A stretch of 56,512 nucleotides of DNA, filler included, from Dirinaria sp. TL-2023a (taxonomy: Eukaryota), in NCBI GenBank assembly GCA_051941275.1. It is 3 parts of 3 records of this genome, joined end to end, with 100 filler letters (N's around TTAATTAATTAA, not from the genome) between each part and the next. Parts side by side here need not be neighbours in the genome. Positions count along the whole stretch, not along the records: positions 1 to 18,797 come from JAVEBF010000367.1; 2 more parts are not named here. The stretch is one strand, 5' to 3'. The notes beneath the pieces are model-generated. The model ran no database searches, was not told the origin of the DNA, and saw only the letters and a list, made by a program, of their open reading frames with translations. Position numbers and translations under genes: made by a program. Positions 1-56,512 of the stretch are shown here, one piece after another (the stretch's first letter is position 1; every line of letters begins with the position of its first letter).

Positions 1-145
1 AATTTCTTTTTTTATTTTTTTTTTTATACAAAAAAGGAGAGGGTTATGTAAAAGGCGGGGGTATGTTTGAACGCTCAACCTTTTCAATAGAGCTTCGTAG
101 AGAATTTGATCTTAGTTTGACGCTACCTTACCTATTTTACAGACC

Positions 146-1385
146 TTACCGCGATTGTCTCGCCTTAAGTCTTTCCTTGGCGCCCTTCTTCCCAGTCTTC
201 GCTTCGGGCAAAGCTTTGCTCTGCAGAGCCGGACTCGGCGCCCTCAAGCTCCTGACATGTTCCCTTATAATCGCCATCCCATCTGTGATCCGTCCCGCCT
301 CCTCCCTCTTGCCCTCCTCGAGCGCCTTTCGCTCAACTTCCTTCCCCAGCTCCTCCCTCCTCTCGTCCGTCATCTTCCACTCCTCCGGGAACTCGATTTT
401 CGGCTTGAATTTGTGGTGCCGGAAGTCGTAGGGCACGTCTTCGTACATGTCGTCCGGGTTTTTCGCTTCGGCGATCAGCGTGTCGACGAGATCGCCCAGG
501 TAGCGCTTGTTCTGCGCCTGCGTCTCGAACATCTCGCACGACATTTTCACGTTGTCCGTTTCCGGGTTGTAGCGCACGCCGACCAGCTTGATGAGTTTGG
601 CGCGCTGTGGCGGGGTCAGGTCGGGGAGGTCGGTGGTGCAGAACTCGAGAACGATTTTGTTGGCCGCGGGATGCGTTTCGCCCATGTAATTCGTGTAGCG
701 GAAGCGGAGGGGCTGGTCGAGAGCAGGCAGGGTGAAGGGTTTGGCCAGTTCTGCGAAGATTGATTGGTCAGAGCTACGCGTCCTGTATCTTTCCCCCCTT
801 TTTTGGGGGGGTTTGGAACCGTGATTGCAACATACTACTCAACATCGGCATCTCCCATGCCGCGATCCTCGCATATTCTCGCTTCTCTCGATGCTGCTCC
901 AATTCCCCGTGCCCCGTACTGCTGATATCATCTCCCTTATACTCCTCATCCGGCGGTGATCCCTCTTGATCCACTTCGCCCTTGGCTAAATAGCCCGGTC
1001 TCACCCTCTCAAGGCGGTCGGGACCACGGGGAAACTTGTGCTGTATCGCGTTCGCAGCATTCGTTACTTCGGCGTTGAGTATGGCTTCCACCTCGGGAGA
1101 GTTCATATGCTCTTCCATCGCAATATAATCGGCTTGGTACCGAGCCTTGTCTTCGGAAGACATGAGGTCGTATTCTCTGCGGGCTTCAGGGTCGAGATCA
1201 TCGTAATTGAATTCGATTTTCAGCGGTGGTCGTGGTTCGACGGCGCGGCGGCGGCGACGACGGGAGATGGGAGTGGTCGAGATGGCTCGGAAAGGACAGG
1301 TTGGGAGCGGGAATTTTCGTCTTGAGGGTAATTGCCGTGTGTTTCGTAGAGCAAGGCTACGCAATCTGATCAACGATGCCTCCAT
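146..1385 (-). CDS. RSM24: Mitochondrial small-subunit ribosomal protein mS35 (Rsm24-like); 2 exons (1385-836, 750-146)
   Basis: ORFs 774-1385 and 146-685 join through a GTATGT..CAG intron (835-751) to give REYARIAAWEMPMLSKLAKPF...LRFRYTNYMGETHPAANKIV...KLIKLVGVRYNP...FETQAQNKRYLGDLV, characteristic of fungal Rsm24; Arg-rich N-terminal presequence. Confidence 0.9.
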
Positions 1386-1630
1386 TGCTGTGGCTATGGA
1401 AGAAACATCTTAGCTGGTCCTCTTTGGGTGAAGTCTGATGAAGCCCGATGTTGAGTACGGCAGCCCATAAGTGGCTGAAGCGCAAAACCTTAATCCGACC
1501 TAGCCTCCCGTGACTTTTCCCAACGCTTCCCTACGTCCTCTATTACTTAGGTAGCCTCCCCTACCCCTTGATTTTGTGAACAGTAAAAAAAAAAACTTTT
1601 TGGATAGAGAATAAATATAACACTACAGAG

Positions 1631-2364
1631 ATGGTGACACAAATAGATCCTGCACCTAAGAAATTATGTTTCGTCACGGTAGGAGCTACAGCTTCATTTG
1701 ACGCTTTGATAGAAGCGACTCTGAGCCCCAAATTCCTCGATGCTTTGCAAAATTCTGGCTACACAGATCTCCTCTTGCAACATGGTGCAGGAGGAGGCTC
1801 GATTTTGCAGGAATTCTATGATTCCGGCGGTTCCATCATACAAAAGAAGTACGGTATCACCGTCAAAGGATTCGATTTCAACAAACAAGGGCTTGGCTTT
1901 GAGATGAGAGCCGCAAAAGGTAGCAATCATGAAGCCGAAGGGGTCGTGATTAGCCATGCTGGTATGTGTCCATAATCGCAGGTCTCGAAAAGAAGAAGAA
2001 TAAGTAGCGCTCCTATGCTAACACCTGATAATAAGGTTCTGGCTCCATCCTTGATGCTTTGCGCATCTCGGTCCCACTCATTGTGGTTCCAAATCCATCG
2101 CTTTTAGATAATCATCAGATCGAGCTCGCTGAGGAGCTTTCTGCGCAGGGCTACGTGGTTCATGGCCGACTTGAGTGAGTTTACACCCCAGGTGACCTTT
2201 GGGATTCGTTTGACACGTCTCCAAGCGACCTTCCAGTAGCACTTCGCCAATCAGAAGAACTAGGTGAAAAGCAGAAATCTTGGCCCCCGTCTATCAATGA
2301 GCATGACCCCTCAGGACGGGGCTTAGCCGGTGTAATGGATGACGAAATGGGCTTCGTCGATTAA
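1631..2364 (+). CDS. ALG13: UDP-GlcNAc transferase catalytic subunit Alg13 (glycosyltransferase 28 C-terminal family); 3 exons
   Basis: [15 protein letters not shown] at the N-terminus; [40 protein letters not shown] across the intron starting at 1962; C-terminus [10 protein letters not shown] ends at 2364. Confidence 0.92.
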
Positions 2365-4375
2365 TTAAACGCAGTCTAGACAATAATATTCTCTTGTCGA
2401 GTCGAAAGAGTGACACCCAAAGCTCCGTCGCTGCTTAGGATTTTCATGAAACTTTCATGGCCGCAGCCTTGCGCACCAGCCAAGTGCAACAGCCAAGAAT
2501 CCACAGGCATCCTCTCCATTCCTCTCGAACTCCAACTATATATATAATATATTCCTTACCCCGAATTGCGCCGTATGCAACGACCCATTCTATGCATCGT
2601 CGACGCAAGCGCATGCGCATGCGCATCCAATCCACACAAGTTTTAACTCTCGATCTTAACGCTCCAACTCAACTTCCAAATCAACCACGAAATCAAACCA
2701 ATACTCTACAGCCCGAACTGCTAGCGTGCGTGCTCGATACCTCCGATCTATGCTGCAAGCCTTCGTGCAACGACCCGGTCGGATCCGACCGCGCCCGCCG
2801 CATCGACATGCTCGAGTACGTCAAGCGTGTCCGCGCGCAAGTGGAAAAGATGTGGGAAAGCATTTGGGAATGGAAGTTCCCAGCTCCTTCGTCCGCCTCC
2901 TCGCGCCACGCCGCGATCAATTATATCCACGACGGCCTGCGCGAGATTTGCCGGGATTTCCAACAGGCATGCGGTTGAAGTGGTGGTGTACCCTAAGGAC
3001 AAATTGCACCTGCAGAGTTGATTGTCTGAGGGGATTAATGATGTGGACATGGAGTTCGAGGACCAAGAGACCGCATTGTGAATTAACACGTCGGAACTGG
3101 GCGAGTTCGATGAGGCGAGCTCTCAAATCTTGCTAGAGAATAGATCCGTCCATAAGTATATATGCAACGATCCCGTCGAAAAACGCGGTCAGCTCATCCA
3201 TATATCCACCAGAAGTACCGTGCACCACAGAGCTCTAGAGGTGGTCATCGCAGATGAGCAATCCAAATCCAACACCATACCGAGCATTGCTCCACGCGAG
3301 GTGCACCTGTGTGCGTCACTGCAGCGTTCTAACCTAGCGTACGAGAGTATCATTGAAGGAAACCGTGCCCAAACAAATTCCTACCTTGAATCTCAGTGGC
3401 TTGCATCCGTGGAGCTTCACAGTAGCTGTGGCGAGAAACGGATACTGGAGCGTTGGAAATAAACGAGTCCTCTCATACGGTATGATTAAACCTTTTACTT
3501 TAAGATAGTTTAAGATAGAGTCGCATAGGCTTAAAGCTGAACAATCTGCTCTTCCAAATCTATCTTTACAGTTAGATCTTGTGCGGCCGAAGCACTCGAC
3601 CTTGGGTTATATGTAGCAACAAGGCTCAGTGCTCGTTTGATTCACGCCCTTTCCGATTTGAGTTTCACGGTTGCCTTAACTCCCATTGATTGATTGATAA
3701 ATGATTGATAAATGAATCTTATAGACTTTTCAGAATCCAATGATTGAGGCTTCTTTGTTGCGAATTCGAGTCACAGCTCTGAGTGCTGGGTCTGGGTCAG
3801 AGCGGTATGAATGTACCTTTGCCGCCATGTTAGATAGCAATAATTGTGGGATTTTCCTACGCCAATTCATTCCCAGAGCTTGACCCATTGAACTTCTAGT
3901 ATGCATAATTCGAGCCATGAGAGGTGGAATGTCTGGCTGATGCGCGACGCGGACTGGTTTCGTTACCCTGATCCTGCTTACGATTCACAGCCCACGCCCG
4001 GACCATCCAGCGTGTCCGTTGTCACGGGGTCACGGCTGAAAATACCAGGAATGAAGGTTTTTTTTTTTTTACTCATTCGCGTACTGCTATTTTTTGGGCA
4101 GCTGCGGAATTCGGTTTGGAAGAGTAGATGTGCTAAGTCTTCGACATTCGCTACAGCAAGTAAACAAAGACAACTTATCCACACTTAAGTAAGTCCGTGC
4201 TAGCTAAACATGCCCTCGATTGTTATGTGACTTTGCATGATAAGAACTTTGTCGTATCATCTTACACTTGGAAGCAATTGTGTCCGATGCTCCTCAGAGC
4301 CGAATTTATGGTTTGCGGGCGTAGTTTAGTTGAGGTTTCGCGTGCTTCGATTAGAGCCTATGAATAGCTCTAAAT

Positions 4376-5779
4376 TCACGGCACGGCAATGGGAGACTGC
4401 TGAGGATTGCGGTCTGGTGCTTCGGCATCAAGCCTTATTTGCCCCTCTCTTTCTGATCGACGTCGTCTCCATTCGTCTTGAAGAGTGAAACTCCAATGAC
4501 TCACCATGCCAGCGAGGAAGCCCACTGCATCATTGCGGAAGGCCAGAACACCTCCGACGGTTATTGCCATGACGATCCATCGCCTATGCTTCTCTTCCTC
4601 CGATATTGCGACCATCTCCTTATCTTCTTCCTGGCTGGTGAACCCTCCATGGTCTTCATCCGTTGGTGCAGGTTTTCTCAGATCTAAAGCACCGGCAGTA
4701 TTCAGACTCTCCCCAACATTGACAAGCTCCAACCCTGCAGCAACAACCATGATCCCAAGTAAGTGGTTAGGGAAATGGTTGAAGATCTGACTTGCGAATG
4801 GGCCAGCGAAAAGGCCAAGTAGAAGCTTGATCAAGCCTAGGAAGATGATACTTCCACCTGAACGAGCGCCAAAGCGATACTGAGCGGCTAGGCCACCGCT
4901 ACCATGACATACTGGCATGCTGCCAAACCAGCACCCGACTAAGTTGATTGCCATAACACTGACACCTAGAGACGTGATAGATGGCGCTTTGACATGAGGA
5001 AGAAGATCGGCAGATAGGAAAGAGACAGCTATTACCGAATTCAATGTTGTGAGTGGAAGTTGACCGAGACCGGCATTCAAAGCTCCTACGCGAAAGCTGC
5101 TGGGTGAAGGGACGAAGGCATGGGGCTTCCAAATACCAAGGTAAAGCGGACCGTCATGTCCCGCCAGGATGTCAACAAGAGCCCAGATAGCTCCTATGGA
5201 AACGACTACCAAAGCGTACGGCAAACGCGGATACATAGGGTTCCAAAGTAAAGCTAGAAAGGCCACAACAGGTACGACGACTTGATCTATATGGTAAAGG
5301 GTTTTCGTTATCAGAGTGCCACCGTATATGATAAGTGTGAATCCAACACCCAGCTGAATTCCTTTGATGACTGGGATCGGAATTTTCTGTGTAATCCATT
5401 CCAATAACCCGGTCATGCTTAGGAAGCCAATTACTGCTGCCACGAATAATCCGGCAGAAGCAACCTCTTCTCTGCGGTAATGATTTACCAAAGCTACTGA
5501 AGCGATGGCTTTCATAGGCTGAACAGGCAAAGGTATGCCGAAGCAGAGGCCTGTCAGCATGTTCGCAAGACCGCTGAAGACAAGAGTGCTCGCGAGAGAT
5601 ATCGAGCCTCTCTCGTTAATGTTCTTGGTATCGGAAGCCAAGGCAATGATGATGGGTAGCAAGGTCCCAAGATCTCCAACCGATCCAGACATCTCTTGGA
5701 GCGGCTGGTGGCGGAAGGTCTGCCAGTTGTATCTTTGCACATCATACAATCTCCTCCCGGTACGACGGAAGTAATCCAT
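4376..5779 (-). CDS. Molybdate transporter MOT1 family membrane protein (start may be the in-frame ATG at 5806)
   Basis: Intronless hydrophobic ORF with EMSGSVGDLGTLLP, PLPVQPMKAIA, IPIPVIKGIQLGVG, GQLPLTTLNSVIA and GSMPVCHGSGGLAAQYRFGARSG, the MOT1 (MFS_MOT1) signature motifs. Confidence 0.88.
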   Translation of the reverse strand: MDYFRRTGRRLYDVQRYNWQTFRHQPLQEMSGSVGDLGTLLPIIIALASDTKNINERGSISLASTLVFSGLANMLTGLCFGIPLPVQPMKAIASVALVNHYRREEVASAGLFVAAVIGFLSMTGLLEWITQKIPIPVIKGIQLGVGFTLIIYGGTLITKTLYHIDQVVVPVVAFLALLWNPMYPRLPYALVVVSIGAIWALVDILAGHDGPLYLGIWKPHAFVPSPSSFRVGALNAGLGQLPLTTLNSVIAVSFLSADLLPHVKAPSITSLGVSVMAINLVGCWFGSMPVCHGSGGLAAQYRFGARSGGSIIFLGLIKLLLGLFAGPFASQIFNHFPNHLLGIMVVAAGLELVNVGESLNTAGALDLRKPAPTDEDHGGFTSQEEDKEMVAISEEEKHRRWIVMAITVGGVLAFRNDAVGFLAGMVSHWSFTLQDEWRRRRSEREGQIRLDAEAPDRNPQQSPIAVP

Positions 5780-6015
5780 TGTGTTTCTTCGTAATTTTGG
5801 AAGCATCTTAAGCCTAAGATACAGGATCAATGCTTACATTCTATACGATCACGCTATCTTTGAAATACGTCATGCCCGGCGCTTGCGCTTCCCGCGTCTA
5901 GTACGGGTATCAAGCCCTCGATCGCCCGTACTCGTACCTCGTACGTATCTGCTCTCCACAAGCTACCCTGGATTGATTGCCGTACCAAATTTAAAGTAAG
6001 AGCTCCGCTATCGCA

Positions 6016-7174
6016 ATGATGACATTGCGAAGATTGGCAGGCTCAGGTGTGTCCCATATCTCGATGTTAAGCACATTTCCATACCACTAACACTTTCTTC
6101 CATCAGCCGCACTTCGTCCCTTCAACCACCAAATTCCCTGCTCCTGCTTCTACATTTCCCTTTTACATTCTAATCAAACTCGGCGCACGATTCTTGAACG
6201 CTTCTTAGGTCGTAATCGCGATAAACCAAAGCGCAAGATCCTGGACCCTCTGGACCCAGAGTTCCTCAAATCCGGCAAACCAGATGCTGCGTCCCAAAAA
6301 CCGCCAAAACAAGGGAGTCTCGCGGAAGGCTCCATTATCGACGAGGAATACATAGCAGAAAAGAAATCCCGAGAAGAACGTGGTTCTGATGGCGGATCGG
6401 AGGATATGCCATCGAGCCGCGTCCGTCGCTCCCGCAGATTTTTGGGCGCTGCCTTGGATCCCCTCCCCTCGAACACCGAGCGCTGGAAACGGAAGATGGT
6501 TATAAAGCTTGCACGGAAGCGATTCAAATGGAATAAAACGGAGATTATCAAGCGGAGAGAAAGGGAGCATCTGGCGAGGAGTCATTTCATGAAAACGAGC
6601 ATCAAAAAGCTTTTCCCGTTAGCGCGACAGATAGCGGGAAAGCCAATCGAGGAGGCGATTGTGCAGATGCGGTTTAGCAAGAAGAAAGCGGCCGCAGAGG
6701 TCAAGAAGCACTTGGAATATGCTAGGGATGAGGCGATTGTGAAAAGGGGTATGGGATTGGGCGAGGAGGATGCTGAAAAGCGAGAGGGAAAAGCAGAGGG
6801 CAAGGCGAAGGCCCAGGTGGTTGAAGATAAGGACGGCATAAAAAGGTGGGTGCGCGATCGAACAAATATGTTTGTGGATCAGGCCTGGGTAGGAAGAGGA
6901 TCCTACACCAAGGAACCAAGTTTCCGAGCGAGAGGAAGGGTTGATATTTTGAGGCATCCCACCACAAGTAAGTTTGGTTCATTGTTGTAGTCAAAAATGA
7001 CCGGCGCAGCTGCAGAGACTGATGATATCGATAGGCATTTCAGTTCTGCTGAAAGAAGAGGCAACGCGGATCAGGCTGGCAGCTGAGCGAGAGGAAAAGC
7101 GGCAGAATAGGCGCGTTTGGGTGCCTTTGCCGGATAGGCCGGTCACAGCACAACGGCAATACCCTTTATGGTGA
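6016..7174 (+). CDS. MRPL22: Mitochondrial large-subunit ribosomal protein uL22m; 3 exons (6016-6046, 6107-6967, 7035-7174)
   Basis: KTSIKKLFPLARQIAGKPIEEAIVQMRFSKKKAA and FVDQAWVGRGSYTKEPSFRARGRVDILRHP are L22 motifs; canonical introns keep the frame; ends PDRPVTAQRQYPLW*. Confidence 0.9.
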
Positions 7175-8193
7175 TAGGTTGCACTGTTACGGCAGCAATG
7201 TATCGATCAGGCTGGTCCAACCTCCGATTCGTTTAGATTAATGAAACCTCAAAAGCATTCGAAGCGCCAGTAGAGAACCTCATATGATCAAAGTCACCGA
7301 GTCCAAAATATGAATGACTAGAAACATAAGAGTTCCAAATTCGCCAGGCAAGGGTTTTCACTCTCCTGACTCAGGACCGATTGTACTCTTGGCCGGACAA
7401 GCTCAAGTGTAGGCTCTGCGAGCCGATCGGTGTTTGTGGTGGCCAGATCATCCCCTGAGATTACCGCCCAGTGTTGAAATGTGGTAGGGGTTTTATGGTG
7501 ATTTTCTGGCATCTACCGATAGCCTGTTTATATATACTTACATAATACAAATAGATAACAGTGTTATGTTTGCGTACATTTATCGTCGTCAAGGATATAT
7601 GAAAATGAGGTATGCCAACCCTTTCATCGTTCTATCTTTCCCGATACTGTGACTTAAGGTTTGCAGTAATCCGTGAGGCTTTTCTCTTTTTTTTTTTGCT
7701 CACTCTTAGTGGCTAAGTACAGTGAGATTCGTAAAATGCTTAAGTAGGTACTCTAATCTGCTCTCTTACATCGAATCTACCCGTGTTGTCCTATCTACAT
7801 ACAGATATGAATACGTTCGAGCTGTATGCTTCATTCACTCTATAACAGTGTCGAATTAGAATTCTAGGGAGAAAAGAACGTTCGAGCTCCAGATTCCGAA
7901 GAAAGCCTGGACGAGTGAGTCGGAAATGACCTTTCAAAAAAAAAAACGAGGACTGCACGATGCAGAACCCCTCACCTATTTCTTCTTCCTCAGAGATCTT
8001 GGTCTTTTTAAACATGCGCTTTACTTGAAATGCTGGTACGTTCAAAAAGAAGAGATAACTAATTTTGCACCAGAAATACGGAGCAATCACGATCGCCCGA
8101 GGTTCTGACATTGTATAGCTTCTCTAAGATCTGAACCAAGATGGAAATAACTCATTATCGTGCTGGCATACCGACGCCCAGAAAGAAATGCTT

Positions 8194-9700
8194 TTAATTC
8201 GACTCTGCATCCCCCCTTTCCTTCTCCCTCTCCCTCCTGATCAGCGCCTTCTGCTTCGTCTGGATTGGCTTCCACAGCGGCCCCAACAGCGCTGCCCCAA
8301 CCAACAACGTAACTCCACTGAACAGCTGCAGACCCAAAAAATGTCCATGCGTCGTATCCGAAATTGCTGCTGCGATGGGCGTCCCCACCAGGATCGCAAA
8401 CGCCGTCGAACCCCACATCATGCCCATTCTGGTCCCTATGACCTCGGGGGAAGGACACACGAGCGGCAGCACCGCGGGTGAAAAAACCGTCAACGGCCCT
8501 GAAATGATACCATAGAACACGATGAAGGTGATGAAGCCGCCTAGATCGTTGACTGCGGGCCAGGTCAGGCAGAGGATGGCGGCGGCGCTGCTGCAGAGTG
8601 TCCAGGGGAGCATTATCAATGTGCGCGTGGAGATTGCGGAGCCGAGGAGTCTGGCTACCAGGGATACGGCGCTGTAGAGGACCATTAAATCTATGGAAAA
8701 GGTTTGCGATGTTGGGGGCTTCAAAGCGGTTTCGGCAAACACCGGGATGAAGAACACGGGTGTGAAATAGCCTAGGAATCTGAAAAATCCGCCGATGCAG
8801 AGGATCAGGAAGGGGAATTCCTTGCATCCGTTCACGTCGATTAGGGCTCTTCGTCTTCCGCTGACGTGGATAGAGCGGCAGAGCAACATGGGGATAGCGA
8901 TTGAAAATACGCAAAGACCTATTAGACCCATGGTCCGCGTCGTCCATGCGAAGCCAACTCGCTGAATCATTCTCGAGAAGACGAGATTGAAGGTGATACC
9001 GCCTTTTACAATGAATTGAGTGTCAGTTCCCCTCTCCCTCACACATGAGAGCCAGGAAGTGGGTGCGCCATCAAAAAATACAAGGAGTAGAAAACACAGA
9101 CACGCACCGATGCTTATTCCCGAGCCTACTAAAGCTATCGCAACAGCTCTCCTCGTAGTAAAAGACGCAGCAACGAGCGCATAGTTCGGAACATGAACCA
9201 TCCCGCTTCCTAACCCCGTGCAGATCCCCTGCGCAAGCAGGACCTGATAGTACTCTGTCGCCAAGCTAGTCATCATGAATCCAAAGATGGTGAGAAACCC
9301 GCCCAAAAACAGCAGCGTGCGATGGTATCCCAGATCGAAAACGGGGCCAGCGAAGATCCCCGTAGCCATGAGTAAGAAGCTTTGGGTCGTGCCTATCCAT
9401 GTGATTGAGGAGGCGCTGTACGTTGGCAGCATCTTCAGCTGGTAATAGGATTGGAAAGCGCCGAAGGAGAGGAGGAAGCCCCTATAAAAAACAAGGCAAG
9501 AAAATGTGAGTAGGTTGGTTTTTTTCAAACTTCTTTTTTGACACCTTGCAGTAGGGAAAGAAGTCTGACCATGTAACGCAGCATGTGAGAAAGGCACCTA
9601 GAACTTGCAACCAGGCTCTCCAGCCTCCATTTGGCGGCGCTTTTGGTACGGAAGTCGCATCTTGATCGCTCTTCTGCGTAAGAGCTTTATCCTCCGCCAT
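8194..9700 (-). CDS. MFS transporter, monocarboxylate porter (Mch-like) family; 3 exons (9700-9570, 9481-9108, 9002-8194)
   Basis: PPNGGWRAWLQVLGAFL N-terminal motif; SFGAFQSYY, SITWIGT, LAQGICTGLGSG and GTRMGM motifs; about 12 hydrophobic segments. Confidence 0.88.
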
Positions 9701-10191
9701 GAGGAGAAGATCTGCTTGCTCAAAAATCCTTCCCTATGCCCAATTTTTTAACCCAAAATTGTAATGGAGATGAGTTTGATGGAGCTGAAGACCGTCAACA
9801 TACTGGTGAGGGTCATGTCTACCGAATTCCCGACTCTCACAGAAGCATATGACGCACGTATGGGACCTAAAGAACGACCTGTATCTCCGAACTCTGGGAC
9901 CGAGCATCTCCGGAGTTGATCAGCGGTAATCTCCCTAGGGCATTGCATTAGAGCTAAACGACCCACGCTAGTAAATCAATTGGATGGCACATTTGAGACT
10001 GTCATCATTGAGCGTTTTGTAAACCAAACTTATCACGAGAGTCGTAATAGGGAGAATCTACAGGTGCGCATATCCACCAATTTCGCCTTTTTTTCGGGAT
10101 TTGTCGGTGGGGACGGTGAGCTGCTCTTTGCTAGACTCGTGGAAGATAAAAAGTGTATACGTACTGGAGTTCCATTTGTTTGTGGTTCTGC

Positions 10192-10600
10192 CTAGGCGGC
10201 CGTCATAGCAACATTGATCCCATTGCGTGGAGAGCACGTCAGCAAATACGATTCTTGCCAAGGATCCGGGTCATGGCTTTCTATATGAGTGAAAGGCTGC
10301 ATCACTCGTACGGTCGTATAGCTCGCTTCTGCCAAGGCAAACTTTTCTGCATCAAGTCAGTCAATACGAAGACTTTGATTACATCACGATCACCTACCTT
10401 ACGTCCAAGACACATGCGCGGACCTTCGTTGAAGGGCAAAAACTCCCGCGAAAACTGTCAGTCATTACTGTCCCTAGTATCCGGTACTTAGCATCGGACG
10501 ATTGGCATACCCATCCAGTTTTAAGACTTCCCCATGTCTCTGGCCTTAATTCATGCGCGTCGTTACCGTACAGATCTTTCCACCGATGCATACTGTACAC
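10192..10600 (-). pseudogene. 5'-truncated cytochrome P450 remnant (CYP52-like C-terminus)
   Basis: Minus strand reads VYSMHRWKDLYGNDAHELRPETWGSLKTGW | EFLPFNEGPRMCLG | QKFALAEASYTTVRVMQ...CSPRNGINVAMTAA*, i.e. the PERW-like and FxxGxRxCxG heme motifs. An in-frame stop lies just upstream of VYSMH and the first intron acceptor reads CGG instead of CAG. Confidence 0.8.
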
Positions 10601-11252
10601 TATTCATTTCGCAACCTATTCCAAGACACGATTGAAGCTGTCCACGAATTGAGATAAGGTTTTGACCCTAGAGGGATTATTTACCCTAAATGTTTACCGA
10701 GCCGAGCTAGCCCGATGCACGCTAACCGTATTTGGTAATAGACATCTTGGCGTCCCTCGGTGTGGCCGAGGGGCCCGATTGCCTTATCCACTGGGCCGCC
10801 CACATCCGGCCTTACTCGGCTTCCTCATCTTGATACCACCATTCTGGGCAGGCTTGCCGCTGAAGCTTGACCAGGTCGCGTTATCCGCGACCGATGTTGT
10901 CTCCAGGTCTGTCTAGTGAAAAGCTTGCAGGCGGTATTGGCCGCACCTTGTATCCCGCCAAGGATTTGACTACTTCTTGACTCGTCCAATATTCAACGTG
11001 ATAGGCCTCGCCACCCGACATGGTCGCTTTGGCGCCTGCCTCATTGGCCCTGACACAGCTTAAGTAACCCGCTCCAGTTATTGTCTATGTTTTTGAGGGA
11101 TTCGACCAATATGGAGTTTGAGGTGGCGTACACAAGTTCAATTGGCGCGTGGCCGTCCTTCGTAATCTCAGTGCAAGATACAATAATTCATAAAAGCATG
11201 TTGTCCACCATTATTGTAGGGAGTTGATCTTGGCACTCCACCGACCGACTAC

Positions 11253-14200
11253 ATGTCTCTCATTCAGCGTCTTCAGCAGCTGGCTTCTCGACAGCCTGAT
11301 GAGGTTCTGTATGAATGGTTCGAGAGAAGGTCCGACGGAGACGTCATCATCAAGCACTCTTACTCGTATCGTCAAGCCTGGGATCGTGTGTCTGTTCTTG
11401 CCCATCATCTCATCCATAACGAGAATGTCAAGCCGCGCGATCGGATCCTGCTCTGCTATCCGCCTTGTCTTGATTTTCTATTCGCATTCTTAGCATGTAT
11501 ACTTGCCAATGTGATACCAGTCCCAGCATATCCGCCAAATCCCCAGAATCTCCAGGCGACTATACCTACGTTTACGAGGATCAAGATCCTAGCCAATGCT
11601 AGGATAGTACTAACAAATACACAATATAACAGGTGGACTGCGTTGAATCTGTTTGTGAAATGGCCTTCAGATCTCAAGTGGGTCTGTACAGACCCTATAT
11701 TCAAGGCGCACAGAGATCTACCGAGCGATTATGAATGGCAGCAGGCGGATCTTAGCAACACCGCCTTTCTCCAGTTCACAAGTGGATCGACAGGTAACCC
11801 CAAAGGTGTCATGATCAGTCACCGCGCCCTTTGGGCAAGCTTTCGTGCTATGACAGTGTGCGAAGAATATCGAACATCTCCAAAGCACTCGAACGAAGAG
11901 CTGGCAATAACACAGAGCAGTCCCCAGTTCAAAGTAGTCTCCTGGCTTCCTTTGTATCACGATTTTGGTCTCATTTTTGCCGCTCTGCTACCCATCTACC
12001 GGGCTGGAACTGCAATTCTTTGCAGTCCTCTCGATTTCATCGCACAACCGCTTAGCTGGCTTCGAGCTCTGTCAAAGTTCAGAGCAACTGCGACCTGTGC
12101 ACCAAATTTTGCTTTTGACCTTGTGGTAAGGAGATGGCAAAACACTGTGTCACATCAGAGACCGAAGATCGATCTGTCGAGCATGCGATTCGTACCCTGC
12201 GGAGGCGAGATTATCCGTGCGAAGACAATGACGGATTTTCGAGACACCTTTAAGCCTTGTGGTTTCAATGGACAGTCCTTGTGCCTAAGCTATGGTTTTG
12301 CCGAATGTACTGTCGCCGCGTGCGCTGAGTATTCAAACAATTTGGTCCACAGCAAAACCAACCCGGCACTCCTCTCTTGCGGAAGCAATTTCCACCGCGG
12401 CGGACTGCTTGTGGCGATCATCAAGCAATGGCAGGGGATCAGTGATCATCCGGAGCTCCACGCCGTGAGACCTGAGGTTGCTGAAGATGGAGAGATTGGT
12501 CAGATTATTGTCACAGGAAACCCCCTTTCATCGGGTTACTGGCCTGTGGGTGATACGCCTGAGAGAGATCCTCAGATATTCATTCCCAAAGCTGAACTTC
12601 CATCTGCCGTGAGAGAGATGGCGAATTGCCACCCCGAGATCGACTCTGATTTCTGGTTTGCTACAGGGGATCTTGGTCTACTCGAAGAAGGCCACCTCTA
12701 CATTACTGGACGTATCAAAGAAGTCATCGTTATTCGTGGACGCAATTATATGGCTTCAGACATTGAACATACGGTTTCGACCTCAACCCCCGAGGTCCGG
12801 CCAGGGTGCATCGCAGCGGTGGCTGTCTCTGGGCCAGAGTCTTCAACGGAGAATGCGCTCATTCTCTGCGAGGTACGGTCACTCTCGGCCGACCAAGAGG
12901 CAAAGAATGCCATAGAGAACATTCGGTGTTGTATTCGTGGGTCTCACGGTATCAATGTATCGATAGCATTGCTGGAAAAAGGTGCATTGCCTAAGACAAG
13001 TTCTGGAAAGCTACAAAGACTCAAAGCAGCAGAGATGTGGACGGCAGGATCTTTCAAACATGTGGCGTTCGACCCAATCAGCCAACAATCCCCCTTATCT
13101 GATTCAAAAGTGGCCGAAGTGCCCCAAGGTTCGGCCAATCCCAGTTTAGAATCGACTGGTCCATCGCAAGTTCCAAACTTGGAGCCAGAAGCGATGGCAT
13201 CAGACTCCGAGTGTTTGGCGTGGGACTATACGGCCACCTACCAAGACCGGTTCTCCGCGCTTTATGCTCAGATTCATCGGATCATCAGTAACCATCTTGC
13301 TTCTCTCGAGGAGGAGGAGGAGGCAGATGACCGTGGTAATCTGGTTGATATAAACACAGAATGGCGCCAATTAGGTCTTGATAGCCTTGGTGCTGTTCTT
13401 ATCATGCAAGAGCTGCAAGACGAAGCCAACAAGTTCTTGAAAACGTTTTCCACTCCAATTATTCTGTCGCCTAATCTTCTCTTTGAGCATCAAAACGTCA
13501 AGGCTCTTATTGTTCATCTGATCTCTTTACAAAGTGTCGAGAACGAAAAAGTGAGCGAAGGGCCAGAGGTCGCGAACAAAACGCCCAAGATGCAAGCTAA
13601 ACCTCAAGAGCAAGAGAACCAGAGAGTGGACTTTGAACACGCCTTTGAACTACCACAATCGACTCCTCCCTCGGGCTATCTCTTTTTCGCTGCTGCGCAA
13701 GCTATATGGACGTGTTGTATGTGGTCTGCAATTGTTTACGCTGCTAGCTTCGCTTTGTTCTTTGTCAATGCGAAAGACTGGATAGTAATCACTATTCTGA
13801 TACCCGTGGTACACTTCTGCTTCCTCTTATCTCTCGCTCTAGCCACGATAGTTCTGAAGAAATCTATCATCGGCGCTTATCAGCCAGGTTGTCAACCCCA
13901 ATATGGTTCCTATCATTTGAGATACTGGATGGTTGAGTCAGCGGTCAATGTTACTGGGATTCTTGGCCTGAATGCCTTACATAACACCAAAGCGTATGAG
14001 ACGTATCTCGAGCTTCTTGGTGTTAACTTGTCGCCTGGTGCAAGTATCAATACATCCATCAATACTGCTTTCGACCTTCTCACTGTAGGACCAGACGCTA
14101 TGATCGAACGTAATGCGACCATAGTTTGTCATAGCTACCAGAGCGGATGTTTATTCCAGAATCGAGTTGATATAGGTCAGCTGGCAATTGTTGAACAACG

Positions 14201-17200
14201 TGCCGTGATACAGTCGTCTGCTACAGTCTGGAACACTACTGAGACGTCCCGCCAACCAGGCCCGGCCACTCATGCTATTCCACCAAGCCCGTATGTGCAA
14301 GGCGACCATACTGTCTTGCGACATGGCTCCAGAGAGCCAGTCCCGATACAGCATGACGGTGTGTCTGCTCCTAGTAGTTTGAGAACAGCAGCAGAAGTAC
14401 CGTTGTTGCGTTGGGCATACTGCATAGGTCTTTTTTGGCTTACTGATGCGGCCGTCTTACTGGCTGCTCTGGCATCCATCAAAATTACAGGCTTTATAAA
14501 GGCAAGGTCTGGAGATAGGGTGCCAGTACTTGACCTTGGGTACGATCAAGTAGTCTATAGGAACTACGCCTTTACATTCGCCTTCGGTCCACATATAATC
14601 TTCCCTAACATTTTTCTCTTATCTCAAGGGGCAGTTTGGGGACTAAGCGAAGATTTGCTCAACCGAAACTCAATGGTCTTTGAAAAATACAAACAGTCAT
14701 CATCCTCTGTTAAGGGTTTCAGCCAGATATTGTTGACTCTGGTGGTAATGTACCTGGCTTGGGCGACGGCCATGGCAGCTATCACACTAGCCGTGCGGCA
14801 CCTTTTCGTGCCTCCTCTGAGGGATGGCGATATTCTAAAACAGCATTCCTACAGCGCAGCGACTCGGCAACTCTACTCAAATTTGGTCAGGCGACTACAT
14901 TCTCTGACTTTCTTTCTTACCACTGGTAAGCCACAATTCTCCTTATGAGGGTATTGTAAGCAAGTCTGACTAACAGTTCGTATTATTTTACTAGGTACTA
15001 GCCTTTCTTCTACCTTCTACACTTTGAGTGGAGCAAAAATTGGCCGCAGAGTTCTCTTCGCGCTCACCGAGCCCATCGTAGAGCCTAGCCTACTTCGCAT
15101 CGACGACGGCTGCTTTGTAGGTGATTTCAGCCATATAAGCAATTTCTGTGCGATTTCCTCAAAGTATGGTGGTGCTCATCGAGCTTCGCTAGTCCATCTA
15201 GGAAAAGGAAGCTTGGTTGGGATGAATGCAGTAATTCAAGCGAACCTCAAAAACCCTGACCCTGAAAGCCGAACCTCTATGCGCCTACAGCTACTCGAGA
15301 AATGCATCGTTGGTGCGAATTCTACATTAGACCAGGACCAAGCACTATCGATGGCACAATCTGTCACCGAAGATGGACAAGGAGTGTCTATCTTTGGACG
15401 ACATACCTTTCAGCAAAAAGTCGATGATTTACCTGCACTTCCGGTTTGGTCTCTTTGGTGGTCGTTAACTTACTATGCTCTTTGGCCGACCTATATTCTG
15501 CCCGCTTTACTCTCGTGGTTTATTATTTCAACGCTCCCTTCCCTGCTGTTGACAACATACCTTTGTGATACATTAGGTTATAGAATTACCATGGCTCTTT
15601 CTGGACCTCTATATACTGTCTATGCCATCAGCACATTAGCTCAGCTGGTCATTGCCAAATGGGTTTTAATTTTCAGATTTACGGAGAGAGTCTATAAGAT
15701 CGATTCTCTCTTCTTTTTAAGGCGGTTAGCGTATTCGCATTGCCTTGACTTTGCTGCGGTATTCTGCCTCGATATAATGAGGGGTACGCCATTCTTGCCG
15801 CTGGTCTACAAAATTCTTGGGGCTCATATTGGCTCTCGGGTCCATCTCGACACATTGGCTATCACAGAGCCAGACCTCTGCGAAATCCAGAACAACTGCT
15901 CTATTAATTCTTCAGCTGTCCTTTTTGGACATAGTCTCGACCGAGGTCAATTCTCTCAAGCGCCATTGAAAGTTGGCTCTGGATCCACCATGGACAATCA
16001 TTCTTTGCTTCTTCTGGGTAGCTCAGTTGGCAAGTACACTCACCTGAAGCATTCTTCTGCGACATTAATGCATAGTGTCATTTCCGGCTCTTCCCAGTAC
16101 AGCGGAGTACCGCCTCAACTGCAACAAACATCCGCATCTTTGGCAGACGGATATCGAGAATGGAAGAAAAGGTCTCAGAAATGCAGTGACCGAAGGGATT
16201 GTGGTGCTTCACACCATAGAACCCAAATATCCCCACCGTCGCTCACTTCCACGCCTACTTCGATTGGCTCGCCATCTGCCACGGTCCCACAGATGAAATC
16301 GAGAACAAGCTCCCAGCCTGTTATCACATCGGATAGTGCTGCAAGTCGTGATATCACAGAGGATGGCACACAACCAGCTCATCTACAGGATCCAGATCGA
16401 GAGAAGCTACCTGTCTTTAAGTCTCAGTATAAAGGGGCGAAACCAGAATATCGCGACCCGCAGGCTCTAGACCAGCCAAAGAGTAATACTAACATCACGT
16501 CTTTGATGGAAGTGTTTTCTGCGATGCGAGATAAAGCACAGACGCCGCTGAAGGCTATCGATCGGGCTTTCGAAGAGGAAGTAAAATTTTGGCAAGAGCA
16601 GTTCTCTACTAAGCTTAGCGAGCTGGGGAATGCCACATCTGAGCTCAAGAATACGTTGCTAGATCTTGGACGGCAGACAGCGTCTACGGAGGATTTGGAG
16701 CTGCTTGTCAACGATGTCCGCAATATGCCTGATAGTGGTGATACCTCCATTGCAAAGGCGCAAGATGCGTCTTTGACTGATTGGGCGGAACATCGTCAGC
16801 AGCTTTCCGTACGCGTTGAGAAAATGAAAACCCCGAAGCCTTACGAAGATCACTCAGTGTACGCTGACACAATCCGACAAGACTACGGTATCGTTGCTCT
16901 GGATCTGCTGTGCCAGGGAGAGCTTGATTGGATGATTTGGCAGAATTTCGCTTGGACGGTACGCATTAACGATGCGCAAAACTTTTGCTTCTGCTAAAAT
17001 ATAAGTTCAGATACTTGCTTTCCAAGATCCGCCGACAATCGCATTACTGGCTTCTTCAAGGCGTCTATTTAATCGCTCTGTGAACAGAATAACAGGTAAG
17101 AAGCTCCAAATTAAAACAACTAGTATTTCAATTTTAGCTTGACCATCTAATAGCTGTCGATGCGTTGATCTTGCCCACCATGGTGTGGGGTCGTCTGTCA

Positions 17201-18360
17201 AAACGAGGCCAGGTGAGTTAAATGCAGAGCTTTTCTTCTCTGATCAGGCAATGCTGACTCCGCATTTGACTCAGCTTGGTGACAGCCGGATGAATACTAT
17301 ACACGGGAGATATGCACATACTGCTAGCGGCATCAAATGCCTCTGGATGTCCATCCTAGATTCCTACGAGACCTACAGGTCACGAATGGCGTTGCCTCCT
17401 TGGAGCGATTTAGAGTATAACTCATTCTACTGGGTCATCCGAGATCACTGCGTCGCAATGAATGTCCCATCGACCGATCTTGCACCACACTGGCAGGAAG
17501 AGCTACACAAACATCGTTCACGCATTGCGAGCATGAAATGGCGGAAATGGCCTGTCGCAACGGCTATTGTGGGGAATACGCTCGAAGATTACCTCAGCAG
17601 ATTTCCCGCAGATGCGCGAAGGCCATTAAGACAGCTGCTTGCTGTGGCGTGCCCTGAGGAAATGCTAGATGGCATGGGATATCGACCAATCTATCCAAGC
17701 GAGAATGAATTTAGAGAGTTGAGGGATGCAATACAGGGCTTCTACCACGAGGAGGCGGCCCGTCAGCGATATCCACATTCGCTCAGCTCCCACATGGAGA
17801 TCGGAGGTTGGAAATCTCGAGCAGAGCAAATTGGTCCGAGTGAGCGAGGCCCCAGCATGCCACATGTGCTTACAGACTCCGCCACTGCTACGGCCATGAA
17901 AGAAGCTGGGCAGACCGTATCAGTTGGTTCATGTCCTTTCGGTGGCAACGACACTTCCGTCACACATTCTCCCAGTCCCGCATCACCAAACCTTGAGAGC
18001 GCAGTCGCGAGACTCATGAAAGTCCATCATAACTTCGGCCATAACATCGGCCAGCGCGCGGCAATGACGGTCGAGGATGTGAAGATTCCTGAGGACTTAA
18101 TCGAAGTCACCGAGGAGGAGGTGGCGCTACATTGCTCCCCAGAGCATGGCTACTGGAGTATTGTCGGCGCGTACGTCTACGACACGACTTTATCGATCAT
18201 GGACGATGTACATCCGGGCGGCAAAGCGATCCTACAAAAATATGGTGGCAAGAGAGCAACGGCTGCATTCCGAGCGCACTCGGAGGACGCGAGGATTGTA
18301 GCATGTAACTTCATCGTGGCGAAGCTCAAGGGAAGCCAAGGAGATCTCAGGAACGATTGA
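11253..18360 (+). CDS. NRPS-like multidomain protein (~2288 aa): FAAL - carrier (T) - Pls-like triple TM/left-handed beta-helix module - MpaB/DUF2236-like oxygenase - cytochrome b5; exons 11253-14925, 14995-16958, 17011-17095, 17154-17212, 17275-18360
   Basis: FAAL motifs AFLQFTSGSTGNPKGVMISH, VSWLPLYHDFGLI, APNFAFDL, TGDLG, GRIKEVIVIRGRNY and LPKTSSGKLQR. Carrier motif LGLDSL (Ser at 13383). Three TM + LGAxIG beta-helix repeats. SKRGQ|LGDSRMNTIHGRY oxygenase-like motif. b5 motifs HPGG and FRAHS. Four GT..AG introns give 6867 nt, a multiple of 3 with no internal stop. Confidence 0.85.
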
Positions 18361-18797
18361 AGAGTATGGCCTTTTACGTCCAGAAATGCACTCATGGGCA
18401 AGGAACTAGATCCAGTCTTTCTACGCCTACGCAGTAAATTTGTCCAAATTTGTGCTGACTTGCGGTTCCGAATCAAGTGTTGTACTCGTGATAGATACGT
18501 AGACCGAAAGTCAGGTCAAGCAATTTAAGTGCTAGCAGTCAAATTAATCCCAGGGATCCCTTTGTCAACGTCAATCCTAGGGTTGTTAACCCCAACCCTA
18601 GATGAGTTTCCCCGTCAAAAGCGGCAGCGGCGCTTAACCATAATTCGTCCTTCCCTTCATGACGCAACCGTTTCCCTCCAAGCCAGACAGGCAATAATCA
18701 ACTCAGGAAACCCGTCAATCCACCATGCCTTCCTCCACCCATCTTCACTTACTTCTCCCAATCTCCTACCTCCACCCACGATGCCCGCCCCTATCCC

Positions 18798-18897
18798 NNN
18801 NNNNNNNNNNNNNNNNNNNNNNNNNNNNNNNNNNNNNNNNNTTAATTAATTAANNNNNNNNNNNNNNNNNNNNNNNNNNNNNNNNNNNNNNNNNNNN
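18798..18897. other. Assembly gap / artificial contig linker
   Basis: 44 N + TTAATTAATTAA (stop codons in all six frames) + 44 N. Confidence 0.97.
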
Positions 18898-20752
18898 TCG
18901 TAGTAGTAGTAGAAGGACAGGGTCCCGTTTTGCGGAACTTAGCCACAAAGAACCCATCCACGTTATATTTATGCGGGTAGAATCTCCTCGTCAGACTTAA
19001 GCTGTCGTGGAAATGTTTGCCCTGAAACGTGCGGAACCCAGGCACGCCGAACGTGAGGCCCGTTTCTACAAGCTTCGCGTTCGGTCGCCGCGTCAGCGCG
19101 TAGTGCACCACTTGCTCGTTTTCCTCCACGGTCACGGAGCACGTGGAGTATATTACGAAACCGCCTGTTTTGGAGGCGTGGTCCACGCTGTCGATGGCGG
19201 CGAGCAGGAGCTGTTTCTGGAGGTAGGGCAGGCGCTGGAAGTCCGATTCTGTTTTACTTGTTTTTACAGATGGGTCTTTGGCGATGACGCCCGTGCCGCT
19301 GCAGGGGGCGTCGAGCAGCACGCGGTCGAAGCCGCCGATCGGTTTGGGGAAGTGCCGCGCGTCGTGGCTGCAGATGACCGTGTTGCGCGCGCCGAGCCGG
19401 TGGATGTTGCCGACCAACGCCTTGGAGCGCGCTTTGTTGCTGTCGTTGGCGAAGATGCACCCCGTGTTCTTCATCAGGGCCGCCATGTACGTCGTTTTCC
19501 CGCCCGGCGCGGCCGCCATGTCCAGGATCCGCTCGTTTTCCTGCGGTGCGAGTGCCATTACTGGCAGGAAGGATGATGCGGATTGGATGATGTATTTTCC
19601 TGAGAGGTATTCGGGGGTTGCGCCGAGAGGGACGGCGGATTCGAAAACTTGGAGGCCGACTTTCGACCAGGCGCCTACGGGCTCGAGGACGACGCCACGG
19701 TTGATGAGGGATGAGGCTAGTGTCCGCCGCGAGGTGCGGAGGGTGTTTGTGCGTAGGACCAGTGGTCGAGGAGATTCGTTTGCTTCGAAGAAGGCGAAGG
19801 CTTCGGAGGGAGAAAATAGCGAGAGGAGCTTTTGCGCGAGGAAGGGCGAGTAGCCGTAGTAGAGCGATATGTCTTTCTCGAGCTGAGACGTGTAGTCGGC
19901 GCGGGATCGGGGAGCAGATGATAATGCTTTAGGGTTGGAGAGGACACGGACTGTGTCGGTGATACGTGTTCGGAGGAGCTGTAGATCAGGTGCAAGGCGG
20001 GTACGGATTTGATTGGGGTCAGTCTCGGAATCAGACAGTAGGTCGGAATGGGTCTCGATGTTGGTTTGCAAAGCGTTCTCTTCGAGCTCCGCTTGAGCTG
20101 CAGAGGCATCGGCTGCTTGTTGCTTGGAGAGCCTTTGAGAGAGGCCTTCGATGTTTGCTGCGGTGAGGGTTTCTTCAGCGTCTGAGTCGTCTTCGTCTTC
20201 GGAGAACATCGCGGTAGGGTTCTGCTCATCGGAATCATATACCGAAGGACTGGAATCAGCATATTCTCCATCTGCATCCACGCCATTGCTTGTATTCTCG
20301 ATCGCTTTTTCTGCAGCTGTCGCTGAAGGGACATCTGCCGCAGTCTTTTCTGCGTCATCTTCAGAACTGTCTAGGAGCGCTCCAGACATGAAGCCATCTG
20401 ACACGCTCTCATCGTCATGCCCCAGCAGATCTGCCGCATCGTCATCGGAGCTCTCGTCTATGGGCTGCCGCTGCTTGTTTCGATTTTCTTTTCCCCGATT
20501 CCGTCCTGTTCCATTTTGACTAGCCTTGGCGTTGACGAAATTGCCCTTGGGGCCATGCCTCAATGCTGAATTCTTCACACCGTTGCGACTCGTATTCGAG
20601 GTTCTCTGGACATTGAACTCCCCGTTGGCCTTCCTCTTCTTCCCTCGACCATCTTGGAATTCGCCCGCTTTGCGTTTCTGGCGAGAGGGGGCATTGATCT
20701 CGTCTAATGAGGGCGGCGGACCCTGCTTCTTCATCCGACGCCCTACACCCAT
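18898..20752 (-). CDS. NOP2: 25S rRNA cytosine-C5 methyltransferase Nop2, 3' end cut by the gap
   Basis: MGVGRRMKKQGPP start; ILDMAAAPGGKTT, FDRVLLDAPCSGTG, IYSTCS and RFYPHKYNVDGFFVAKF are NOL1/NOP2 motifs. Confidence 0.96.
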
Positions 20753-21031
20753 TGCTGCTACCTCTGCACTTTGTAAATACCATGAATGAGGTGCCGGAAC
20801 ACCTTACATGCAGTCCAGGGACTTTGAACTTTCATCCATGTGCTGATAATCCCTAGCGTGATCTGATAACGTTCCTTAGCCGAGGCCTTGGCATACCATG
20901 TGCTCATCAACCATCGTCGAGAGATCCATGTAGTTCAGACTCAAAGATAGACATAACAGCTTGGCTCCCAGTCTCTCAGCGACCATCGTAGCTTGGCGAA
21001 ATAGTATTTGTTCCTTTGATCACAATCCACG

Positions 21032-21807
21032 ATGACAGAACTCTCCTTTGCAAAGTCCTTCCTAGCAACGCTTGACTCCCGCCCCGTAAAGCTTCAGTCA
21101 GATCATGTCGCTGATCCAAAGACCTTCGAGCCTAAGGGCCCTGTACGCTCTTCTCCTCTACAATGTCCAGTATAATTGCAGTCGGTCCAGCTGACAGACC
21201 TGATATCCAGTATACCCTTCCTCGCACTTCTCAACCCATGCGACGCCGCGATCCCTCGTCGCAGAAGTCCCCCGCGGACAGCACCATAACCATAATGCTC
21301 AAATCCCTCCGCAACCCTCCAATTAGCCTCACCCTCCCTTCACAACCTCTCTCGACAAGCGTGGTTGACCTAAAGTCCGCGATCGCTAAAGAAGTCAAAG
21401 CGAAGAGCATAGAGGGCGTCAAAATCCTCCATAATAAGAAACCCTGCGTTGACAGCAAGACTGTCAAGGATTTCCTGGGCGAAGAAGAGGTGCCTTCAGA
21501 AATTGAGTTCAGTGTCATGATCATGGGTGGAGTTGCTGCAACCGAGAACAAGGCAGAAGCTGGAAATACGGCAGAAGGTGGAGAGAAGAAGGATGTTGAC
21601 CAGCCGCCAGCAGCGCAGGGTCCAAGTGGTGATGAGGTGTTAGAGAGCGAAGAGTTTTGGAATGACCTGAAGGGTTTCCTGAGCCAGAGACTAAAGAACG
21701 ATGGCAAGGCTGAGGAGGTGACAAATGTGTTCAGGCAGAGTTGGAAGGGAAAAGGTGGAGGGTGGAAGTGGGGTGGCATGGGAATGAAAGGGTGGTCGAA
21801 GTCTTAG
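21032..21807 (+). CDS. GET5: Get5/Mdy2-like ubiquitin-like protein; 2 exons (21032-21142, 21211-21807)
   Basis: N-terminal MTELSFAKSFLATLDSRPVKLQSDHVADP|YTLPR (Get4-binding region), Ubl region LKSLRNPP...VKILHNKKP, C-terminal dimerisation motif EEFWNDLKGFLSQRLK. Confidence 0.85.
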
Positions 21808-22027
21808 AAGTCCTTCTGACTAGGAATGGGCTGTGTCTCCGCATTTGTACATGCACTGTTGCTGGATATAAATGTCCGCAGAGCTGCAGGATTGCTTGAT
21901 GATACTGTCAATTCCGCCGCGTGCTAAGGATGGAAGGGTTCAGAGACGGCATGTCATGGATCTATGCAGTGCAAAGTATCGCCGTGGGTCGGGACAGACC
22001 TCCTTGAAAAGATTCCTCAATCGACCA

Positions 22028-22753
22028 CTTCAGCGGGCCCCCTTGCTCACATCCTTCAAAATTGTCTCATACTCGATGGCATCCTCCCCATTTGCTTGTA
22101 CTTCGGCTCCGAGACCAGGCAGCGCATTCTTCAATGCTTCTTTTGACGAAGCATAAGTCATTCTTGGCTGGGACGTGTTGGTCAGCGTAGGGTTCTGGGC
22201 CAACCTGATTGAACGTACCATGACCAGCGTCCCCTCATCAGGAGACCATGAAATGAAGACAATCTTGTTCCTGTGGCTTTATCAGTCTCCCCCGTGCCTA
22301 TGCCTACTGTCCAGGGTTAAGAAAACAGAAACATATGTACCTTGTGCCTTCCCCACTAGCAAGGTCCCACTGGAAATCGTACACCGCGTATCGAGGACCC
22401 TTGCCCTCTTTGCCCTTGTAGCTTGCTTTTGCGCTCAGCAGTTTGTTTCGGAAAATGTCCCAGTCCTTGTCTGACGAGTAGTCCTCGACGACGATTTCCT
22501 TGTAGTCGTCCGACAACTTATAGATGATGTACTTGATCTCTTTGCCCAGCTTCAGCTCGTTGTATTTACTGATGCACTCGGGTGCAACGGAGACTCTGGA
22601 CGAAGACAGCGACGTTAGCTTGTGCTTGTTGGTCCTTTGGCCTTCATATAGGGGTCAGAGCACGAACCCTGATTTACTCTGTAGCAACGTCCGTCAGCGT
22701 GCTTTTTCCTCGAGCAACTCGAGATCTTGTTCGTTGAGAGAAGGACTCACCAT
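22028..22753 (-). CDS. COF1: Cofilin / actin-depolymerizing factor; 5 exons including an ATG-only exon and an 11-nt micro-exon (22678-22668)
   Basis: Spliced M|SKSG|VSVAPECISKYNELKLGKEIKYIIYKLSDD...PRYAVYDF...NKIVFISWSPDE...RMTYASSKEALKNAL. Confidence 0.93.
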
Positions 22754-23517
22754 GGTGGACCTTTGTCAAAGGACTCGGTGGGGTTGAAGGAGCTGGAAAT
22801 TTGTCGCGGAGGCTTTGCAAATCTTTAGCGCTCTGTATAGATCAGGTGTAGGAAATAAGATAGTAGTAAACAATAATAAGTGTGGGAAAGGCCGTCGCTG
22901 TCGCAATCGATAAGGTTTCGAAGGTGGGGGAAAGATGGTTTTGGCGGGCGCAGGAGGTCTTACCTGGGATAATGTGAACTGCGTACAGTCAGGTAAGAGG
23001 AATTTGGGAGATAGGGTAATTTTGAGTGCCTAATTTCAATGGAGGGTAGTACGCAAGAAAGACTGAAAGTGGTGGTAAGGTAGCGGCCGAGAGGGGTTTT
23101 GAAGGGTTCAGCTGGCTTCGTTACCTACTTGGTGGGGCTTTGTTTTTGGTTGCTACCTTGCCCTTAGCGTCTCGACTTTGGTGAAGGCAGAAGCCAAGCA
23201 ATGATTATGTGCCTCAGTACCTGTAAAGAGGCACTGGCCTGTAGATATTAAAGGTCTCACAAATTCGGCACACTTGACAAGGACGATGTGCTGGTCGTAT
23301 TGTTATTTTTCAAAGTTGTGATTACTAACTTAGTACCTGAGTGATTTGTACAATTATGTTACAGCACCGAAGACCGCTTTTGCATCGCTAATAACACAGA
23401 TGATGGCATGGGTTGAGGAGTGGAGAGACCCAAGCTGCTGGAACACATGGCAGAACACTCGACGGATGAAGCTTATGAAGGGGATGGATCCATGAGGAGT
23501 TCAGTGAGTCGGTTGGG

Positions 23518-25479
<1,962 letters not shown>

Positions 25480-27573
25480 GACTGGCAGAGGTGGAGCAGC
25501 GGATACAAGCCTGACGACGAAGGGCTTGCAGACGACAATAGAGCGAAGTCTTGAAGTTTGGGCGAAATGAGAATGAGTGCAGGGTGAGGGCAAGAATTTT
25601 CGAGAAACGTTCTATTCCAGATGAGCTTAGTAGGAGGCTTGGCGTCATGTTTCTCGGCTCATGCCCGCCTCGGCTGTTTCCTCTTCGGGGAATTAGTTCA
25701 ACCGCCCGAGTGTCTTTGAGAAAAGTTCAACCGCCCTTGTAACTTAGGACATCTTAGCAAGCTGTGTATGCAGGAATGCTTTGGACCGGTGGCCATACAA
25801 ATCCCTTCTAGTGAAGATAGCAAGGGACTTACGTTATCTAACATAGCAGTAAGTCGAACACTCTTTGTCTCTTAATAGGGTGAGTGAGATTTGATACTTT
25901 ACTATGGGGTAAATTGAGATTCCTGAAAATACAACGACAAATCAGCACCATGCGATGATCTCGCACTGACTACTTGCCAGGCCATTGTGTGTTTTCCCTG
26001 GTTAACAGAAGTGATTGAGCCCCAATCTCAACATCTGAAGGCAGATAATATGAAAGAATATGACGATGGTGTCCTCTGCATACTTTTCCATGAATCGAGT
26101 AGGTTTGTGGGTCTCTGGGTCTGATGAAAGGAGCTTTGCTGGCAAGGAGTCATTGATCAGCGAAGAAGAAGATATTTGGCAGATGACAAGAGGCATGGAA
26201 GGTCACGCACCGTAAACAGGTAATGCATGCTGGATTAGCATTCTCTGGTTAACCATATCTGTTCAATAAAGCATCTAAATTTAAGGAGGAGTCTACAGGT
26301 ATGAAGATCAGTAGTTGGGAGCAGGTTCAACATCTAGGATTGCAGCTTCCTAAATGAATAGTGGAATCCTTCAGACTCGTGGAACCTGTAAATGAACAAC
26401 ATGACTCAGATGTCAATATTCCATGATGGCAAGGAGATGAAGTGCGTTTACAAAACGGCGGGATAAGTAGATATATCTCTTTGTTGTTCATTGCTTTGAT
26501 CATGGCATAGCCACATTTTGTGAAACCAAGATGGCTCAAATGAAGACATTCTTGCGTGACACTTCTGAATGGAAGCAATCGATGAACCCAAGTGATGAAG
26601 CCGTTATTGATGTCGACACAAACGACACAATAAGCGCTTTAAAGCATGGGCCGCCCTGGCTGCGTTTTCACACCCATCCATTTCCTCTTCCTCACATCCT
26701 GCCACCAGTCTTGATCTGTGCAGTCTGATGATGTTGCTGCATTATATTTGCCATGTATAGCATGCCAATACTCCAGAGCCATCACCATAAGACCACCAAT
26801 AAAACAATTCGCGTGATTAAAGAACCCGGGGGTAAATGGAAAATCTGTGCGTTAGGACAAATTTCCTCTGAGAAACCTCTCACCCATTCAAGTAGCCAAA
26901 TCTCTTATTTGTACTCCTCATAGCTGACATTAGGATGTAGCTGGCTATCAAGATCCTTGACTTGATCATAGACAGACATCATACTTGAAGGAAATGCTAC
27001 GACCGCCCACCTCTTGCATGGCCATGCTATAGGTATCACACACAAAGAACAAATGATATCTTGATCCAGTCACTACGACTCCGGGATTGAAGACCGAGTG
27101 AGATAACTGCGAAGCTTCGGCCACGGTTCGCATCCTTCTCGGCGCTATAGCAACAAACAACTAGTAATGCACACTTGAAAGGAAATCTCATCTTGTATGC
27201 TTACCTTGAAAGCTCGACCTAGAAAAAACCGCGTGCTAGAATTGGGAAAATAGACAGGTGAACCCTCATTTAAGTTGTGTAAGCAAGTATTGTAAGCTAT
27301 GTGAGCTAATTCTAAAAGCAGGCAACCACTATCAGCAATCATTGGAAGCTAAACCGAGCCATCGAGCCTTCTGTTTGGTCCATAAACAGGCACACAGTAC
27401 CACGAGCTACAATGGACCATACTGTCGGCAGGATGGCTGGTGCACGCAAGAGTGGAGTGGCACTAAGGATGCAAAAGAAAAAGAGAGGATACATGGGTGG
27501 CGCATCTGGCCCGCAGTGGTGTCGAAGATTGGAGACCGACCTTTGGGGTCTTCGTCTCCAAAACCATCGTCTC

Positions 27574-29770
27574 TCACATCTCCCCTGGGCCCGGAGCAGC
27601 ATTATCGTCGCCGAAATCCCCCCAGTCAAGAGTGCTCTGGTCGGTACCCGCCTCATTGACACCATTGAATGGGCTAGAGTAGCTCTCATTATCGTCAAGT
27701 ACGCCCGCAGCTTGCCCTGCTACCACATTACCATAATCTTTGAGGGCGATTTGCTGACGCTGAGGTGTAGCACGGTGATTGGTCATGTAGCCAGAAGAAG
27801 TTCCGTTCTGAGATCCCGGTAGGTGGGCATTAGCAGCTGCCACATAACGCTGTACTTGCTCATAAGCGTTTCCGGCAGGTTCGAATGACTGCGTAAAAGC
27901 CATGCCACTGAGGTCTGGAAGACCGCTATACTGGAATGAGTTGATCGGAAGGTCCGCAATAGCAGCATTGCTGCGTCCATTACCAAAAGTGCTCTGCTGC
28001 CCGGTCGCGGTCGTATTATCGCGTACGTAGACATAGTCGTGGGTATCGGTACGATACGCTACCTGGATCCCATCAAGCGTGGGCAAGACATTGTCGCGAT
28101 AAGAGAATGACGCTTCGGGATGATCGCCAAAGCCATACCCGGAGCCACCAGCGAAGCTAGAGCCGTACGGATTTTGGTATGCTTGCATTTGATTCGCGCC
28201 GCTGACTTGCAAATAGCCATGGCCGACAGAGTGAGATGTCGGAGAAGCTGCAGCAGAGACGCTGACGGTAGATTTACTTCCATCCTCTTGGGTGGTCTCT
28301 CCAGATCCACCTGCATCGTATCCCAATCCTTCCAGGAATGCCTTGATATGCTCTTCTTTACCAACAGGAAGACGGGCGATCTTAGTTCTACGAGCAACGG
28401 CTTGCTTGGACGATGCGCTCCCATCAGACTCAGACTCTTGCTCTAGGAAATTGGCACCTCCTGCGACCTTGTTATGTGAGGTTGCACCACGACCCAGACC
28501 AACAAGGCTGCCGCCATACTCCGATACGTCTTTGTTCTTGTCGTTGTCGTTGTTGCCGATCTTTCTACGAAGACGTCTAGCGGGAGGTCCTTCCTTGGCA
28601 GACCCATGGTTTGTACCATACCCAGCATCATCATCTTCGGAGGATGTAAGACGACGCTTTCGGATGATCGCGCCCTTGAGGATATTTCCTTCCACAAGCT
28701 CTTTCTTTATGTTGCCGGTCTCGATTTTCAATCCAGACGCCGAAGCTTTCTTAAAAACTGGGACTTTGCCCTTGGTCATGCCCTCCTCTTCATCTTCGTC
28801 CACCCAATTTTCTTCATCCTGAGTGTCGCTATCATTGACCTTGTTGCGACGCTTGGCATTGCTCTTATTGCCGGTTGCTACAGCTCTCGGCACGGCCACC
28901 AATACGTTTCCACCACCTCTCTTTAGAGGAGGCGGGACAGCAACGCCTTTTTCATGAAGGTGACCACGCACCTTGGCCAGGTGTTGGACGATGGCTCCCT
29001 CGCTGATGCCGCCCATTGCGCGGCCGACCTCTGCCCAAGGGACTCTTACGTTGGCCATGCTACAGGCCCACGGAATAAAAACCGCCAATTGCTGGTCCAT
29101 GGTTTCTAAAGTGGATGTCAGTGAACATCAGGCTTGATAAACAGATCGAAGAACAAAAAAAAAATATACTACATAGCGACAAATGAGAGGGGAATAAACC
29201 ACGGAACACAGCTCTGCGTCCCTAGGTGCTCCCGTCCGTGGCGGCCGCGAAGAACGACACCGAAGACAAACGCAAAGCGTCAGAATGACGACCAAGAGGA
29301 TACTGACTCCGAAGATGAAGCAAATTGCGTGGATTCAGAGGATTCAGAGGATAGGGATGAGGCGGAGGCCATACGAAGGCTCAATGAGATGGAACCTTTC
29401 GAGGCACGGCGACCTTGAGCTGCGTGTGGATCATCCAAAGAGTGAAGGTCACGACGCGCACCCAGAAAGGCTAGTGCAGATATTTGCAGCCTTGGGATGG
29501 TGATGGAGAAGATGGAGAGCATTGGGAAGATCTTATGGATGCTGACGAGAATCATGAAGAGTGTGATAGCCAGGAAGCTCCACGAAGACAGCGCAGCACA
29601 GAGACACGGCCAGGACCGCACCATCTGGATCTCCCGAATGAGAGTGGGTCGCGAGTCCCTCGACTCGCTGAAAAATGAAGTGGAAGAATCTATTAAAGAA
29701 AAGCGGGTGACTTACCATTCCAACGAACCAAGTTGCGCGTCTTGGGACGCTCCTTACGCTGACGAGCCAT
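27574..29770 (-). CDS. Hypothetical protein (~528 aa) with N-terminal Myb/SANT-like helical domain and long low-complexity tail; exons 29770-29716 and 29105-27574
   Basis: Exon 1 MARQRKERPKTRNLVRWN(E) splices through a 610-nt phase-1 intron (GTAAGT..TAG) to TMDQQLAVFIPWACSMANVRVPWAEVGRAMGGISEGAIVQHLAKVR; NLS-like IIRKRRL and RRLRRK. The 3' end could contain a further intron. Confidence 0.75.
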
Positions 29771-31412
29771 TTCGTTTAGCTCCTCGGACTCGGACTCGGT
29801 CTCGCTTGAGCTGGACGGTGAGGTTGATGCTGGCTTCTCATGAAGTTAGCTAACTTGTTCCAAGAGATAGACAAGGTGCGGTGCAACTTCAACAGCAGGC
29901 GCCGCCTCGAGATCCCCTATGGTGCGCATGTTATGTCCAGGGGCACGAATCAACACACGTGGATGACCTGCAGCTCGAAGCATCTTGGATGCTTGTGCCG
30001 CGTGGAATCAGGACTATGAAGATAAGAGCTGCTTTGTGCGGAGCACTCGCAGCAGAGGTGTGTGTGTGTGTGGAATAGGAGTAGGAGGGTAGGACAGAAG
30101 TGCAGGTGTGGATGGAGGGGGAGGGTTGAAGGTGTTTGTGTGTGGTGGACGACTATTATGGACAAGCGCCTAGCAACGCTAAGGGGGGAAGGGAAGGGGG
30201 TGGGTTGCCTCCTTGTTGATCGCACACCGGACAACAGACCCATTGCCCTCAACTCTCAATAGGGGAATGCTTAGGCAGAAGTGAGTTTTTCCTTCAAACT
30301 TACCTATTAACCTTTGCAATAGCTAAACCCAGTTCCTAGAACTGGATGCAGGCTGGTTGATAGTGTCGCAGAGTTCAAGTGAGAGAAAAGAAGATCGCTT
30401 TTGGGAAGCGACTGCAGAAAGGTGAGGTGTGGGTGAGCAGGAGAAAAGGTTCTGAGCAGTCGGAAAACGAAGGCCTTCAAATACTGCCCACTGCCGTCTG
30501 AGCTCTTACATTCATCATCTCTTGAACTCGGATTGGCTATTTGATTCATGACGTCTATACGGAACCCCCTCCACGGGACTCGCACAGATATCTCTTCACT
30601 ACTTCTAGGCGGCAATGACACATCTCAAGATTCATCTCGTTCTGATGAACATCATGGGATGAATCATCCAGGCTACGATCTACGATTTGAGGTCTACGTA
30701 TTTCGAAAAGGGGGGACGAGGAGCTTGGTGATTGTGGCTATCAACCACCACATAACGGGGATTTCTATGAGACATCTTCTCGCTAACAACAGGGAAAAAC
30801 GCTACGCAGAGATCGTTTGAGCTATACTCTCGATGAAGACCCCAAACATATGGTGATCTTGATGTTCTGCCGCTGCTGGCCCAATCACGTAGAACTCGAA
30901 GTGTTATATGTAGTTGATTTACACGTGCCAGATATGGTTCGCATAGCATTTCCATTCTTGGATAGACTCCCACGAGCAAGATCACCATGAAGATCGTATT
31001 CACATTGCTCCCTGGTGCCTAGAAAGAGTTGAGCACTTGCGATGGTTGATCGTGGAGTGAAGGTCTGAGGTGTTGAGACGGGAGATGAAAAGGCTTCACC
31101 ATCACAGGAATGCAGAGGAGATACTGATAGGGGATCACGTAGAGCACAGCATGAGTTTCAATAGCAAAGGTTTTTTTAGAAGTACATAGGCTTGAAGAGC
31201 CTAAGGTAGCTTTAGACTACGTTCAAAGCCTATTTGTGAAAGCAATTCCCCTATCGTATCCCCCCTTTCCACCCTATCTGCAGCACTGGAGCAAGAAGAA
31301 CCGGTCCGATACAGCAGCTCAGAAAGCCCCTAGGAAACCCAACGTAGACGAGGAGAAAGAAGAGATGGCTCTGGACCTATGCTTGTTGAGTTGAGCAAGC
31401 GCATAGGAAGCT

Positions 31413-32283
31413 TCAAATGTTCTCTCCCATGCCAAAAGTCAGCTCTCTCCAGAGCTCTTCCGACGAGGGTCCTTCGTCAGTCGTATTACCATGAGGTTCG
31501 ATGAATGACACAGAGTCTGGATAGTCTGGATAATCTTCGGCCTCAGACCCCTCGCTCTTCATGCCGACATTGGATTCCTGGGCGTCACCTTCCATGTCCT
31601 CCGCCTTACGCTTGGTTCCTGAGAGTCCGCTTGGTAGATTCGGGAAAAGTTTGGCCTTGGGGAGGAGCGGGCTACTGGCACCCAAAGTGCCGGGACCGGC
31701 TTCATCATCGCACAGATTCCCATCGTCCGAATCATTGCCAGCTAGGGATTTGGCTGGGGCCTTGCCTCCTTTGTTGGCACCCTTGGTGGTGCGCTGCTTC
31801 TTAGCAGCAGGAGCTTTGGCAGCTTTGGCCGGCTTCTCCTTGGCGGTGGATTTCGGAGTCACTTTGGTAGTCTAGTGATGCTCAGTATTTGGAACAAGAT
31901 GAAAACTTGAGACAAACCTTAGCAGAACCAGCTTTAGTAGTGCTACCACCGGTAGCTTTGGTAGCCTAAGGAGACTTGTCAGTAGCTGCTACCTTTACAG
32001 AACTATAAATCTCACTTTTGACTGGCTTGCGCCAGGAGTTGCGTCCATAGACTGGTCCGCCGGAGCCAGCTTCTTAAGCTTCTTGAGCTGCTCTTGCACC
32101 GCGCGCTTGGTGCACTGCGGACCCATGATCTCCGCTACGGCGGCAAAATCGACTTTGACACCATGGACCTGAAGGATCGCAAGCAGAAGGCGCTCGTTGG
32201 TAGTGGCTAAAATGATAAGGTCACTATGGCGGCTTCGCGCGATCAACTTGCAAGAACTCACAGTCCCAGGTCATTCCAGGCAT
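31413..32283 (-). CDS. Hypothetical Myb/SANT-like domain protein (~239 aa); exons 32283-32262, 32206-32016, 31965-31918, 31871-31413
   Basis: Spliced MPGMTWDSTTNERLLLAILQVHGVKVDFAAVAEIMGPQCTKRAVQEQLKKLKK followed by a Lys/Ala-rich then acidic tail; introns are canonical and frame-preserving. Confidence 0.78.
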
Positions 32284-33387
32284 CTTGGCAGATATTGAAT
32301 TTTAGGCTTTAGCACAATAGGATGTCTGAAGTATTCTGGTGAGCAAGCTGATAGTGTTGGATGATCGTGGATGGAGGCGACTGAGAGTGGGTAGAAAGTA
32401 TTGCTGGAAGAAAATAGATGTACGCGACTGAGAGTGAAAATGATTGTGAGCAGAGAGAAAAGACGCGAACTGAAGTAGCCTTGACGCTAAGCCTCAAACT
32501 ACTAAATAGACGAGGTGATAAGGTGAACAACATACATACTGGAAAATCTTTGATCACACTTGCAATCCAATACATTCAGGTGCCATGACCCACCTTATCA
32601 TAGAAGACAGCCCTCATATCTCACCCAAAACACAATATAGCAAATAAAATGTGATATTTAAATTACATAAAGCACGGACTTTAGGGATCGCTCGGTGTGT
32701 AGAAGTGAGAGTGCCAGATTGGAGCAATTGGAGGGTCCAGCCCCGACCAAGGCCAATGTGGTACCATTATGTCACTGGATATATGTCACACCATGGTATT
32801 GGGAACAAATTTATGGTAGTCAAATAAGATCTAAATATACTGCAAACAGAGAACAACGTTGATGCTGGGCGAAGGAACAGTCGGTCTTAAAATGGAGGGC
32901 TTCTAGGGGGCAAGATGGGTGTTGCAAATTAGCCGCGCGTCTAGCGGCACAGCGAAAAGTCTAAGCCGACAGCTTTCTTGGCTCTTCGATTCCGCTGGCT
33001 GGTTGCTATAGCATCAAGTCGAGCTTCCTAGACTCGAGGATGTTACTTAGTGTGAGAGAGCTCTTCGATGCATATGACTTAGACTGGCCCCATAGCTCTT
33101 TGGTGCGGTGTCTTAACAAAGATGTATTGGAGCAATAGAACAGCTATTTTCTTGGTACAAGTAAGAGTCATTGAGATTTTCGATCCGAACCTTGCTAAGC
33201 CCATACATCGAAAAGCCGCATCAGTGCTATTCCATTTTGCTTCAGCTCGCCACCACTAGCAATAACATCGCAATACAACTAAAGGATCAATTCCAGAGTC
33301 CACCGCCTTCGCTTAGAGCTTTGACAGGATGTGCATTTCTTTAGACCTTTGTGTCACTGTGGCCATACCTCTCCCTTTGCACAGTGC

Positions 33388-34170
33388 TCAGTCCGTAATG
33401 AGTATGGTATCCGAGTTGTCATGTCCACTGTGTGCCTCACTAGCTGGAGCAGCCTCGAAGTCATCGTACCCGTTCTGCCCAAATGCACCGCCATACCCTG
33501 GTTTCTCGTCCACCGCGGGCTGAGTCAATGCGCTTGGCTGGATAAATTCGTCGAAGTAACTATTATCGTGGGCCTGATAGCCCTGATCAAGCGTCTCATC
33601 CGGATAAGAAACATTTCCATCATCGAGGATAAGAGGCTCCTCTTTGATCATGGCTCCAGTAGGATCCGGATTGACATCTTCCGCTTTGACAGGCTCGGGC
33701 TTGACCTTCGGCAAACCCTCATCATCATCGCCAGTGTCAGTGTTGCTGTTGCCGTCGTTGAAATGGTCGAGCTTCCGCTTCTTCTGGCTGGATCCGGATG
33801 TATTCTCAGCGCGCTTACGAGGCGTGGAAGCAATGGTCGTCTCGCGGATAGGCTGATTGCTCTGGTGAATCCCGTTGGCTTTCATCATTCGTTCATAGCG
33901 CTTCGCACTGCGTAAGGTAAAGTGAGCATGCAATTTAGCAGGCGAGGGCAAGAGGACGATGAGGTCCTCGAGTAGGACTAGGTTAACTTACGCTGCACCC
34001 TTGGAGACGATGCCACATTCCCTCGCAACTTCAGTGAAGTCCACCTAGAGCGATGTGAGCTTTTACCGCACCAGTTACAAATGCACATTCAAAGTTACCT
34101 TTCCGTTATTTGAGTATCGAATACATGAGATAAGGAAAGCGAACTGGGATTCGCTTGATGCAGGAGGCAT
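33388..34170 (-). CDS. Hypothetical Myb/SANT-like domain protein (~214 aa); exons 34170-34099, 34044-33992, 33907-33388
   Basis: Spliced MPPASSESQFAFLISCIRYSNNGK|VDFTEVARECGIVSKGAA|AKRYERMMKANGI; tail with KKRK and VKPE/VKAE/IKEE. Confidence 0.82.
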
Positions 34171-36368
34171 GGTAGATGTATGGTACTGCTAAGGAGGTGT
34201 TGATCTTGTACTGCGCAATCATCGCATCAGCAATGTCTCTCTGGGTAAAGATACTACTGGCTTACAGATGAAGTACGATAAATCCTTCTGTTTGGAAGAA
34301 GTGCTCCCGTCCTACTGATTCTTAGTAGAGACAAGATCGGGATCGAAGTTGACAATTTGAGTCTTGTTGGCTTGTGTGTGGTTGACTTTGATCTAGCGAA
34401 AGGTGTGGGAAGTGAGTCCAGAATTATAAGGTGGCCCGACCAGACCAGACGACTATCTTGCAGCTTTGTCAAAGGTTTATGAAAACTTCACTTTGATGAC
34501 ATGCATGGAGGATCTGCAGTTCAAGAACGACTTGAAAGGCAGTCATGGCAGCTTACAGAAGCCTTTGTCCGGTTTTGAGGCTCAAAACTACTTTTATGGC
34601 AAGCTGCATGTCAGCATTTAGCGACGTCGATTCTGTCGGAACACTGCATCATCATTTGCACATTAACATTCAAGGTAAGGTTCAAGACAGGGTCATGTTC
34701 TTTTTGCTTGCAAGCTCTAGAACTACGAAGAGGAGTAATGTGAGTATCATCTCCTTGAAAAGAGCTAGGAATAGTCGAGAGCTGCATTTCCTTTGGCCCA
34801 GTCGTGGTTCATTTCAACCAAAGCACTACCTGCTTTAGTCGTCAGAGCGGCATCGCATAAGAACTCATGCAGCACTGAGATAAACGAAGATGGCGATTCA
34901 AGACGTAACTTTGCGGATTGAAGTAAGTGACCTGGATTTGCAGACCAATGTCTAAGTTGCTAATACGTAAAACCTGTACGATGGGTTGGTCTTGGCCAGC
35001 TGTTCAGCAATAAATTGCGCCGAGACGTGAGCCGCTCTGAGATGGTCAGCGAAGCCATTTGGAGTCCCACTAAAAGCGGTGGAAGTTGAAGGAATAACGA
35101 CTTGGTGGAGAATAAAATCAATGATACCGATTTTCGACCAGTGGCGCCTTCTGTCCCAGTATCAGAATCTGTACTCCATTGCAGCATTCTGTTCCTTACC
35201 ACGCACCGCTTCTTCGTACTCATCGTTCTTGATTTGTTGGCCCTATAACGTCCTCCGCGAAACTTGTCAGCCCTGCTCATGCTCGCCGGGTTCGCTATTG
35301 GTGAATGGACCATGCTATGGATTATCATCATGATCGCTCGAAGATGGCCATTCCCGTTTCGCCGGTCCGTCTGAGAATAAGACCACAGGTCCCACGGTCA
35401 TGCTCGGGCTAATATGGTCTCATCCGAGCTTAGCATTCAACGTGCATGTAGACAGTAGAGCTAAATCACTTGTTGTCCTTGAACGTCAGCTGCTTATGCT
35501 AACAGAATTCCCCAGACTCTCGCGATCAACACGGGAGCCAGACCGTACGGCCCTAGTATATCTGTGACCACCAGATGAAGCCCAGCGTGACCTAGTATTT
35601 TTAATCGATACAATATTGCCACCACGGTTTTCAGGCAGAATTTGCTTTTTGAGGAGCTACTATAGCCAGGTAGGAGCACATACAGCTCACCTCTGGTACC
35701 TCTATCCAAATACGAGTTTGTTTCGCCGAGTTACAAAGTCTGCTGATAAGCCTCACTTGTGTCGGCCCAGCCCGCGCTACGGTACTCAACCGGCCCATAG
35801 AACTTCGCCCAGTCAGATTGGCTCGAGTAATGGGTAGATTCTATAACCGTTAAAGGCAAGGAAAGGATCCTATTTTTCTAAGTAGATATTTAAATTCGAC
35901 CTCAGAGTTTTCAATCATTAGCTTTTCATTAGGCCCACCTCTCTGTCGCTTATAGTGCAAGCTGTCCTTCTTCGTTCTATCGATCCGCTGTTGCAACGAT
36001 GCACAAACCTATGGAATTGATGGACTGCTATTGAAATTGAAGGATCGTTGTGGTACGCCAGCCAGAAAATCCTCTTGTAAGGCTTGGCTTTAGCTGGTGG
36101 GTACTCTAAGTCTAGTATATTTTGAATCTATATTCCCATAATATGGCTATTCGAGACCCTAGCAGGGCGCGCAAACTTTGCTACTCCTAACTTCTGAGCA
36201 ATCTCAACAGACTCGTATACAGAAAATGAAGGTGGAACAGTCCATCAACAAAGAGCCATGATGAAATAGGCAGATCATCAAAATTTTATCAGTACTCCAC
36301 TCAAGGCCCCAAGGACCGCCAAATGCAAAAATAGAAAGATCAAAAGCAAATGGCCAGCCACCACAAGC

Positions 36369-37172
36369 TCACTCATCCCAGTACGGCTCCAATTTGACCA
36401 CCGGCTCCGCCTTAAAGAAAGGCTCCTCCTTCACAGCACTGCCAGGCTGAAAATGCGGAGGAACCTCTCCAAAAGCAGCCGCAGCAGGCTCTCCAACATG
36501 AGTCTCGAAGTACTGAGAGCCAACAGCATGCTGTTCTCCAAATCCATGAGCAGCATCCTTCATCTGCTGCTCAAAAAACCCGCCGGGGCCAAGATCCAGC
36601 CGGGGCTCAAACTCCTCCTCCTCCTTCGGCTCCGGCTTCACAACCGGCGAAGAAGAAGCCTTCATCGCAGCCTCGACGACGACGCCTTGCATCGCATCAG
36701 CCGCGGCGGAATCCCCAGGTTCTTGCTTGACGACAGCACCGCTCTCGGAACCACCCTCGACCTTTGCCGATTTCTCCTTCTTCGTCGACGACGGGCTGCT
36801 TTGTTTCTGCTTTTCCTTCTTGCGTGGGGCGGTGTTGCTGCTGGTTGTTGTTTTTGGTTTCCGGACTTGCGGCTGGATCCCCTCCATCTGTTGCTTGAAG
36901 CGCGAGAAGCGCATCCGTGCCGCGTGGCCGTTGGTTATGTCTAGAGAACCGGCGACTTCGTTCCAGTCGATCTGTGAGAGAAAAAAAGGTGCAACGTTAG
37001 TAAGGTATTTTGAGTCTCCCCCCTCCCTCCCTCCATCTCCTTTCTCACGTGAGCCAGCGTGGATGGATGGATAGCTTACAGATTTGAGATCCAGTTGTTT
37101 GAGGATAGTATATAGAAACTTGGCGATCGCGCCATCGGTGGGCATAGTACGGTTCCTACGGAGACTCGCCAT
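36369..37172 (-). CDS. Hypothetical Myb/SANT-like domain protein (~231 aa); exons 37172-37080, 36971-36369
   Basis: Spliced MASLRRNRTMPTDGAIAKFLYTILKQLDLKS|IDWNEVAGSLDITNGHAARMRFSRFKQQMEG; tail with VKQE, VKPE, VKEE, FKAE, VKLE. Confidence 0.82.
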   Translation of the reverse strand: MASLRRNRTMPTDGAIAKFLYTILKQLDLKSVSYPSIHAGSREKGDGGREGGDSKYLTNVAPFFLSQIDWNEVAGSLDITNGHAARMRFSRFKQQMEGIQPQVRKPKTTTSSNTAPRKKEKQKQSSPSSTKKEKSAKVEGGSESGAVVKQEPGDSAAADAMQGVVVEAAMKASSSPVVKPEPKEEEEFEPRLDLGPGGFFEQQMKDAAHGFGEQHAVGSQYFETHVGEPAAAAFGEVPPHFQPGSAVKEEPFFKAEPVVKLEPYWDE

Positions 37173-37680
37173 TTCCCACACAAAAAAAGGGCTACAGTGC
37201 AATGTCGGTGAAGCAAGAGATTCAGAAAGTATTGCTAGGCAAGAATCGTTGCACAACCCGTATTACTGGGGACGGAAAAGGGAGTGTGAGCTCTGAGCTT
37301 GCAAGATGTGAATACGGGTGATTGGCAGCTTGAAATAGAAGAGAGCTACTGAACCGGCTTCATAGATTGAACATTTTCAGTCTACCTAGAAGCCTTTGTC
37401 TCGCTATCAAAGGCCACTTACCGGCATTACGGAATTCTGCAGCTTTCCGAATTCCTTTCTCCCGTTTTGAAAGGGGCTATAAAGATCGGCCGGCAAGGAA
37501 CATGGGATTGCAGCAGAGACGGTTGAATGCAGAGTTTTCCTTGTTGGGACCTACAGCCTAGGTGCTGGGCAGTTTGAGAAGAAGGATGCGGGAGATCGAA
37601 TGCTTTCGCTCTTGCTGAAGGTAATATCATTCCTATCCCATTCTTTGGCAAGATTGGGTGCTGATATTCCTTGAATAGCC

Positions 37681-37780
37681 NNNNNNNNNNNNNNNNNNNN
37701 NNNNNNNNNNNNNNNNNNNNNNNNTTAATTAATTAANNNNNNNNNNNNNNNNNNNNNNNNNNNNNNNNNNNNNNNNNNNN
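37681..37780. other. Assembly gap / artificial contig linker
   Basis: 44 N + TTAATTAATTAA + 44 N, identical in design to the linker at 18798. Confidence 0.97.
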
Positions 37781-38438
37781 GACAGAGTGTATCTATTCAG
37801 GTTTTTACTATCATTGCGGTGAGGGAGAGGGAAACGGAAGGGAAAGCGGGCGAGGCGGGGTGTGGCGAACAGATGGAAAATCAGTATCTACGATTAGAAA
37901 ACCAAATCCGTCTGTCTACAAATATCTAAGAGGTAGAACCGGCCATTTTACCTGATGAAAGAACCATCATGCTCTACCTTACCTTAGCCTAGAGAATCTG
38001 GAAATTACCACTCGCTTATAATTACGACCTCATCATCACGCGTCGCCTGCTTTTCCAATTTTTATTTCTCTTTTGTGCCATATCGGCTGGGCTTACCTAT
38101 GAACCTTTTGCAACTGCAGCCATTTTCTCATTTGCTGCTCTCGCCCTTTTCTGTTATTCGGAACATGATCATAGGATAACGAGGCTTTTCTGTTGGCTTC
38201 TTCGCTATCCTGTGCTAATCTAATTAACAGCAAAGCTCATCACAGCCGTTGCTATTATTGTCAATATGACTCTTGGGATATTGGTATGCGGGGAGTATTA
38301 GCATTACTCTATCCTCGAACACCTTCATATCAATACCTGCAACGTGACTGAGCGTGGCTGTCGAGGAGCCTATTTGCAAAGGCTCTGGATTTCGCAAACT
38401 TGGACGTGCTTTTGCTCATGATTACTTTGTTCGAGAAT

Positions 38439-39777
38439 ATGGCTGCTCCGGTTACTAGAATGGGCAGTTCATTGGCAGCAAAGCGCGCACGGTCACAAGA
38501 CAGCAAACGGTCTTTGACTGCGTCTCCAGTGCCAAAGGCAGCGAAAACGGAAGAGGTGCAGGAAGAACCCGACGTGCCCGCGTTTCTGCGTCAGTCAAAA
38601 GTTGGTAGGTTCAAGCGCCATGTAATCGTGCATACGCGCTCGGTGCACGATGTGTATTGGCTAGATCGCCGGGGCTAACATAATTGCAGAGATCAACACC
38701 AAGTTCCAAGAACTGGAGTGGCAGCAGTCGTTGCGAATTGCTCACGGACGGAACGATCCATCTTCAAAATGGACTCAAGACATGACGAGCCAGACCAGAT
38801 TTCGCAATCGCTATTTGAACGTCCAGCCCTGGGACAAGTCGCGCATACAACTCAAAGTTCCCGAGGGCAAGTCAGACTACATCAATGCTTCACCGATCTC
38901 GTTAAAGGATCCGAAGACCGGTATAGAGACCTGGAATTACATTGTTACCCAAGTAAGTTTATTTGCAGCGCCACAGCCATCCGCAGAACCTTGATTGAAT
39001 AAGGTTCTCTCTCAGGGTCCCAAGCAATCTGGCCTAGATCACTTTTGGCAAATGATATGGCATGAGACCTCTGAGACAGCGGTTATTGTAATGCTCACTC
39101 AAACGGCCGAAGCTGGCAAAGAAAAATGCTTTCAATATTTCCCACTTGGTGAAGAGACCGGAACCTTCCGAATAGAGAGTACCGAGAGCGATGAAACAGC
39201 CTCCGAAGGGAGCGTGGAATTGAAGCAAACGGTCTTCGATGATGCATCGAGGACTACCATTCGAGAACTAATTATGAATGTTTCAGAAGAGAGAAAGACA
39301 GTATGGCACTTGCTTTTCAGTGGCTGGCCCGATTTCGATGTTCCTGAAGGAGAAGACCGGGCGGCATTGCTCGAGCTTCTGAAGCTGTCCGTCCAGAAAA
39401 ACGGCGCATCCAGTAGGCCACGGATCATCCACTGCAGTGCAGGGGTGGGACGATCGGGAACCTTCATTGCTCTGGAGTATCTGCTCGCCCAAGTAGAATC
39501 CGGGACAATTGCAGATGCTAAGCAAGGTGAAGACTTAATATACGACCTGGTGAACCGATTACGAGAGCAACGCATGACCATGGTACAAAGTGATACCCAA
39601 TACGCCTTCCTGTATGAGGTAGTCCGTGAACAGTATAAGAAATGGCAATTAGAGAAGGCTTCCGGTACAAATGTACCAACTCAGCTGAGTCAAGGCCTAG
39701 CAGAAGGGGTGAAAACCGCCCTGTTGGGTGCCCAGAGTACGGAGAATGGACGTGATAAAGGCAAGGACCAACCTTGA
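38439..39777 (+). CDS. PTP1: Classical protein-tyrosine phosphatase (Ptp1-like); exons 38439-38604, 38690-38952, 39016-39777
   Basis: RNRYLNVQPWD, DYINAS, YIVTQ|GP, WPDF (WPD loop), IIHCSAGVGRSG (P loop) and MVQSDTQY (Q loop). Confidence 0.9.
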
Positions 39778-41159
39778 GATGAACGATAATGAATACGCCG
39801 ATCTGATCTCTGCCGTAGAAGAGCCTTTAGGCAATAGGCGCATGAGCCCTTTCGCCACCTGGACTTGGGGAGGGTGTTTAGCATTCATCACCGGCGTTGG
39901 AGGAATTCTGCTTTCCTGGAGAGCATTCGATACGTTGTTTAGCCAAAAGAGCGGGCTGCCTGGTCAGTAATCTGGTGGGCATTACGGATGACGCGAGGGT
40001 CGCAGCTGGATTAGCCCGAGCCAATTTTCAGGCCGCATATTCCCATCACCATGAAGCTAGAGTTAAGACTTTCAAGCACCGCTTTATGTATTCAAATTTA
40101 GCATGTTATGATTGAAGCTATTTATTTCGAGCAGTATTCTTTCGCTACTCTGCTAGCGGGTCGTCCGTAGCTTGCAAACCGACCTCTTCTATAGCCTTCT
40201 GCATACACACAAGCTTGGTATGATGCTCCATCATGCCTGCGCGGTTTTCGCGGCCTGTTGGGGATTGATCTTCTTTCCATCTTTATTAAAGCGGACTCTT
40301 GGTGGAGGGGCACGATTTCGGCGACCTTCGCGTGAGCGGACACTAACCAATGCTCATCAAAAATACCTCCTTTGAGAGGGAAGGTCACAGACTGACCGGA
40401 CGATTTTGCCATGGATAGCACAAGAGACGCAGTATTGGAGCTTGAGATACATTTTGGGGACCGCGTATTCAGGAAAGACAGAGGCGTCTGAAATGTCACC
40501 TACAGCCACGGATACACATTAGCCAACCTTTTTTTCTCAGATAGGCCGCAATGCAAGCGGGGAAGAAATGTGTCGTACGTATAGCGGCTGACTCCACCAT
40601 GTTGCGGATGGTGAATCTCTTTATCGCTTTATCTTTGGGGGTACATCTCGAGCAATTAGAGCAGCGGATCGGTTTAACATGACCCCTTCCCTTCTTATTG
40701 CGACCACTGCGCCATATGTGTCAGCACCTTCAAGCTCACCGAGCCCAAATGCTTTCGTACTTTGAAGCGCGCTTCTTGACCATGGTTCCAAATCTGGAAC
40801 TGGTCAGCTACCTCGATACGTTAAGAGCTCGCAGCTTGGTGAAGATTTGAATGGAAGAGCCCAAAACAACTGACCTTGTGCTATGTGCTTCAGAGTGCTG
40901 TGTGATTAATTTGACTGTTCCAGCTGTGAGAATTCAGTGAGGTTCGCCATACGAAGAATCGATTATGGTCGCCAGTGTGGCTTGTGTGGCTCGCTAAGAA
41001 CAGTTCTTATCTTAGCCTGCATCTTATCTTTCAACTTGGGTTAGCAATGTTGACGGCATCTCGCGTCGTCCGGCAACAACACAGTAACGCAACTTGTGGG
41101 AAGCCCACATTACCCTCGGTGAAACGCGTCCCCTTTGAATGCAGTCATCAATTTCCAAC

Positions 41160-43336
41160 ATGTCTGCCGCTGGAGGAACCTTCAGAGGTACGCCAGGCCG
41201 TGGGCAGGGCAGGGGTCAGGTGCCGGCTTTTGAGAACAGCCCGTCAAACATACCACGCCCCAAACTTGAATCGCAGCAAAGTTCCGCAATGCAGAGCGAT
41301 ACAGGGGCCTCGACTTTGAGTGCTAGTCGGCAAAAGCAGAGCAAGCGAGATGAGGTAAGTCTGGCGTGGAGAACATCAACTCACGACTTCATTCTCCAAG
41401 AGCTAAGCAAGCTCTAGGCAATACGCAAGAAGATGGAGGCAGACCTGAATAAGAAAAAGAACAATGTTCCCAGAGCACGGCACACCCGCAGAGCTCCTCC
41501 AGGCACTGTGCTCGCTCTGAAACCTAGTCTGGCACTCCAGATCAAGCCAAATACAACAGTTGCCGAGGCAGCCCAGCTGATGGCCGCAAAGAGAGAGGAC
41601 TGTGTGCTAGTTACCAATGATGAGGATCGGATAGCTGGTATATTCACTGCAAAAGATCTGGCTTTCCGCGTCGTTGGAACGGGTATCAAGGCACGGGAGG
41701 TCACCATATCGGAAATAATGACAAAGAATCCTTTGTGTGCAAGAACAGACACTAGCGCTACGGACGCACTGGATCTCATGGTCCGCAAGGGCTTTCGACA
41801 TCTTCCCGTCATGGACGAAAATCAAGACATATCTGGCATACTGGACATTACGAAATGTTTCTACGATGCTATGGAGAAGCTTGAGCGAGCTTACAGCTCA
41901 TCGAGAAAGCTGTATGACGCGCTTGAAGGCGTGCAATCAGAGCTTGGGTCTAGTCAGCCGCAGCAGATCATCCAGTACGTCGAGGCTTTAAGGCAAAAAA
42001 TGTCTGGCCCGACACTGGATTCGGTGCTGAACGGCATGCCGCCCACCACAGTGACTGTACGGACTTCTGTTAAAGACGCAGCGGCTTTGATGAAGGAAAA
42101 CCATACCACTGCTGTGCTAGTCCAAGATCAAGGTTCAATTACCGGTATTTTCACAAGCAAAGATGTCGTGCTTAGAGTTATTGCACCGGGACTTGATCCC
42201 GCAAATTGCAGCGTTGTCAGAGTTATGACACCACATCCAGACTTTGCTCCCATGGATATGAGCATCCAAGCGGCATTGAGGAAAATGCATGGTTAGTGAA
42301 GCCTTCCAATCCCCTATTCTATGGGACTAACGCTTATCTAGACGGGCACTATCTCAATCTGCCCGTCATGAATGAGCCAGGAGAAATCGTAGGCATGGTT
42401 GACGTGCTCAAACTGACTTATGCCACTCTTGAACAAGTATACTGACACCCAGTCTACTCAATGTACTACGTGCTTACCATAAAGCAGATTAATACTATGT
42501 CAACCAGCGATAGCGAAGGTCCAGCCTGGGGTAAATTTTGGCTATCGTTAGACAATGAATCAGAATCGATGGTTTCTGGTGAAGGTGAGAGTCACCGAGC
42601 GCACACCCCTGCCCATCGGTCACTCATATCTCCTGATATTTCTCGGCCTCTGGTGGAAAGAGTGGATAGCGTGCAACCGCACGAGTCAGCATCACACAAT
42701 GGAGACGAGTCACCTGCAGATGAGCCTGAGATCCCGTCATCGACTTTGGAGGATGCGCCTTTTCCTTTTAAGTTCAAAGCTCCAAGTGGCCGGGTCCATC
42801 GATTGCAGGTCATCGCGTCTGCTGGCATGGCAGATCTCATTGGCAATGTCACTGCTAAACTTGGTGGGGAAGTCGATGCAGTCGGTGGAGAGGCCTTCGC
42901 GGAGAATGGCAAACTAGGCAAATCAGGTTATGCGCTTAGCTACCTCGATAACGAAGGCGATACGGTCTCCATCACGACTGATCAAGATCTCCTGGACGCT
43001 ATTTCGCTAGCCAGGAAGACTCATCGCGATAAGGTGGATCTGTTCGTCCACGATCCCGAGAAGCCACCAATGACAGCAACGGTCGATCCCCGTCCCGTGC
43101 TAGGAAAGCCGCTTACACCACCTCTTTCTGATTTTAAAAGCCGTAGAAGGTTGCTGAATGACGAAGATGAAATTGAGATACCTGCCAAGAACGAGAGAAG
43201 CCCCATAATACCCCAGCCAAAGCAGCAGGAACAATTGGTGGGAGGCTTGCCGAACGACTTGCTCTTGCCCGGAGCCATCGTAACGTTAGCGGTGGTGATA
43301 ATTGGTGTGTTCGCCATCAGTCGGTCGAACAAATGA
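41160..43336 (+). CDS. CBS-pair and PB1 domain protein with C-terminal TM anchor (Mug70-like); 4 exons
   Basis: Four CBS repeats (GIFTAKDLAFRVV, GFRHLPV, GIFTSKDVVLRVI, HYLNLPV), PB1 motifs FKFKAPSGRVHR and LSYLDNEGDTVSITTDQDL, hydrophobic C-terminus LLPGAIVTLAVVIIGVF. Confidence 0.88.
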
Positions 43337-43944
43337 TAGTTTCTTTCTAGGATCCGAGCTTATATGAATACTATTAGCAGTGCCTTTTCTTGCTTTTCCT
43401 AGGTTCCGGTTCACTCTGATTTACTTAGAGGGCCGTTCCAGAGGTGTGAGCCGACATTGCTTTATCGTACTAGCTCTTTTAGGTAGCTTGAGAAACCCAG
43501 CAGCCTATGGACCGACAAGATGACAGTACCAAGGCCTTAGAGACACATACTGAGCCACCACATGTGTTGAACCTCCCGGCACGCATGAGCAGACGAATGG
43601 CACCGCCCTCAGGCCCTTCTTTTTTTGTTTGTCAAGAAACCGCTGGACAACTGCTTCTTGATATTTATGGCTAATCTCCATCTTTAGTGACTACCTCATT
43701 GATGGCATTTCGTTCGTTTTGCACACTCCTCGAGACACTGAGAAGAATAATCCCTATATCCAAGTCTACCATAAAACACCTAATAGACATGATCATCTTA
43801 TTGCGCTCACTGTCATTTCATCACCCCAAAGCTCGCCACGCCCAATAAATTCTTCAGTTATTATTATTTTTTGGCTGTCAGCAATTTCGAAGGCTTGTCG
43901 CTTGTTGAAAGGCTCTCTAAGTGTATAAGTTCTAATACGCGCGA

Positions 43945-45346
43945 TCATCTCATCGCTCTCATAGTCATCTCCACACTTTAGTTTTGGTTAGTCAAAACAT
44001 CCCGTCAAAAGCTCGACAGAGTCCTTACACGGCGAAAGTCCCTGCACTGACCGGCATCGCTCTCAAAAGGGTCGGTCCAATACCCTTCCAAAACCCTCTC
44101 AGGCCCTCGCCTCTGTAAGTTTTCCTGAAGCAGTCTCTCATGTTTTCGTATTTCCTTTCCGCTCCAAGCCCGTCACTCTGCATCTTACTCTTTACAACAT
44201 CAAATGGGTAACTTCCTAACCACAGAGCTTCACCCGCCAAGCCACCATAGGTAGCGACTCGGACCTGACTTATTTCATCTCTGCTAATATGATTACGCTG
44301 AGCGTCGGCGTTCATCAACCACTCAAATGTCAGAAACCAGAGTCCGTAAGCTTGCGCTTCTCTCAATATGGTGACGGCTTCGCCACGATAGAGGCCGTTT
44401 AAGATACCATTATGAGCTGATAGTTTCCGAACACAGTCGATGGGACCATTGTACAGCCGTGCGGTACCGTGAGGTTGGGTCTGTAGGCGAATACGGACGT
44501 GTTCAATAGGACCGGAAACGACGCTATTGGCGATGCCGGCGAAGGCACCCGACAAATAGTATTGTCCGTAGCTTAGCTGGCCAGTGGGGTTTGAAGGAGA
44601 GGTGTTGACAGCAGAGAGCTGGCGACGAGCGTAGTGAAAGGCGCCGAATTGGATAGAGACCTACTTTTATCAATTGGCGAACATGCTGTAGATGGCGGGT
44701 TCAGATTCAACAAGATGGCAAGCTTACGCAAGCACCAATCCCTATCAGCGGAGTCAAGGTACCCTATATTTGTACGAGGGCTGTTCAGCACGATTCATTG
44801 CTGCACGCGTCTGGCCATATTGAGATCAATCTGACCTTGTAAAAGGCGGTTGGTCCTTCATTCTTCAGGATCTGAGTGGCACCATCAAGAGCACTGGAGT
44901 ACTGAGATGTCGTTTGCAGTCGCACTTTAACGATATCTGAAAAGGGTCAATCAAGGCACAGAATATACCATACTTCGGCTGACTCTTACCGAAGGGCTGC
45001 CCTACGAGAGCCCAAGCACTGTCAGCTTCACAATCTTCGCATCAGACGGAATTTTTTTCCGTAGTAGAAGAAGGCAGAATTCGATGAAATAAGAGACAGA
45101 AATGCTATGTAACTTGAAGTGGAAAGCAAATCCTGATCCCAAGCCCCGATATGTCGTTCGAGAAAGCGGATTTCATGCTGATATCTTGAATGCAGCCCGT
45201 ACATGAAGAACATACAGCTATAGCACCGCTATCTGTGAGCTTTGTGACTTACCAAGCAAGACCTGGGCCACACCACCAGCAGCGCCAGCGAACAGGTCTT
45301 TAAGCGTTCTCTTAAAACTTCCCTTCTCTGGAGCCGTGTCGGACAT
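43945..45346 (-). CDS. Mitochondrial carrier, Ymc1/Ymc2 (carnitine/ornithine carrier subfamily)-like; multi-exon
   Basis: Three carrier signatures QPF|DIVKVRLQ, GPIEHVRIRLQ and YPFDVVKSKMQ; KDLFAGAAGGVAQVL; GTLTPLIGIGAC; FWKGIGPTLLRAMP. Confidence 0.88.
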
Positions 45347-45629
45347 AGCCAGAGATCCTGAGATTTATTTATTTACTCTCTCGATTATCCAATGCGATCT
45401 CTCTGTTCAGACACGCGCGATATTTTCTGACCCTCATTCACTTCACCTTACATCAGGCAAGCCTCTCGAGCTGCGCCCTACCGAGGGAGCGAGGGTACTT
45501 TCCGTTAGTACCCCTCGTACCTGCCTAAAGTACAGTACAGCAGACCTAATCAGGGCTGAGGGCTTATCCGATGTTGAAGGCTTGGCATACCGCGACTTAT
45601 CTTAGTAAGCTACCTTACCTGATGGACCT

Positions 45630-45765
45630 TACTCGTATCCACCTACTTTGTTGCGAGGGTTAGGGTTACACCCACCAAAATTCTCCCAACCCTACCTTAC
45701 TTAGGGTTATGAGGTTTTTGCTGGGATAACCCTAACCCTCGCAACAAAGTAGGTGGATACGAGTA
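45630..45765. mobile_element. MITE-like palindromic element, copy 1 (perfect 39-bp inverted arms including terminal TA; contains GGGTTAGGGTTA)
   Basis: 45630-45668 TACTCGTATCCACCTACTTTGTTGCGAGGGTTAGGGTTA is the exact reverse complement of 45727-45765; a related copy lies at 52307. Confidence 0.75.
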
Positions 45766-48700
45766 GTCAGGTACCATTGTTTACGATAATGCAGGCTGAG
45801 AGTGGCTGACACACAAAACGGTACCGACCCCCTCGACCGGCCTTCCACTCGCCTTCTGTGCCCTTTTCCGACATTTCGTTGTGGAGTAAAGTATGAATGG
45901 TCTTGATTTCTCAATATTTCATACCGTGGATAATACTCTAGAGTAGATCAAGGCCGAGGTACCCAGGATCGAAAATGGAATTGTTAATTTGTTCACTCTA
46001 CCGAGGGACATTGGGCTCATTATTCATTGCTAGCAAGGGCAATAATTGGACTTAACGGCTAACTTACATACTGGGCGCTAAAACCGTCTCGATAATTTCC
46101 TCAGTCCTCTCCACTCCCTTGTGCGGGGCTCGTGGTACGCCGTTCCTATTCCTGTTCCTTCGCCCAGCACGGCGCTCTCGCTGGCTCGCAGCTGGCTCTT
46201 AGCCCCCTCCCGCGAAGTCCCCTGAGCGCTGCGTTATTCGCCGTTGGCAGATCTCATAGAGCGGAAAGTCGACATAACCTATGACGATGTTGTCATTAAG
46301 CAAGCCAATTCGTCCGGCCGAGGATCAACGGTATTATTATTCCTAGCCCGAGTGAAGCTGCTGAGGCCAAAGCTGTCAAGATGACTTTCTCTCCCAACTA
46401 TCTCCGTCCTTTCCATTTTTTTAGCTATTGCTTTTTCCTGTCAGGATTCGTTCTGGAAACAATTTCGCCTTTGCAATTTCGGTTGTTAGCTTGGGTGCGG
46501 TATCACAGGATATATCTGGACTCCCTATTGTCGATCTTGGATATGAGCATCATCAGGCTTCTTATCTGAATGTAAGTCCGGGTGGTAGGTCATAAAAGGG
46601 CAAGCAAATTGATCATCAATAGTCGACTGGCAGTTTCTACATCTTCACGAATATCCCATTTGTGGAGCCCCCAGTCGGCGACCTACGCTTTCGTGCTCCT
46701 ATTCCCATTACGCGCAAAAAGAACTCGAAGTTTGTGAATACTGTCAGCGTTGGCAGGATGTGTCTCCAAGCGACTCCAAGCGACTCCTGCATGGGAAGCC
46801 ATAGCCGAGCAATCCATTGCGAAATATCAGACCGGCCAACCAGACCCACGGTATGAGTTCAGTGTATTTCCAGGCACCTATGCGTCCGATGTTCCTTATA
46901 CGTTCTTTGGTACCAGCAGTGCCGTAGACGATTCACACGCGTAGAGTGGTCCGGTTGCCGTCAACCTTCAAGAATACATTACCTCGTTGGTGGAGAACGG
47001 TGCTCCTAGTAGGCCTCAACTTCCTCGTTCCCCCATTTATGGGGATAGTAGCCAGATTGGAAACCTCAACGGTACTTGCATCACGACGATTATGGATGAT
47101 ACGCCCAACGCCTGGTGCCGATTGTGGCAGCTCGGCTTGACATACTAGATGGGCTCAAATTTTTATAAACATTACGGCACATTGTGACAGATGAGAAATG
47201 TAGATAAGCCACCGGAGCCGGCTCGCTCCAGAACGTAGCACTAACGAGGACACTCTAATGATAGAGTTACAGAGTGCCGTTCATTCTCGCCTAAAGCAAC
47301 GTGATAATCATACAGCTACTCCGACAAGCCTGCAGTAATCCAGACCGTGGTAGATCCATTGTGCCAAGCCCGGAGGTTTTGGTCATTGGTGATTAAATGG
47401 TCGAGACTACCTAAGGTAGAGTACGATCCCGTCCAGCCTAGGCCGGGGCGGCGGGGCGGAGGATTTATTGGCACTATGTCTACTAGCCCGAAGATGTGTG
47501 AGACCATGACAGACTAATGCAGCAGTGTACATACATTCCGCTTATTGAAGATGCAGCCTCATCCACGTTTCGGCTGATCAAGCACCTGGTAGAAGTAGGT
47601 TGTAAGCGCCGTTGTTGCCATAAGCTGCAGATGGAAGTGACTGGCAGCGCGGTAAGGTGGGGGACCATTTGCTCCGAGGCTGCTGACAACGGATCATTAC
47701 TCGAGTGATGCGAGTACTCGTACCTTGCATCAAATCTAATCTCGTAAAACGAGGCATCCATAAGGTAAGTCCCGTACAGCAGGAAGAAGCATGTCATCCT
47801 CACATGCAGAATCGCTCCACGTACATGCACATAGCTAATGATTTTCGAGGCATCGCTAGCCTATACTTCCCTGACCTTTACACTCCATATGCACTCGTAC
47901 GAGTACCTTGATCCTGGCCACAACAACGACCCATGGATCGTATGTAGTCCTGGTGCAACCGAAGGAAGGCATTGGTCTCTTTCTGCGCCTAGCTATGTTA
48001 AGGTACGCAATGCAGAAAGTTCTCTGTTTGAGTCTGCTGAATACATTACTACTCGCTAACCTGAGAACGGTTGACGAGGCACGTCACCGACTTTGGCTGA
48101 TGATATAGTCTCTGGCCAGGAGGTCGACCTGTCCATGAGATTCTTGTCTTATCTTATGCAGAGTGCCTCTTAAGCCGTCAGATCCCCCACGTCGAACCAA
48201 CGTCTTCAATGTAGGTGTCCCAAGGTACGTGTCGATAATCCTAGCTGGTAAGGCCACACTAACCCACAGGTTAAGCTATGCGAGAGGGAAACTTGCCTAT
48301 TCGCTACTCAAGCTACCGGGATCCGCCCCTGCCAGTCCTATTCATTGAATCGTCATTTCGAGCATCGCCTTTTTCAGAAGGTGCCGACCCGAAGATTGAG
48401 CTTGTTCAGGTTAGCTACGAATTCTCCACGAATTTCGGAAGCGAGGTTTGTAGGCATCTGGCACAGCTTTGAGCCGGCATGATTGGAAGCTTTGACGAAG
48501 ATGCAGAAGCCATGCTGTCAACGCAGTTTGGGCCAGAGCATGATTCGGTGCACAGGTTGAGCATCTTTCGTACATGCCATCCCAATAATTCTTGGTGACC
48601 CTAAACTCACCGAAGGCATGTATGACTACGAGAAGCCTCCTTGGAACGTCGTTGAGAGTCCCTATGCACGCTGCATAGCTCCGAAAGCTAAACTATTTCC

Positions 48701-49211
48701 CCTGCCATTTCGTGTGCGCTCCAAGTCTTTCGTTTGTAGCAATTCCCTCCACAATTCACCTGGCTTGTCTTCAGAATTCCCGGAGATACGAGCTATCGGT
48801 CAGACGTCCCTTTACAGGTTCGCCCCCATGGAACAACAACTCCTACTCTGTCACTCCTGTCGGCTCCGAAAAGTCTCATTTCTAATGTCTATAAAAAGAG
48901 GCTCTCTGCGCATGTCTGGTTTTAACCGGCACCATCTTTGTCACATATGGCTTTGGATCCATTTCGCTACTTCCGTATTCCTAACTCTGTCTGAACATTC
49001 TTTTCTTACCCTTACATATATCCTTTTTGACTCCTGCGACTACCGAACTCATCAGCCTCGTACGCTCCGTGCTTTCACCAAATCGGTCTCCTTCTTTCCC
49101 TCAATCTTTTCTATCCTTTCTTCATCCACACGTTTGATCGCATCCGTAGCACTGAGCTGCTCTTATACACCAGATAGCACTTGATACGATATCCAAAGCC
49201 CACTCCTCAAG

Positions 49212-51685
49212 ATGCTACGGGTCTTTGCAGCAGCATTTCTGTTCATCGCACAGCAAGCTGGGGCGCAGATCACCCGCAACGGTTGGACTGTGACAGCAGA
49301 TAGCTTGTGAGTTGATTTCCACTACTTCTGCCAATTCTTTTTTAGCAGTAGCCATGAAATCTTAAGAGCTGGTGGACTAGCTTAATCATCCCCCAAATAT
49401 TGATGACGTTCGAGAGAGAAAAGCTGACCAAGCGAACAACAAGTCAACCGGGCAATGAAGTAGTTAACGCTATTGATGGTAACACGGGAACTATCTGGCA
49501 TACTGAATTTAATCCGGTCAATGCACCACTCCCTCATAATATTACGATTGACATGAAACAATCTTACAATGTGAATGCTGTAAGCTATTTGCCGCGCCAG
49601 GATGGTAATAGCAACGGCAACATTGGACAGCATCAAATTGTGTTAAGCTCTGACGGAAAAACTTGGAGCTCTCCTGTGGTAATTGGAAGATATCTGGATG
49701 ACAATACCCTAAAGAAAAGTTCTTTCGTGACTAAGCCTGCTCGCTATGTTCGGATCATCGCGCTCACAGAGGCTGGCAATCGCGGACCGTGGACAAGTGT
49801 GGCAGAATTAAATGTTTTCGCAGCATCCAGCTATACGGCACCACCAATTAGCCTCGGAAGATGGGGTCCAACTGTGGATTTTCCTATTGCTCCGGCAGCT
49901 GCAGCAATCGAGCATGATACTGGAAAGCTGCTCGGCTGGTCATCATTTGCAGCAAATACATTCTCCGGAGGCCCTGGTGGAATGACGCAAACAATAACAT
50001 ACGATCCTGCGTCTCAAGCGGTCTCTCAGCGGACTGTTACCAATACACAACACGACATGTTCTGCCCTGGTCTCTCCTTGGATGCTAATGGGCGTCCAGT
50101 GGTCACCGGGGGTAACAACGCTGAAAAGACAAGCAGTAAGTGATACCTTAATACTCCTGATTTCGTTTCCTTGGGGACTGCAAAGACCTATAAGACTGGT
50201 CTTGCAAGTGCTAACCCTGAATCTCATTTCACATGATGGCAATACTAAGAAATGTTGCGCTAATTTCGTGGTTCTCAAGTATACGATCCTTCCTCGGACA
50301 CTTGGATCGCAGCGGCAAATATGCAGATATCGCGCGGTTACCAGTCATCAGCTACCTGCTCAGACGGGCGTGTCTTTACTATCGGTGGCTCGTGGAGCGG
50401 GGGCGAAGGTGGTAAAAATGGCGAAATTTACAGCCCGGCAGCAAACACGTGGACTCTTCTTCCAGGTTGCCCTGTCGCACCATTGCTCACAAATGACGCT
50501 CAAGGTGTGTATCGACAAGATAACCATGCTTGGTTATTCGGATGGAAGAACGGCTCAGTCTTCCAGGCGGGGCCCAGTAAAGCCATGAATTGGTATTCAA
50601 CAACCGGCAGTGGAGGCCAGAAGGGCGCAGGTCTACGAGCTACGGACACAGATTCGATGTGCGGCAATGCGGTCATGTACGACGCTACTAATGGCAAGAT
50701 TTTGACCGTCGGTGGCTCGCCAAATTACCAGAATTCTAATGCTACTACGAATGCTCATGTCATTTCCATTGGCACACCCAACAGCATACCTTCGGTGGCA
50801 ACCATCCAGTCAATGTCCTATCCGCGCGCTTTTGGTAACGCAGTGGCGCTTCCCGACGGTGTAAGTATTCCTAGTTCATCGTCCCCCTTCATGGCTTCGT
50901 GGTGGGTTCGCAACCATGTTTTAGGAGTCCAAGCCTCCTTCCACACGAAGGCTTAGCTCTTAATTTCATCTGCAAAAATCAAATGCTAATTTTGCATCCT
51001 TCTTTAGCAAGTTTTCATCACGGGAGGTCAGGTAAGCACCCGATCGCCAAAGGGTAGTGAGGGCATTAGTTGTCCCATACACCGTAGTGATTTGCGTCCA
51101 TTCAGAGGGTTCACTGCTAACTATGTAAAACATTAGACATATGCTGTTCCTTTCTCAGACGATACATCTGTCCTTGCGGCTGAAATTTGGAATCCAACGA
51201 CTTCGAAGTTTACAACTGTGAATCCTATGGCAATACCTCGAGTCTATCACAGTTGGGCTCTACTCATGCCCGATGCCACTGTATATAATGGCGGCGGTGG
51301 ACTGTGTGGTAGCTGCACGACCAACCATTTTGATGCCGAAATTTTCAGCCCGCCTTATCTCTTCAAGAGCGATGGAACGCTAGCTACGCGGCCAAAGATA
51401 TCATCAGTGTCGGCTACCACCGTAACTGTCGGCACGAAGCTGACGGTGAAGACGGACTCGGCCATCACAAGCTTTTCGCTCATCCGCTACGGATCAGCGA
51501 CCCACACGGTTAATACGGACCAACGGCGGATACCGTTGACTCCAACAGCATCTGGCACCAATACTTACATCATCACGATCCCAAATGACGCTGGTATCGC
51601 GCTGCCAGGCTCGTGGATGCTTTTTGCCCTCAATCCCGCTGGAGTACCCAGTGTGGCGAAAACAATTTTGATCAAGAGCAGTTGA
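49212..51685 (+). CDS. Secreted galactose oxidase-type copper radical oxidase (CAZy AA5_2) with N-terminal CBM32/F5-8; exons 49212-49306, 49444-50135, 50280-50860, 51008-51031, 51137-51685
   Basis: Signal peptide MLRVFAAAFLFIAQQAGA; CBM32 AIDGNTGTIWHT...YLPRQDG; active-site motifs HDMFCPG (Cys), RGYQSS (Tyr), GGSWSG (Trp), RVYHS (Tyr/His) and SATHTVN (His). Confidence 0.93.
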
Positions 51686-52306
51686 GGCATCGGTCTTGAC
51701 GTAGCCTAGGAAGAAAGTTGATAATTGGCTCTTTTGAGATGCGCATTTGACTTTGATACCTTGAATATAATATACAATAGTGTTCCCTATGCTTCCTCAA
51801 GACGAATCGAACTTATCGATCATGCTTGGCTGTATTGTACTTGCCCTCGTCGGCCCCTTGGACGCTTGAAAGTCACATGATCATTTGGCGTGTGCGTGTG
51901 CGTTGCGAAACCTTGGCATCCAAAGTTCTTTCTCTCCCCTACACTTCGCATTGATCACTAAGGGACTTACTGTCGTCTATCGATGTCTTCCTTCTCAATT
52001 CGATGCTTCAGAATTAGGATTGCAAAAGTCATCTTTTTCTAGCGTCTTTTAGCACTTAACGATTTGTTGATTTGACGGTGGCACTTTCATGGAAAATCGA
52101 TCCATCGACACTTCGTTAAATCGTTATTGTGCTGAAATTTCGTTCTTTCGCTAGCGCTAGAGAGGAGCGACTACGTTTGAATTCTGAGACAGTCAAACAT
52201 CGAAGAGACTTTGCTTGATAGATGAAAAGAATTGTTGACACGGAAAGAGAGGGATCGAGGGGATGTGACGGCACCCATTTAGCCTACTAGTACCCTAAAG
52301 TAGCCC

Positions 52307-52462
52307 TACTCGTACTCACCTACTTTCTTGGAAGGGTTAGGGTTATTACCACCAAAATTCTTCCAACCCTACCTTTCTTAGGGCTATGGGGCTCTTGATA
52401 GAATAACCCTAACCCTCCCAAGAAAGTAAGGTAGGTGGCCCAAGAAAGTAGGTGAGTACGTA
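52307..52462. mobile_element. MITE-like palindromic element, copy 2 (diverged; short internal duplication in the right arm)
   Basis: TACTCGTACTCACCTACTTTCTTGGAAGGGTTAGGGTTAT ... ATAACCCTAACCCTCCCAAGAAAGTA...CCCAAGAAAGTAGGTGAGTACG; spacer ACCAAAATTCTTCCAACCCTACCTT is nearly identical to copy 1. Confidence 0.72.
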
Positions 52463-52589
52463 TGAGCTACTTTATTGAACATCTACGTTCCAGCCGTACC
52501 CATCATGCGAAAACTCTGTCTTCAGATAAGTGATCAATTGCTTAGGCTCGTACCTTTAGAATCTCCTTGCGTAAGCGTCTGGGACCACA

Positions 52590-55091
52590 ATGGAAGAATT
52601 TCCCCCATCCTATCATTCTGCAAACGCTGCCTTGACTGAGTACTGGACTATTATATCTCATTATATCCCCTCTTCTGACTTATGTTCTGCGTCGCGTGTT
52701 TGTAAAAGTTGGTATGCCATATTCGCACCAATCCTATGGGGCAATCCTGCTAGCCATTGGGGTATCGAGAATGACCGCGTATATGGTAGAGCCATTTCCC
52801 ATTCTTCTGCTAAAAAGACAAGCTGAAAATTCGCAGTTGCATTAACCAGATTTAAAAGAACGCTGAGATGGGCGCGACCGGACGTTAGGGAACTAACACA
52901 TACTCTCCACCTTCCACCCGCTCAGGCTGAGCTCTATGATGGACCCCACCCTGGATGGCTTGGAGATGTACTCGACGCCTTGCCAAACCTACAGAGCCTC
53001 ATTGTTTCCAGACTGCCTTTCTTTGACCATCAAGCCTTGTTGGATTTGCGCTCTCGCAGAGAAAGCTTCCAGTCATCGGTGGATGTAAATTCTCATACAT
53101 ATACACTCAGGCTGTTGATCGCAGCGCACTGTAGAAACATGACGCCCTCCAGCCTTGTGGAAGCTTTAACTCATTTCCCAAATCTGGCCTATCTGGACCT
53201 CTCTGGTAACAGTAGTGCCCGCGACCATTCGGTGCTCTCGAAACTCCATGCAATGCACACTTTACATATCCTAAGATTACGAAATTGTCAATTAAGGGAC
53301 TCTGAAATGGAAGTCCTGGGTAGATCCATAGGTCTTCGAGTCCGCAGTCTGGATCTTCGCGGCAATCATATCACGGATCTAGGTGTCAGAATTTTACTGC
53401 AGCTCTGTTTTCGTGCGAGGGAAACTCGTTCGCGGGCCACATCTGGTGTTGTTGTTCAAGAATGGGGAGATTGGCCACTCGGAGTTGCTCGGCCTGATGC
53501 CAACATTTTGGACGAGTTTCGTGACGAAGCTCTCACTGAAAGTTTTGTGAAACGATTGACATCTGGTATAGTTAACAGGCTCCCGTCGCAAGACCTCCGG
53601 TACTCTGGGATCACACATCTGTATCTAGCCCATAATCATCTTAGTGTTGAAAGTATTTCAAGCCTTATCAAGTCAGCGCAGCTCTATGTACTCGATATCG
53701 GATCTTTCGATACATCGAGGTTTCTGAGCAAGCCCCGTGCAATTTCATCATCGTCGCCGCCTTCTTCGGGGGGTTATCGTGTTTCCTTGCCCGGGGCCGA
53801 GAAGCTCACCCCTATATTGGGAGCTTTTGGGAAGGATCTGACTTACTTGAGGTTGCATCATTCTGTGGTCACCCACCCAGCACCATACAAAGGGGAAAAT
53901 ACAACGCGGAAAGCTACAGAGCTTGAAGGCAGCTTTCCGGGGCACGAACTCGACCTAGCCTCTACAACTGTAGAGCTGCCTACTAACGAACCTGCGCCGC
54001 GGTATGAACTACCGGGTGATGCGATGCAAATTGTCCTATCTCCAGCGGTTGGGAAGAGACTCTCAGGGCCTGAAGGAATGCGCACAGCCAAGTGCGGAAG
54101 CGTGTTTGCTCCTGAGGTGGCAACTGTAGAACACAACGCGGATGATGAGGCTGCCCCAGCACTCACTGCAACCGGTCTAGACTCATTGAGCTATACAAAT
54201 TATAGTGCTGTCTCCAATCAATGGCAGTCTTCCGAAAACCCTGAAAATATAGACGTTACACCGTCGAGCACTGTTGCCAGTCCAATCTTGGCGGACATTC
54301 AAAAACAACGTCAAAATCTCGAGTATATCCTGCAAAAAGCCTCACACGGGCTTTTTCCAGGTATGCTCCCCCGATTACGTACTCTTGTCTTGACTGCAGT
54401 GCCGTGCTATGATACCACGGGCATTCTTGACCTCCTTGTTGGATTCATTCGAGCATGTGCGTCAGAGTCGGAGATCTCTAGACTTGGGGCTAGTCTTGCG
54501 TCTGAAGCCTTGCAGGTTCCTAGTGATTCAAGAGCCAGCTCGTCAACTCTTCGCTCCCACAGCACTTTTTCGTTACAGCATATCATCCTCGAAATGGGCC
54601 CCCCGGGTTCCTCAAGCGCCTCATATAAGCCAGAGCCCCCGCGAACGCCTCCAACGCCAAGCTTTAGCTTTCGGACAAAGTCATCAACCGAAGACCCCGA
54701 CAGTGAGGCCCTCTGGTCAGCGAGGGAAAATGATTTCTCTTTCTTCGACGATGATGAAGAGTGCGGGCTCCCGGCTAAAGAGGGCGTGCGCTTGCCGTTG
54801 TCAACGTTGTCGGAGAAAATGGTCATCCCTCCCCAGAATGATCGATCTGAAGGCTTGTCGTTGCCGACTTCGCAGCCAACAGAGAATATGGAGGCAGGGA
54901 AGGACGTCGTGCAAGAGTTGGCCAAGTTTCGAAAGGAACGAAAAGCTGCGTATGAGAATGCACTTCAAAATGGACAGCCGTATGTGGAGGGCTACTGGCC
55001 GGGCGAGATTAAAGTCATTCGGTGGCATGCCAAAGCGAAAGGCCAAGCCGACTATTTTTGGAATGTATACGAGAAAGGCATTTACAGGTAA
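52590..55091 (+). CDS. F-box / leucine-rich repeat protein; exons 52590-52785, 52837-55091
   Basis: F-box-like IISHYIPSSDLCSASRVCKSW; LRR units LPNLQSLIV, FPNLAYLDLSGN, LHILRLRNC, VRSLDLRGNHITD and ITHLYLAHNHLS. Confidence 0.8.
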
Positions 55092-56512
55092 GATATTCAT
55101 ACCAAGAAGGGGGATTTTTTAGCTTTTTGCTTCCCACTCTCCACGTGCAATGGAAACGGAAATTGCAGTTTTACATGATTGAATGGGTATAACATGGAAG
55201 AAACTTCAGCATATAGTTAAGCTGAGGCTGGCTTGCTCGGCGCCCGCACTCTATAACTCATTCTAGCTCGAATTGTAGAGAATATTAGCTCTATGCAAGC
55301 CACTAAAGCACATAAAATAAACGAGTCTACTAGATAAACCATTTCAACATCTGAATCTTCCCGTACCACTTCCATTATTACTTCTACTCACTCCCTTCTT
55401 CTGATTTATCATCTCTTCTGTGCTGGCCAGCTCAGAATTTACAGTCGAGAAACTCCGCCGTCGTGAGATCTTGAGATCTTCGCTGCCTCATCATCGAAAC
55501 TACCGCATCGCTCCGATACACCATAACCTCGTTTTTGCCTCAAGAAAACAAAAACCAAAAAAAAAAAAAAAAAAAAAAACAGCACCTGCTCCATACGACT
55601 CATGTATCCATTCCATCTCTCTATTCCCAGGGGGAGCCTTGTGAAGGAACAGCCACAGCAGCATATTATCTCCCTACCTAATTTCAGGAACGACAATGGA
55701 AGCATTGGCGATAGACTCATCTCTCCTAGCGAAGCGAGCCAGTCACATTGTCGATTCGGCAAAACTTTGAGAGAAAGAGTTGCGTTAAGATTGCACTGAG
55801 GGAGGGGAGGTTATGCCTGTGAAAAAGCAGTGCGATGGAAAGGTAGAGTCGTAGGATAATGAGTGCATGTTTTGGATTTGCCCGCTCAAGGGATATATGA
55901 CACAGAGGGAGGAGGGGTTTTTTTCGTGGGTTGGGGGAGAAAGATCACGAACGAGCTCATGAGCTTTAACATTCAATGTAGAATCAGATACTGTGGTTTC
56001 GAAGGAGCTGCTCCGGACTTTAGGTTAGAACAGCGATAATAAGATACCTGTAGAGCATTATGTCGGAAAGTAGAGCGCTTTGAGAGCACAATTAGTGATG
56101 CTTCTTCATGACGTCGTCGTAAGAAGCAGAAACACATATTTGCTAATCAGTGATGCTCTCCATCCGAACTCATCAGAACAGGTGGTTTATGTGAAGACTC
56201 GCATTGCAGATTACCACATTCCATTGAAAAAACAAAGAACCTCCCATTCCATTCGCAAAAGATTTACCGCCCTCCTCTCACCCGAAGGAGCCATTTATTT
56301 GATCTACAACAATAACAACCAAGCATATGATGCCCGTATCCACAAACCCCTAAAACTCCAAATGTGTGCGAACCCAATTCTGCCAACATGCCCCTTTGGG
56401 TATCTAATTTTTTTTTCCCTGGCGAAGCAGAAGAAACATTCAAGTCACGTGCGGATCCGAGCACGCGTATATCATCGTTGCCTCACTCAATATAAACAGC
56501 ACATGTGGGTTC

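Follow-up and report, generated by a model that had tools for sequence, protein, structure and literature searches.

Analysis of the window, a stretch of 56,512 nucleotides from Dirinaria sp. TL-2023a along which all positions are counted, revealed on the plus strand what is very probably a real gene, whose product combines a fatty-acid–AMP ligase (FAAL) domain, a carrier domain, a Pls-like membrane domain, an MpaB-like haem domain and cytochrome b5. The coding sequence is distributed over three stop-to-stop open reading frames (ORFs) of this strand (11220–14948, 14970–16997 and 17143–18360), and the proposal that they are joined through four introns into one frame of 6867 nt held: the spliced frame comprises 2288 codons with a single stop, at its end. 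Downstream of a stop at 11217–11219, the earliest ATG in the first ORF is at 11253. The host of this intron-split gene is an ascomycete, probably a lichen-forming one, given that the only named orthologue is from a lichen fungus. The genes flanking the locus are housekeeping genes, not a biosynthetic cluster.

Exon 1 (11253–14925; codons 1–1224 plus one base) encodes the FAAL and carrier domains, transmembrane segments (TM) 1–4, repeat 1 of the Pls-like domain and the beginning of its repeat 2, and is followed by intron 1 (14926–14994; 69 nt, GTAAGC...CTAAC...TAG, phase 1). Exon 2 (14995–16958) supplies the rest of repeat 2, TM5–6, repeat 3, a linker of ~260 aa and the start of the MpaB-like domain, which continues across intron 2 (16959–17010; 52 nt, GTACGC...GCTAA...CAG), exon 3 (17011–17095; 85 nt, with the conserved Arg1905), intron 3 (17096–17153; 58 nt, GTAAGA...CTAAT AG, phase 1), exon 4 (17154–17212; 59 nt) and intron 4 (17213–17274; 62 nt, GTGAGT...GCTGAC...CAG). 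Exon 5 (17275–18360) encodes the remainder of that domain, a linker with a Cys-Pro motif and cytochrome b5, and ends with the stop at 18358–18360. All four introns are bounded by GT and AG, and each contains a branch-site-like CTAAC, GCTAA, CTAAT or GCTGAC 10–25 nt upstream of the AG. The motif NRITAVD straddles the exon 3/4 junction, and removal of intron 1 gives the spacing GT-x6-Y-x-L-x-GA-x-IG, as in repeat 3 of the same protein.

The splice model was also backed by an end-to-end alignment of the spliced protein (residues 1–2288) with residues 1–2323 of CAF9936782.1 (P0137), which is annotated as hypothetical in the lichen fungus Imshaugia aleurites and is the only named orthologue, at 66.1% identity. 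This alignment is unbroken at junctions 2, 3 and 4; at junction 1 the Imshaugia model has 25 additional residues, probably a retained intron. ORFs from elsewhere gave a similar picture: a 160-aa ORF of another assembly (P0255) is continuous over junctions 2, 3 and 4, a further ORF (P0254) is continuous over junction 4, and at the site of junction 1 one ORF (P0141) stops and another (P0256) begins. In the unspliced reading, in-frame stops occur at 14946–14948 and 16995–16997, as would be expected if the fusion were a modelling artefact, consisting of a FAAL–carrier–Pls-like gene up to ~16997 and a separate MpaB–b5 gene, or if the locus were a decaying pseudogene. However, repeat 3 of the Pls-like domain, the linker and the beginning of the stretch aligned with a protist protein (P0261, see below) all lie within the single ORF of exon 2, and the same is true of P0256 in another species; together with the continuity of P0255, the joining of both parts in the Imshaugia annotation, and 6867 nt free of frame defects in which domains are more conserved than linkers, this makes either alternative extremely unlikely. 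Identity to Imshaugia was 67–83% in the domain cores (LbH1 102/125, LbH3 114/144, MpaB-like 215/263, b5 58/70), the MpaB-like domain being among the best-conserved regions, and 40–48% in four of the linkers (35/87, 19/45, 30/62 and 46/97). The synthetase gene is under purifying selection, as read from the higher identity of the domain cores than of the linkers.

The adenylation domain (11316–13058, plus strand) consists of an AMP-binding part (residues 22–430; Pfam E 2.6e-51) and a DIP2-like C-terminal subdomain (residues 489–602; E 1.5e-07), and all five of the ANL core motifs sought were found in it (TSGSTGNPKG at residue 176, YGFAE at 347, GDLG at 472, GRIKE at 486 and SSGK at 583). The top NCBIfam model was a fatty-acid–AMP ligase, matched over its full length (residues 2–603, E 3.7e-85), and the best 18 chains in a PDB search were FAALs or FAAL-like loading domains (E 4e-72 to 9e-34), including FadD23, FadD32, FadD28, 3pbk and 3kxw. 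The carrier, or thiolation, domain (13344–13511, plus strand; residues 698–753) contains GLDSL at 13374–13388, in which Ser711 is the presumed phosphopantetheine serine and which aligns with the carrier serine of plant and bacterial proteins; Pfam PP-binding scored 20.3 bits (E 6.6e-4), just below the cut-off of 20.8. These HMM and PDB matches bear out the FAAL and carrier calls of the original prediction. It is improbable that the substrate is instead an aromatic, isoprenoid-derived or amino acid, in which case the enzyme would not be lipid-modifying. Such a substrate would fit the diversity of FAAL-like domains, whose phylogenetic placement is described in the available text of FAALPred (PMC12820801) as uncorrelated with activated chain length, and the FAAL HMM scores, all of which are below the family cut-offs (e.g., 286 vs 775 bits); on the other hand, FAAL models and structures outscored those of amino-acid and aryl ligases by 40–60 orders of magnitude in E-value, with CoA-ligase chains (4CL and FACL) matching at only ~1e-12, and the C-terminal subdomain matched the FAAL/DIP2-type PF23024, not PF13193.

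Downstream of the carrier lies a homologue of the Pls/PosA-type terminal domain (13680–16112, plus strand, with intron 1 inside), composed of six TM helices in three pairs and three repeats. The Pls/PosA family consists of cationic homo-poly-amino-acid synthetases, such as Pls, the epsilon-poly-L-lysine synthetase of Streptomyces albulus, and PosA, the delta-poly-L-ornithine synthetase of Acinetobacter baumannii; Epls of Epichloe is reportedly a fungal member. The TM pairs were placed by a simple hydropathy scan at residues 810–838/844–870, 1058–1084/1159–1186 and 1392–1414/1433–1453, a scan that leaves an extra hydrophobic stretch between TM3 and TM4 unresolved, and behind each pair lies a left-handed-beta-helix-like repeat (residues ~884–995, 1226–1345 and 1490–1597). 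The repeats align with one another and carry a His at the equivalent position in all three (960, 1286 and 1537); that of repeat 3 is one of six nearly invariant columns in the 21-row alignment. The alignment of the Pls-like domain includes 12 Pls-like and 5 plant proteins. TIGR02353 matched both exon 1 (E 2.1e-20, 72.6 bits) and exon 2 (E 5e-28, 97.9 bits) and scored 158 bits on the Imshaugia protein, so that the triple TM/beta-helix Pls-like module that had been predicted was recovered. Since these scores are far below the cut-off of 423.1 bits, and a bacterial member scores 578.8, the fungal domain is only distantly related and may work by different chemistry.

This distance bears on the idea that the protein is an iterative polymerase, in which a bifunctional hydroxy, amino or oxo fatty acid monomer, which the haem domain makes or trims, undergoes repeated Pls-like head-to-side-chain condensation, as lysine does in Pls, to yield an oligo- or polyester or a polyamide that is secreted. 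The complete scaffold of six TM helices and three repeats is retained, the nucleophile could be made by the oxidoreductases that are fused in the fungal protein and its plant and protist relatives, and the characterised Pls/PosA members are, according to the accessible part of PMC10522769, homopolymer synthetases whose acceptor is the free monomer or the polymer. Against this, not only are the TIGR02353 scores low, but the fungal domain also fell into a group separate from Pls/PosA in a quick tree, and the position occupied by His in repeat 1 is Tyr or Trp in the bacterial proteins, indicating that the acceptor site differs; we regard polymerisation as unlikely.

The linker after repeat 3 leads into a divergent MpaB/Lcp/TAO-type (DUF2236) domain (16887–17847, plus strand; residues ~1856–2118), spanning introns 2–4. 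MpaB' belongs to the mycophenolic acid pathway, and Lcp is the latex-clearing protein. PF09995 in Pfam gave no match in the Imshaugia protein or in its 340-aa C-terminal part, and a profile of the fungal domains alone matched nothing meaningful in the PDB. The assignment was reached through the protist protein P0261, the sole distant match among 1.84 billion proteins (phmmer E 1.6e-4), which itself matches PF09995 (E 8.7e-11) and PDB 8s1j (E 2.2e-4); with a profile from which P0261 was left out, hhalign gave a probability of 94.8% for the MpaB-like assignment. An AlphaFold model of the C-terminal 480 aa had a mean pLDDT of 35.5, too low for use. Two of three near-invariant DUF2236 residues are kept, Arg1905 and the haem His, His1937 (in NTIHGRY, 17293–17313), at a spacing equal to that in P0261, and the third, a Thr, is replaced by Val1909. 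Of the five-domain architecture predicted originally, the FAAL, carrier, Pls-like and b5 domains each have HMM or PDB matches behind them, and the MpaB-like domain, which PF09995 did not match, is supported only indirectly, via the bridging protist protein. Its earlier name "heme oxygenase" is a misnomer, because MpaB and Lcp are haem-dependent oxygenases, not haem-degrading enzymes.

The cytochrome b5 domain (18109–18288, plus strand; residues 2206–2265) was called by Pfam above the cut-off (E 2.4e-09; 37.5 vs 23.7 bits), cytochromes b5 in the PDB matched at E 1.3e-07, and both expected motifs were found, namely HPGG at 18211–18222 and the second His in AHSED at 18274–18288, in agreement with the earlier call. 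A conserved Cys-Pro dipeptide, a candidate haem-regulatory motif, sits between the MpaB-like domain and b5. As had been noted, C, KS, TE and R domains are absent from the Pfam matches of both the exons and the Imshaugia protein, and the Pfam/NCBIfam matches and motif positions agree with the predicted domain order and approximate coordinates.

It is possible, and we put it forward tentatively, that the C-terminal domain acts as a catalytic haem oxygenase. The converse, that the DUF2236-like domain has no catalytic role but binds haem or lipid for regulation or docking, or is an inactive relic, with b5 serving another partner in trans such as a desaturase or hydroxylase, appears quite unlikely. 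The conserved Cys-Pro dipeptide and the missing direct match to PF09995 are compatible with it, as is the Val found in place of the Thr in each of the four fungal sequences covering this site. Available sections of PMC6311187 describe functional roles for R164, T168 and H198 of Lcp, with Thr168 conserved in 99.6% of Lcp homologues and only 2% activity left in T168A. Yet the equivalents of the Arg and the proximal His are retained, the domain ranks among the best-conserved regions relative to Imshaugia, and fusion to an electron carrier fits a redox enzyme.

Taken together, we read the protein, with moderate confidence, as a membrane-embedded, NRPS-like single-module FAAL–carrier–Pls-like–haem–b5 enzyme of 2288 aa. 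Acyl loading followed by Pls-type transfer is favoured slightly less firmly. The FAAL would adenylate a fatty or other lipophilic carboxylic acid, which would be passed as a thioester to the phosphopantetheine on Ser711, bypassing CoA. The Pls-like domain may form a pseudo-trimeric acyltransferase of three packed beta-helix repeats on three TM hairpins and, with His1537 of repeat 3 as the likely base, would hand the carrier-bound acyl group over to a nucleophile (amine or hydroxyl) at the membrane; if this transfer also releases the product, it would explain why no C, TE or R domain is present. The haem domain could oxidise the acyl chain or the acceptor, at an alkene or at some other position, acting before loading, on the tethered lipid or on the released one, with the fused b5 as the putative electron source that (re-)reduces its iron. 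Given an even number of TM helices, all soluble domains would face the same, cytosolic side. The membrane-bound assembly line envisaged originally, in which a fatty acyl chain is activated, oxygenated or cleaved, and finally ligated or polymerised, is a reasonable reading.

Our literature search found no paper describing this domain combination; in their available portions, one FAAL survey (PMC8460268) does not mention a transmembrane or hexapeptide domain and another (PMC12820801) mentions neither "hexapeptide" nor "Pls". The earlier statement that no characterised protein combines these five domains stands insofar as none was found, but an uncharacterised orthologue is deposited from Imshaugia. 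An analogous architecture is already in print, that of the land-plant HemY/amine oxidase–FAAL–catalase proteins, function not known, that appear in the part of Patil et al. 2021 eLife (PMC8460268) available.

Bacterial FAAL loading domains of NRPS/PKS lines (FadD32, FadD28 and FadD23; 7r7f, 3kxw and 3pbk) share 31–34% identity over the whole adenylation domain, the core motifs and a carrier directly downstream, but their lines continue with a KS or C domain, whereas the fungal FAAL is followed by a Pls-like membrane transferase. The single module of Pls/PosA, with adenylation, carrier and six-TM/three-repeat membrane domains and without C, TE or R domain, is common with the fungal protein, but its loading domain is an amino-acid A domain instead of a FAAL, and the fungal Pls-like domain is not terminal, since ~690 residues come after it. 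In PMC10522769, as far as available, the PosA terminal domain is modelled as six helices that carry three beta-helices, whose packing resembles that of sugar-nucleotide acyltransferases, and the PosA A and T domains by themselves make no polymer. The remote homology of the haem domain to MpaB', Lcp and trans-anethole oxygenase (8s1j; DUF2236/PF09995), drawn via P0261, extends to the Arg and proximal His; these known enzymes are stand-alone, whereas the fungal domain is fused to a synthetase and b5. Excerpts of the respective reports describe MpaB' as ER-bound and cutting a C=C of a lipid-like side chain (bioRxiv 10.1101/524025) and Lcp as cleaving polyisoprene (PMC6311187).

In the quick tree, the fungal Pls-like domain grouped with those of five FAAL proteins from land plants and of one ACS-like protist protein (P0131), and the fused oxidoreductase differs among them. 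The plant proteins, for example from Calypogeia fissa (P0142 and P0143), Cryptomeria japonica (XP_057823986.2) and Rehmannia glutinosa (KAK6138364.1), share with the fungal protein the FAAL–carrier–Pls-like core, fusion to a haem oxidoreductase, the repeat-1 His and the side of the tree split; the two Calypogeia proteins are 24–26% identical to the Imshaugia protein over about half of its length, and those of Rehmannia and Cryptomeria match 19–25% of its length. Unlike the fungal protein, they lack the MpaB-like domain and b5 and instead have an N-terminal flavin amine-oxidase/HemY-like domain and a catalase-like haem domain, matched between repeats 2 and 3 in Calypogeia and Cryptomeria and in a less clear order in Rehmannia. 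P0131, whose cluster includes a member from a marine eukaryote transcriptome, also has a C-terminal oxidoreductase, preceded by an A domain resembling acyl-CoA ligases, a carrier and a Pls-like domain. The last of these fell on the fungal side of the tree split, a placement made unsure by its very long branch (2.54). In P0131 the A domain is ACS/FACL-like where the fungal one is a FAAL, and the oxidoreductase is an FMN-dependent alpha-hydroxy-acid oxidase where the fungal protein has the MpaB-like domain and b5.

Three consecutive stop-to-stop ORFs, all on the plus strand of this eukaryotic window (11220-14948, 14970-16997 and 17143-18360), had been joined in the original prediction into one frame through four canonical introns, and this gene model was confirmed in silico as a single intron-split gene. 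Joining the exons at 11253-14925, 14995-16958, 17011-17095, 17154-17212 and 17275-18360 gave 6867 nt, or 2288 codons with a lone terminal stop; all four proposed introns (69, 52, 58 and 62 nt) exhibited GT..AG ends and a fungal-type branch-site motif closely 5′ of the AG. Pairwise alignment of the spliced protein (1-2288) with P0137 (1-2323; CAF9936782.1, ‘hypothetical protein IMSHALPRED_010888’), its ortholog from the lichen-forming Imshaugia aleurites, ran from end to end at 66.1% identity and was unbroken at junctions 2, 3 and 4. Ortholog ORFs from other assemblies crossed the same junctions without interruption (P0255 at junctions 2, 3 and 4, P0254 at junction 4), and the intron 1 site coincided with the end of the P0141 ORF and the start of the P0256 ORF, the intron 2 site with the end of the P0256 ORF. 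P0255, a Logan ORF of 160 aa, departs from all orthologs right after MLWMS, past junctions 2-4, which could reflect either a break in the assembly or one more intron in the species concerned. None of the seven opposite-strand and flanking small ORFs had a Pfam match above cut-off, the sole listing reaching 18.8 bits against a cut-off of 27.2.

Junction 1 was the sole junction that differed from the Imshaugia model, which has 25 additional residues there (P0137 residues ~1231-1255). These residues sit exactly at the position of intron 1 in the window and disrupt the internal repeat spacing. Excision of intron 1 generates GT-x6-Y-x-L-x-GA-x-IG, with spacing identical to that in repeat 3 of the same protein; because excision restores this spacing, we took the originally proposed junction 1 as right and consider that the Imshaugia gene model probably retains the intron.

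The N-terminal domain was recognized as an AMP-binding domain by Pfam (residues 22-430, E 2.6e-51), followed by the DIP2/FAAL-type C-terminal subdomain PF23024 at residues 489-602, and all five ANL core motifs were intact (TSGSTGxPKG at 176, YGxAE at 347, GDLG at 472, the GRxK hinge at 486 and the catalytic-Lys SGK at 583). The top NCBIfam model, ‘fatty-acid--AMP ligase’ (E 3.7e-85), aligned through positions 4-575 of its 578 to residues 2-603. Across NCBIfam, FAAL models scored between 4e-85 and 2e-57, whereas the E-value was 2e-32 for the amino-acid adenylation model and no better than 6e-32 for most long-chain fatty-acid-CoA-ligase models; the exception, NF005850, labelled long-chain-fatty-acid--CoA ligase, ranks among the FAAL models at 2.4e-75. 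The scores lay under the equivalog cut-offs, so none of the named FAALs is an ortholog of the domain. Comparison with structures gave the same order: the top 18 PDB chains were FAALs or FAAL-like loading domains (E 4e-72 to 9e-34), led by 7r7f at 4e-72 and followed by 3kxw, FadD23, 3pbk, FadD32 and FadD28, with 4CL at 7e-13 and 4-coumarate and acyl-CoA ligases at about 1e-12. The available text of Patil et al. 2021 (PMC8460268) gives a FAAL-specific insertion or helix and a blocked CoA pocket as the criteria for a FAAL; in a sequence alignment, the region after YGxAE matched the FAAL 7r7f without a large deletion. The FAAL-type assignment held, since FAAL models and structures outranked the CoA-ligase and amino-acid types and the five core motifs are intact. 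Among longer proteins, a homologue search with exon 1 returned no match in architecture, and its results were dominated by bacterial FAAL-NRPS/PKS proteins.

The adenylation domain is followed by the putative carrier that had been proposed from its DSL serine. Its Pfam PP-binding score (PF00550) fell just short of the cut-off (20.3 against 20.8 bits; 18.9 for P0137), and GLDSL (Ser711) is present, in the same alignment position as the carrier serine in plant and bacterial relatives.

The triple TM/beta-helix module, originally likened to the condensing part of Pls, matched the Pls/PosA terminal-domain model TIGR02353 in both exon 1 (residues 824-994, E 2.1e-20, 72.6 bits) and exon 2 (residues 180-372, E 5e-28, 97.9 bits), and P0137 scored 158 bits. 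Hydropathy analysis revealed six peaks in three pairs with a beta-helix-like repeat after each pair, and the three repeats could be aligned to each other as well as to 12 Pls-like proteins. Pls/PosA enzymes are recognised by such a layout, in which a soluble repeat of ~180 aa comes after each of three TM helix pairs. The likeness stood in the TIGR02353 match, the three TM pairs and the three repeats, but the curated cut-off of 423.1 bits was reached neither by the window exons nor by P0137, whereas the bacterial-type protein P0125 passed it with 578.8 bits. In an alignment of 21 rows, including the 12 Pls-like and five plant proteins, the repeat-3 His (His1537 in the window) occupied one of six nearly invariant columns, and a repeat-1 His was common to the fungal and plant proteins, with Tyr or Trp at this position in bacterial-type proteins. 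Between TM3 and TM4, residues ~1095-1125 (window 14424-14810) form a moderately hydrophobic stretch, AFTFAFGPHIIFPNIFLL, under the hydropathy threshold; this stretch could be a re-entrant segment, and the count of six TM helices is not certain. The Pls-like part had no PDB match by sequence. According to the accessible part of the PosA paper (PMC10522769), the PosA domain has been modelled with six bent helices that carry three left-handed beta-helices, whose packing resembles that of trimeric sugar-nucleotide acyltransferases, and the A and T domains of PosA alone made no polymer.

A search with the whole of P0137 gave 232 proteins at E ≤ 0.001 among 7999 candidates. Beyond the Imshaugia protein, orthologs were represented only by fragments from a few assemblies. 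The matches listed, the best 120 of the 232, contained at least five land-plant proteins (from Calypogeia, Cryptomeria and Rehmannia), whose domain order starts with a flavin amine oxidase at the N terminus and continues with the FAAL, the carrier, Pls-like repeats and a catalase-like domain. In Calypogeia and Cryptomeria, the catalase-like match lies between Pls-like repeats 2 and 3, and the third TM pair and repeat come afterwards; in the Rehmannia protein P0160, it begins shortly past repeat 2 and the order is less clear. Plant HemY-FAAL-catalase proteins are listed as of unknown function in the available text of Patil et al. (PMC8460268), in which a term search found neither ‘transmembrane’ nor ‘hexapeptide’ and the Pls-like membrane domain goes unmentioned. 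A fusion from a marine eukaryote transcriptome (P0131/P0266) combines an acyl-CoA-ligase (ACS)-like A domain, a carrier, the Pls-like 6TM domain and an FMN-dependent alpha-hydroxy-acid oxidase. Among the matches listed from these word-limited protein searches, no non-eukaryotic protein combined FAAL with a Pls-like domain. The predicted architecture recurred in the Imshaugia ortholog; the cores of other lineages (plants and the protist) carry different oxidoreductases.

A quick IQ-TREE analysis of the Pls-like domain (19 rows, after merging the two rows of the window and excluding the ortholog ORF P0256) split the tree at a branch with an SH-aLRT of 96, a division that is only an indication (long branches, arbitrary root, no bootstrap, quick search only). 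One group comprised the window, Imshaugia, the five plant proteins, P0128 and the protist fusion P0131. The other contained ten proteins, only two of which are typed, both with amino-acid-type A domains: P0125, by a full scan, and P0127, by its source name in the Pls/PosA family.

The MpaB-like haem oxygenase call required a more indirect route. PF09995, the DUF2236 family of MpaB, Lcp and TAO haem oxygenases, was detected neither in P0137 (E up to 0.1), nor in its 340-aa C-terminal part (E up to 10), nor in exon 5. An exhaustive phmmer search with this 340-aa part against 1.84 billion representatives returned eight proteins: six ortholog fragments (62-90% identity), one low-complexity repeat protein, which we discounted, and one distant protein, P0261, the product of a choanoflagellate transcript (E 1.6e-4, 24% identity over 207 query residues). 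P0261 itself matched PF09995 with 42.7 bits (E 8.7e-11), well over the cut-off of 23, and the trans-anethole oxygenase structure 8s1j at E 2.2e-4, and a fungal-only profile built without it aligned to it over 198 columns with an hhalign probability of 94.8%. A fungal-only profile of the domain gave no meaningful match in the PDB, the ESM Atlas gave no usable match for the MpaB-like part, and an AlphaFold2 model of the C-terminal 480 aa from a 7-row alignment, for which the family would predict a globin-like, all-helical fold that binds haem b, was unusable (mean pLDDT 35.5, pTM 0.19). The available portion of the rubber-oxygenase review (PMC6311187) names R164, T168 and H198 (Lcp K30 numbering) as almost invariant in DUF2236, with H198 the proximal haem ligand, and reports 2% activity left in the Lcp T168A variant. 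Two of these three residues are kept in the window, as Arg1905 and His1937 (NTIHGRY), at an Arg-to-His spacing of 32 in the window and P0261 alike; the Thr equivalent is Val1909, and Val also occupies this position in the other three fungal sequences spanning the site. We read the C-terminal domain as a divergent relative of the MpaB/Lcp/TAO haem oxygenases with a putative activity: remote homology through P0261 and the kept Arg and His speak for the original call, but a direct PF09995 match did not materialize. A desaturase or hydroxylase was rejected for this region, where a hydropathy scan found no TM helices and inspection by eye no HxxHH-type His boxes. A metagenome scan with exon 5 was also set aside, as only one of 55 pattern matches passed tblastn, and this one lies in an unrelated 1106-aa ORF and is a chance match to the motif.

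The linker between the MpaB-like domain and the b5 domain contains a Cys-Pro dipeptide (GSCPF; window 17929-17940, residues 2146-2149), which is kept in three fungal sequences and has an aligned CP in P0261. Cys-Pro dipeptides serve as haem-regulatory motifs; such a role would be putative here.

The cytochrome b5 assignment was sound: PF00173 matched at 37.5 bits against a cut-off of 23.7 (E 2.4e-9), PDB cytochromes b5 matched at E 1.3e-7, and exon 5 retrieved only b5 clusters, at 0.85, from the ESM Atlas. HPGG lies at residue 2240 and a second His, in AHSED, at 2261; we take these two His residues to be the haem ligands. The 258-aa linker ahead of the MpaB-like domain had no Pfam match. Identity to Imshaugia was 67-83% in the domain cores, with 102/125 positions identical in LbH1, 114/144 in LbH3, 215/263 in the MpaB-like domain and 58/70 in b5, and 40-48% in four of the linkers (35/87, 19/45, 30/62 and 46/97). 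Such conservation of cores over linkers would be expected under selection on every domain.

The neighbouring genes are of a housekeeping type (mitochondrial ribosomal proteins, a molybdate transporter, Get5 and a TCP-1 chaperonin), with a Nop2/RsmB-type methyltransferase (18842-20803) convergent with the synthetase gene, around which there was no recognisable biosynthetic cluster. The sole suggestive neighbour is an MFS_1 transporter gene on the minus strand (8087-9597, over two frames; Pfam E 1.4e-17), divergent from the synthetase gene and sharing with it an upstream region of ~1.65 kb; it could encode an exporter of the product or be a mere neighbour. Further along the plus strand, consecutive ORFs at 49358-51685 with F5/8 type C, Kelch and galactose-oxidase-like E-set matches together look like one galactose-oxidase-type gene, apparently intron-split.

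Taken together, the in silico gene model, the identities of four domains, the remote affiliation of the fifth and the kept catalytic motifs are the basis for a proposed mechanism, in which the protein is predicted to work like a Pls-type NRPS-like synthetase. The FAAL would load a fatty or lipophilic acid onto Ser711, and the Pls-like pseudo-trimer would move the acyl group to an amine or hydroxyl nucleophile and so release the product. Since transfer would itself be release, C, TE or R domains would not be needed; none of these, nor a KS domain, was found by Pfam in the window exons or P0137, as originally noted. The b5-fed haem domain would oxidise either the acyl chain or the acceptor. A precedent for the role of b5 in this step would be its action on haem dioxygenases, IDO for instance, which it keeps in the ferrous state. 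Both single and iterative acyl transfer are compatible with the sequence evidence. In fungi, plants and a protist, four different oxidoreductases are fused to the same core, which points to oxidation as a part of the pathway, perhaps to create the nucleophile or an aldehyde. The overall interpretation was supported in part: for the FAAL, carrier, Pls-like and b5 domains by sequence matches, and for the MpaB-like domain by a remote affiliation, with no direct PF09995 match.

A FAAL-fed Pls-type transferase with a haem domain and b5 in cis would imply an undescribed CoA-independent membrane route to an oxidised acyl product, and the plant HemY-FAAL-catalase proteins can now be read as having one catalytic core in common with the fungal gene. 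We regard as rather unlikely, at present, the wider proposal that the gene is the fungal member of an unrecognised, eukaryote-wide membrane class (‘acyl-Pls’) whose enzymes build and export either an oligomer or polymer of oxidised lipids or a surface compound that is acylated. So far, the class would comprise ascomycetes of the lichen type, a marine protist and land plants, the latter ranging from liverworts to seed plants. Its members would have in common the acyl-activating domain, the carrier and the Pls-type 6TM/triple-beta-helix transferase, and the oxidoreductase would differ per lineage. If this proposal were true, the product, for which a polyester built from hydroxy or oxo fatty acids is one example, might contribute to hydrophobic, desiccation-resistant surfaces, and the class would represent a CoA-independent route to extracellular lipid polymers. 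A surface lipid or polymer would bear on the waterproofing of lichens and land plants; with a small acylated metabolite, genome mining would instead gain a new biosynthetic logic, as the gene lies outside any recognisable cluster.

In open-access text, we found no paper on this combination of domains, in line with the original statement that no characterised protein has all five; the supplements of two FAAL surveys may list such architectures. Among the matches listed for lichen acyl-AMP ligases in the open-access literature, no title was relevant. To our knowledge, cationic poly-amino acids are the only products described for Pls-type enzymes. Compared with these enzymes, the window protein has a FAAL-type loading domain, whereas Pls/PosA load a diamino acid through an amino-acid A domain; ~690 residues (linker, MpaB-like domain and b5) follow its Pls-like domain, whereas the Pls domain comes last in the Pls/PosA polypeptide; and it remains below the 423.1 bits that Pls/PosA reach or exceed with TIGR02353. 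Pls/PosA produce a homopolymer, for which free monomer or the polymer itself is the acceptor; for the window enzyme such polymerisation would be putative. Because the HMM cut-off, the amino-acid A domain and the terminal position all failed, we do not file it as a member of Pls/PosA; it is, as predicted from its domains, a new variant of the Pls-type enzyme, namely an acyl-loading, oxygenase-coupled Pls-like synthetase.
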